From positions 8,178 to 43,754 of the forward strand of contig CAZBOY010000002.1 in NCBI GenBank assembly GCA_964493655.1: 35,577 bases of DNA, given 5' to 3'. The position numbers and the translations under genes are program-made. Below the pieces are notes generated by a model. The model was given only the letters and a program-made list of their open reading frames with translations. It ran no database searches and was not told the DNA's origin. Shown in pieces: positions 1 through 35,577 of the stretch (position 1 is the stretch's first letter; the number at the start of each line of letters is the position of its first letter). The DNA comes from Candidatus Woesearchaeota archaeon. GTDB taxonomy: Archaea > Nanobdellota > Nanobdellia > Pacearchaeales > GW2011-AR1.

Positions 1-26
1 CTGCAAGAATAGCTAAAGAAGCAGGG

Positions 27-830
27 ATGTCTGATAGAGCAAGAGAGTTGTTTGATGATGCAATTGAAAGAGAAATGGGGGAAAGAAACACAAATTATGC
101 TGCAAGAATAGCTAAAGAAGCAGGGATGTCTGATAGAGCAAGAGAGTTGTTTGAAAAAGATTCAGGAAAACGAGAGAAAAAGAAAGATTTTTATGGGGCT
201 GCAAATTCTGCAGAAGAAGCAGGAATGCCGGATAGAGCGAGAGAGTTGTTTGAAAAATATGCATTAACTCAACCGAGATCCATTGCTAAAGATTGTCATT
301 TTGATAACAAAAAGATATTAGAAAGAGTTGAAAAACTGGCAGTAAAAACAGGAATAGAAAAAGAAAGGTTATATCGTGAAATAATAGGGGCTTATACAAA
401 AAGATGGGCCAACATCCCTGGAGCAGGCTATAAAACTGCCGCAGAATTTGCAGAAGAAGCAGGAATGCCTGCTGAAAGAATAAGAGATCTAAATCTGCAC
501 GCTATAGAAGGTTTTGCACGAAATAGTTATGCAGATGCAATAAGATTAGCAGAAGAAGCAGGATTAATAAAATTATTAGGGGAGGGGGTTAAAGAAAACC
601 TCCTCAGAAATATAAAAGAAGAAAGAGATTCTGAAGAAACTGCTGAACTTGCAGAAAAATTAGGAATGCCGGATAGAGCGAGAGATTATTATAACAAAGC
701 AATGCAAGAATCTGAGGCCGACGGAAGATTTGAAAATGCAGCGAAACTTGCAGAAAAATTAGGAATGCCGGATAGAGCGAGAGATTATAGAGAACTCAAA
801 AAATTGGTTGGGACAGATTTTCTTTTTTAA
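27..830 (+). CDS. Alpha-helical (TPR/SNAP-like) 33-aa repeat protein, 5'-truncated by the window
   Basis: Frame is open to the window edge. Recurrent AAxxAEEAGMxDRARE motif at 33-aa spacing, with DNA-identical blocks at 1-55/100-154 and 646-689/745-788. Confidence 0.75.
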   Translation: MSDRARELFDDAIEREMGERNTNYAARIAKEAGMSDRARELFEKDSGKREKKKDFYGAANSAEEAGMPDRARELFEKYALTQPRSIAKDCHFDNKKILERVEKLAVKTGIEKERLYREIIGAYTKRWANIPGAGYKTAAEFAEEAGMPAERIRDLNLHAIEGFARNSYADAIRLAEEAGLIKLLGEGVKENLLRNIKEERDSEETAELAEKLGMPDRARDYYNKAMQESEADGRFENAAKLAEKLGMPDRARDYRELKKLVGTDFLF

Positions 831-906
831 TATAGATTATAGAAAATAAAAATAGTTTATATACCCAAATATAAAACTTTAAATAAACCCCCTTCCTTAA
901 ATTAAC

Positions 907-1248
907 ATGTGGTGGAAAAAGAAAAAAGACATGATTGACCTAAAAGAACTTCACGGCAGGAGAATCCATATCCCCCGAGATGACCTAATTGTTCCGACAA
1001 ATAAGGAAGGATTTGTTGAAATGAGTGACGACGACAGGCCAGCCCAAAATAAAATGTCTGGAAATTCTACAGCAATGTTTAATTTTTTAGATTCCCCAGC
1101 AACAACAACCACAGCAATTTCAACAACATCTATAACCAATTCAGAAGAAGTAAGAAAACTCACCCAAAGATTAGAAAGATTAGACAATCTTATTTACAAA
1201 TTAGAACAGAGAATTGAACTACTTGAAAGAAAAGCCGGGATTAATTAA
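907..1248 (+). CDS. Hypothetical protein with C-terminal coiled coil
   Basis: TTTAAATA box 29 nt upstream of ATG; heptad-like C-terminus (VRKLTQRLERLDNLIYKLEQRIELLE). Confidence 0.75.
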   Translation: MWWKKKKDMIDLKELHGRRIHIPRDDLIVPTNKEGFVEMSDDDRPAQNKMSGNSTAMFNFLDSPATTTTAISTTSITNSEEVRKLTQRLERLDNLIYKLEQRIELLERKAGIN

Positions 1249-1250
1249 TC

Positions 1251-1778
1251 TCAGGAAGATAATATTCTTCTAAATTCTGCATCTCCCTTTTTAGAACTAT
1301 CAACACGCGCCCTTTTGAATTCTGCAAGGCTTACCCTCACACCATAAGGATTTTTCCTCCAAGGAATCAAAAATCTTTCTAAATAATCTCTCAAATCTCT
1401 TTTACGTTCTTCAGAATCTCCATGATTAGCAATTTCAACACTATCTTCTAATTTTCCATTTGGATGATATTGGTGTTGAACCAATCTAATTGGACAAAAA
1501 TTATCTAATAACTCCCAAGAATGAAATTCTCTTTTTTCAGCATATTCCAAAAGAAGAGTTTTCAATTCTCTAACCGAAATTTCAGAACAATGAATTTTTT
1601 GAGTAACACTCTCGCCAGTTTCAGGATGTTCCAAAACCACCTCGGCTTCTATACTATACCTAATAGAATTACTAATTTCTTCTCTTCTTTCTTCTTCTGC
1701 ATTTTCTCTAAGTGCCTGACGAGAACTATCAATCTCATAAAAAGCTGTTCTCATCTGAGCTTTTACTCCAGATTTCAT
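1251..1778 (-). CDS. Hypothetical protein
   Basis: 175-aa ORF with normal composition and an upstream TATA-like box; no recognisable motif. Confidence 0.65.
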   Translation of the reverse strand: MKSGVKAQMRTAFYEIDSSRQALRENAEEERREEISNSIRYSIEAEVVLEHPETGESVTQKIHCSEISVRELKTLLLEYAEKREFHSWELLDNFCPIRLVQHQYHPNGKLEDSVEIANHGDSEERKRDLRDYLERFLIPWRKNPYGVRVSLAEFKRARVDSSKKGDAEFRRILSS

Positions 1779-1847
1779 GTTTTCATAGAATTAAAGTGTT
1801 TTAAAAATTTTTGCATTCACAAACTTTATAACTCTCTTATGTCTTAA

Positions 1848-3536
1848 ATGAACATGGAAGAAGATCTAATAGAAGCCTATGCTTTAGAAAACGCCATAAA
1901 TCATAGCGGAAAAGCAACTCAAGGCCCGGTAATAAATGCACTCTTTAATGAGGGGCTGAAAAAACAAGACATTAAAAAAACAATCCCTCTAATTATAAAA
2001 ACCTTGAAAAAAGTCAATTCCCTTTCCCTAGAAGAACAATCAAAAAGATTTGAAAAATTAAAAAACAAAATTAAAAAAAGAGAAAAAAGAATTGGACTTC
2101 CCGAACTTCCGAACATTTCTGATAAAATGACATTTAGATTCGCGCCCTTCCCCTCCGGCCCCCTACATATCGGAAACACACGCCAACTAATTTTAAATGA
2201 CGAATATGCAAAAAAATACAATGGAAAACTGCTCTTAGTAATCGACGACACAATCGGCAGTGAAAAAAAACCAGTTAACCCCGAAGCCTATGATTTAATT
2301 AAAGAAGGAATAGATTGGCTTGGAGCTAAATACGACAAAAAAATTATCTACAAATCAGATAGATTAAAAATTTATTATGATTATGCAGAAGAACTTCTCA
2401 AAAAAGGTTATATGTATGTTTGCGATTGTGCACAAGAAGAAATGCAAAAACTAAGAAAAAAAGGAGTCGAATGTCCATGTCGTAATCTGCCACTTGAAAA
2501 ACATTTAGAAAGATGGAAGAAAATGTTTGATGCAAAACCAGGAGAATTCACAGTTAGATTAAAAACAAATATGTCACACCCAGACCCTGCATTTAGAGAC
2601 AGAGTAATGTTCAGGATTTCTGACCGTATCCACCCCAAAACAAAAAACAAATACAGAGTTTGGCCCCTGCTAGAATTTTCCTGGGCAATTGACGACCATC
2701 TTCTGGGAATAACCCACATCATAAGGGGAATTGATTTAGTAACAGAAACAAATGTTGAAAAATTTATCTGGGATATTTTCAAATGGGAACACCCGACAAC
2801 AATTCACACTGGTTTTTTCACAATAGAGGGAATTAAAATCAGCAAGAGTAAAGGTGCGCAAGAAGTTGGTTCAGGCCAGTATATTGGCTGGAACGACCCG
2901 CGACTCTGGAGTTTGCAATCATTAAAAGACAGAGGAATCCTTCCAGAAGCAATAAGAGAATTCTGCTTAAACATGGGGCTCACTCGTTCAAATTCTGTAA
3001 TTGCAATTGAAGTTCTTTATGCTATAAACAAAAAATATCTTGAAAAAGCCCCAAGGTATTTTTTTATTCCAGAACCAACTAAAATCCATATTAAAGGCAC
3101 GCCAAAATTAAAAGCCATAATTCCGCTGCACCCCTCTGAAAAAATCGGAGAAAGAACTTATGAAACAGAACAAGAATTTTATATTCCGCAAGAAGACTTT
3201 GATTTAATCGAAGATAAAAATTATCGGCTAATGCACCTATTGAATTTCAAATCAGAAGAATTTTTAAAAACAAAACCAAGGGACTTCACATTTATTTCAG
3301 AAGCACCAGATAAAGAACTCAGTGTAAAAATGATTCAATGGCTTTCGGTTAATGCAGAAAATGTCAAGGTAAAAGTGAGAATGCCAGACAATTCAATAAT
3401 AGAAGGTTTAGGCGAACCAGAATTGCTCAAACTAAAACAAGGAGAGCAAATCCAGTTTGAGAGATTTGGTTTTGTGAAATTACACAGCTCTAACAAAAAG
3501 AAAAAAGAAATGGAGTTTTGGTTTTCACATAGGTGA
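1848..3536 (+). CDS. gltX: Glutamate--tRNA ligase (archaeal type)
   Basis: FRFAPFPSGPLHIGN (HIGH motif), KISKS (KMSKS motif), ITHIIRG, and C-terminal QFERFGF anticodon-binding domain. Confidence 0.97.
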   Translation: MNMEEDLIEAYALENAINHSGKATQGPVINALFNEGLKKQDIKKTIPLIIKTLKKVNSLSLEEQSKRFEKLKNKIKKREKRIGLPELPNISDKMTFRFAPFPSGPLHIGNTRQLILNDEYAKKYNGKLLLVIDDTIGSEKKPVNPEAYDLIKEGIDWLGAKYDKKIIYKSDRLKIYYDYAEELLKKGYMYVCDCAQEEMQKLRKKGVECPCRNLPLEKHLERWKKMFDAKPGEFTVRLKTNMSHPDPAFRDRVMFRISDRIHPKTKNKYRVWPLLEFSWAIDDHLLGITHIIRGIDLVTETNVEKFIWDIFKWEHPTTIHTGFFTIEGIKISKSKGAQEVGSGQYIGWNDPRLWSLQSLKDRGILPEAIREFCLNMGLTRSNSVIAIEVLYAINKKYLEKAPRYFFIPEPTKIHIKGTPKLKAIIPLHPSEKIGERTYETEQEFYIPQEDFDLIEDKNYRLMHLLNFKSEEFLKTKPRDFTFISEAPDKELSVKMIQWLSVNAENVKVKVRMPDNSIIEGLGEPELLKLKQGEQIQFERFGFVKLHSSNKKKKEMEFWFSHR

Positions 3537-3717
3537 TTAATTCCAAGTTTCAAAAAAGTTTAGTAATGACGAATAACAAATCGAAGATTTATTAACCATT
3601 AATAAATTCCCAGCAAAAACTAGGAGCGACATAAGGAGCGGAGGTTTTTGCAGAATCTCCAAAAAAAGTTCTAAAAAATGACTATTAAAATAATAAAAAA
3701 GTTTTCAATCAAGAAGT

Positions 3718-3798
3718 TCACTCTCCGTCGTCTTCCTCTCCGCTTTCCTCGTCTTCAGTTTCTTCTTTTTTGTCTTCACAACCACAAGAGTCACACAT
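3718..3798 (-). CDS. Putative 26-aa metal-binding microprotein MCDSCGCEDKKEETEDEESGEEDDGE
   Basis: Translated by eye and absent from the ORF track. G-rich SD-like GGGGG upstream of ATG; CxxCGC motif plus acidic tail. Confidence 0.6.
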   Translation of the reverse strand: MCDSCGCEDKKEETEDEESGEEDDGE

Positions 3799-3870
3799 TT
3801 TTTTCTAACCCCCTTATGGCTTTTTATTCCTTTCTGAGTTTTTAAAGATTTCTAATCTCAAAAAACCCAA

Positions 3871-5736
3871 TCACTTAAAACTCTCATTCAAAACTCTAAT
3901 ATCCGGGCTCATCAAAATAACATGATCTTCTTTAAATCTTAAAGCCCTATAAATCTTTTGGAGTAAATCTCTACGAGCTTTATCCATATAAAACTTCATA
4001 AAATCACCAGGATTTTCTTGTCTCAAAATCTTCCAAAACAAAGAACTTATATTAGGATAAGGATATCTTGTAATAACAACTGAATTGCATTTCTCTCCAG
4101 GAAAATCCACACCACGCGAACACCTTGTTGTAAAAAGCAAATCAGTCTCACCTAATTTAAATTTATCAACCATCCGGCTATTCGGATCTCTCTGCTGTAA
4201 TCCAATTAATCTTTCTCGCGAAATCAAACCATCTAATTTATATTCTGCTTTCTCAAGTTCTGTAGGCAAATCCTTAAAAGCAGAAATATGAACAAGTGTC
4301 GGAGGTTTTGCATTCAAGATACAAGTCTGAAATGCTTTCAAATAATCTCTTCTTGACACAGCCCCAGATTTAAAATTTTCATATTTACAGTTTTTCTCAA
4401 GCCCTGTCCGATATTTAGTAATTGTTCCAGGAGTAATTGTTTCAGCTTCAATTATTTTAAAGTTTTCAAGCCCAAAAATATCCTTAAGAACACTCGCAGA
4501 ATGAAGAGTCCCAGACATTAAAACAAGAACATTATTCGCATCAATTATATCCTGAAATTTCTGCGCAAGATTAATTGAAACCAAACTGACAAAAGTTGTC
4601 TGATCTTTTTTTTCATTTTCCATTTTTTCAAAATTTACATAAGTATCTTTAGTTAAATTTTCAAAACCCTTGCAAATTTCAAAAACTCTATTGTAATAAT
4701 TAGCTTCTTCATCCTCGGCAATAGAAGGATTAGCCAAAATATCTTCAAACAAACCACTCATTTCTGTCTCATTAAGTTTTTGTATATCTGCACCATAAGA
4801 ACCTAAAATCAATTCATTAATTTTATATATCATTTGTTTAATTGCATTTTTATCCTCGCGATTATCTGGAAATAAATTAGATACAGACATCAACAACCGA
4901 TTCAAATTAATCTTTTCCTCATTTGCAAAATTATCCAAAAACTCATCACACTCGTCAATAACATCCAGTTCTGTTTTAGGTTTTCTCCCAATTGCAATTT
5001 CAATTATATACTTTCTTGAATTAAAAATAAACACATCAGATTTTGAATACTCCTCGTACTGGTCATAATAACCACACCCTCTTTTTCTCTGAAAAAGAGC
5101 AAACTCTTTTCCACAAACAGACATATATCTTATCTTCTTAGCATCTTTCAAAACCTTAGACTCAATATTCGAAGGAAGAAGAGGTGACCAATAAGAACAA
5201 GCCGGTGCAATAGACATTCGCCGAACATCTGCAATTGAAGAAAAATCAAACTTCTCCACCACAGGATTTTGTTCTACATATTTTTTTATCAACTCCATAT
5301 TTTTCTCTCGTAATTCAATTGTGCACGGCAAATCAACAGCGTCGCATTTTCCACCAGCAAATGGGCAGGAAAAATTCCCACGACCCTTAATCATAGCAAT
5401 CTTCAATCTCTTCTTATCCTTCCCGAGAATAAACATTTTTTTTGTATAATCATGTTCGTATTGTTCTTGTAAACTTTTTATTGGAACAACAATAGATGTT
5501 TTTTTAAAATGCCGCGCAAGATTAAGAGCAATCGCACTCTTCCCAGTCCCGCACATCCCGTGGATAAAAATTAATTTATGCCCTTCGGCAATTGCATTTA
5601 AAATTTCTTTAACAACATCTTCCTGAGTTTTGCCATTTGAAAATTTAAGTGGCTCAAGCTTTTCAGCAGAAGATTCATCATAGTCAAATATCCCAGTAAG
5701 AGAATCGTCCTCTTTTTTTCTAAACAAGCTCCACAT
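3871..5736 (-). CDS. SF2 DinG/XPD(Rad3)-like DNA helicase
   Basis: Walker A GMCGTGKS, DECD, MSGTL, SRGVDFPG, a motif VI-like QKIYRALR, and a Cys cluster compatible with an FeS or Zn site. Confidence 0.88.
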   Translation of the reverse strand: MWSLFRKKEDDSLTGIFDYDESSAEKLEPLKFSNGKTQEDVVKEILNAIAEGHKLIFIHGMCGTGKSAIALNLARHFKKTSIVVPIKSLQEQYEHDYTKKMFILGKDKKRLKIAMIKGRGNFSCPFAGGKCDAVDLPCTIELREKNMELIKKYVEQNPVVEKFDFSSIADVRRMSIAPACSYWSPLLPSNIESKVLKDAKKIRYMSVCGKEFALFQRKRGCGYYDQYEEYSKSDVFIFNSRKYIIEIAIGRKPKTELDVIDECDEFLDNFANEEKINLNRLLMSVSNLFPDNREDKNAIKQMIYKINELILGSYGADIQKLNETEMSGLFEDILANPSIAEDEEANYYNRVFEICKGFENLTKDTYVNFEKMENEKKDQTTFVSLVSINLAQKFQDIIDANNVLVLMSGTLHSASVLKDIFGLENFKIIEAETITPGTITKYRTGLEKNCKYENFKSGAVSRRDYLKAFQTCILNAKPPTLVHISAFKDLPTELEKAEYKLDGLISRERLIGLQQRDPNSRMVDKFKLGETDLLFTTRCSRGVDFPGEKCNSVVITRYPYPNISSLFWKILRQENPGDFMKFYMDKARRDLLQKIYRALRFKEDHVILMSPDIRVLNESFK

Positions 5737-5767
5737 CTAATTTTGCAACAAAAGAGGTTTATAGTTT

Positions 5768-6289
5768 TTATGCTGCCCTAGGATCTTCATTATCATCTAA
5801 ATGATAACCAGATAAAGCAAGAACTCTATGCATAATCTCTTCACAGGGTTGCATTATGTGTGATGAAAGAAACACTGAAGGAATACCATTTTTTATAGAA
5901 TAGTGTTTGCCTGTTTCTAAATCAACAGAATCTCTTGCACTTGAATCTACATAAATAGGATGAAATCCTCTTGCTTCTTTTGTTATATCTAAAATAACTT
6001 CACGTCTTTCAGATTCCACTTTATTTATTAAATCAGAAGTCCCATGAACAATAACAATCATATTTTCCTTCACATCTTTATCAAAAAGTTTCTCAAAAGC
6101 TTCTTTAGAATCTGTAGTTACAGAATATCCTGCAATTCTTCCAGATTCTTTTAAAGGTTCTAAGGCAAAATCATACATTTGCTTTTGCCCTCTTGTCGTA
6201 GGCAAAGCTAAAACATAACACCTTTTCAGATGTTCATCTATAACTGCTTTTCCTTTTTCAGATTTTCCTTCGTAAAATTGTATTACCAT
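5768..6289 (-). CDS. Hypothetical protein
   Basis: 173-aa ORF with alpha/beta-like pattern; no motif recognised. Confidence 0.65.
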   Translation of the reverse strand: MVIQFYEGKSEKGKAVIDEHLKRCYVLALPTTRGQKQMYDFALEPLKESGRIAGYSVTTDSKEAFEKLFDKDVKENMIVIVHGTSDLINKVESERREVILDITKEARGFHPIYVDSSARDSVDLETGKHYSIKNGIPSVFLSSHIMQPCEEIMHRVLALSGYHLDDNEDPRAA

Positions 6290-6438
6290 CTTAATATATT
6301 TTATATGTTAAGTTATTACCTCTAAAAATTTAGAAGAGATATTAAATTGAGATTTGGGTTTATAAAGGTTTTGGGAGGGATTTTTATTGCATTCACAAAT
6401 AATAAATAATTAAATTTTTTATTAATCTTTAAATCAAT

Positions 6439-6483
6439 CATCGACTCATGGCAGTGTTATCTATCTTAGCAACGCTTGAAGAA
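6439..6483 (+). repeat. Dispersed ~50-bp intergenic repeat, copy 1
   Basis: CATCGACTCATG...TTATCTATCTTAGCAACGCTTGAAGAA aligns by eye with 16141-16191 and 34737-34788. Confidence 0.55.
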
Positions 6484-6701
6484 CTTTAGCACTATCTTAA
6501 AAAATTTTGTGCTAAATTTCCACAAAATCTTTGCAGAACATTAACCAAAAGTCTCCTCTAAGAATGTTTCAAAGATTCATAAATCATCTAAATAATTTCA
6601 AACAAAGTTTGCCTTAATTATTTTTAAATCATTAATTAAAAACTAGAACCAAATTATCTTATGCTACAAAAGCTAATAACCCTAAAACTTTCTCAAACAA
6701 T

Positions 6702-7760
6702 TTAATGTTTCCCGTTATAAATATTAGTAGAGGTTTCTGGATCACAAGCACAAATATCTAATCCTGCTTTTTCCATCCCTCCTTCAAACTGAGTTGCAGG
6801 CATAACTTCTATATACATTCCTGCCCCATTATGAAAAACAAAATTATATGCGAAATCTTTTCCTCTTTCTGGCATAACCTGGGCTAATCTTCTAGCAATA
6901 TGTGTTGTTGCAGCTGCAAAATCTCGTTTCTGAGCAGCAGTTAAGTCCATGATAAAGTCAACATCTTCTCTAGGGATAATAACCGCTTCCAAGCCCCTTC
7001 TTAAATGTGGCGGAGTAGCAACAATAACACTATCATATTCTTTTAAAATTAAATCCTTGGTTAATCTTTTTTTTAGATACTGAGTATATGTTTGTTTTTG
7101 ATCTCTAGCGAAAGCTTCATCTTCTAAAATTCTCAAAGGTTTTTTATTGCAAAAACCCACTTGATAGTGTCCGTGCTCGAGTGAATTTCCCGCCAAAACC
7201 CCGGTATTTTTTATAACTTGCATATGAAGTCCTATTCCCTCCCTATCTGATCTTAAGCATCTTTCTAATCTTCCTAACAAATCATAACTAACTGAATGTT
7301 GTTTTGGGGTAAGTTGATGAATGTCCTGATGAGCCGTGGTTGGCCATAGCAAAAAATGTGCCCCTATCATCACATCATCTGCATCGTCAATATTCTGAAT
7401 CCCAAAAGGACTGTAAAAGGGGAACAAATTAAGATTAACAAAAACATATTCCTTATAATCTGAAAAATCTTCCTCATCTTTTGGGAGCTCTTCGTGTAAA
7501 AAAACAGGGGTTGTTTTTCCTAAACAAATTGGACAATCTCTATTTCCCCCACCTTGTTTTGGTCTATTTAATCTACAAGGATTAAAAACACTTATTTTTC
7601 TAGACCTTGGATCAATACCAAAAGCATTAGGCAAATTTCCTTTTAATCCCTTTCGCTCTATAATCTCTCTTATTCCAGCTAGACTTAGAGGATTTAAAAT
7701 ATCTTTTAACTCTTCTTGTGCTTCTACTTTCAATCCCATTAATACATTCTCATTTAACAT
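6702..7760 (-). CDS. GalT-like (HIT superfamily) nucleotidyltransferase/phosphorylase
   Basis: CPICLG, NLFP, KNTGVLAGNSLEHGHYQ (HxHxQ active site) and C-terminal GGMEKAG..ICACDPE. Confidence 0.8.
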   Translation of the reverse strand: MLNENVLMGLKVEAQEELKDILNPLSLAGIREIIERKGLKGNLPNAFGIDPRSRKISVFNPCRLNRPKQGGGNRDCPICLGKTTPVFLHEELPKDEEDFSDYKEYVFVNLNLFPFYSPFGIQNIDDADDVMIGAHFLLWPTTAHQDIHQLTPKQHSVSYDLLGRLERCLRSDREGIGLHMQVIKNTGVLAGNSLEHGHYQVGFCNKKPLRILEDEAFARDQKQTYTQYLKKRLTKDLILKEYDSVIVATPPHLRRGLEAVIIPREDVDFIMDLTAAQKRDFAAATTHIARRLAQVMPERGKDFAYNFVFHNGAGMYIEVMPATQFEGGMEKAGLDICACDPETSTNIYNGKH

Positions 7761-8022
7761 GAAAATAATAAATTAAAGTTTTATATAAAATAAGAGCACT
7801 TGTTTTTAGGACATTCTCATACAAAACCTGATTTTATATACCTTTATGTGAATTACAAAACAAGAGAATTATAACAAAAATCTATATTTTAATGAATAAC
7901 TGCCTTAAAAATATATGACAAAAGAGTAAACACATAGCACATAATAGTCTGGTTGTCCTATCTGGGAAAACAAGAGTTTAAATACTAAAATATTCTTGTT
8001 AATAAAATGTGTAAGTGCTAAA

Positions 8023-8988
8023 ATGCAACAAATACAAAAACTCGATACAAAAGATCTTGCAATATTAAGGGAACTTGACTCAAATTTCAGACAGCCATTT
8101 TCAAAAATTGCAAAAAAAGTAGGCTTAAGCAAAAATTCGGTTGCATTAAGATTTAATAAATTAAAAGAATGTATGCTTCATAATCTCGTGGGAATTGATA
8201 ATGAGTTGTTAGGATATCACCGAGTTGAAGTATATTACAACTTAGATTTTTATAATGAAGAAACAGAGAAAAAACTTATTTTAGAATTGAAAAAACATAA
8301 AAATGTTTTATGGGCTGCGAGATTTTATGGATACTATGATTTGTGCATCTGCTTATTTGTCTCAAGTTTAGGAGATTTAATAAATCAGATTAAGGATTTT
8401 AATAAGAAATTTTCAAGTAAAATTAATAGAAAAGAAATTCAGATTATACATAAACAATTTCACTTTAGACATAATTTTATTCATGAAAAACCAATAAAAC
8501 AGATTTATGAGGTTCCTAAAGATGAGAGAAAAATAGATTTATCTACCATAGAAAAAAAGATTCTTTTTACAATAAGGCACGCTCCCAGAATGAGTTTAAT
8601 TGAAATTGCTAGAAAAACAAGACTAACTCCTAAAACAGTTTCTAGCCGATTAAAAGAATTAGAGCAAAAAGGGGTGATAACCGGCTATTTTATGACAATT
8701 AATCCGGCAAAATTCAACCATGATTTATATAAGCTCCTGATACAACTTAATAATTCAGAAAGAGATAAAGAATTTGAAGAATATCTTAAGAGTATAAAAA
8801 ATATTAGGCTTATTGCAAAAATGCTTGGTTTGTGGGATTATCAAGTAGATTGTGCTTATCCCAATATAAACTATCTTCAGGAACAAATTGAGATAATGAA
8901 ACAGAAGTTCCCTAATTTAATAAAAAAAATAGGAATTGTAAGTCTGGGATACAGAATCCTCACAAATAAAGAAGATTTTTTGATTTAA
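8023..8988 (+). CDS. Tandem Lrp/AsnC-family transcriptional regulator (two wHTH-RAM repeats)
   Basis: LDTKDLAILREL..R.PFSKIAKKVGLS, and a second unit EKKILFTI..APRMSLIEIARKTRLTPKTVSSRLKELEQKGVI. The ATG at 8023 is preferred over the TTG at 7996. Confidence 0.88.
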   Translation: MQQIQKLDTKDLAILRELDSNFRQPFSKIAKKVGLSKNSVALRFNKLKECMLHNLVGIDNELLGYHRVEVYYNLDFYNEETEKKLILELKKHKNVLWAARFYGYYDLCICLFVSSLGDLINQIKDFNKKFSSKINRKEIQIIHKQFHFRHNFIHEKPIKQIYEVPKDERKIDLSTIEKKILFTIRHAPRMSLIEIARKTRLTPKTVSSRLKELEQKGVITGYFMTINPAKFNHDLYKLLIQLNNSERDKEFEEYLKSIKNIRLIAKMLGLWDYQVDCAYPNINYLQEQIEIMKQKFPNLIKKIGIVSLGYRILTNKEDFLI

Positions 8989-8994
8989 TAATTT

Positions 8995-9570
8995 CTATAT
9001 AAAACTCGCCTTCAAAATCTTTACATCCTCCAAAGGCTTATCCCCAGAATCTGTCTCCACCTTCGCAATCTTATCAACAACATCCATGCCTTCTACAACT
9101 TCTCCAAAAACAGGATGCTTCCCATCAAGAAAATTATTATCAGCTAAATTTATAAAAAACTGACTGCTTCCAGTATTAGGTCCTGCATTTGCCATTGCAA
9201 TTGTTCCGCGATTATTTTTTTGCTCCCCTTTAAATTCGTCCTTGATATTAGGAATTTTAGAATCACCATAACCAGTTCCAGTAGGATCTCCGCCCTGAAT
9301 CATAAACCCGTTAATAATCCTATGGAAAATTGTATTATCATAAACACCTTGTTCAACAAGAGATTTAAAATTCCCAGATGTAACAGGCATATCTGCTCTT
9401 AATTCAATCACAATATTCCCGTGGTTTGTTTCCAGCAAAACTCTGGTTAAATTTGTTTCTGCCATTGTTGAATTTGTTTCTGTTGATTCAGTCATTGTTA
9501 ATTTATAGACTCCTAAAATTATAATTATTGCAAGGGTTATAAAGATTATTGTTAAGGTTTTTTTGTTCAT
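8995..9570 (-). CDS. ppiA: Cyclophilin-type peptidyl-prolyl cis-trans isomerase with N-terminal membrane anchor
   Basis: FHRIINGFMIQGGDPTGTG, RGTIAMANAGPNTGSSQFFIN, LDGKHPVFGEVVEG. Confidence 0.95.
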   Translation of the reverse strand: MNKKTLTIIFITLAIIIILGVYKLTMTESTETNSTMAETNLTRVLLETNHGNIVIELRADMPVTSGNFKSLVEQGVYDNTIFHRIINGFMIQGGDPTGTGYGDSKIPNIKDEFKGEQKNNRGTIAMANAGPNTGSSQFFINLADNNFLDGKHPVFGEVVEGMDVVDKIAKVETDSGDKPLEDVKILKASFI

Positions 9571-9613
9571 CTAATTGAAATAAAAAGGAATGTTTTTAAA
9601 AGTTGTGAAAAAA

Positions 9614-10009
9614 TTATGAAGCTAATGCGGTTCTTTCAAACCAACCAGGTTTCGCAGCCCTCAGTTCTGCAATTATCTTTTTAGCTTCAGGTCTTAAATA
9701 TTCCTCATCCCAATGTCCGGCAAATGAAACCTTTGGAACTGGCTCCCAAGGTCCATCTGGCTCCCCAATCCAAACAAGAGGGCATCCATCTTTTTCATTA
9801 AACGAAGAAAGATATCTTTCAATTTTTCCATCCTTTCCTAATGCCCAAAACAATGCTCTTGACACAGACCATCCTACAAAAACCCCATGAACACTATGGG
9901 AATCATAAGGATGACCCCTCGTACTTTGATATCCTAACCAGTACTCTTTCCCTTTTTCAGGAGTAAAATAATTCTCAGGATCTTCAGAAACTTTAGGGAT
10001 TCCTACCAT
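9614..10009 (-). CDS. Hypothetical protein
   Basis: 131-aa ORF with a TATA-like box about 30 nt upstream. Confidence 0.65.
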   Translation of the reverse strand: MVGIPKVSEDPENYFTPEKGKEYWLGYQSTRGHPYDSHSVHGVFVGWSVSRALFWALGKDGKIERYLSSFNEKDGCPLVWIGEPDGPWEPVPKVSFAGHWDEEYLRPEAKKIIAELRAAKPGWFERTALAS

Positions 10010-10284
10010 AATAGTTTTATAATTTCTAAGGCTTTATAAGAATTATTGTGATGTATGTAGATAATTTTTGTTTTAAAAGTTGTGAAATAAAAAGGATTCC
10101 AAATAAAATTAATTTGTTAATTTATAAACATCTTTATAGAAGAGTTATTCCTATTGCTCTACAAAACTTCTGCGGAAACTTATCCTTATCTTAATATGTT
10201 CGGGATAAATTTCTGTTCCCTGCTGCTATCAGGACCAATCACAATTAATCATAAACATTTATTAGAATATCATCAACTTCAATC

Positions 10285-12123
10285 TCACCGAACCAACTCA
10301 AACTCACCAAAAACCTTTTTCAAACCTACAAGAGCAAGAGTATCAATTTTCATTTCCTTGTCCCCGTGTTCCTGCAATTGTCTCCTCAATTCCTCTGCAT
10401 GAGAATCAATTAATTTTCCATCTTTCAAAATAGCAATTCTTTTCGGCTCAATAACAAAAACATCATTTAAGAAAAAAACTTCAGCACTATGGTTTTTCCC
10501 CTTAAGTATAAATCTCGTTTTATCCATAGATAAAAAATCACATCTCTGATTATACTCAATCAAAGCATTAACAATCTCACGGCCAAATTTCCTTGCTTTT
10601 TCAACATCTTCTCTATGATTATTATCTTTTTTCTTTTTACTCTTACTAGTTCTATCTTTTTCAGTTTTCTTTTTTGTTTTTGAAATAAATTCTAAACTAT
10701 TTAAAAATCTCCTAGGAAATTTTCCAGTCTTAACAAGATTATCTTCAAATTCAGAAATAATTCCTTTTTCAGTTTTCTTTTTCAGCAAAGCTCCGAGCAT
10801 TTCAAAAACTTCTTTGTGAATTTCTTCTATTGTTTTTTCCTGAACACGCTTTTCAATTTGTTTTCTTAATTCTTGTAATCTCTTCATATAATCTTCTGCA
10901 TTTTTCAAAAGCCGGTCAACTTCAGCACCCTTAACTTCCTTAACCTTCCCGTGTTCATAACCCTTGTAATATTTAATAACAATCTCATGCAGAATATCAG
11001 CATATTTTTTTTCAAGTAGTTTTTCTTTTTTAACAAAAACCTCACTTATTTGTTTTACAGTTTCCTGAACAGTTGGCGGGGGAAGTCCGTATAACATTAA
11101 TAAAGCCTGGCTCGGAGTAATAACCCCCCAGTAAATATCAATAATAACTAAGTCTAACATTCTTTTTTTAACCATCTCACTCATCTTGTCTCCAGACGAC
11201 ATAAACAAATCAATTGCTTCCGGAGACGGTTTAATTTTCCCCATTCGTAAAAGTGATTTCCAAGGCAAGAAAGTTCCCCGGTCATTCAAAGGAACACCAT
11301 CTCTTAAAAAAGTAAATGCAACTGGCTCTGCATCTTTAATTCTCTCCCAAAAATCAGTCAAGAGCCAAACCTGAACATTCAAAATATTTTTAACACCAGC
11401 CATTGCAGTTGCCTGCTGAATATAAGAATAAATAATTGAACGCAATTTTTCCTTCAATTCCAAACGAGGCATTCTCTTAACATCAGTATCATCAATAATT
11501 ATAGTAACATCCACATCACTGTCTTTATGCGCAGTTCCCCTTACTAAAGAACCAGCAATAACATAACTTGTAACATATTTTTCAAACTTCTTCAAAACAA
11601 GTGTCTTATGAATTACAGAAACTCTCAAGGCACCTAAAAGACCAGAATCTTTAATTGGGAAAGACATTGCAAATGCCTCGACAATATCAAACTTAGAATC
11701 AAGACAAAGATTCCAAACATCAACCGGAGTCATAACATGAGTCCAAATTTTAGGATTAATTTCTCTTGCAAGTTTAATTGCTTCAAGTCGAACTTTTCCA
11801 ATCTCCTTAAAATTATCTTCAGGAATAACAATCAAAACATGAATAAGTTTTTTCTTGCACTCTTCTTCAGGAACCTCATACTCTTCCTCAATTTTCAAAG
11901 AAGTTTGTACAGGAACAATCCCCACAGCCTGAATATAATTAAATTTCTTACAAAGTTCTTTAGAATATTTTTCAATATCTTTTTTTAATTTATCCATCTC
12001 TTTCTGAACTCCTGCTGAAATCTGGTCCTGCATCGGCAGATTACCAAGTTGAGATTTCGGAACATAATCCTCAGCCAAGTTCTGTTCAACACTATTTTTC
12101 TCTTGGTTTTTTTCTTGTGTCAT
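10285..12123 (-). CDS. Minimal nucleotidyltransferase (Pol beta-like) protein: degenerate N-terminal NTase, intact NTase, then HEPN-like helical region
   Basis: VIAGSLVRGTAHKDSDVDV (GS...DxD motif); an internal repeat of the NTase fold lacking the catalytic Asp residues; SQALLMLYG..PP helical segment. Confidence 0.8.
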   Translation of the reverse strand: MTQEKNQEKNSVEQNLAEDYVPKSQLGNLPMQDQISAGVQKEMDKLKKDIEKYSKELCKKFNYIQAVGIVPVQTSLKIEEEYEVPEEECKKKLIHVLIVIPEDNFKEIGKVRLEAIKLAREINPKIWTHVMTPVDVWNLCLDSKFDIVEAFAMSFPIKDSGLLGALRVSVIHKTLVLKKFEKYVTSYVIAGSLVRGTAHKDSDVDVTIIIDDTDVKRMPRLELKEKLRSIIYSYIQQATAMAGVKNILNVQVWLLTDFWERIKDAEPVAFTFLRDGVPLNDRGTFLPWKSLLRMGKIKPSPEAIDLFMSSGDKMSEMVKKRMLDLVIIDIYWGVITPSQALLMLYGLPPPTVQETVKQISEVFVKKEKLLEKKYADILHEIVIKYYKGYEHGKVKEVKGAEVDRLLKNAEDYMKRLQELRKQIEKRVQEKTIEEIHKEVFEMLGALLKKKTEKGIISEFEDNLVKTGKFPRRFLNSLEFISKTKKKTEKDRTSKSKKKKDNNHREDVEKARKFGREIVNALIEYNQRCDFLSMDKTRFILKGKNHSAEVFFLNDVFVIEPKRIAILKDGKLIDSHAEELRRQLQEHGDKEMKIDTLALVGLKKVFGEFELVR

Positions 12124-12159
12124 TTTATTATTTTGTATCTTGTTTATTTAAAGTTTTGG

Positions 12160-12447
12160 TTATGCTACTATCTCTAAGGCAACCATAAATCCATCTCTAC
12201 CACCATCAATAGGGATAGTCCGTCTAAATCCTTCCCCTAACTTAATTCCCCTAATACTCGGTGCAAAAGATTTAAGTTTAGGCATTGCAAAACGAGGTGC
12301 TCTCTCCCTTGCGTAAGCTCTTGCAACTTCATAAGGATTTTCATCATTTAAGATACAAGTACCATTATTTCCCTCGTCGCTTATTCCATGTAGTCTTGCA
12401 AGTTCTTCAAACAAATTATTAGCACCAGAGAAATAAATTAAATTCAT
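12160..12447 (-). CDS. Hypothetical protein
   Basis: ATG at 12447 with a TTTATAAG box about 30 nt upstream. Confidence 0.55.
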   Translation of the reverse strand: MNLIYFSGANNLFEELARLHGISDEGNNGTCILNDENPYEVARAYARERAPRFAMPKLKSFAPSIRGIKLGEGFRRTIPIDGGRDGFMVALEIVA

Positions 12448-12580
12448 AAAAATCAAAATAAATCCTCCCTTATAAACTTTTCTACATGTAACTACTATTC
12501 AATAACTATCTAATTATCTAAAGCTCTATTTTATAATGCTCTCTAAATATTTTTAAACCTCTTTATTTACTTATAACCAA

Positions 12581-12651
12581 GCGTGGATAGTTTAGTGGTA
12601 GAACATCACGTTGCCAATGTGATAACCCGGGTTCGAGTCCCGGTCCGCGCA
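12581..12651 (+). tRNA. tRNA-Gly(GCC)
   Basis: Cloverleaf: acceptor GCGTGGA/TCCGCGC, anticodon arm TCACG-TT GCC AA-TGTGA, T arm CCGGG-TTCGAGT-CCCGG. TATA about 30 nt upstream; CCA not encoded. Confidence 0.96.
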
Positions 12652-12668
12652 TAGACTATCTCTTAGAT

Positions 12669-12754
12669 AGCTTGATCGGGATGAGAACCTTCGAGTCCGA
12701 ACAATTTGCTTTTGACAACTCTATTCATAATCTTCGAAAAGTGAATTGTGAGCA
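12669..12754 (+). repeat. tRNA-3'-associated mini-element, copy 1, between 27-bp direct repeats (12642-12668 and 12755-12781)
   Basis: GGTCCGCGCATAGACTATCTCTTAGAT is duplicated; the interior is homologous to 29772-29850. Confidence 0.85.
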
Positions 12755-12768
12755 GGTCCGCGCATAGA

Positions 12769-12927
12769 CTATCTCTTAGATTTCCTTGGCAGAAATCTTA
12801 AAAAATGAAGGAAATGTAGGAAGTTCAAATAATTCCAAGCACTTGCACCATCCATAGCTCCAGTGAAGCCTAAAAATCCCAAGAATCCAAGAAATCCTAA
12901 CCAGCCAAGCCCTCTTAAATTTTTCAT
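12769..12927 (-). CDS. 52-aa small membrane protein with LGFLGFLGF repeats (DUF3796-like)
   Basis: Translated by eye: MKNLRGLGWLGFLGFLGFLGFTGAMDGASAWNYLNFLHFLHFLRFLPRKSKR. GAGG SD-like site and TATA upstream. The family name is from recall. Confidence 0.7.
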   Translation of the reverse strand: MKNLRGLGWLGFLGFLGFLGFTGAMDGASAWNYLNFLHFLHFLRFLPRKSKR

Positions 12928-12985
12928 TATCAACCTCTTAATTAATCAATCCGACTTGAATATTTAAACCTTTTTAAAATATATA

Positions 12986-13174
12986 TCAAATACCTAAAAA
13001 CTTTAGCAACCCATGAACTAAAAACGCAGGCCACACAATTGCTTTTAATATTCCTAAAACTCCTGCCCAAAATCCAACAGCAGTTGAGATATAATAAACC
13101 GCAGCGCCAACAAAACCTAAACCGTAAAACGCCCCACCACAACCACCCTTAATACCCCTATACTTTTTTTTCAA
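12986..13174 (-). CDS. Small two-TM membrane protein (start uncertain)
   Basis: GAFYGLGFVGAAVYYIS..GFWAGVLGILKAIVWPAFLV hydrophobic hairpin; only a TTG start is available. Confidence 0.65.
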   Translation of the reverse strand: MKKKYRGIKGGCGGAFYGLGFVGAAVYYISTAVGFWAGVLGILKAIVWPAFLVHGLLKFLGI

Positions 13175-13424
13175 CAGCCCATTTTGAGATAAAGATTAAT
13201 ACAATAACGCCTATTATTGTCATAAAAATTGCTGCAAGATACTCATAATATACTGTCTGTCCAGTTAGTCCTAACCTAAGAATAATTTTATCAATGGATT
13301 TCTGAATAGGAGTTCTCCAAGTTAGGGCTATAAGAAATGCAAAAGCTCCGGTGATTGCAATCAAAGTTTGTTTTTTAAATTCATTTCTAAACTTTCTTGT
13401 TGAAGATTTTACAATACTCGCCAT
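13158..13424 (-). CDS. Two-TM membrane protein (DUF5654-like); frame open 25 codons further upstream
   Basis: LIAITGAFAFLIALTW..PIQ motif and a second TM; upstream in-frame K/E-rich codons without a start. The family name is from recall. Confidence 0.7.
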   Translation of the reverse strand: MASIVKSSTRKFRNEFKKQTLIAITGAFAFLIALTWRTPIQKSIDKIILRLGLTGQTVYYEYLAAIFMTIIGVIVLIFISKWAVEKKV

Positions 13425-13479
13425 TTTTTGATCCAGTCTTTTTTTAACTTCTTTCTCTACCTTTTCTTCAATAACTTTT

Positions 13480-13671
13480 TCAGTCTTCTTTTCTTGAATT
13501 TAATATCTCTGCTTTTTTTAATACATCTAACTGGGTTGATACAGTAGATTGTGTTCTTTTTACATGGGGGAAAATCTCGCAAACACATTTCTCTCCATCT
13601 AAAAGAAACTCTACTATCTTTAATCTTGTTTCATCAGCTAGTGCTTTAAGTATTTTTAATTCGTTTCTCAT
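13480..13671 (-). pseudogene. Truncated ArsR/SmtB-family regulator
   Basis: KALADETRLKIVEFLLDGEKCVCEI...QSTVS; the ORF stops within the beta-wing (NSRKED*), lacking the usual C-terminal part. Confidence 0.75.
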
Positions 13672-13676
13672 GTTAT

Positions 13677-13692
13677 ATTGATAGCTATCAAT
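13677..13692. promoter_or_regulatory. Putative ArsR operator (16-bp perfect palindrome ATTGATAGCTATCAAT)
   Basis: Lies between the minus-strand TATA box (13693-13700) and the arsR ATG. Confidence 0.7.
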
Positions 13693-13716
13693 CTTATAAA
13701 TCTTACTAGAAAGGAA

Positions 13717-13787
13717 TGGGCCTAAGCAGGATCGAACTGCTGACTACTCGGTGTAAACGAGTCGTTTTGCCACTAGACTATAGGCCC
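13717..13787 (-). tRNA. tRNA-Val(TAC)
   Basis: Acceptor GGGCCTA/TAGGCCC, anticodon arm ACTCG-TT TAC AC-CGAGT, T arm AGCAG-TTCGATC-CTGCT. Confidence 0.95.
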
Positions 13788-13858
13788 AATAAAACATAGT
13801 TTAAGAGAATCATTGATTTTTAAGTTTAATTGTTTCAAGAATCCAAATCAAAACTAAC

Positions 13859-15481
13859 TCATTCATAATCATTCATCTTCCCAAAATCCATTCCTCTTCC
13901 CCCAGAAGAACTTTTTGCAGCAATAATATCATCAATCCTAAGAATCATTATTGCAACCTCGCTTGCAGAAGCAATTGCCTGTGTCTTAATTTTAAGAGGT
14001 TCAATAATTCCACACATCAAAGTATCTTCAATTTTTCCAGAGAAAAGATTCAACCCAGCATTTTTCTTTCCAGAATCATGACTTACCCTTAATTCAGTTA
14101 AAATATCCAAAGGGTCAAGCCCTGCATTTTCAGCAAGAGTTATGGGAATGCATTCTAATGCCGACGCAAATTCTTCAACAGCTAATTGCTCGCGCCCTTT
14201 TAATGTCTGAGCAAACTCTCTTAATTTTTTAGCTAACTCAATTTCAATAGCCCCACCCCCAGCCACCACCTTGCTGTCCCTCAAAGCAGCAGCAACATCC
14301 CCAAGCCCGTCCTTAACAGCTCTCTCAATTTCATCAATAACATGTTCTGTCCCGCCCCGAATTAAAATAGTAAGTGCCTTAGGATTCTTACACCCACGAA
14401 CATAAGTCATAGCTTCTTCACCATCTCTAACTTCTTCAACAACTTCTGCAAAACCTAATTCATCCACAGTCAAATCTTTTAAATTAGAAACAATTTTCCC
14501 ACTTGTCGCACGAGCAAGTTTTTCCATATCTGATTTTGCAACCCGACGAAGTGCATAAATTTTAGATTTAGCAAGATAAAACTGCGCAACCTCGTCAATC
14601 CCTTTTTGACAAATCAAAACATTTGCACCAGACTGTTTTACATTTTCAACCATCTGCTTAAGAATAATTTCTTCTTGTTCTAAAAAACTCTGAAGTTGTT
14701 CAGGAGAAGAAATTGAAATCCTCGCTTCAGTCTCAGGTTTTTTAATTTCCAAAGCAGAATCAACCAAAGCAATCCTAGCCCCCTTAACCTGAAGAGGCAT
14801 CTCAAGAGAAACTTTCTCCTTATCTAAAACAACCCCGCGAATTAGTTCTGTTTTTTCAATTCCTTGCCCTCTTTGTTTTTCTATTTTTATATTATTCAAA
14901 TCTGCCTTGCCGTTTTCTGCAATTAGTTTAATAGCATCAACAATAATATCATCAAATTTTTCTTTAACATATTCAGCACCTTTCCCAGTCATAGCAGTCT
15001 GCGCAACCTTTAGCAGTTCATCCTCGCTAGAAATTTCAACAGCAAGTTCCTGTAAAAACTGCTGACATTTTTCAGCTGCAAGTCTATAACCTTTTGTAAT
15101 AATTGTTGGATGAATTTTTTGATCTAAAAGTCCCTCGGCATTTTCAAGAAGTTTTCCAGCAAGCATAACCGCAGTTGTTGTCCCGTCACCAACCTCTTTC
15201 TCCTGTGTTCTGGCAACCTCGACAATCATTTTAGCAGCAGGGTGATTAATATCCATCTCCTCTAAAATAGTCACACCATCATTAGTAACAATAATCCCTC
15301 CAGCAGAATCAACCAGCATCTTGTCCATTCCCTTCGGCCCAAGGGTTGTCTTAACAGTCTCAGCAATTATCCTAGCAGCAAGAATATTATTCCTCTGTGC
15401 ATCCCTACCCAAAATCCTCTGTGCATCCTCAGGTAGAATTGTAATTGGTTTGTCTGTCATACCAAAATCACTCTCAGGCAT
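13859..15481 (-). CDS. thsA: Thermosome (group II chaperonin) subunit
   Basis: [45 protein letters not shown]. Confidence 0.96.
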
Positions 15482-15584
15482 TTTTTAAAGATTGTTGTGA
15501 TTAAGTATAATGTAAGCAAAGCATCCAAGTAAAAACATTTAAATACATATTCTCCTAGATAAAAATAAGGAGAGGAAAAATAAA

Positions 15585-16085
15585 ATGTCGGAGAAAAAAA
15601 CAATTTTTGAGCAAAAATTAGTACAGAAGGGATTCTTTAATTATTCTGATACTTACAATTTTTGCTATGGCTGGATAAAAGACGAGGGCTATGACCTTAC
15701 TGAAAAAAAATACAAAGAAAAAATAACCCAAGTTGGAAAATTAGTAGAAATAGAATGGATAGCAGAAAAAAAGATTTCTGACTACTTTAAGATTATAATT
15801 GAGATGAAATGGCGTATTATTGCAATGACAGATGCAGAAATAGAGCAAAACGGGAAAAAAATAAAAACAAACAAAGGCGAATCAGAAATGAAATTCAAGG
15901 GAAAACTAGAAAGAGATTACGAAGACCGCTGGGAGAAAAGTCCACTATATAAATGGATGCGTGGAATTTACGACAGATACATAATTAGAACAATAATGGA
16001 CCAGTACGAGGATAAAGTTTTTTCAGATGCTCAAGAATGGGTTGAGCAAATCAAAAGTTTTCTGTTGCTTGAAGGAAAAAGGTAA
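15585..16085 (+). CDS. Hypothetical protein
   Basis: 166-aa ORF with an AGGAG SD-like site and TATA upstream. Confidence 0.8.
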   Translation: MSEKKTIFEQKLVQKGFFNYSDTYNFCYGWIKDEGYDLTEKKYKEKITQVGKLVEIEWIAEKKISDYFKIIIEMKWRIIAMTDAEIEQNGKKIKTNKGESEMKFKGKLERDYEDRWEKSPLYKWMRGIYDRYIIRTIMDQYEDKVFSDAQEWVEQIKSFLLLEGKR

Positions 16086-16140
16086 AACTAATATTAATTA
16101 TAAAAATCCTTAATTTTGATTCCAGAATTAATTATCTAAG

Positions 16141-16191
16141 GGTCCATCAAGTTGTAGAAGATTAGTTATCCTCTTGGCAACTTTTAAAGAA
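16141..16191 (+). repeat. Dispersed ~50-bp intergenic repeat, copy 2
   Basis: GGTCCATCAAGTTG...TTATCCTCTTGGCAACTTTTAAAGAA. Confidence 0.6.
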
Positions 16192-16249
16192 TTTCAATAA
16201 AACATAACCACAACAATTTTTATAAACCATCACCACCACCTTTTTAAAC

Positions 16250-17611
16250 ATGAAAAATCTCATATTTATCTTATTGTTGTCTATTCTTCTTACAAGCACA
16301 GCATCAGCACTCATAATCGAGGAAAGAGTAATCAACGATGCAACAATTACTGAATTCAGCCAACCGGCAAAATTTGAACTAACTATTCGAGAAGCTGAAC
16401 CAGGAACCTACAATCTTTACACACTAACCGACGTGCGATTGCTCCCTGCAAGTTCAGTTTATCTAAACGCCGGAACAAACAAACTAAACATCTATGTTTA
16501 TGCAACAGAATTTACACCAAGAGGAAGCTATACATTTACTTATTTTTTAAAAAAAATAGACGGGGAAAGTTTTGAAGACCGGCTATCAATCAAAGTTGTG
16601 GACCTAAAAGATGCAATAGATATAAATTCAGATTCCAATGACCCAGATTCTGGAAAAATAGGGTTCTATATAATAAATTTAGTGCAGTCAGAACTAACAG
16701 ATGTAAAGGCAAATTTTTCTTCTGTTTTTTTTGATAATTTTGAATATGTTTTTGATTTAAAACCTTATGAAAAAAAAGAATTCACCATTCAAATTGACAA
16801 GGAAAAAATAAAAACAATCGCGGCTGGTTCGTATATTCTAAGTGCAGAATTTGATACAAACAAAGGAAAGCAAAGAGTCGACGGAAAAATTTATCTCGGG
16901 GAGAAAAAAGTTGTGAAAAGCGAATCTGATTCATCTGGAATTTTAATCCGCACAAACACAGTTTCAAAAATTAATGCAGGAAATGTTTTAGAAACAGTAA
17001 ACATAAAAATTAAAAGAAATATTTTCACAAGGATTTTCACATCATTCAATAACGAACCAAATCTCGTAGACAGAGAAGGATTTGTAATAACTTATTCGTG
17101 GACAAAACAATTAGGCCCTGCAGAAATCCTCACAATCAAAGCAAAAACTAATTACATTTTCCCATTATTGATTATTGTCTTCTGTGTCTTGATTATCTTA
17201 GGCATTAAAAGATATCTTGCAACAGCAATAGAAATAAAAAAATCAGCCCACCATGTAAGAACAAAAGGCAAAGAATTCGCACTCAAAGTAAGAATAAGAA
17301 TCAAAGCAAAAAAAGACCTTGAAAATGTTTCCCTAATTGACAGAATACCTGCAATTGTAAAAGTTTATGAAAAATTCGGATTAATAAAACCCACAGTTAT
17401 TGACGCAAGAAACCGGCGCCTTCAGTGGGATATTGGAGATTTAATGAATGGAGAAGAAAGAGTATTCAATTATCTTATTTATTCCAAAGTTGGTATTGTC
17501 GGAAAGTTTTCACTTCCAGAAGCAATTGCAGTTTTTGAAAAAAACAACGAAATCCACGAAGTCAAATCAAATAAAGTTTTTTTTATGAGTGAGCAGATTA
17601 AAGGGAATTAA
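16250..17611 (+). CDS. Secreted/membrane-anchored beta-rich surface protein
   Basis: Signal peptide ending ASA, Ig-like beta pattern, a TM near residue 305, and a cytoplasmic beta-sandwich-like C-terminus. Confidence 0.8.
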   Translation: MKNLIFILLLSILLTSTASALIIEERVINDATITEFSQPAKFELTIREAEPGTYNLYTLTDVRLLPASSVYLNAGTNKLNIYVYATEFTPRGSYTFTYFLKKIDGESFEDRLSIKVVDLKDAIDINSDSNDPDSGKIGFYIINLVQSELTDVKANFSSVFFDNFEYVFDLKPYEKKEFTIQIDKEKIKTIAAGSYILSAEFDTNKGKQRVDGKIYLGEKKVVKSESDSSGILIRTNTVSKINAGNVLETVNIKIKRNIFTRIFTSFNNEPNLVDREGFVITYSWTKQLGPAEILTIKAKTNYIFPLLIIVFCVLIILGIKRYLATAIEIKKSAHHVRTKGKEFALKVRIRIKAKKDLENVSLIDRIPAIVKVYEKFGLIKPTVIDARNRRLQWDIGDLMNGEERVFNYLIYSKVGIVGKFSLPEAIAVFEKNNEIHEVKSNKVFFMSEQIKGN

Positions 17612-17658
17612 AAATTAGATTGCCAAAAGTTTATAAACTAACATTTATGTTTCTAAAA

Positions 17659-17889
17659 ATGGAAAGCCAAAGAGAAGAACAAATATACAATCAAGAACGA
17701 AGAGAACCTCTTTTTATAATTCCTCAAGAACCTAGAGAAGGATATAAGTTAATCATAGGTCTGGGTTATTTTCCAATAGAATCTAGTGGGTTATCAGAAG
17801 AACTAAAAGGAAAACCTCCGGTTTTGACTAAAAACGAACGAGCTGAATTAAAGTTCCAAAGAAGAAATCAGCCAATTGGAAAAGCATAA
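17659..17889 (+). CDS. Hypothetical protein
   Basis: ATG at 17659 is about 30 nt after TTTATAAA. Confidence 0.55.
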   Translation: MESQREEQIYNQERREPLFIIPQEPREGYKLIIGLGYFPIESSGLSEELKGKPPVLTKNERAELKFQRRNQPIGKA

Positions 17890-18026
17890 TCTTAAACTTT
17901 TATTTTTTCTTTTTTTATGAATACAAAATCTTAAAAACCATTTAAAATTAATATAATCATCCCTACGGAATTTCCACTCCGAGAATTATGTAGGGAAATA
18001 AAACAAAAATAGTTCGGAGTAAAAAT

Positions 18027-18171
18027 CCCGCCGTAGCTCAGGGGTAGAGCATGCGGCTGTAGAATTAGCATGGACATTCTGCTGTATTGCAGATAGAATG
18101 AAATGTGAAACGCCCTTGGCACTGGTTCAGCAGAACCCGCAGTGTCCCCAGTTCGAATCTGGGCGGCGGGA
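18027..18171 (+). tRNA. tRNA-Tyr(GTA) with a 73-nt intron at 37/38 (18063-18135); integration target
   Basis: C1-G72 acceptor CCCGCCG/CGGCGGG, anticodon stem TGCGG/CCGCA with CT GTA G, T arm CCCAG-TTCGAAT-CTGGG. The CTGT/GCAG helix with an AAC bulge forms a relaxed BHB. Confidence 0.93.
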
Positions 18172-18226
18172 TTAAGATTTAGTTAGAAAAGTAAGGGTTT
18201 ATAAAACCTGTAATATTTAGGATTAT

Positions 18227-19288
18227 ATGAAACAAGAATATCCAAGATATAAGCAAGGAGAGTTAGATTTGATTGAGAAAAAAATTTGTGATAAAGACAA
18301 AGTTGCATTAAACGAATTTACAAAAAAATGTTCTATAACTTCTGGAGAAAGAAAAGTTAAACAAATTAGAAAATTAATACTCCAACTCTTTGATGTAACT
18401 CAAATACCATTAACACAGCAGACAAAAGAAACAGCAGATAGTTTTTTAGTTCTGCTTAACAAGTGTGATAAAAGTTACTGGACTAAAGACGAGATTAAAA
18501 TTTATGTTAAGAACTTTTTGTTGAATTATTATAAGGATTACGCTATGGTTGAAAATTTTAAATCAAGTGGGAAAAAAGGATTAAACCCGCAGAAGATAAC
18601 CGAGAACAATCTAATAAGTGAAAAGGATGTTGAGAAGATGTTAAGGTTCGCACAAAGTTATAAAGAAAAATGTTATCTGCTTCTTGTATTTCAAACAGGA
18701 GCAAGACCTCAAGAACTTGCAGAGTTAAAATGGTCTGAAGTTAAGTTTGAAGATAAATATGCAGAAGTAACTTTATTCTCAAATAAAACTAAACAAAGCA
18801 GAAGTTTTCCTATTGTTGAAAAAACTAAAGAGGCTTTGTGGGAATGGAAACAGCATTATTCTTTTCAAGATATTAAACCTAATGACTATGTTTTTCCTTC
18901 AAGATGGAGAAATAAACCAATTACTTCTGCAGGACTTAATAAGATGTTAAGAAGAATGAGTGAATCTGCAGGACTTAATAAGGATGTTTGGAATTATCTC
19001 TTTCGGCATACCAGAGCAACAAGATTATATGAAGAACTGCCTCAGCAGATTGTTGAAAAATTAATGGGTCATAAAAATATGGCTGGGATTTATGCACACA
19101 TTAGTTCAAAAAAAGCAAGAGAAGAAATGCTTAGTAAAATTTATAAGATTGATGATATGCCCCAAGAAAAAAAGAACGAGTTAGAGTTAGAAGTCGCAAC
19201 ATTAAAAAAGAATTATAAAAATCTGCATAAAGAATTTCAAAAGTTTGCTGGTCGTGTTGTGGCTACGAATATCAGTTCTAAGATTTAA
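18227..19288 (+). CDS. int: Tyrosine recombinase/integrase
   Basis: TGARPQEL (catalytic R), YLFRHTRAT, LMGH, IYAH (catalytic Y); located immediately after attL. Confidence 0.93.
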   Translation: MKQEYPRYKQGELDLIEKKICDKDKVALNEFTKKCSITSGERKVKQIRKLILQLFDVTQIPLTQQTKETADSFLVLLNKCDKSYWTKDEIKIYVKNFLLNYYKDYAMVENFKSSGKKGLNPQKITENNLISEKDVEKMLRFAQSYKEKCYLLLVFQTGARPQELAELKWSEVKFEDKYAEVTLFSNKTKQSRSFPIVEKTKEALWEWKQHYSFQDIKPNDYVFPSRWRNKPITSAGLNKMLRRMSESAGLNKDVWNYLFRHTRATRLYEELPQQIVEKLMGHKNMAGIYAHISSKKAREEMLSKIYKIDDMPQEKKNELELEVATLKKNYKNLHKEFQKFAGRVVATNISSKI

Positions 19289-19336
19289 ATCAAGCCATTA
19301 CAAGCATTTATAAAGGTTAATAATCTTAATAATCTT

Positions 19337-19516
19337 ATGGTTAAACACGTTTTTGCAGTAAGTTTAGATAAAGAAGTTATAGATAAAGTTAAAAAAATTC
19401 TTAAAAAGTGGGGCGGTTCTGTTAGTGCTATTGTTAATCAACTTTTAATAGAATGGTTAATTAAAAACGACCCAGATTATAAAATAAAAAAAGAGGAGGC
19501 AAGTTCTAAAAAATAA
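19337..19516 (+). CDS. Ribbon-helix-helix DNA-binding protein (59 aa)
   Basis: Translated by eye: MVKHVFAVSLDKEVIDKVKKILKKWGGSVSAIVNQLLIEWL...; TATA about 30 nt upstream. Confidence 0.75.
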   Translation: MVKHVFAVSLDKEVIDKVKKILKKWGGSVSAIVNQLLIEWLIKNDPDYKIKKEEASSKK

Positions 19517-19574
19517 TTAAATAAAAAGAACCCCCGCAAGTTATAAGGCGTGCAAGGGTGGGCAATCTCATAAA

Positions 19575-19976
19575 ATGAAATCACTTAATAGAACCAAACA
19601 AAGCAACTTTTTAAATTCTTCGGCTCAATCTAAGAGTAACGACTTTTTTTTGGCGGAGGCACGTGTGGAGAAGTGTAAGCAAGACCTTAAGAAATACTTT
19701 CATCCCCAAAACACAACCCTTAGTAAGCGATTTGAAATAATCTATAAAATTTTTGGTTTGAATGATGAAATGATTGCGAGAGAATTGGGAATAGACCGAA
19801 CAACTATGAACAGATACAGGAGAGGGGTTTTTATTCCTGTAACAAATATGAAAAGATTAATTTCTCAAGCAATTACAAAACTTTGTAATTATCCTGTGGA
19901 TTCTTCTGTTTTATGGGGTAGTGATTTATTTTTTCAAGAATGGAAAGAAAATAAATTAAAGGGTCTGGGAAAATGA
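19575..19976 (+). CDS. XRE/Cro-type HTH regulator
   Basis: LNDEMIARELGIDRTTMNRYRRG. Confidence 0.8.
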   Translation: MKSLNRTKQSNFLNSSAQSKSNDFFLAEARVEKCKQDLKKYFHPQNTTLSKRFEIIYKIFGLNDEMIARELGIDRTTMNRYRRGVFIPVTNMKRLISQAITKLCNYPVDSSVLWGSDLFFQEWKENKLKGLGK

Positions 19977-20431
19977 AACAAATTAACATAACCCAACTAA
20001 ACGAATACACCTGTCAAAGAACGGGATGTAATAATATCATTAAGGGTTGTGAGGATATTGTTATAATTCAAAATGTTTTTCCTGTTTGTTCGGATTTATG
20101 TAAGTTTTTGGTTATATTTAAGATTCTTTGGAGTTATGATGATTTAAGTATAAATTATTTAATAAAACTGCTTCATCTTAAGCAAAGGGGATATTATAAT
20201 CGTGAGAAACGTGTTTTTGAACTTTCAAAGAAGGTTTATCAAATACTTTTATCGTCGGTAAATGATGTTACTCATACTCATACTCATAAAATCTTGAGTA
20301 TGAGTAAAGGTTACTTCCAACGTGTTACTCATTACTCATACTCACTCATATCTATAGATATGAGTGTGAGTAACACGTTGAGTAACCCCATTTTGAGTAA
20401 AAGTAAAGGAGGTTTAGAAAAATGGATGTAA
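19973..20431 (+). CDS. Hypothetical Zn-ribbon protein; the C-terminal third overlaps the origin-like repeats
   Basis: CQRTGC...CSDLC; the ATG overlaps the upstream stop (ATGA). Confidence 0.55.
   Translation: MKQINITQLNEYTCQRTGCNNIIKGCEDIVIIQNVFPVCSDLCKFLVIFKILWSYDDLSINYLIKLLHLKQRGYYNREKRVFELSKKVYQILLSSVNDVTHTHTHKILSMSKGYFQRVTHYSYSLISIDMSVSNTLSNPILSKSKGGLEKWM
20268..20400. repeat. Putative replication origin: TACTCA/TGAGTA iterons in nested palindromes
   Basis: 13-bp arms 20268-20280/20295-20307; 14-bp arms 20318-20331/20367-20380 enclosing a perfect 24-bp palindrome at 20343-20366; directly upstream of the primase-helicase. Confidence 0.7.
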
Positions 20432-22191
20432 TAAGCAAAAACCTACCAAACGAAGCAAAATACCTCCAATTAATAAAAAACACAAAGAAACCTATAAAAC
20501 AAGAATGGACATCAATACCACACAACCTTAAAGATAAAGCAAACCAACTTCTTAAACAAGGTTATGGCATAGGTTTTCTTTTAGGTGATGGGTATGTTGG
20601 GGTTGATTGTGATTCTATTGAACTTGAACTTGCAGTTGAACAATTAATTAAAACTCCCACATATACTCAAAAATCTGCTGGGAGGGGTATGAAACATTTT
20701 ATCTTTAAATGTAACTTTGATAAAAACTTAGGACTTAAACATAATAATCAAGAAGTTGGGGAGATATTATGTTCAGGCAGACAGATTATTCTTGCTCCAA
20801 CAAAGATACAAGATAAACAATACACTATCCTTAATGATATCCCTCCCGCAGAGATAACAAAAGAAGAACTTTTATCTGTTATTTTGCAGTTTGAGAGTAA
20901 GATAACTCAAAAATCAGTTACAGAAACAAAAAAACTTTATGAGAAAGCGGATATTGATGATTTAAGCATTACTTCTATTATTTCAACAACAGGAATGCAA
21001 CAGGATAGTAGGGGGCAGTATTTTGGAGAGAATACTTGGCACGGCTCAACAACAGGTCATAATTTTTATATTAACCCTCAGAAAAACCTTGCTTATTGTT
21101 TTAGGTGTGATTGTGCTATCTCTCCCGCCAAAGCCATCGCTTTAAATGAAGGTATAATATCAAATTGTTCAGATGAGTTAAGAGGAGAGGATTTTATTAA
21201 AACCCTTGAAGTCGCAAAAACAAAATACAATCTTAAAGATAAAAAGGAATTAAGTGAAAAAGAAAAACAAGATACACCTCTTAATTTTTGGACAATCCAA
21301 GATTATGAAAATTACAAACCCCCAAAAAATTACATAATTGAAAACTTATTGTTTCCTTCTGAAATTGCTATGAATTACGGACAGACCAGTTCTTTCAAAT
21401 CCTTTTATAATTTATATCAAGCGGTTTGTATTTCTGCTGGTAGAAAATTCTTAAATAAATTCAGAACTAAAAAACAAGCAGTTGGAATTTTATCTGCTGA
21501 AAATTCTATTGCTGTTGATAAGGATAGAATTAAAAAAATTATGCGGGGTTTAAGAATAAGAAAAAGAAATATACCCCTTTATATTCTCCCAAGAAGTGAT
21601 TGTTTTGATATCTTAAACTTAAAATTCAAAGCAAAACTAATTAAATCCATTCAAAAGAAAAACATTAAGTTATTGTTCCTTGATACAATCAACCCTTTAA
21701 CACCTGAGATTGATGACAACAAAGCCAGAGATGTAACCAGAACTTTTAATGAATTTTTAAAATTACTTGCAGATGTTTATGGAGTTTCAGTTGTATTTCT
21801 ACATCACACAGACAAACAAGGCAAAGCATTTTTAGGCTCAACTAAGTGGAAAGCAAACTGCGATTGTGTTACAAGAATAGAAAGAAATGGATTAAAAGAA
21901 AGTTTCTCTTTGTATAATGAAAAAAACAGAACAGGAGAAACCAACACCTTAAAGATTAATATTATGTTTGGCGAAAAGGATATTTGTTTTTCTTTAGTTG
22001 AGGAAACTGCTCCAGAGATATTCAGCAAAAACAAAAAGATGACACAAGCAGAATTTTTTGATTTAAAATTAAAGGAACTTTGCGAAAAGGATATGGAGAG
22101 AGCAAAGATATTTGAAATTTTTGAAGAGAATGGGATTAAATTTTCAAGAGCAAGTTTAGACAGAGCAATTAAAATCTGGAGAATAAAATGA
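20422..22191 (+). CDS. Primase-polymerase (AEP prim-pol) + Zn finger + RecA/DnaB-like (AAA_25-type) helicase replication protein
   Basis: GIGFLLG..YVGVDCD, SAGRGMKHFIF, H...NFYIN....AYCFRC, Walker A GQTSSFKS, Walker B LLFLDT, HHTDK...GS; SD AAAGGAGG. Confidence 0.88.
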   Translation: MDVISKNLPNEAKYLQLIKNTKKPIKQEWTSIPHNLKDKANQLLKQGYGIGFLLGDGYVGVDCDSIELELAVEQLIKTPTYTQKSAGRGMKHFIFKCNFDKNLGLKHNNQEVGEILCSGRQIILAPTKIQDKQYTILNDIPPAEITKEELLSVILQFESKITQKSVTETKKLYEKADIDDLSITSIISTTGMQQDSRGQYFGENTWHGSTTGHNFYINPQKNLAYCFRCDCAISPAKAIALNEGIISNCSDELRGEDFIKTLEVAKTKYNLKDKKELSEKEKQDTPLNFWTIQDYENYKPPKNYIIENLLFPSEIAMNYGQTSSFKSFYNLYQAVCISAGRKFLNKFRTKKQAVGILSAENSIAVDKDRIKKIMRGLRIRKRNIPLYILPRSDCFDILNLKFKAKLIKSIQKKNIKLLFLDTINPLTPEIDDNKARDVTRTFNEFLKLLADVYGVSVVFLHHTDKQGKAFLGSTKWKANCDCVTRIERNGLKESFSLYNEKNRTGETNTLKINIMFGEKDICFSLVEETAPEIFSKNKKMTQAEFFDLKLKELCEKDMERAKIFEIFEENGIKFSRASLDRAIKIWRIK

Positions 22192-22346
22192 AATGCGAAT
22201 TTAAATCCTGCAGAAAAAAAGCCACAGCATTTTTTAACAGAAAAGAATACTGCAATTTTCATTATCACCAACTCAAAGGAAAAATAAACAAAAAAGAACG
22301 GATGAAAAATAACCAACTTGCTAAGAAAAATAAAGGAGAACAATAA
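22188..22346 (+). CDS. Small C3H Zn-finger protein (52 aa)
   Basis: MKCEFKSCRKKA...YCNFHY; overlaps the helicase stop (ATGA). Confidence 0.6.
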   Translation: MKCEFKSCRKKATAFFNRKEYCNFHYHQLKGKINKKERMKNNQLAKKNKGEQ

Positions 22347-22496
22347 AAATGAAATCAAAACACAACTCAATTAAAGTTTTAGGTGGTTTTCAGTCTTTTT
22401 CGGGGTATTTCGGTATAAAAACCAGACACCATCCCCTTAAATTAATTTGTAAGGGTCGCATTTCAAGTAATATGATGAAAGGAGGTTTATAGTAAA

Positions 22497-22664
22497 ATGG
22501 CAGAAGAACAAAGCAAAAAGAAGTTTAGTGTTGGGTTCGTTATGGATTTGAATGAGAGAACAGAACTCTTAGAAGTGGTGAAGAAACAAAAACTTAGTCC
22601 ACCCTCCTTTGTGAAGTGGGCAACTTGGAAACTCGTCCGAGAACTTAAAGCAGAGGCTCAATAG
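22497..22664 (+). CDS. Small RHH-like protein (55 aa)
   Basis: MAEEQSKKKFSVGFVMDLNERTELLEVVKKQKLSPPSFVKWA...; strong SD AAAGGAGG; hairpin AGGCTC-AATA-GAGCCT at the stop. Confidence 0.65.
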   Translation: MAEEQSKKKFSVGFVMDLNERTELLEVVKKQKLSPPSFVKWATWKLVRELKAEAQ

Positions 22665-22828
22665 AGCCTTTCCTTTAGAGTTTTAACCCAGAACAGCGAA
22701 CAACATACCTAATTATTTGAGTAAAACACTTATACCAACACCACACACCTTTGAAGGAGTTGTTTATTAGGGGGGTTGATTCGGGCTGGGAAGTGGGCGG
22801 GTATCATACTTAATTAAATGTATTGAAA

Positions 22829-23236
22829 ATGAAACAAGAAGAAAAAAAGACACTTTCCACTTGGGTTTGGATTATTGTAGTAGTCTTAATCTTGATAAGT
22901 CTGGGAAATCTCTTTTTTGCAATGATAGGATTGGCAATAGGTTTTGCGTGTGGTTATAAGAACTATGAATGGGCAAGAGAAATAAAAAAGAATACAGACA
23001 TAGCGTTCTTAATAGGATATTGCTTTGGACTTCTCGGACTATTGGGATATTGGATTTATTATAGAAATAAACCTAAAAAATCAGTTGAGCAAAAGGAAGA
23101 ACTAATAAAAGCACAAAAAGAAAAGATTGAAAAATTTCAGGGAAAAGATAATGATAATTTTACTTTTATGTTAAAAGTAGCGGAGGTTCTTATTGTCCTT
23201 GTTTTAATCTATTTTTTAATTAGGTGGATTTTCTAA
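22829..23236 (+). CDS. Multi-TM membrane protein (cargo)
   Basis: Three to four hydrophobic segments. Confidence 0.75.
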   Translation: MKQEEKKTLSTWVWIIVVVLILISLGNLFFAMIGLAIGFACGYKNYEWAREIKKNTDIAFLIGYCFGLLGLLGYWIYYRNKPKKSVEQKEELIKAQKEKIEKFQGKDNDNFTFMLKVAEVLIVLVLIYFLIRWIF

Positions 23237-23281
23237 ACATTTTTAAGGTTTGATTGTATGAATGATTTATTCCGAACTTTT

Positions 23282-23842
23282 TTATGATTTATAACATCTA
23301 AAATCAACTATTTCAAAAGTTTGGTTTAAAATATCACGCAGACCACTTTTTACTTCTTCCATATTTACTCTATTAAGAACTAAATCAACTCTGTAAATGA
23401 TTGTTTCACCTATTGTCCCATCTTTGGAAATCAGAGTTTTAGAATATCTTAATCCATCACAATAATTATAATTTTGGTTTTCACCTTCCTCACTCCCCCA
23501 CCTACATTCATAAAAATACCCCACATTCCTATCCCCTATTGCCTCAATACCTGTTCCATCTTTCCAAGTAGAAGTCCAATATCTCAAGAGAGTCTGTTGT
23601 TCAGTAGGAGAACTATATACTGGTTTTGGAAATTCAATAATAATTTTTTCAGGGATTATGTTTTTAATACAATAATCATCATTTAAGGTTGCTTGTTTAG
23701 TTAATTCGCTTCCTACTTTTAAAGGGGCGTTCTTAATGCTTTTGATTATATCAAATCCAAAAACATAATAACATAGGAATAAAATTCCAATTATAATTAA
23801 GATTGTAATCCATACCTTGTTTAGAGTTTCAGACGAAACCAT
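23282..23842 (-). CDS. Membrane-anchored Cys-containing extracellular protein (cargo)
   Basis: N-terminal TM and a beta-rich domain with several Cys; the only minus-strand cargo gene. Confidence 0.75.
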   Translation of the reverse strand: MVSSETLNKVWITILIIIGILFLCYYVFGFDIIKSIKNAPLKVGSELTKQATLNDDYCIKNIIPEKIIIEFPKPVYSSPTEQQTLLRYWTSTWKDGTGIEAIGDRNVGYFYECRWGSEEGENQNYNYCDGLRYSKTLISKDGTIGETIIYRVDLVLNRVNMEEVKSGLRDILNQTFEIVDFRCYKS

Positions 23843-23981
23843 AACTATTTCATTAATTCAAAGTTTAAAAACATTATCAAAAGCCTCTTGCGACAGGTTT
23901 TATTTTTTCATATTGGAAGCCCCATATTTGCGACATAACCTTATTCACAAAGATTTAAATTATATTGGGACACATAGTTTT

Positions 23982-24236
23982 ATGGGATTTTGGGATTGGT
24001 TTATAAAAAAACCTAAAAAGAAGATAAGCGAGAGAAATAGGGGTTGGATTAGAGTAGATGCTCCTAAAATGCCTCGTTGGGCAAGGGATACTTTATTCAA
24101 TAGGGTTAATAAGTCAAGTGCTAAAGGAATAGCATATACAAAAGGTAATCATTATTATTACAAGGTTGTTATGAAACCTGATCTTAATTCAGGTAAATTT
24201 GACTTTTATTTTTATAAAAAGAAAATGAAAAAATGA
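23982..24236 (+). CDS. Small basic hypothetical protein (MGFWDWF...)
   Basis: ATG 28 nt after TTTAAATT; the upstream extension in the ORF track overlaps divergent promoters. Confidence 0.7.
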   Translation: MGFWDWFIKKPKKKISERNRGWIRVDAPKMPRWARDTLFNRVNKSSAKGIAYTKGNHYYYKVVMKPDLNSGKFDFYFYKKKMKK

Positions 24237-24487
24237 AAACAGAAGTATGGCAATATGATAAATTTTGGAAATTTTTTATAATTTACATCCCTTTGTTTAT
24301 ATTTTCAATGTTTTTGTTCATTTGGGTTGCGATAATACCCTGGATCAATTCGGAATATTTGATAACCAATAGTTTATCCGCTAAATTGATTCTTAGTGGA
24401 ATTGCCATTTTTTTTATGGTTATGGGAATTAACAAATTTGTTAAACAAATTAAAATTTATAATAAACTCAAGAAAAAAACAAAATGA
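24233..24487 (+). CDS. Two-TM small membrane protein
   Basis: Two hydrophobic helices; ATGA coupling. Confidence 0.7.
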   Translation: MKTEVWQYDKFWKFFIIYIPLFIFSMFLFIWVAIIPWINSEYLITNSLSAKLILSGIAIFFMVMGINKFVKQIKIYNKLKKKTK

Positions 24488-24693
24488 CAGAAACAATAAC
24501 AACTGGCGGATTAAAGGAATTTGTGCATCCTAAAAATTACAAGTTTGAGAAAGACCCAGAACATTTAGAACAAGAACAAAAGATTCATGATGCTTATGAA
24601 GAGCATTATAGAATAAAGAGGAGAAACAGAATGATTAAAATTGGAGCCGTTGTCTTAATTATTTTAACTGCCTTGTATTTTTTATTAAGATGA
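24484..24693 (+). CDS. Small C-terminally anchored membrane protein
   Basis: Basic stretch followed by a TM at the C-terminus; ATGA coupling. Confidence 0.7.
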   Translation: MTETITTGGLKEFVHPKNYKFEKDPEHLEQEQKIHDAYEEHYRIKRRNRMIKIGAVVLIILTALYFLLR

Positions 24694-26402
24694 AAAACCA
24701 TAAACATATTTGTACCTATTGCGCGTCTCACAAAGGAGATAAGAAAAAGAAAGATGCTTCTCGTTGTAAGTATTGTGGAGAATATTATTGTAATGAACAT
24801 AGAAAACCAAAATTTCCTTCGATACCTTTATTTGAATCAGTAGGAAAAGAGGCAGAGGAAATTATGGAAAATTATCATAGTGCTGGGGGGCATCCTTGTT
24901 TTCCATACTTTTTTTCAGAAGATGAAAAAAAACAAAATCAAAAATCCAAAGAAACAGATGATTACTTAGAAGCATTAGACTCTTTAAAAAATCAATCAAG
25001 GAATATTTTTACACCTATAAAAAAGGTTACGGAAAGTTTTGAAGATGAATTTGAAAATAAGGGGAATAACTTTCAAATAAATCTTTCAAATCCAAGAAAA
25101 TCAGTCAACCAACCCAATAGACTTTCCGAAAGAAAAAAACCAAGATTATCAAAATTTATTTTAGAGAATAAATTTACTTTATCTATAGTCTTATTTTTTT
25201 TGGTTTTAGTATTCCTTTTTTGGATGGGCTTCTTCGACGATTATTTAGCAGGACATCCTCAACTTGGTGGACTTACGAATAACTCTTTAGAATCTCGGGA
25301 GATTACCAGTTATGGATTTGATAAGATTAATTTGTTGAGGATATCAAGCAGAGTAACTAAATTAAATTTTAATTTGAAGTCTTATAATTTGGCCGTAGGT
25401 TTATCGAAGCATTTCTATAACCTTAATAAATATTCTTTATCAGATTCAGAACTTTTAGGATTTGAAGGGAAATATAATATAGATGATTTCAGATATATTT
25501 CTAAAAAATTTGAGGGTTTAACAAAGGACTCAATGGATTCTGTGATTAGTGAATGGGAAACTAAACCATTTATATTTGAACTTATTTTGGGCGGTTCATT
25601 TAACGATGGTGCTTTTGGATGTTACCTTGATGTTTGTACGATAGTCCTTAAATCTACACCTGTTGTTCCTGCAGAAACTTATAAACCTGTAATAACCCTC
25701 CCTAAAAATGAAAATGTAAAAGAAGACAATAAAAATATATACGAAGAGATTAAAGGTCTTTTGTCTAAAGATTCAGAAAAATATCAAACAAATCCTAAAA
25801 CTGTTAAATTATCTTTGATAGGTGATTTTATTGTTTACCGGGGGGTAAATGATTATCTTGCTGGATTAGATAGAAGTATAAGTTACTATTACACCCCGCC
25901 AACATCTAAAGATTTTATTTTGCGAGATTTAGATAATAAAGTTCAGAAAGATTATCTTAATCTATTAGTTGATAAAATTAAGGCTAAGTCTGACGATCCA
26001 GACCAACAAGCAAGAACTGCTATAAGTATGGTTCAGGCAATTCCTTATGATTGGGATGCATTTAATTCTGGGAATGTTGATGGAAGGTATCCTTATGAAG
26101 TACTTTATGATATGAAAGGTGTTTGTATGGAAAAAGCTGATCTGCTAGCATTTTTATTAAGGGAATTAGGTTATGGAGTAGCAATATTTGAATATAATGC
26201 CGAGAACCACAGGGCAGTTGGAATACAATGTGAAAAAGGAAATTACAACACCCAGTATTGTTTTATTGAAGCTACAAATTCTTATCCCATAGGACAAATC
26301 CCCGAGGGTTATGTTGGTGGGGCAGATATAAGAAATGCAAATCCTGAAGTTGTAGTGATAAGCGGGGGGAGGACTTATCTACTGAGATTAGCTTCTAATT
26401 AA
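24690..26402 (+). CDS. AN1-like Zn finger + TM + degenerate CAP-like + transglutaminase-like cysteine protease domain protein
   Basis: CTYC..CKYCGEYYCNEHR; TM at about residues 163-181; YPYEVL..KGVCMEKADLL...NHRAVGI...YCFIEAT (C-H-E triad). Confidence 0.8.
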   Translation: MKNHKHICTYCASHKGDKKKKDASRCKYCGEYYCNEHRKPKFPSIPLFESVGKEAEEIMENYHSAGGHPCFPYFFSEDEKKQNQKSKETDDYLEALDSLKNQSRNIFTPIKKVTESFEDEFENKGNNFQINLSNPRKSVNQPNRLSERKKPRLSKFILENKFTLSIVLFFLVLVFLFWMGFFDDYLAGHPQLGGLTNNSLESREITSYGFDKINLLRISSRVTKLNFNLKSYNLAVGLSKHFYNLNKYSLSDSELLGFEGKYNIDDFRYISKKFEGLTKDSMDSVISEWETKPFIFELILGGSFNDGAFGCYLDVCTIVLKSTPVVPAETYKPVITLPKNENVKEDNKNIYEEIKGLLSKDSEKYQTNPKTVKLSLIGDFIVYRGVNDYLAGLDRSISYYYTPPTSKDFILRDLDNKVQKDYLNLLVDKIKAKSDDPDQQARTAISMVQAIPYDWDAFNSGNVDGRYPYEVLYDMKGVCMEKADLLAFLLRELGYGVAIFEYNAENHRAVGIQCEKGNYNTQYCFIEATNSYPIGQIPEGYVGGADIRNANPEVVVISGGRTYLLRLASN

Positions 26403-26405
26403 AAA

Positions 26406-26627
26406 ATGAAAGACAAAACTAAATTTCTTTTAATTATCATTATTATCCTTATTGTTGTTTTCTATTTTTTAATTCTTCCAAATGTTTCCCCTGATTTCAA
26501 TTTAAGTATGGCTATTGGCATTTCTTTATCTTGTGGTTTAGTTGTGGCTTTGCTGAAAATGTTATCCGAGATTAACTATCATAAGTATACAGAATGGTTA
26601 AGGAGTTTGTTTTCTAAAGATTTTTAA
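26406..26627 (+). CDS. Two-TM small membrane protein
   Basis: Two hydrophobic segments. Confidence 0.7.
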   Translation: MKDKTKFLLIIIIILIVVFYFLILPNVSPDFNLSMAIGISLSCGLVVALLKMLSEINYHKYTEWLRSLFSKDF

Positions 26628-26649
26628 GTCTTGATTCTCTTTAATTCTT

Positions 26650-27042
26650 ATGGCAAAATGTGAGTCTTGTAATAAAAACATTTCATTATGGAATACCTAT
26701 TTTGATAATGAAACAGAGTATTGTAAGGGTTGTTGGCAGAAGAAGAAAGACAAAATAAAGCAAGTTGAGGTTAAGCAAGAGGATAATGATAATAGTAATA
26801 AAATAAACAAGGATAAAGAATTGGTTAGGGGAATTTATGAAAAAAGAAAAAATGAACAAGATTTAAACTTAAAAGAACGTTTGAGGGTTGCGGGTATTCC
26901 TTTCTGGTTATTTATTCTTACGATTGGGTTGGTTATAAAATTGTGTGTTGATTTTAGGGTCTTAAATTTTGAATCCTACCAATTTAATATCGAAAATGAT
27001 TATGGTCTTGGAAAGCAATATACAAAACCTAACCCCCACTAA
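26650..27042 (+). CDS. Zn-ribbon + TM hypothetical protein (C-terminus possibly disrupted)
   Basis: CESC...CKGC and one TM; the ORF ends inside the inverted-repeat site at 27031-27061. Confidence 0.6.
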   Translation: MAKCESCNKNISLWNTYFDNETEYCKGCWQKKKDKIKQVEVKQEDNDNSNKINKDKELVRGIYEKRKNEQDLNLKERLRVAGIPFWLFILTIGLVIKLCVDFRVLNFESYQFNIENDYGLGKQYTKPNPH

Positions 27043-27167
27043 TTAAGGTGTGTGTGGTTGGCTCTATTAAATAGTTTTTCGGGTGTGAAAATTTTTTTCA
27101 CGGAGTATTTATAAATATTAAACGCCTCTAATAATTAGGGTCGGGATTGAAAGGAGGAGATTTAAAA

Positions 27168-27332
27168 ATGGAACAGAAAAAACAAAACAAATGTGTGATA
27201 AATATTAAGAGAGATTGGATAGGTAGAATCACAAGAGCAAAATTCAAAGGTTGTGACCTTGAACAATTGGAAGCAACATTAAAGAAAAGAAACATAAATT
27301 TAGGCGATTTTAATTTAATTAAAAAAGGATAG
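27168..27332 (+). CDS. Small hypothetical protein (54 aa)
   Basis: Strong SD AAAGGAGG before the ATG at 27168. Confidence 0.6.
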   Translation: MEQKKQNKCVINIKRDWIGRITRAKFKGCDLEQLEATLKKRNINLGDFNLIKKG

Positions 27333-27362
27333 ATTTATTAATGTTTTCTGGTTTTGTTATTT

Positions 27363-27743
27363 ATGGGTTTATTTGATTTCAAAATGCCGAAGTTTAAAGC
27401 ACCTAAAGTTGAACGTTTAAAAGTCGCAAGGTTGCATATGACGAAAGTTGGAGATAGAACTTCAACATCTGCTCAAAGAAGAAAATTAAAAGAAGCTGTT
27501 GGATTCAAATGTCAAAGATGTGGGAAAAAGTTTGACGGGAGATTATTAGAAATCCATCATAAAAAATCAATCGCAAGTCATAAGAATAAACTTACTGGAG
27601 TAGACTTTCCTGTTTATTCTTTAGGTAAAAAGATTAAACCTAAATATGACAGAAAAAGCAACCTTGAAGTAGTTTGTATTTATTGCCACGATAAAACTAA
27701 GAAACAAAAGAAAAAACCAAAACCTCTCTGGAGTAGATATTAA
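27363..27743 (+). CDS. HNH endonuclease
   Basis: CQRCG...LEIHH...SNLEVVCIYCH. Confidence 0.85.
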   Translation: MGLFDFKMPKFKAPKVERLKVARLHMTKVGDRTSTSAQRRKLKEAVGFKCQRCGKKFDGRLLEIHHKKSIASHKNKLTGVDFPVYSLGKKIKPKYDRKSNLEVVCIYCHDKTKKQKKKPKPLWSRY

Positions 27744-27749
27744 AGAAAA

Positions 27750-28058
27750 ATGAATAAAAAAGCAATAGGATTAGATTGGGTTATATTTATTATAATTCTA
27801 ATACTTATTGTTTTATATATGATTTTGAATAATGTTTATTTAACTCATACCACTTTTGAAACAGAATTTTGGGAATGTGAAAATGGGGAGCCGATAGCAA
27901 AGGAAATGTTTTATATAGAAAGTTGTGATGCTACTTGTGGTGCGAGTAGTAGTTCTTGGGTTAGTAAAACAAAGAATGTTCTTTCTTGTGAGGATGATAA
28001 AGCTGTTTGTGAATGCAAAACAACTGTGTGGATTACTTACATCTCTCCGTTGTTTTGA
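27750..28058 (+). CDS. Pilin-like protein (class III signal peptide), Cys-rich
   Basis: MNKKA followed by a hydrophobic helix; six Cys. Confidence 0.65.
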   Translation: MNKKAIGLDWVIFIIILILIVLYMILNNVYLTHTTFETEFWECENGEPIAKEMFYIESCDATCGASSSSWVSKTKNVLSCEDDKAVCECKTTVWITYISPLF

Positions 28059-28230
28059 CTAATTCTTCTAAAATACTTGCAGTGCCTTACTTCTTGGATT
28101 GGATGTTAAGTTGTTTTTCTAAACATTTATATACTATTTTGGGATATTTAAAATGTGAAATTCAGTAGGGAGTTTTGTTTTTATTTGACATTTTCAAAAG
28201 TTATTTAAAGTATCTTGTTTAATTTTATCT

Positions 28231-28395
28231 ATGGGAAATCTTGGATTTTGGATTATTTTGTCTTTACAGGCGATAAGTATATTTCTCTTAGTAAGTTTTC
28301 TTTTATCTTCATATACTCCATTTTCCCTAATTCTTGGTTTAATACTCGGAGGAACAACCGCAGGAATTGAATACGGGATATATACAAAAAAATAA
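28231..28395 (+). CDS. Two-TM 54-aa membrane protein between 17-bp direct repeats
   Basis: Translated by eye: MGNLGFWIILSLQAISIFLLVSFLLSSYTPFSLILGLILGGTTAGIEYGIYTKK; TATA about 28 nt upstream. Confidence 0.65.
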   Translation: MGNLGFWIILSLQAISIFLLVSFLLSSYTPFSLILGLILGGTTAGIEYGIYTKK

Positions 28396-28445
28396 TTTTT
28401 TGACATTTTCAAAAGGTTTTTATAAGACATTTATTTCTATTAATT

Positions 28446-28778
28446 ATGAAAAGAAACACCCTTGCCATACTCTTTATAATCTCTATTTTAATCATAATTG
28501 GTTTATTGTCATTAGTTGTAGTAAGACTATATTCTCCGATAACCCATACATATTTTCTTACGGAAGAACAACAAAAATTGTTAATTGGTTCGATTAGTGG
28601 GGGTATAGAGTATAATTCTGGGACGGGTGAAGAATATACTGAAAAATGTTTAAATGCTTGTGCTAAGAGGTGCGTTTCTTCAGGATATAAATATGATTTT
28701 TCATTTATAGTTTCTCGAGATAACTTTCCCGAATGTTTAGGTTCACAAAATTGTTGTATGTGTGGGTGTATTGAATAA
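28446..28778 (+). CDS. Membrane-anchored Cys-rich small protein
   Basis: N-terminal TM; CLNACAKRC...C....CCMCGC. Confidence 0.7.
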   Translation: MKRNTLAILFIISILIIIGLLSLVVVRLYSPITHTYFLTEEQQKLLIGSISGGIEYNSGTGEEYTEKCLNACAKRCVSSGYKYDFSFIVSRDNFPECLGSQNCCMCGCIE

Positions 28779-28895
28779 ACCATTTTAGTGATGGTTATTA
28801 AGTTTTATTTCTTTTGGACTGGTTGTTAAGTTTATCAAAGTTCAGTAGTGAGAACTCGGGGTTAAGTATTTAAACATGTTTTCGCTGTTAAAAAC

Positions 28896-29411
28896 ATGAG
28901 AAAGGAAGGTTCTTGGTCGCAGGTTAGGATTGCTGTGGGTATTGTTTGTCTTGTAGTTCTTGTTGGTTTTTTCTTATTAAATTTTACAGATAAGGGTTCT
29001 AAAGTAACTGCTAATGTTATAAAGGGTTTAAAGGATTGTGAAATGAAACAAGTTCCTTATCAAGTTGAAGAAGAGTATGATTATTATTTAAAAAATCAAG
29101 TTATTTCAGGTTATCAAACTGAAGAAGTAGAATTGTTTGGAAAGGGTGTTTATAGGGAAGGAATTGTTAAAGTAATGAACACAGATAACGAGGCGGGATG
29201 GTTTATAGTAACTTTTAATTGGGAAACCTTATATGATAAAAAAACTGATAGTGTAAGGCATTATATAGAACCTGATGAAACTATTGAATTCGTTTCCATA
29301 TATGATAATGACTTAGGAGAAGATACTAAATTCAAATATTCTGTTCAGTCTAATGTTATAAAGAAAACCAGAATGGTTACAAAATACCGAACAGAAGAGG
29401 TTTGTGAATAA
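28896..29411 (+). CDS. Membrane-anchored beta-rich extracellular protein (possible class III signal)
   Basis: MRKEG followed by a TM and a TANVI motif; N- and C-terminal Cys. Confidence 0.75.
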   Translation: MRKEGSWSQVRIAVGIVCLVVLVGFFLLNFTDKGSKVTANVIKGLKDCEMKQVPYQVEEEYDYYLKNQVISGYQTEEVELFGKGVYREGIVKVMNTDNEAGWFIVTFNWETLYDKKTDSVRHYIEPDETIEFVSIYDNDLGEDTKFKYSVQSNVIKKTRMVTKYRTEEVCE

Positions 29412-29412
29412 A

Positions 29413-29625
29413 ATGAATAAAAAAGCTGGAGCAGGACTTGTAATTTTTATAATTATAATTCTTATCGTTGCAGTTTTAGTTTGGGGTTATGTTGGTGGTG
29501 AAGAAGCAAAAAAAGTTGGAGTAACCTGTGATATGGGTGTTGGTGAAACTTTTTGCTGGAAGTGGCATACGAATGCTATTGGTAGTGTAGGGGAAGCATT
29601 AGGAAATATGTTTAGGGGTGGTTAA
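29413..29625 (+). CDS. Small pilin-like protein (class III signal peptide)
   Basis: MNKKA-GAGLVIFIIIILIVAVLVW; a Cys pair. Confidence 0.7.
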   Translation: MNKKAGAGLVIFIIIILIVAVLVWGYVGGEEAKKVGVTCDMGVGETFCWKWHTNAIGSVGEALGNMFRGG

Positions 29626-29767
29626 ATATTAATGAACACTCCCAATCGCAGCAAGCTGCGGGGTAAACCCCAGGGGAGAATTTAGGTTTAAACCCTAAAA
29701 AAATAACCAATTAGAAATTCTGGGCGGCGGGATAATAGGGGATTAAAGATCCCCTTTAATTTTCTCT

Positions 29768-29862
29768 CCCAGATGAGAACTTTCGAATCCGAACAATTTG
29801 CTCTTTGAACTATTTTATTTATGATTTTGAAAAGAATGAATTGGGAGTTAGGCGGCGGGATA
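29768..29862 (+). repeat. tRNA-3'-associated mini-element, copy 2 (native tRNA-Tyr trailer), ending in a duplicated GGCGGCGGGATA
   Basis: 29/31 identity to copy 1 over GATGAGAAC-TTCGA-TCCGAACAATTTGCT, with similarity continuing to the end; 12-bp repeat at 29723-29734 and 29851-29862. Confidence 0.85.
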
Positions 29863-29934
29863 TAACTCAAAAACATTTACAACAATCTCCCAATGCACAA
29901 CAAGATTTATAAATCTCAAAACAGAGATTAAAAC

Positions 29935-30618
29935 ATGAGCAAGAGAGTGATAATCTTTATTTGCATAGCATTTATACTAGCCATATTTTTTATTCCGAAA
30001 TTTGTTTTCATTGGAAATGTTATAGGCCAAAAAATAAATCCCAATAGAATAAACTGCGAAAATTTTAATTCATCAACATGGTCATGCCCTTTAGTAAAGA
30101 ACACAGTTTTAGAGGGTGAAAAAAATTTTGTTCTTCAAATAAACCAACCATCTAGTTCAAAAGAAAGACAAAAAATGATTGTCTCGAAACTAATGACTAT
30201 CGACACTAAATTAAATAATTTTTATTCAACACACACTTTTTTAGATTGCTCGAGCGGATGCTGGGTTAGCGACTACACTCCAGATGATTTTGAAGCTTGG
30301 AGAACAACTTTTATGCAAAGCACAGAAATGAATTCTCTTGATATTTTTGGAAAGAAATTTTTAAGAATAGATGAATTAGAAGTTTTTAATAGAATTTTAG
30401 GAAAACAATTAATTGAAATCCAAGGACATGTAATTTCTAAAAAACAAAAATTGTTTGGAAAAGAAATAGCAATTAAAAAACAAGCATTTACAGCGCAAGG
30501 AATATGTGATATAACTGATAGAACCTGCGTTTTTGAATCAGTCCCAGAAGGAGAAATAACCTTAGATGACATTAAAATACACTTCAAAGCAGCCGGATAT
30601 TCGCAAGAACTACTGTAA
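29935..30618 (+). CDS. Membrane-anchored hypothetical surface protein
   Basis: N-terminal TM followed by IGNVI; several Cys pairs. Confidence 0.75.
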   Translation: MSKRVIIFICIAFILAIFFIPKFVFIGNVIGQKINPNRINCENFNSSTWSCPLVKNTVLEGEKNFVLQINQPSSSKERQKMIVSKLMTIDTKLNNFYSTHTFLDCSSGCWVSDYTPDDFEAWRTTFMQSTEMNSLDIFGKKFLRIDELEVFNRILGKQLIEIQGHVISKKQKLFGKEIAIKKQAFTAQGICDITDRTCVFESVPEGEITLDDIKIHFKAAGYSQELL

Positions 30619-30731
30619 AATAACGCTATGTCACTCTAAAGTTCTGGGCTTTATAAATAAAATTGTCTTATAAACTATATCTTAAAAGTCATATGTATAT
30701 ATAAAGCAATTCCACCTTATTCCTATATAAA

Positions 30732-30875
30732 ATGAAAGTAAAATTACAAGTAGAAAAAGAGAAAAACGCCGACGGAGAAGAAGACAAAAAATCCAGGTTA
30801 TTTATGAAGATTTACAAAGCATTTCCCAATGCCATCTGGGAGCGAGAGGGAGAGGCATTTTTAGTTTTTATTTGA
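30732..30875 (+). CDS. Small hypothetical protein (47 aa)
   Basis: MKVKLQVEKEKNADGEEDKKSRLFMKIYKAFPNAIWEREGEAFLVFI; TATATAAA upstream. Confidence 0.45.
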   Translation: MKVKLQVEKEKNADGEEDKKSRLFMKIYKAFPNAIWEREGEAFLVFI

Positions 30876-30895
30876 GTTTAGGAAAGAGTAACAAG

Positions 30896-31996
30896 TCAAT
30901 TTTTTAATTGGATATTTTGATAACTAATTTCATCCCCACTTACTGTAAGAATCCCCGTTTGTCCAACATCTAAATAGCCAGAATTCCAAAATAATTCTCT
31001 AACATTTTTTCCTTCTTGAACATGATTACCATTTCTATCATTAGCCCTATGACCCGATTCATGAAAATGACCACTAACTGCTTTAGTAATTCCTAATTCT
31101 TCATAAATACCCTTTAAATCTTCATTTCCCCTATTTTCTTTTCGTAAAGATATAGGGACCTCACCTAAATCTCCCAAAGATTTAGCAGTAGCAATTGGAA
31201 AAACAGCACCATTCGGAATTGGATCATGTTTTAAAATTTTTAAAACACCATTTTGTTTAAGTCTCTTTTGAAATTCTTCATTAGATTCATTGGAATATCC
31301 AAAGAGAACTCCTTGCTTACCATCCTTGTACTCAACATGAAATACATCAAAATTATCCTCTACAAAACCAAATTCTGCCACATCAACAGCAGTTTCTAGA
31401 TTATCAAATTTTCTTGGAACATGACAAACAACAATGGTTTTTTCTGGAGAAGTTACTAATCTTTTTAAATCGCCTAGATTATTATATTGAAGCATTCCTT
31501 TTAATTTTCCCATATCTGACAATCTCTGCAATTCTTCTCTTGGGGTGGATAGGGGCAATAATTCCCCATAAACAGTAAGATAATAATCTCCAGTTTTTAT
31601 TTCTCCGCACCCTATTTGATATTCTCCACCGCAAAGAAAATCAGAACCAGATAAAAATACTAAATCATGTCCCTCTTGCTCAATTTTTCTATTTTTTGTA
31701 GCATCAATAATATTAGAATGCTTTTCTGCAAAATGGTTAAGAACAGGTCCAAATGATAATAAGGTTTCATGACTTCCAGGTTGAACAAATGACTCTAGTC
31801 CACTCTGAGCAATTGAATCTAAAATAAATGCAACATAGTTTTGACTCTCTTGTAAATTTCTTTGTTGATTTCCAATATCTCCATTAATCAAAAGTCTTTC
31901 TGCCCCTTGGCTTTTTAAAACATCAATAGCTACTGGGACCATTCTCGGGTCTGAATGAACATCAGAGATTATTCCATATTTTGTTTCTTTTATCAT
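30896..31996 (-). CDS. Calcineurin-like metallophosphoesterase
   Basis: ISDVH, NGDIG, PGSHE, VCHVP, SGHFHE. Confidence 0.88.
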   Translation of the reverse strand: MIKETKYGIISDVHSDPRMVPVAIDVLKSQGAERLLINGDIGNQQRNLQESQNYVAFILDSIAQSGLESFVQPGSHETLLSFGPVLNHFAEKHSNIIDATKNRKIEQEGHDLVFLSGSDFLCGGEYQIGCGEIKTGDYYLTVYGELLPLSTPREELQRLSDMGKLKGMLQYNNLGDLKRLVTSPEKTIVVCHVPRKFDNLETAVDVAEFGFVEDNFDVFHVEYKDGKQGVLFGYSNESNEEFQKRLKQNGVLKILKHDPIPNGAVFPIATAKSLGDLGEVPISLRKENRGNEDLKGIYEELGITKAVSGHFHESGHRANDRNGNHVQEGKNVRELFWNSGYLDVGQTGILTVSGDEISYQNIQLKN

Positions 31997-32103
31997 AAGA
32001 AAAAGCAAATTTAAGCATTTTTAAAACTTTGGGCAATCACCACTAATAAGTTATCACCACACACAAAACCCATCACCCAAAAAAACAACCTTATTGCCCA
32101 CAA

Positions 32104-33048
32104 CTAAAATTCCCTCCCCGAACCACCCGCCCCACCACCAACAGAACCCCGATTACCAACTCCACCATTGCTACCACCAGAACCACCACGATTAACCTCA
32201 CTAAAATTCCCACTCGAACTCCCACCACGCTTAATCCTCTCCAAATTCTCCTTAGCTTTTCTAAATTGCTCTTGAGCATCTAATAAATCTTTGTCTTTAC
32301 TTTTCAATCTATTAATTTCCCTTCTTGCTTCAATCAATTCTTGAGTCGCTTTTCTGATTCTTGTTTCTGCATCTAAAACAGTTGGTCTGTCAAAATTACT
32401 AAAATTACTTCTCCCAAAATTACCAGTAGCACCTTTTTTCCTCATTACAAAAAAAACAACAACCCCTGAAATAAAAACAATCCCAATAATAACATACCAA
32501 ATACTTGAAAACCCACCATCCTCATTTTTAAAGATTGTAAGCCCAGTCATAATCCCTGATCCAGTATCTTCTTCAACCACTTCTGCAACTTCTGACTCAG
32601 ATTCAGAAATAACTTCCTCTGTTTGGTTTATAAGAATTTCTGGTTCTTCTGGTTCAGATATTTCTAGTTCAAGAGTATTAAAAAGATTTGTCTGAAGATT
32701 TATACTAATTGATTTATCTGCTGCAAATGGCCCGATTTCTTTTTGACTAAGTATATTTTCAGGTTTTAAAAAATCTTCTAATTCCGTTACAATATAAACT
32801 ATAACATCTATTTTTTCACTATTAGTTTCAAGAGCAGTATTAGCACTCCCCCCAGAACTTGTCCTCTCAGAAACACTTTTAAAAAATTGCCCAGTATCTG
32901 CATCCTTAAATCTCAAAATTAAATTTTGCTCAGGAGCTGCCTGAACATTTACATTCGGGTGATAATCAAAAAAATCTCCTCCAGCAACAACTAAAGAAAA
33001 AGTCATCAGCAAAACAAAACCCAAACTTATAACTAATTTCTTCACCAT
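32104..33048 (-). CDS. Single-pass surface protein with cytoplasmic coiled coil and Gly-rich tail
   Basis: Signal peptide, acidic linker, MTGLTI motif, TM, coiled coil, GGS-rich end. Confidence 0.8.
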   Translation of the reverse strand: MVKKLVISLGFVLLMTFSLVVAGGDFFDYHPNVNVQAAPEQNLILRFKDADTGQFFKSVSERTSSGGSANTALETNSEKIDVIVYIVTELEDFLKPENILSQKEIGPFAADKSISINLQTNLFNTLELEISEPEEPEILINQTEEVISESESEVAEVVEEDTGSGIMTGLTIFKNEDGGFSSIWYVIIGIVFISGVVVFFVMRKKGATGNFGRSNFSNFDRPTVLDAETRIRKATQELIEARREINRLKSKDKDLLDAQEQFRKAKENLERIKRGGSSSGNFSEVNRGGSGGSNGGVGNRGSVGGGAGGSGREF

Positions 33049-33101
33049 CTTTAATTTTATTAGATTTTCGTGTTTATAAATATTTTTATAGTTAAGTTAA
33101 G

Positions 33102-33202
33102 CGCCCGAACCAGGAATCGAACCTGGACACCCTTGCGAGTCAGCCTTTCAAGAAAATCAAAATGATTTCCAGGGCTGTGCAATACCATTATGCGATTCGG
33201 GC
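33102..33202 (-). tRNA. tRNA-Ser(GGA) with a 20-nt intron (33147-33166)
   Basis: Acceptor GCCCGAA/TTCGGGC with G73, long variable arm ACTC-GCAA-GGGT, anticodon stem CAGCC/GGCTG; lies near rps10, as in the usual archaeal S10-tRNA-Ser linkage. Confidence 0.88.
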
Positions 33203-33260
33203 ATAATAGAACATCAAAAAAAGTTAAGTTTAAATATGTTTTTAATGCCCTAAGATAAAA

Positions 33261-33578
33261 ATGATTTGCCAACTACCTGGATGTGAAGAGTCTGTTCCAG
33301 AAGGAAGAAGAAAATATTGCTCAAATAATTGTGCTAAGGAAGGAAATAGAATAAAAACAAGGGAAACAAAAGAAAAGAAAAGAGTTTTAGAAGCATTAGG
33401 GGCAGAGGTTGGACAAAGAACTTGTCTAAGTTGTGATAAGCCATTTCTATCAGAAGGCCCTTGGAATAGAATTTGCCCACGCTGCGAGGAAGGAAATAGT
33501 AGCACACCACCAAGAGCAATCCCAGTATCTAGAGGTTATAGTAAACAAAGTTCAAGTATTGACGATTATAATTCCTAA
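33261..33578 (+). CDS. Double Zn-finger hypothetical protein
   Basis: CQLPGC...YCSNNC and CLSC.KPFLSEG..NRICPRC. Confidence 0.7.
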   Translation: MICQLPGCEESVPEGRRKYCSNNCAKEGNRIKTRETKEKKRVLEALGAEVGQRTCLSCDKPFLSEGPWNRICPRCEEGNSSTPPRAIPVSRGYSKQSSSIDDYNS

Positions 33579-33883
33579 TCAATCATCTCAATTTTAATAT
33601 TAACTGTTCGTGGAACAGAAATCCTCATAATACTATGAAGAACTCTTTCATTTGCAATAAGGTCCAGCATTCTTTTATGAATTCGCATTTCAAATTTATC
33701 AAAAGTTGCAGTTCCATCTCCGCAAGGAGATTTTCTCGTCGTTACTTTTAATTTTTTAGTTGGAAGCGGAATCGGTCCAGAAACCGGAACACCTGCAGAA
33801 CTCGCTATATCCCCGATTGTTTTCACAACTTCGTTTAGTTTTCCAATATCAATACTCTGCAATTTTATTCTTACTTTACCCAT
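33575..33883 (-). CDS. rps10: 30S ribosomal protein uS10 (archaeal)
   Basis: VRIKLQS, SGPIPLPTKKL.VTTRKSPCGDGTATFDKFEMRIHKR. Confidence 0.97.
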   Translation of the reverse strand: MGKVRIKLQSIDIGKLNEVVKTIGDIASSAGVPVSGPIPLPTKKLKVTTRKSPCGDGTATFDKFEMRIHKRMLDLIANERVLHSIMRISVPRTVNIKIEMID

Positions 33884-34230
33884 GTCACTAAAACTAAAAA
33901 TAAGCTTTTAAACCTTTTTATGATAGAGTTTTTAGCCAAGAATATAAAGTCCTATAAGATAATCCCTTAAAATAAAATCCACCTGCAAAAATCCGCTCAT
34001 TTCATTCGCTCTCACATTTTTGCACCGCCAAGTTTATAATCTCTGATAACCCCCTCGATGATTTATTGTAATCTTTATAAATTTCTTCAGCTCGAACGGG
34101 AGTGCGAAAGATTTGCTCTTGATTATTTTTAATATGATCTACAAGACTAAATCGTGAGGAGAGCGATTTAATTTCAACAACCTTTAGACATTCTATAAAA
34201 TTAAATTGTGAGTGAGAGCAAAGGATAACT

Positions 34231-34650
34231 TTAATTCTCAACATGCCCAACATTGTAAGCAACAAAATCCTGGCCCTTTAGTTTTTTCAAATCTTCCTTG
34301 CATATTTTTATCACTGTCTCGTTTACAAGTATATCTTCTTCATGTATTAATTTCTTTGCTTCTTCTTCCCCAAATTCTTTTATATAATATTCTAATTCTT
34401 TTTTCTGAGCTTGATTATGGCTCCACCCATAGCTAAATCCTTGTTTAAGAAAAATTCTTTCTTCAATTTCATGAACAGCAATTCCATTATGAAATTTTTC
34501 AGGAACATCTTTGTCAACATAAATTAATTTTCCATTTTCATAAAAATCCCCCACCCCATCTATTCTTGAAGAAGAATCAATTAGATATTTCTTCCCCTTG
34601 TAAGAAAAAACTTTTTTCCTTTCCTGAAGTTTTTGTATTTGTTCAGTCAT
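34231..34650 (-). CDS. Hypothetical protein with metal-binding HExxE...H motif
   Basis: IAVHEIEE...SHNQA. Confidence 0.7.
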   Translation of the reverse strand: MTEQIQKLQERKKVFSYKGKKYLIDSSSRIDGVGDFYENGKLIYVDKDVPEKFHNGIAVHEIEERIFLKQGFSYGWSHNQAQKKELEYYIKEFGEEEAKKLIHEEDILVNETVIKICKEDLKKLKGQDFVAYNVGHVEN

Positions 34651-34736
34651 TTGCTGGGTTCTGTAAGAAAAAAGAGTTTAAATATTTTTCTGGTTTTGTA
34701 TCTTGTAAAAATCTTAATTCCTAATTAACCCTAAAA

Positions 34737-34788
34737 GGTTCGTCGACTTATGAATAGTAGATTATCTACATTGGCAACTTTTGAAGAA
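34737..34788 (+). repeat. Dispersed ~50-bp intergenic repeat, copy 3
   Basis: GGTTCGTCGACTTATG...TTATCTACATTGGCAACTTTTGAAGAA. Confidence 0.6.
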
Positions 34789-34873
34789 ATCTATTTCGAA
34801 ACATTTTATCACTTAATAAATTTCAATTTTAAATTTCCAAAACCCTTCGTCATCAATTTCTTCAATTTCAATC

Positions 34874-35575
34874 TCATCTGCTTCTGGCTTTCCTACTTCT
34901 TTTCTTTATCTTAAATATCTCTTCTTTCAAAACCATTATCTGTCTGTTGATGTCTCTTATTAATCCCTTAAATGTTTTCAATTTTATACTATATTCTGAT
35001 TCAGATAGTTTTTTCTTTTTAAAATAATCTCCTTGTATTTTTTTTAACAAAGAATTTACTGCTGTTTTTTGGGTGGTTAAATTATTGAATTTCCTACGGA
35101 GCAGAAATTTTTTAAAGTTTTTCCAGAAAATTAAAGTTAAAACTAAGGCAGTAATGCAGACAATTGTTATTTTTAACCAATTTTTTATAAAGAAATTCTT
35201 GAGGGTTCTTGAAGTTACAAGATAAACTGAATTCATAGCAGTCTGGCTGGATTGTATTTCTGAAATTCTGTCATAACCTTTTTTAATTAAATTTAAAGTG
35301 TCTTCAAACCTTTCTTCTTCAAATGAAAGAAGTATCTGATTATATTCTTCCTGCATTTCAGAAAGATTGGATTCTTTTTCTATATTTTCAAATGTTTCTC
35401 TAAATACTTTTAGTTCATCATTTGCTTCAAAGGAAATTTCTTTAATTGAATTTATTTCTGAGGCATATTTAATTACCAAGTCATATTTTGCCATGCCGCC
35501 TTGTTGTTCAAAAAACAATTGCGCAGAATAAAGTTGCAATGCCTCTTGATAAGTTTCATTTACTCTATTTATTGA
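34874..35575 (-). CDS. C-terminal part of a helical membrane-anchored protein (5' end outside the window)
   Basis: Frame is open to the window edge; helical bundle, TM, and a basic tail with YF.K..LSE.EY. Confidence 0.8.
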   Translation of the reverse strand, partial: SINRVNETYQEALQLYSAQLFFEQQGGMAKYDLVIKYASEINSIKEISFEANDELKVFRETFENIEKESNLSEMQEEYNQILLSFEEERFEDTLNLIKKGYDRISEIQSSQTAMNSVYLVTSRTLKNFFIKNWLKITIVCITALVLTLIFWKNFKKFLLRRKFNNLTTQKTAVNSLLKKIQGDYFKKKKLSESEYSIKLKTFKGLIRDINRQIMVLKEEIFKIKKRSRKARSR

Positions 35576-35577
35576 AA

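Follow-up and report, generated by a model that had tools for sequence, protein, structure and literature searches.

Organization of the two tRNA-linked units

The window, which denotes the whole stretch of 35,577 nucleotides that was analysed, comes from the 713-kb genome of a Woesearchaeota-like archaeon (DPANN; coded G000). Two units in this window, one behind tRNA-Gly and one behind tRNA-Tyr, share the same order of elements: an intact tRNA, a trailer hairpin, an antisense arm, a sense copy of the T-loop, a hairpin module termed M, and the tRNA 3' end again. The features of unit 1 are as follows.

12581-12651, + strand: intact tRNA-Gly(GCC), host of unit 1 (ARAGORN; Rfam RF00005, 68.6 bits)
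12642-12668, + strand: direct repeat, copy 1, covering tRNA positions 64-73 and 17 trailer nt (exact 27-bp match to 12755-12781)
12656-12670, + strand: trailer hairpin CTATCT / AGATAG with loop CTT (sequence reading, RNAfold)
12674-12689, + strand: antisense arm against tRNA-Gly positions 52-67, with a tandem G.A facing G57 A58 (reading; arm-versus-tRNA test)
12690-12698, + strand: sense T-loop copy, positions 54-62, first half of the partial tail (reading; the arrangement recurs in other units)
12698-12754, + strand: module M (covariance models R1 and R2; covariation; helix check)
12755-12781, + strand: direct repeat, copy 2, which completes the partial tail with positions 64-73 and 17 trailer nt

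Unit 2 comprises the corresponding features.

29723-29734, + strand: direct repeat, copy 1, tRNA-Tyr positions 64-73 plus 2 nt (reading)
29738-29754, + strand: trailer hairpin GGGGAT / ATCCCC, followed by T-rich TTTAATTTTCT (reading, fold)
29768-29781, + strand: antisense arm against tRNA-Tyr positions 52-65, with the same tandem G.A (reading; arm-versus-tRNA test)
29782-29790, + strand: sense copy of the Tyr T-loop, TTCGAATC plus C (reading)
29790-29850, + strand: module M (R1, 107.5 bits)
29851-29862, + strand: direct repeat, copy 2 (reading)

In both units, the antisense arm is complementary to roughly positions 53-67 of its own tRNA. The T-loop copy and the re-copied 3' end together make up one second, partial tRNA tail, the halves of which are split by M near position 62/63. 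The stretch between the direct repeats measures 86 bp in unit 1 (12669-12754) and 116 bp in unit 2 (29735-29850), and neither stretch contains an ORF. The module M of unit 1 consists of CGAAC, a 12-13-bp stem (12701-12713 with 12737-12749), an A/T-rich loop and GTGAGCA, and the M of unit 2 is identical to it at 47 of 59 aligned positions. A hairpin occupies the trailer in most units, and its sequence differs from unit to unit.

The preliminary description of this DNA had claimed that the two copies are homologous, that each pairs with the T-arm of its tRNA and that each is followed by a second tRNA 3' end, and these claims were borne out. The cores at 12680-12710 and 29772-29802 share 29 of their 31 letters, and the window contains two occurrences of the pattern GATGAGAACYTTCGARTCCGAAC, where 100 shuffles predict 0.00. 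The Gly arm pairs with its tRNA through 12 Watson-Crick and 2 G.U pairs around the central tandem G.A, and the Tyr arm through 12 Watson-Crick pairs around an identical tandem G.A. The re-copied 3' ends are exact over 27 bp for Gly and 12 bp for Tyr. In addition, the internal stem with G-U pairs was found where it had been proposed, and the internal match to the cognate T-loop corresponds to the sense copies listed above.

The integrated island at tRNA-Tyr

The full tRNA-Tyr gene lies upstream of unit 2, on the other side of an integrated island.

18027-18171, + strand: tRNA-Tyr(GTA) with an intron of ~73 nt, original host of unit 2 (Rfam; ARAGORN with introns)
18173-29718, + strand: integrated element of ~11.5 kb (Pfam, PF00589 genome search, 15-bp repeat)
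29719-29733, + strand: island attR, a 15-bp repeat of tRNA-Tyr positions 60-73 plus 1 nt (reading)

The matching attL, read from the sequence, is formed by the last 14 nt of tRNA-Tyr plus 1 nt (18158-18172), and the island carries genes for a tyrosine integrase (18227-19288) and a Prim-Pol/AAA_25 replication protein (20422-22191). The island was inserted between tRNA-Tyr and unit 2 and separated the two. The 15-bp attL/attR pair marks the ends of the island, and unit 2 therefore first stood behind the full tRNA-Tyr; at present the island stands in tandem with unit 2 at this tRNA. What had been taken for a 3' fragment of tRNA-Tyr is thus present, but it is the attR of the island. Reading from both ends of the island revealed neither M nor an antisense arm. 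The earlier suggestion that the copies act as decoy att sites is without support; the island integrated at the genuine tRNA-Tyr and not at the downstream copy.

Arm specificity, covariation and folding

The antisense arms track the adjacent tRNA, a question that the preliminary description had left to be checked. In eight of nine units, at most 5 of 28 background tRNAs paired equally well with the distal 7 nt of the arm, and the tRNAs that did so include ones sharing the sequence of positions 61-67. The stem of M covaries. In the covariation analysis, 91.4% of cells are paired, compared to 75.9% in shuffles. Double changes are present at 14 of 16 pairs, a level reached by 0-1 of 500 shuffles, and compensatory changes occur in both helices. 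Within M, one pair is GU in 15 cases and another is UG in 14.

The tandem G.A follows a regular pattern. The sense GA is faced by a GA of the arm in the window units and in units of two further genomes (G185 and G415), and this happens at two separate places in one G415 unit (L090); a tandem G.A is also located at the base of M. Among the departures of the arm read by eye, seven are C-to-T, giving G.T, and none is G-to-A. The stable non-Watson-Crick pairs are confined to the tRNA-sense strand. A misincorporation origin of the GA swap fails, because the second swap of the L090 unit lies in the T-stem. These patterns in the alignment suggest that the structure is under selection on the tRNA-sense strand and that a single-stranded form is favoured.

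The folding energies of the two window copies are no better than those of shuffles on either strand (z +0.23 and +0.64), and the structure of these copies is supported by covariation, not by folding energy. The units of G185 and of a further genome, G103, fold better than shuffles (z -2.44 and -3.32, respectively).

Distribution among tRNAs and genomes

Further copies at other tRNAs, which the preliminary description had proposed to look for, were found in the same genome and in four other genera. In G000, units lie behind tRNA-Gly(GCC), Tyr, Gly(CCC), Asp and Leu(TAA), that is, behind 5 of the 30 tRNAs predicted by ARAGORN. Across the four other genera, similar units are hosted by Gln, Pro, Ser, Lys and Leu tRNAs. 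Units follow Gln(TTG) and Gln(CTG) in G185, Pro(TGG) in G103, and two tRNAs in G415; in genome G409 they follow Ser(GGA), an intron-bearing tRNA, Lys(TTT) and a tRNA whose anticodon was read by eye as CAA (4 of 39 Rfam tRNA matches). No units were found at the Gln and Pro(TGG) genes of G000 itself, and the choice of tRNAs with units differs between genomes.

Tandem arrays are formed by two 120-bp units in G185 and, in G409, by one pair of different units and one pair of 90-bp units; the direct repeat behind one tandem pair measures 22 bp. Direct repeats begin at the module boundary (position 63/64 in the window-type layout), and their reach into the trailer varies, with lengths of 12 and 27 bp in the window, 44 bp in G185 and 36 bp in G409. 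The segment forming the fold-back also differs between units, covering tRNA positions 53-67, 44-62 or 49-62. One G409 unit (L132) has an uninterrupted sense copy, and another (U1) has a different hairpin inside the sense copy.

The Gly and Tyr units share derived letters outside M.

Among the GTDB species genomes, the strict pattern was found only in G185 and in one unrelated bacterial match (model E 0.57). In viral contigs, the strict 23-nt pattern gave no match; the 17-nt M pattern gave 42 matches, which are attributed to chance because the covariance model confirmed none of them. A same-genus genome (G401) was too diverged from G000 for a comparison of synteny, and M alone matched. In contigs of four sequencing runs, the Gly locus appeared in the occupied form only and no joint across the unit was seen, a blank that proves nothing.

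Module M as a dispersed repeat

At least 17 copies of M, as judged by motif and helix, are present in the 713 kb of G000, of which 11 score E ≤ 0.05 with covariance model R2. One diverged copy lies within the window.

34085-34163, + strand: third, diverged copy of M, core 34105-34158 (R1 33.8 bits, E 3.7e-6; missed by R2 at E 0.05)

An alignment with three other copies places this third M within a MITE-like 'type C' repeat of ~230 bp, with no adjoining tRNA. Both the type B and the type C repeats that hold M possess terminal inverted repeats. Another copy is located in the gene for isoleucyl-tRNA synthetase (IleRS), where it forms an in-frame insertion of ~24-28 residues that is missing in eight aligned relatives, including one of the same genus. 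Small palindromic repeats can thus sit, read through, within an essential synthetase gene. The likeness among M cores follows the genome and not the context. From these sequence relationships, M appears to spread independently of the tRNA-linked units.

Comparison with known systems

Rfam 15 was searched with the whole window at gathering thresholds, with both loci at E ≤ 10 and with five further loci, and returned tRNAs only; at the two window loci, the best non-tRNA matches (E 0.066-9) overlapped the tRNA or were noise. An already described family, the existence of which had been considered earlier, was thus not matched in Rfam. The best snoRNA match had an E value of 5.4. A C/D box small RNA was rejected since GGGAUGAG and GUGAG are no more than near matches to the boxes and any internal box lies at a spacing of ~26 nt. 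The hammerhead and C/D-box readings of GAUGAG...GUGAG were ruled out by hand because core letters and spacings misfit, and a kink-turn was discarded for want of a rightly placed 3-nt bulge.

Integrative elements that target tRNAs have tyrosine integrases and attL/attR repeats, and remnants lacking an integrase persist in tandem with them. Like these, the units are flanked by a duplicated tRNA 3' end and leave the tRNA intact (27 and 12 bp in the window; 44 bp in G185), their repeats reach variably into the trailer, and tandems occur at one tRNA. Unlike them, the units are 85-120 bp long and geneless, present one core at many tRNAs, hold an inverted copy of the target, and have a repeat that starts at a hairpin within tRNA-like sequence. 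With no integrase gene inside the units, a tRNA element that carries its own integrase was rejected.

Folded single-strand sites are represented by the attP hairpin of the filamentous phage CTX, used by XerCD, and by integron attC. Similarly, the imperfect inverted repeat of the unit folds on one strand and imitates a chromosomal target, and stem mismatches, a variable central hairpin and tandem arrays by a regenerated target are further likenesses. The differences are that the target is an archaeal tRNA gene and that the hairpin is mostly offset into one arm, not apical.

Rickettsia palindromic elements insert in frame in genes. M resembles these elements, MITEs and REPs in being a short, non-coding hairpin with many copies (17 in 713 kb, as in MITEs), nested in MITE-like repeats, with one copy in frame in an essential gene. 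As for the abundance of such repeats, a MITE census reports 105 MITEs per Mb for one Woesearchaea genome (PMC11602168). The unit as a whole was rejected as a MITE: it shows neither terminal inverted repeats nor a target duplication that is short and constant in length, its inverted repeat is internal and target-derived, and its flanks measure 12-44 bp. A REP/Y1 transposase system was also rejected, as the sole Y1 (IS200-type) gene of G000 (contig C1, 58183-58539) has other hairpins at its ends. In relatives, R2 matches lie near 1 of 10 Y1 loci, and Y1 is weakly associated with M when genomes are compared (4 of 5 M-bearing genomes against 14 of 56 that lack M). Neither TnpB (PF07282), as required for an IS200/IS605 TnpB guide RNA, nor a reverse transcriptase (PF00078), as required for a retroelement, was found in G000, which is 85% complete.

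Bulge-helix-bulge introns are known in archaea, and their transposition between tRNAs has been proposed. Like such introns, M is located at non-canonical T-arm positions (~52/53 and 62/63) of tRNA-like sequence, with similar copies at different tRNAs; unlike them, it lies in partial copies and not in working tRNAs. An intron of this type was rejected after removal of M in silico, by which 0 of 17 sites gave a tRNA (ARAGORN, 1989 border variants), and no bulge-helix-bulge motif was found at the M borders by hand. In the model of Sugahara et al. 2012 (PMC3293823), a tRNA gene is disrupted when a mobile element integrates into it, leaving tRNA fragments and new introns. Our units share with the model a partial tRNA copy with intervening sequence beside a tRNA gene, and a single recombination between the T-loop copies would put M inside the tRNA. 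They depart from it in that the intact tRNA is without M, the partial copy is a 3' tail only ~100 bp away, and the M borders show no bulge-helix-bulge. In a 2026 preprint (10.64898/2026.10.13.758758), the route by which introns arrive is still described as open.

Origin and possible mechanism of the units

The mini-element, ~85-120 bp long, non-coding and present in Woesearchaeota-like archaea, is more likely to be a miniature mobile element than a gene. Among the interpretations offered in the preliminary description, a mobile element fits best: there are more copies at other tRNAs, the choice of tRNAs is genome-specific, tandems occur, and M is both dispersed and found inside an essential gene. 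More specifically, it is quite possible, and we tentatively propose, that the units are putative non-autonomous mobile repeats that recombine with the 3' ends of tRNAs and use a single-strand fold-back for attachment. The unit would bring a replacement tRNA 3' end and trailer, and the tRNA would therefore stay intact. The fold-back consists of the antisense arm and another sense copy of the identical tRNA segment, and a hairpin module (M in the window) either interrupts this sense copy ~9-10 nt from the apex or caps the fold-back. The sense copy continues into what would be the displaced original tRNA end, which appears as the direct repeat. Entry may take place in a single recombination step within the tRNA 3' end, with catalysis supplied in trans, and a tyrosine recombinase would be the obvious candidate. 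On the single strand, the fold-back would rebuild a duplex copy of the T-arm/acceptor segment, and copying or gene conversion may keep arms and copies matched to the neighbouring tRNA.

Several observations speak against these mobile repeats. Empty sites, circles and junction reads were not seen, the Gly locus being occupied in the contigs of four runs. The sole integrase near the units belongs to a different element, the ends of which are without M, and the three PF00589 genes of G000 all lie outside the stretches between unit repeats. As an intermediate, a double-stranded circle of only 85-120 bp is implausibly small, and a single-stranded or other intermediate must therefore be assumed. Since the fold-backs span different tRNA segments, one recombinase site cannot suit all units. 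In addition, a change of tRNA would need three new tRNA-specific segments per unit, M was not found in viral contigs, and the window folds are not unusually stable.

The same evidence was weighed against other origins. It is unlikely that the units are a functional RNA, whether a structured 3' extension that controls the folding, quality control or 3' processing of its pre-tRNA by pairing with the T-arm, or an independent small RNA with a protein-binding three-way junction and tandem G.A. The tandem G.A of the arm helix and of the base of M and the G.U pairs of M, present only on the tRNA-sense strand, are favourable to an RNA, as are the compensatory changes in both helices, the tracking of the tRNA by the arm, and the stable folds of the G185 and G103 units. 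However, units at only 5 of 30 G000 tRNAs, and at other tRNAs elsewhere, are odd for a maturation signal. T-runs, which are likely archaeal stop signals, precede the arm in several trailers, for example TTTTTTTCTTTTCTT in the G415 unit L090 and the T-rich stretch of unit 2; Rfam gave no match, the C/D-box spacing does not fit, and the tandem duplicates and trailer-reaching direct repeats would be left unexplained. A scar appears still less probable. Here M would have inserted in the T-arm of a single-copy tRNA, and the survivors would have rebuilt an intact upstream tRNA by replication template-switch, giving direct, inverted and direct copies. This is consistent with three copies of segment 53-67 (sense, inverted, sense) and two of positions 68-73 plus trailer, with M within the last copy, with the insertion of M elsewhere, an essential gene included, and with the varying extent of the repeat. 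It would, however, need the same complex geometry to arise independently at at least 10 loci, and the arm departs from a faithful copy in that GA systematically faces GA. Units with an uninterrupted sense copy or another hairpin, and derived letters outside M that are common to Gly and Tyr units, also disagree with a scar.

Deletion remnants are known for integrative elements, and the flanking of each unit by tRNA 3'-end repeats, together with the island with integrase and Prim-Pol at the same tRNA-Tyr, could point to decayed ends of larger tRNA-integrating plasmids or viruses, in which internal deletion left only att-flanking stubs. We consider this very improbable: layout and compensatory changes are kept across genera, which random decay would not yield, the ends of the island are without M or arm, and a full-length relative ending in M was not found in 61 relatives or viral contigs. 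For the mobile repeats themselves, a bolder and rather doubtful version, drawn by analogy, is that of a protein-less 'programmable' attachment device. The arm would act as a splint on a single strand (DNA or RNA) and rebuild the T-arm/acceptor duplex of the chosen tRNA, and a host or helper recombinase would join the unit into the tRNA gene; such a device would be an archaeal, tRNA-directed counterpart of CTX attP and integron attC. Because the sense strand already holds the hairpin at T-arm positions, the hairpin could enter a tRNA by one further recombination. If true, this would offer a testable explanation of how archaeal tRNAs gain non-canonical introns.

Significance

The ends of tRNA genes are classic landing sites of mobile DNA. 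To our knowledge, the elements known at tRNA ends encode an integrase of their own and lack an inverted target copy. The present element, of ~100 bp, maintains an antisense copy of the particular tRNA that it follows, across a range of tRNAs and at least five genera, in very small archaeal genomes. In practice, it draws attention to partial tRNA copies that could be misread during annotation. If the split tail recombines with the tRNA, it would provide a testable path by which intervening sequences reach odd positions of archaeal tRNAs, and if the arm selects or rebuilds the target, the element would represent a new way of aiming at tRNA genes.

Structure of the tRNA-associated units

The assembly of the source genome (G000; 713 kb, 43 contigs, 85% complete) contributes four Rfam tRNAs to the window (G000:C2:8178-43754), two of them intron-bearing. 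Unit 1, a non-coding repeat, follows tRNA-Gly(GCC), whose 3' end is at 12651, and unit 2 originally lay behind tRNA-Tyr. By re-reading the window sequence, all sequence statements of the preliminary description on both copies were borne out, and a 23-nt pattern common to the two units occurs twice in the window versus 0.00 expected.

12642-12668 and 12755-12781: 27-bp direct repeat of unit 1
Between these repeat copies: second arm of the trailer hairpin
12674-12689: antisense arm of unit 1, GATCGGGATGAGAACC
12690-12698: T-loop copy of unit 1, TTCGAGTCC
Up to 12754: stem-loop of unit 1, terminating in GTGAGCA
29768-29850: unit 2, with the same parts as unit 1
29723-29734 and 29851-29862: 12-bp repeat flanking unit 2

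The 27-bp repeat comprises tRNA-Gly(GCC) positions 64-73 and 17 nt of the trailer. The internal T-loop copy and the 3'-end re-copy had been described as separate features; both are present, but in G185, a genome of a different genus, TTCGAATCC and the re-copy GCGCGGGGCTA together give exactly tRNA positions 54-73. The two are therefore halves of one partial tRNA tail, which is broken near position 62/63 by a conserved stem-loop module (M). The antisense arm is an unbroken complement of approximately 53-67 and abuts the sense copy. Since the arm abuts a sense tail split by M, a three-way junction is possible on one strand; judging from the sequence, its helices can be arm/T-loop copy, arm/re-copy and M. 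The units fall into four recurring layouts.

A1: arm (67 to 53), sense copy 53-61, M, then 63-73
A2': arm (61 to 45), sense 44-53, M, then 57 or 60 to 73 (loci G415 L090 and G409 L118)
A2: no arm; sense 44-53, M, then 53 or 57 to 73 (G415 L022 and the Leu unit of G000)
A3: arm, a different apical hairpin, unbroken sense copy to 73 (G409 unit U1 and L132)

All layouts keep the tRNA intact and have a trailer, frequently a hairpin, as well as a second direct tail copy running to the 3' end and reaching variably into the trailer; in most units, part of the tRNA tail is also present in inverted form.

Integrated element at tRNA-Tyr

18027-18171: tRNA-Tyr, intron-bearing
18173-29718: integrated element, about 11.5 kb
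18227-19288: tyrosine integrase
20422-22191: Prim-Pol/AAA_25 replication protein
18158-18172 and 29719-29733: attL and attR, 15-bp repeats

The island also holds numerous small ORFs, all on the same strand, for which Pfam gave no match. The sequence previously taken for a tRNA-Tyr 3' fragment is real; its origin is the repeat of the last letters of tRNA-Tyr at 29719-29733, the island end. This recurrence implies that an element of about 11.5 kb has integrated into tRNA-Tyr and thereby displaced the older unit 2 downstream. In contigs of 4/4 runs (flank lengths not given), 28248 is joined to 29899 via 10 other letters, a joint that omits the right end of the island, attR and unit 2; it may come from a related strain or element. 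At the other end of the window, the first ORF (1-830) consists of 99-nt tandem repeats that have diverged, with at least seven register-matched copies.

Correspondence between arm and tRNA, and folding strand

For nine units, the distal seven letters of the arm were compared with the 61-67 segment, both in the cognate tRNA and in 28 tRNAs of G000. The arm tracks the adjacent tRNA, as had been proposed: for 8/9 units, at most 5 of the 28 background tRNAs, including some with an identical 61-67 sequence, pair equally well. The exception is the Pro unit of G103 (11/28). The T-loop copy likewise tracks the adjoining tRNA (TTCGAGTCC, TTCGAATCC, TCAATTCC, GTTCAAATC, TTCGATTCC and GTTCAATTCC).

Units of the window, of G185 and of G415 have GA in the arm opposite GA in the sense copy, which gives a tandem G.A, at two separate places in G415 L090; perfect palindromes are seen where the T-loop lacks GA (G103 and G409 unit U2). 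The departures read in the arms include seven C-to-T changes, giving G.T on the tRNA-sense strand, and no G-to-A change in this small sample. The base of M has a tandem G.A of the same kind (CGAAC versus GUGAG). The tRNA-sense strand is the only one on which these non-Watson-Crick pairs are stable, suggesting a single-stranded form, either RNA or DNA.

Covariation was evaluated on 34 matches (31 distinct) in an alignment fitted to the model, which favours structure; with this alignment, 91.4% of cells were paired versus 75.9% in shuffles. Changes on both sides occurred in 14/16 pairs, the observed values were reached by 0 or 1 of 500 shuffles, and slid partners were 21-45% paired. Folding energy gave no support for the two copies in the window, with z scores of +0.23 and +0.64; for the units of G185 and G103, z was -2.44 and -3.32.

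Distribution of units

Units were sought with two covariance models, R1 (from the window copies) and R2 (rebuilt with G185 copies), together with a tRNA-by-tRNA scan.

G000: Gly(GCC), Tyr, Gly(CCC) degenerate, Asp diverged, Leu(TAA) without arm; 5 of 30 ARAGORN tRNAs
G185: Gln(TTG) and Gln(CTG), the latter with two identical 120-bp units in tandem
G103: Pro(TGG)
G409: Ser(GGA) with two different units in tandem, one intron-bearing tRNA, Lys(TTT), and a tRNA with anticodon CAA (read by eye) with two 90-bp units; 4 of 39 Rfam tRNA matches (36 scanned, 2 known beforehand, 1 at a contig end)
G415: Ser(GGA) and one other tRNA

In G401, a 59%-complete genome of the same genus as G000, none of seven M copies adjoins a tRNA. 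When 401 genomes of the order were searched with a strict 30-nt pattern, it was found only in G185, and R2 with stricter filters gave matches in 5/61 relatives; at this sensitivity, the majority of the genomes thus have no match.

M as a dispersed repeat

By a motif-plus-helix criterion, G000 holds 17 M copies, 11 of them at E<=0.05 with R2. Outside tRNA units, M is found in four further settings: type B repeats, type C repeats, other intergenic sites and two ORFs.

G000:C1:18860-18911, C9 near 18527, C28:820-845, also G409 L142: 45-nt palindromic L-motif, TTAGGAAAGGTGAACTTCAGGAAAACCTAGGTTTTCCTAAG
C11:2383-2557, C14:16964-17142, C18:10383-10538, C10:6462-6554: L-motif inside tRNA introns
Window about 33950-34270: MITE-like type C repeat with a diverged M, terminal inverted repeats CCTGCAAAAATCCG...
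34085-34163: this third M copy of the window, detected by R1 only
G000:C31:1409-4270: isoleucyl-tRNA synthetase gene
G000:C31:3629-3707 (L028, about 2221-2299): M copy and carrier motif, in frame in this gene
G000:C7:12391-12446 (L029): M copy, sense strand, frame kept, in a 422-residue ORF

Type B is the L-motif with M inserted. Type C (approximately 230 bp, terminal inverted repeats) has three further copies in G000 (C1, C24 and C27), and the minus-strand ORFs listed over the window copy (34002-34265) are probably spurious. The L-motif also lies directly against the 5' ends of tRNA-Asp and tRNA-Pro(CGG) and, in a version containing M, tRNA-Arg(GCG); reversed, it forms the bulk of the introns in at least four tRNAs. 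It resembles a leader element or a mobile intron.

At M, the predicted synthetase is longer by about 24-28 residues, which fall between its conserved motifs WQxL and ESxHL and are absent in eight aligned relatives, including the same-genus genome. The synthetase search matched 24/25 relatives, most matches being split into two adjoining pieces at the insertion point, and this M copy shares 44/52 positions with another type B copy. M cores from different contexts of one genome resemble each other more (e.g., 86% for the Gly unit versus a type B copy) than do cores from the same context of different genomes (58-67%).

Candidate identities

The units match no Rfam family. Neither a TnpB nor a reverse transcriptase was found in the 85%-complete G000, which argues against a TnpB system and a retroelement. 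A single IS200-type Y1 transposase gene (G000:C1:58183-58539, minus strand), separated from a contig end by about 230 bp, has its own flanking hairpins, and contig C2 begins with the same terminal hairpin sequence. A Y1-transposase repeat was rejected: the gene ends differ from M, and M is near 1/10 such genes in relatives. Y1 is present in 4/5 genomes with M versus 14/56 without, an association that is weak and confounded. In-silico removal of M gave a tRNA at 0/17 sites and no bulge-helix-bulge motif was seen at M on inspection, so that an intron was also rejected; viral contig hits for M were chance matches.

Interpretation

We tentatively favor the reading that the unit is a small putative non-autonomous mobile element recombining into tRNA 3' ends, because units recur at different tRNAs in different genomes, form tandem arrays and carry exact repeats of variable reach, because the Gly(CCC) unit is chimeric, and because M spreads by itself. 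At the Gly locus, contigs of four lake-water runs show the occupied form, with no joint across the unit. A functional RNA is an unlikely explanation of the unit; that it is a rescue scar following an M insertion seems somewhat less probable again, and we consider it improbable that the units are stubs left by decayed larger elements.

The fold-back is a new feature of these putative mobile units. On a single strand it would rebuild a duplex copy of the target tRNA segment, and the direct repeat begins exactly at the start of the closing helix. CTX phage and integron attC have folded single-strand attachment sites, and a fold-back with the repeat starting at the closing helix is what such a site would be expected to look like.

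What the first reader, a model, noticed from the sequence alone, without database searches (positions are those of the whole stretch)
18158..29733. PICI/satellite-like or plasmid-like integrative element in a probable DPANN archaeon
Seen: the order integrase - RHH - XRE HTH - Zn finger - palindromic origin - prim-pol/Zn finger/helicase - small regulators - accessory block with HNH, in 11.6 kb. I recognise no capsid, terminase, packaging ATPase, relaxase or VirB4. Established: int-regulators-pri/rep-accessory at this size is the layout of phage-inducible chromosomal islands and of some archaeal integrative plasmids. Inference: a poorly described family of DPANN elements that may rely on a helper virus or cell contact to spread. 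The core genes look intact, so it may be active.
Basis: partly seen in the sequence, partly recalled or inferred. Interest (0 to 1): 0.72.

Follow-up and report, generated by a model that had tools for sequence, protein, structure and literature searches.

The report
Capsid-less integrating replicon in tiny archaeon
An 11.6-kb mobile element sits in a tRNA gene of a small-genome lake archaeon, carries intact genes for integration and DNA replication plus mostly membrane-protein cargo but no recognisable coat or mating genes, and likely spreads by borrowing the particles of related, predicted spindle-shaped viruses.

Summary
Observation confirmed. An 11,576-bp element lies between two 15-bp att copies (18158-18172, 29719-29733) at the 3' end of an intron-bearing tRNA-Tyr. 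One lake run holds a short contig with the empty site, and 3 of 4 relatives with the upstream gene have tRNA-Tyr without an integrase. Integrase catalytic residues are intact. The replicase joins a pRN1 ORF904-type prim-pol to a RepA/AAA_25 helicase and follows an 11-copy bidirectional hexamer array, which recurs with other hexamers in relatives. No capsid, terminase, spindle-type ATPase, relaxase or VirB4 was found; the largest cargo protein is CAP plus transglutaminase, not a fusogen; 12 of 15 cargo ORFs have predicted membrane helices. It is not a PICI (no terS or capsid modifier found). It fits the known archaeal class of cryptic integrated elements. New here: its replicase clade also holds elements with a spindle-virus-type ATPase or a predicted spindle-type coat protein, so hitch-hiking on such viruses is the likeliest route of spread, but that is inferred; no circle was seen. 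The scan noted a similar ATPase-bearing element in another genome. Wu et al. 2024 (DPANN mobile elements) could not be read and may cover the family.

The parts
18026..18172 (+). tRNA-Tyr(GTA) with intron; integration target, intact after insertion
   Evidence: Rfam RF00005 18027-18171; ARAGORN with introns
18158..18172 (+). attL core, 15 bp (3' end of the tRNA)
   Evidence: identical to 29719-29733; 2 copies in the genome
18227..19288 (+). Tyrosine integrase, 353 aa, gene not split; R160, K187, Y257-x-x-R260, H282, Y289
   Evidence: PF00589; these residues invariant in 32 of 32 aligned homologues; 115 database hits including itself, many at 60-75% identity
19337..19516 (+). Ribbon-helix-helix protein, 59 aa, likely repressor
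   Evidence: weak Pfam/PHROG matches
19575..19976 (+). XRE-like HTH protein, 133 aa
   Evidence: phrog_8 E 1e-3; 29 hits, 11 at E<=1e-10
19973..20431 (+). Four-cysteine (likely Zn-binding) ORF, 152 aa; relatives are 95-106 aa and also precede the replicase; the C-terminal third reads through the repeat array
   Evidence: blastp to L014 (E 9e-8) and L011; alignment
20269..20399 (.). Predicted replication origin: 11 hexamer copies in both orientations forming nested palindromes
   Evidence: 0 of 500 shuffles; arrays at the same place in relatives; inverted-repeat E 3e-9
20422..22191 (+). Replicase, 589 aa: prim-pol, Cys/His Zn-binding segment, RepA/AAA_25 helicase with a family-wide atypical Walker A, C-terminal predicted DNA-binding domain
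   Evidence: PF09250, PF13481; family profile matches pRN1 ORF904 structures, E 4e-11; Walker A tally
22188..22664 (+). Three small ORFs (52, 47, 55 aa); the first has cysteines and a counterpart after the replicase in L014 and L012
22823..24693 (.). Cargo block 1: five small ORFs, four with predicted membrane helices (23282-23842 on the minus strand)
   Evidence: homologues of 23282-23842 in 3 of 150 family genomes and at L006; of 24484-24693 at L052 and L079
24690..26402 (+). 570-aa membrane-anchored protein: AN1-like Zn finger, one membrane helix, CAP/SCP domain, transglutaminase-like domain
   Evidence: Pfam weak; AlphaFold model, mean pLDDT 67; Foldseek hits to SCP/CAP proteins and TGases; matches in 49 of 150 family genomes, nearly all to the transglutaminase part
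26406..27332 (+). Cargo: 73-aa two-helix membrane ORF, 130-aa Zn-ribbon plus membrane helix, 61-aa soluble ORF
   Evidence: no curated family
27354..27743 (+). HNH endonuclease, 129 aa
   Evidence: PF01844 E 4e-8; HNH PHROGs
27750..29625 (+). Cargo block 2: five membrane-anchored ORFs, including a 171-aa predicted Ig-like protein (28896-29411)
   Evidence: homologues of the 171-aa protein in 7 of 150 family genomes, no integrase seen in the stretches fetched around them
29719..29733 (+). attR core, 15 bp
   Evidence: contigs of runs X1 and X5 begin their match exactly at 29719
29734..29861 (+). Host miniature repeat unit just outside the element; follows tRNA-Tyr directly in the empty site
   Evidence: 82% identity over 77 bp to the unit after tRNA-Gly at 12680; kept in the empty-site contig

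Best explanation
This is an integrated, capsid-less mobile element in tRNA-Tyr that is present in some chromosomes of the population and absent from others, is predicted to excise and replicate as a plasmid from its own iteron origin with a pRN1-type primase-polymerase/helicase, and likely reaches new cells only by being packaged by a co-infecting spindle-shaped virus of the same replicon family. Steps. (1) Shown: att repeats, whole integrase gene with full catalytic set, empty site in a run and in relatives. (2) Inferred from tyrosine-recombinase biochemistry: the integrase recombines attL and attR to give a circle and restores the tRNA on integration. (3) Inferred from homology and conserved position: the replicase binds the hexamer array with its C-terminal domain, unwinds, primes and hands over to the host replisome; RHH and XRE proteins keep this quiet. 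(4) Shown: no recognisable transfer genes; the cargo is host-type surface proteins plus an HNH. (5) Inferred, weakest step (about 0.4 on its own): spread by hitch-hiking in spindle-type virions, as reported for the Saccharolobus satellites. The confidence given is for the whole chain; steps 1-4 alone I put at about 0.85.
For: att and target. Empty site: a 177-nt contig of run X5 (depth 4.8) carries the 15 tRNA-Tyr letters that precede attL, the core and the right flank to 29880 (letters match 18143-18157 and differ from the similar tRNA-Gln); run X2 has contigs across both attL and attR; G002, G004, G007 have tRNA-Tyr after the same 453-aa gene and no integrase in the fetched stretches. Replicon: (hexamer arrays directly before the replicase in L013, L014, L015, L044 at <=1 of 500 shuffles, L017 6 of 500). 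No virion or mating genes: Pfam, PHROGs, NCBIfam; profiles of the relatives' ATPase, coat-like protein and TerL over 116 six-frame segments gave at most 7.8 bits; of 164 ORFs from five related loci and LSV-48N only integrase, Cys-motif ORF, replicase and the small Cys ORF match the element. Link to spindle-type viruses: a 40-row helicase clade (support 100/99) holds this replicase with those of L013, L020, L044 (ATPase carriers) and L014 (coat-like gene); the L044 ATPase matches only the lemon-shaped virus LSV-48N among 50,697 phage records (E 5e-13); L044 is an 11.2-kb element between 12-bp repeats at tRNA-Arg, with ATPase and no coat-like gene found; a family genome holds ATPase and coat-like gene together (L116).
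Against: No attP join in the five runs with cover (X1-X4; X1, X3, X5) and element depth not above the flanks, so replication is not shown. The empty-site contig has only 15 letters beyond the core (30 with it, under the tool's 31-letter bar), comes from one run and may be a strain that never had the element. Described archaeal satellites carry a coat protein, an ATPase or both (10.1101/2025.02.15.638363, section 13 and Discussion); this element has neither. No helper found in G000 (coat profile best 12.6 bits, ATPase 13.8 bits, no TerL; assembly 85% complete). The coat call for L014 is itself inferred: PHROGs, PDB sequence search and three fold searches gave nothing specific. Five of 11 relatives show no hexamer array. 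The tree is unrooted with open inner forks and does not give a direction of gain or loss.
Confidence: 0.45

Rival explanations
1. Stranded element: a former spindle-type provirus or satellite that lost its virion genes, took up host surface genes and now passes on vertically (or rarely by free DNA or vesicles); the empty site reflects lineages without it or simple loss.
For: No transfer genes; no circle, depth not raised; core shared with L014, which has a coat-like gene; cargo homologues sit in ordinary chromosomal contexts such as next to aminoacyl-tRNA synthetase-like genes; Cys-motif ORF has run on through the origin.
Against: Integrase and replicase are near full length (353 vs median 368; 589 vs median 602 aa) with catalytic motifs kept; att cores are identical; other elements of the clade without virion genes (L008, L009, L016) occur at different sites in different hosts, which suggests that the gene-poor form moves.
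Confidence: 0.3
2. Mobilisable integrative plasmid that moves by cell contact, using a host or co-resident conjugation or DNA-exchange system, helped by its own membrane proteins.
For: 12 of 15 cargo ORFs have predicted membrane helices against 233 of 857 genome ORFs; the Atlas model of 23282-23842 has faint NTF2/VirB8-like neighbours (TM 0.35, model pLDDT 0.45, under the tool's bar); several ORFs begin like archaeal class III signal peptides (by eye, recalled motif).
Against: No relaxase, VirB4/VirD4 or other second ATPase; the cargo genes are not shared with the other elements of the family and recur singly in chromosomes, unlike a conserved transfer operon.
Confidence: 0.12
3. Complete provirus of an unrecognised enveloped (spindle-shaped or pleomorphic) type whose small membrane ORFs are the virion proteins.
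For: Many small membrane proteins; replicon shared with predicted spindle-type viruses; the coat profile is insensitive at distance (best LSV-48N hairpin proteins 9-10 bits, best element ORF 7.8 bits); the 171-aa protein's nearest Atlas cluster is half viral (score 0.84, TM 0.61).
Against: No spindle-type ATPase, which PMC9608457 lists among genes present in all fuselloviruses; the only ORF of spike or fusogen size folds as CAP plus transglutaminase; the best-scoring ORF has one membrane helix, not a hairpin; no IMG/VR locus for replicase or integrase.
Confidence: 0.07
4. PICI-like satellite of a tailed archaeal virus that redirects terminase packaging, with the HNH as packaging helper.
For: int-regulator-replicase order and size as in PICIs; HNH present; more distant Pacearchaeota-family elements carry TerL without a recognised capsid (L005, L048).
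Against: No terS, TerL or capsid-modifier match; TerL carriers fall outside this replicase clade; regulators are co-directional; no terminase in G000.
Confidence: 0.06

Closest known systems
Cryptic integrated elements (CIE) of Thaumarchaeota (PMC6563490, passages read)
   Same: tRNA/att-bounded, integrase as the only constant gene, under 20 kb, MGE-type prim-pol replicase, RHH/HTH regulators, no virion or conjugation genes, variable cargo.
   Different: Prim-pol is fused to a RepA/AAA_25 helicase, not the superfamily 3 helicase reported there; DPANN-like host; cargo dominated by small surface proteins; relatives link it to spindle-type viruses.
pRN-family replicons and the fusellovirus satellites pSSVx and pSSVi (10.1101/2025.02.15.638363 passages; PMC9608457 passages)
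   Same: ORF904-type prim-pol; plasmid-like replicon without a full virion module; pSSVi, by the title of its paper, integrates and spreads with a fusellovirus.
   Different: pSSVx carries B251 ATPase and A154 homologues, this element none; different helicase domain; twice the size (sizes recalled); packaging never observed here. pSSVi gene content not checked.
[quoted passage not shown]
   Same: Plasmid-type primase-helicase in a DPANN host; relatives L044 and L020 fit the pattern (ATPase plus replicon).
   Different: SRCEs are 2.7-9 kb circles defined by coat protein and/or ATPase; this element is integrated and has neither.
Phage-inducible chromosomal islands (PICI) (PMC10085698, passages read)
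   Same: Integrase, regulator, primase-replicase order; about 10 kb; accessory region; no tail or lysis genes.
   Different: No terS or capsid-morphogenesis gene found; archaeal host; only three of five core components, the level the authors call unreliable (type C).
pNOB8-type (class II) archaeal integrases (PMC8371274, passages read)
   Same: Gene stays whole on integration; R...YxxR...Y motif.
   Different: att core 15 bp against 40-50 bp given for Sulfolobales pNOB8 integrases; no conjugation module; no phylogeny with pNOB8 Int was run.

Membership tests
Cryptic integrated element (CIE) | Integrase and att direct repeats at an integration site | tested here: met
   empty site
Cryptic integrated element (CIE) | No recognisable virion, casposon or conjugation signature genes | tested here: met
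   Pfam, PHROGs, NCBIfam, own profiles, fold of the largest cargo ORF; distant coat proteins among small membrane ORFs not fully excluded
PICI | Integrase, regulator (alpA/merR/stl-like) and primase-replicase in this order | tested here: met
   the regulators are RHH and XRE-like, matches weak
PICI | Small terminase subunit | tested here: not met
   no terS family over threshold in Pfam, PHROGs, NCBIfam; the one 'terminase small subunit' PHROG row (E 0.034) is the HNH domain
PICI | Capsid-morphogenesis/capsid-modifying gene | tested here: not met
   no match; the few soluble unknown ORFs are under 140 aa
PICI | Induction and packaging by a helper phage | not testable with these tools
   needs culture or virion-fraction reads
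pSSVx/SRCE-type spindle-virus satellite | Plasmid-type replicon (RCR Rep or primase-helicase) | tested here: met
   ORF904-type prim-pol with helicase and repeat array
pSSVx/SRCE-type spindle-virus satellite | Spindle-virus AAA+ ATPase | tested here: not met
   profile from four relatives plus LSV-48N: best 3.0 bits over 116 six-frame segments
pSSVx/SRCE-type spindle-virus satellite | Hydrophobic helical-hairpin major capsid protein | tested here: inconclusive
   profile of the L014 family: best element segment 7.8 bits, but distant LSV-48N hairpin proteins score only 9-10 bits
pSSVx/SRCE-type spindle-virus satellite | Encapsidation in helper particles; abundant circular form | tested here: inconclusive
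   no attP join, depth not raised, but only low-depth contigs were available
Provirus (spindle-shaped or pleomorphic) | Spike/fusogen or tail protein of 500+ aa | tested here: not met
   only ORF of that size is CAP plus transglutaminase
Integrative conjugative/mobilisable element | Relaxase, VirB4/VirD4 or T4SS genes | tested here: not met
   none in Pfam, PHROGs, NCBIfam; an oriT used in trans was not tested
pNOB8-type integrase class | Intact gene after integration and R...YxxR...Y motif | tested here: met
   R160, Y257-x-x-R260, Y289; motif from PMC8371274 passage

The most novel reading that the evidence does not exclude
Pacearchaeota-like archaea host an undescribed replicon family that runs from spindle-shaped proviruses through ATPase-only satellites to elements like this one with no virion gene at all; these last ones ride in the helper's particles and deliver cassettes of surface proteins (CAP-transglutaminase, Ig-like, pilin-like anchors) that change how the symbiont attaches to its host or resists viruses. 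This would be a gene-transfer vehicle for envelope genes in one of the most reduced archaeal lineages.
Probability: 0.25. Interest if true: 0.72.

Novelty: new member of a known kind. Interest (0 to 1): 0.45.

Why it matters
How archaea with sub-megabase genomes gain genes is open; a provirus survey found only 30 provirus regions in Thermoplasmatota and Nanobdellota together (PMC13573593, passage read). Elements like this are missed by virus finders because they have no hallmark genes. This one has exact ends, an intact recombinase and replicase, a defined origin and an empty site in the same habitat, so it is a ready test case, and its relatives point to spindle-type viruses of these hosts. 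As a single element it is an ordinary kind; the interest lies in the family.

Tried and rejected
IMG/VR scans with the replicase, integrase (32, 75), relatives' ATPase (76) and coat-like protein (97) returned no loci; the pattern method is insensitive, so this is weak. PADLOC: only HNH-domain matches to ZorE, no defence system. Sigma-70 promoter and terminator scan: at chance level and not suited to archaea. A 17-bp imperfect inverted repeat at about 22735 and 27047-27063 is unique in the genome at two edits but absent from the related loci and not significant in self-BLAST: not used. Folds of the L014 coat-like protein gave a plain helical hairpin with unspecific matches; a Nitrosopumilus spindle-shaped virus protein at rank 12, E 1.5, is not evidence. 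Atlas search of 23282-23842: scores under 0.9, low-confidence model. No RNA holder listed. Run X6 gave no cover at attR. First read laying with loose settings produced many short joints that are likely other organisms; none joined the att sites. Same-genus genome G001 (59% complete) lacks the upstream gene, so no close empty-site comparison. Close integrase relatives (60-75% identity) could not be placed in genomic context: 0 of 400 order genomes and 0 of 300 class genomes had one that close; the best were G206 (39%) and G122. Considered and rejected: that the right end is the degenerate tRNA-tail copy near 29850 (the empty-site contig keeps that stretch); that the odd Walker A marks decay (only 4 of 32 homologues have G before K); XerA (the integrase scores 91 against a cut-off of 220, and another recombinase lies on C27). 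CRISPR spacer matches were not searched. Wu, Liu and Ni 2024 (doi 10.1038/s41564-024-01839-y) is not held; its supplements may list this family.

Full report
Observation. The element runs from 18158 to 29733 (11,576 bp) between two identical 15-bp repeats, the only two copies in the 713-kb assembly. The left copy is the 3' end of an intron-bearing tRNA-Tyr(GTA). Its GC content is 30.8% against 33.0% for the rest of the window. It holds 23 ORFs in my reading, 22 on the plus strand: integrase, RHH, XRE-like HTH, a four-cysteine ORF, a 589-aa replicase, three ORFs of about 50 aa, and 15 cargo ORFs. None has a paralogue elsewhere in the assembly by tblastn. The host is inferred to be Pacearchaeota-like: a 713-kb, 85% complete genome, and the named homologues of replicase and integrase are mostly Pacearchaeota or Woesearchaeota.

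It is an insertion, and the site can be empty. Four of five relatives queried have the 453-aa upstream gene; in three of these four (G002, G004, G007) tRNA-Tyr follows it with no integrase in the 2-14 kb fetched downstream, and G003 has tRNA-Asn there. Six lake-water runs hold the element's words. In run X2 contigs span both attL and attR. In run X5 a 177-nt contig at depth 4.8 joins the 15 tRNA-Tyr letters before attL to the core and the right flank, which is the empty attB site (checked against tRNA-Tyr and the similar tRNA-Gln). A contig of X1 starts exactly at 29719, as a branch between attR and attB would predict. Limits: one run, 15 letters beyond the core, and excision cannot be told from a strain without the element. 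No attP join was seen, and depth over the element was about equal to or below the left flank in four of four runs, a figure the tool says is no copy number.

Core. The integrase gene is whole and keeps R160, K187, Y257-x-x-R260, H282 and Y289, invariant in 32 of 32 aligned homologues; this is the motif given for pNOB8-type integrases (PMC8371274, passages). It has 115 database hits including itself, many at 60-75% identity and mostly on short contigs. The replicase has 47 hits including itself; its family profile matches solved structures of pRN1 ORF904 (E 4e-11) in the N-terminal part and AAA_25 in the C-terminal part. Walker A is atypical across the family (G before K in 4 of 32). The profile finds 19 of 400 order genomes at E<=1e-20, all in the host's family, some by one domain only. 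Directly upstream lie 11 copies of a hexamer in both orientations (20269-20399), unmatched in 500 shuffles and unique in the genome; of 11 relatives examined, four have equally strong arrays at the same place, one weaker (6 of 500), one marginal (31 of 500) and five none; the hexamer differs between elements. A position-conserved, sequence-variable array before a replicase is what an iteron origin looks like (established for phage P4 and plasmids; recalled).

Cargo. Twelve of 15 cargo ORFs have a predicted membrane helix by a simple hydropathy rule, against 233 of 857 ORFs genome-wide and 119 of 505 small ones (the background includes spurious ORFs). The 570-aa ORF models as CAP/SCP plus transglutaminase-like domains; 49 of 150 family genomes match it, nearly all in the transglutaminase part, and in 8 of the 11 loci inspected the neighbours look like aminoacyl-tRNA synthetase genes (read by eye). 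The 171-aa and 186-aa ORFs have homologues in 7 and 3 of 150 genomes, in host or island contexts without an integrase in the stretches fetched. No defence system was recognised. So the cargo is drawn from the host lineage's pool of envelope genes and is not a conserved module of the element family.

Hidden transfer genes. Pfam, PHROGs and NCBIfam show no capsid, portal, terminase, relaxase or VirB4. Profiles built from the relatives' ATPase, coat-like protein and TerL score at most 7.8 bits over 116 six-frame segments. The coat test is weak at distance, since LSV-48N's hairpin proteins score only 9-10 bits. No helper was found in G000.

Family. Loci with related replicases have an integrase, a wHTH or RHH gene, often an Sm-like gene, a Zn-finger gene, the replicase and often a serine resolvase. 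Three kinds of tail follow. L013, L020 and L044 carry an ATPase; the L044 protein matches one record among 50,697 phage genomes, the lemon-shaped virus LSV-48N (E 5e-13), and PHROG 5484. SSV1 B251, a DnaA-like ATPase, is in all fuselloviruses and in pSSVx (PMC9608457, passages). L014, which shares the Cys-motif ORF, the replicase (38%) and the small Cys ORF with this element, encodes a 99-aa two-helix membrane hairpin with 66 database hits; I read it as a spindle-type coat protein because of its shape, its best matches in LSV-48N and its occurrence with the ATPase in L116, but family and fold searches did not confirm this. L005 and L048 carry TerL with no capsid recognised. L008, L009 and L016 show none of these in the stretches held. 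A helicase-domain tree of 49 rows (five duplicate proteins and L111 left out) places this replicase in a 40-row clade (100/99) with the ATPase carriers, L014 and the gene-poor elements; TerL carriers fall outside; inner forks are open, some branches are long and the tree is unrooted.

Mechanism. Shown: site-specific insertion, intact core, empty site, no recognisable transfer genes. Inferred: integrase-mediated excision, plasmid-like replication from the array, control by RHH/XRE. Most likely route of spread, weakly inferred: packaging by a spindle-type helper, as for pSSVx (10.1101/2025.02.15.638363, section 13) and, by its paper's title only, pSSVi. The main rival is a stranded remnant (0.3).

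Comparison with what is known. It meets the working definition of archaeal cryptic integrated elements (PMC6563490, passages), fails PICI membership on terS and capsid modifier (PMC10085698, passages) and lacks the ATPase of pSSVx/SRCE satellites, the coat gene being unresolved. Nine full-text searches (listings and abstract starts seen) turned up no description of such a family in Pacearchaeota, but Wu et al. 2024 on DPANN viruses and mobile elements was seen only as a citation in PMC13573593 and may contain it. Earlier scan notes: the repeat unit outside attR was reported separately (e1-7042498), and an ATPase-bearing, coat-less element in another genome was read as a spindle-virus satellite (e1-6949443); neither is independent support.

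Verdict. Real, well-bounded, polymorphic element of a known kind, in a family that seems undescribed and is tied to predicted spindle-type viruses. Interest 0.45.

Noticed in passing
window 29734-29861 and 12652-12781; also G000 C33, C10, C6, C7, C18: Dispersed miniature repeat units of about 110-155 bp, several directly behind tRNA genes and ending in a second copy of the tRNA tail (27-bp duplication at tRNA-Gly). The element inserted between tRNA-Tyr and its unit.
   Followed up: partly
L116 (G244:C23:4000-23872): Virus-like region with spindle-type ATPase, coat-like hairpin gene, primase-type replicase and large membrane proteins; candidate helper virus of this host family.
   Followed up: partly
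L044:7195-18510 (G297:C3): 11.2-kb element at tRNA-Arg between 12-bp repeats with the same hexamer array type, replicase, spindle-type ATPase, resolvase and no coat-like gene found: an integrated SRCE/pSSVx-like satellite candidate.
   Followed up: partly
L005:11519-13352 (G021:C13); L048:12935-14509 (G412:C4); L010:2155-2658: Small integrase/primase islands carrying a terminase large subunit but no recognised capsid or portal, next to restriction-modification genes in L005; L010 has a fragment similar to the L048 protein.
   Followed up: partly
L014:11150-11446 and alignment A6: Abundant family (66 hits) of about 100-aa two-helix membrane proteins with a class III-like leader; two contig lengths recur for two different members, suggesting paralogue pairs.
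   Followed up: partly
window about 22735-22751 and 27047-27063: 17-bp imperfect inverted repeat around the first cargo block, unique in the genome at two edits, not in related loci.
   Followed up: partly
window 28181-28233 and 28396-28448: 53-bp direct repeat (72%) upstream of two neighbouring cargo genes, promoter-like; may mark cassette-style gene capture.
   Followed up: no
alignment A1, replicase residues 320-327: Walker A lacks the glycine before lysine in 28 of 32 homologues while K-S/T is kept.
   Followed up: no
G000 contigs C32, C35-C38, C41, C42: Short contigs with 38-46% GC in a 32% GC genome; probably misbinned.
   Followed up: no
window 1-830: ORF with 33-aa (99-bp) repeats.
   Followed up: no
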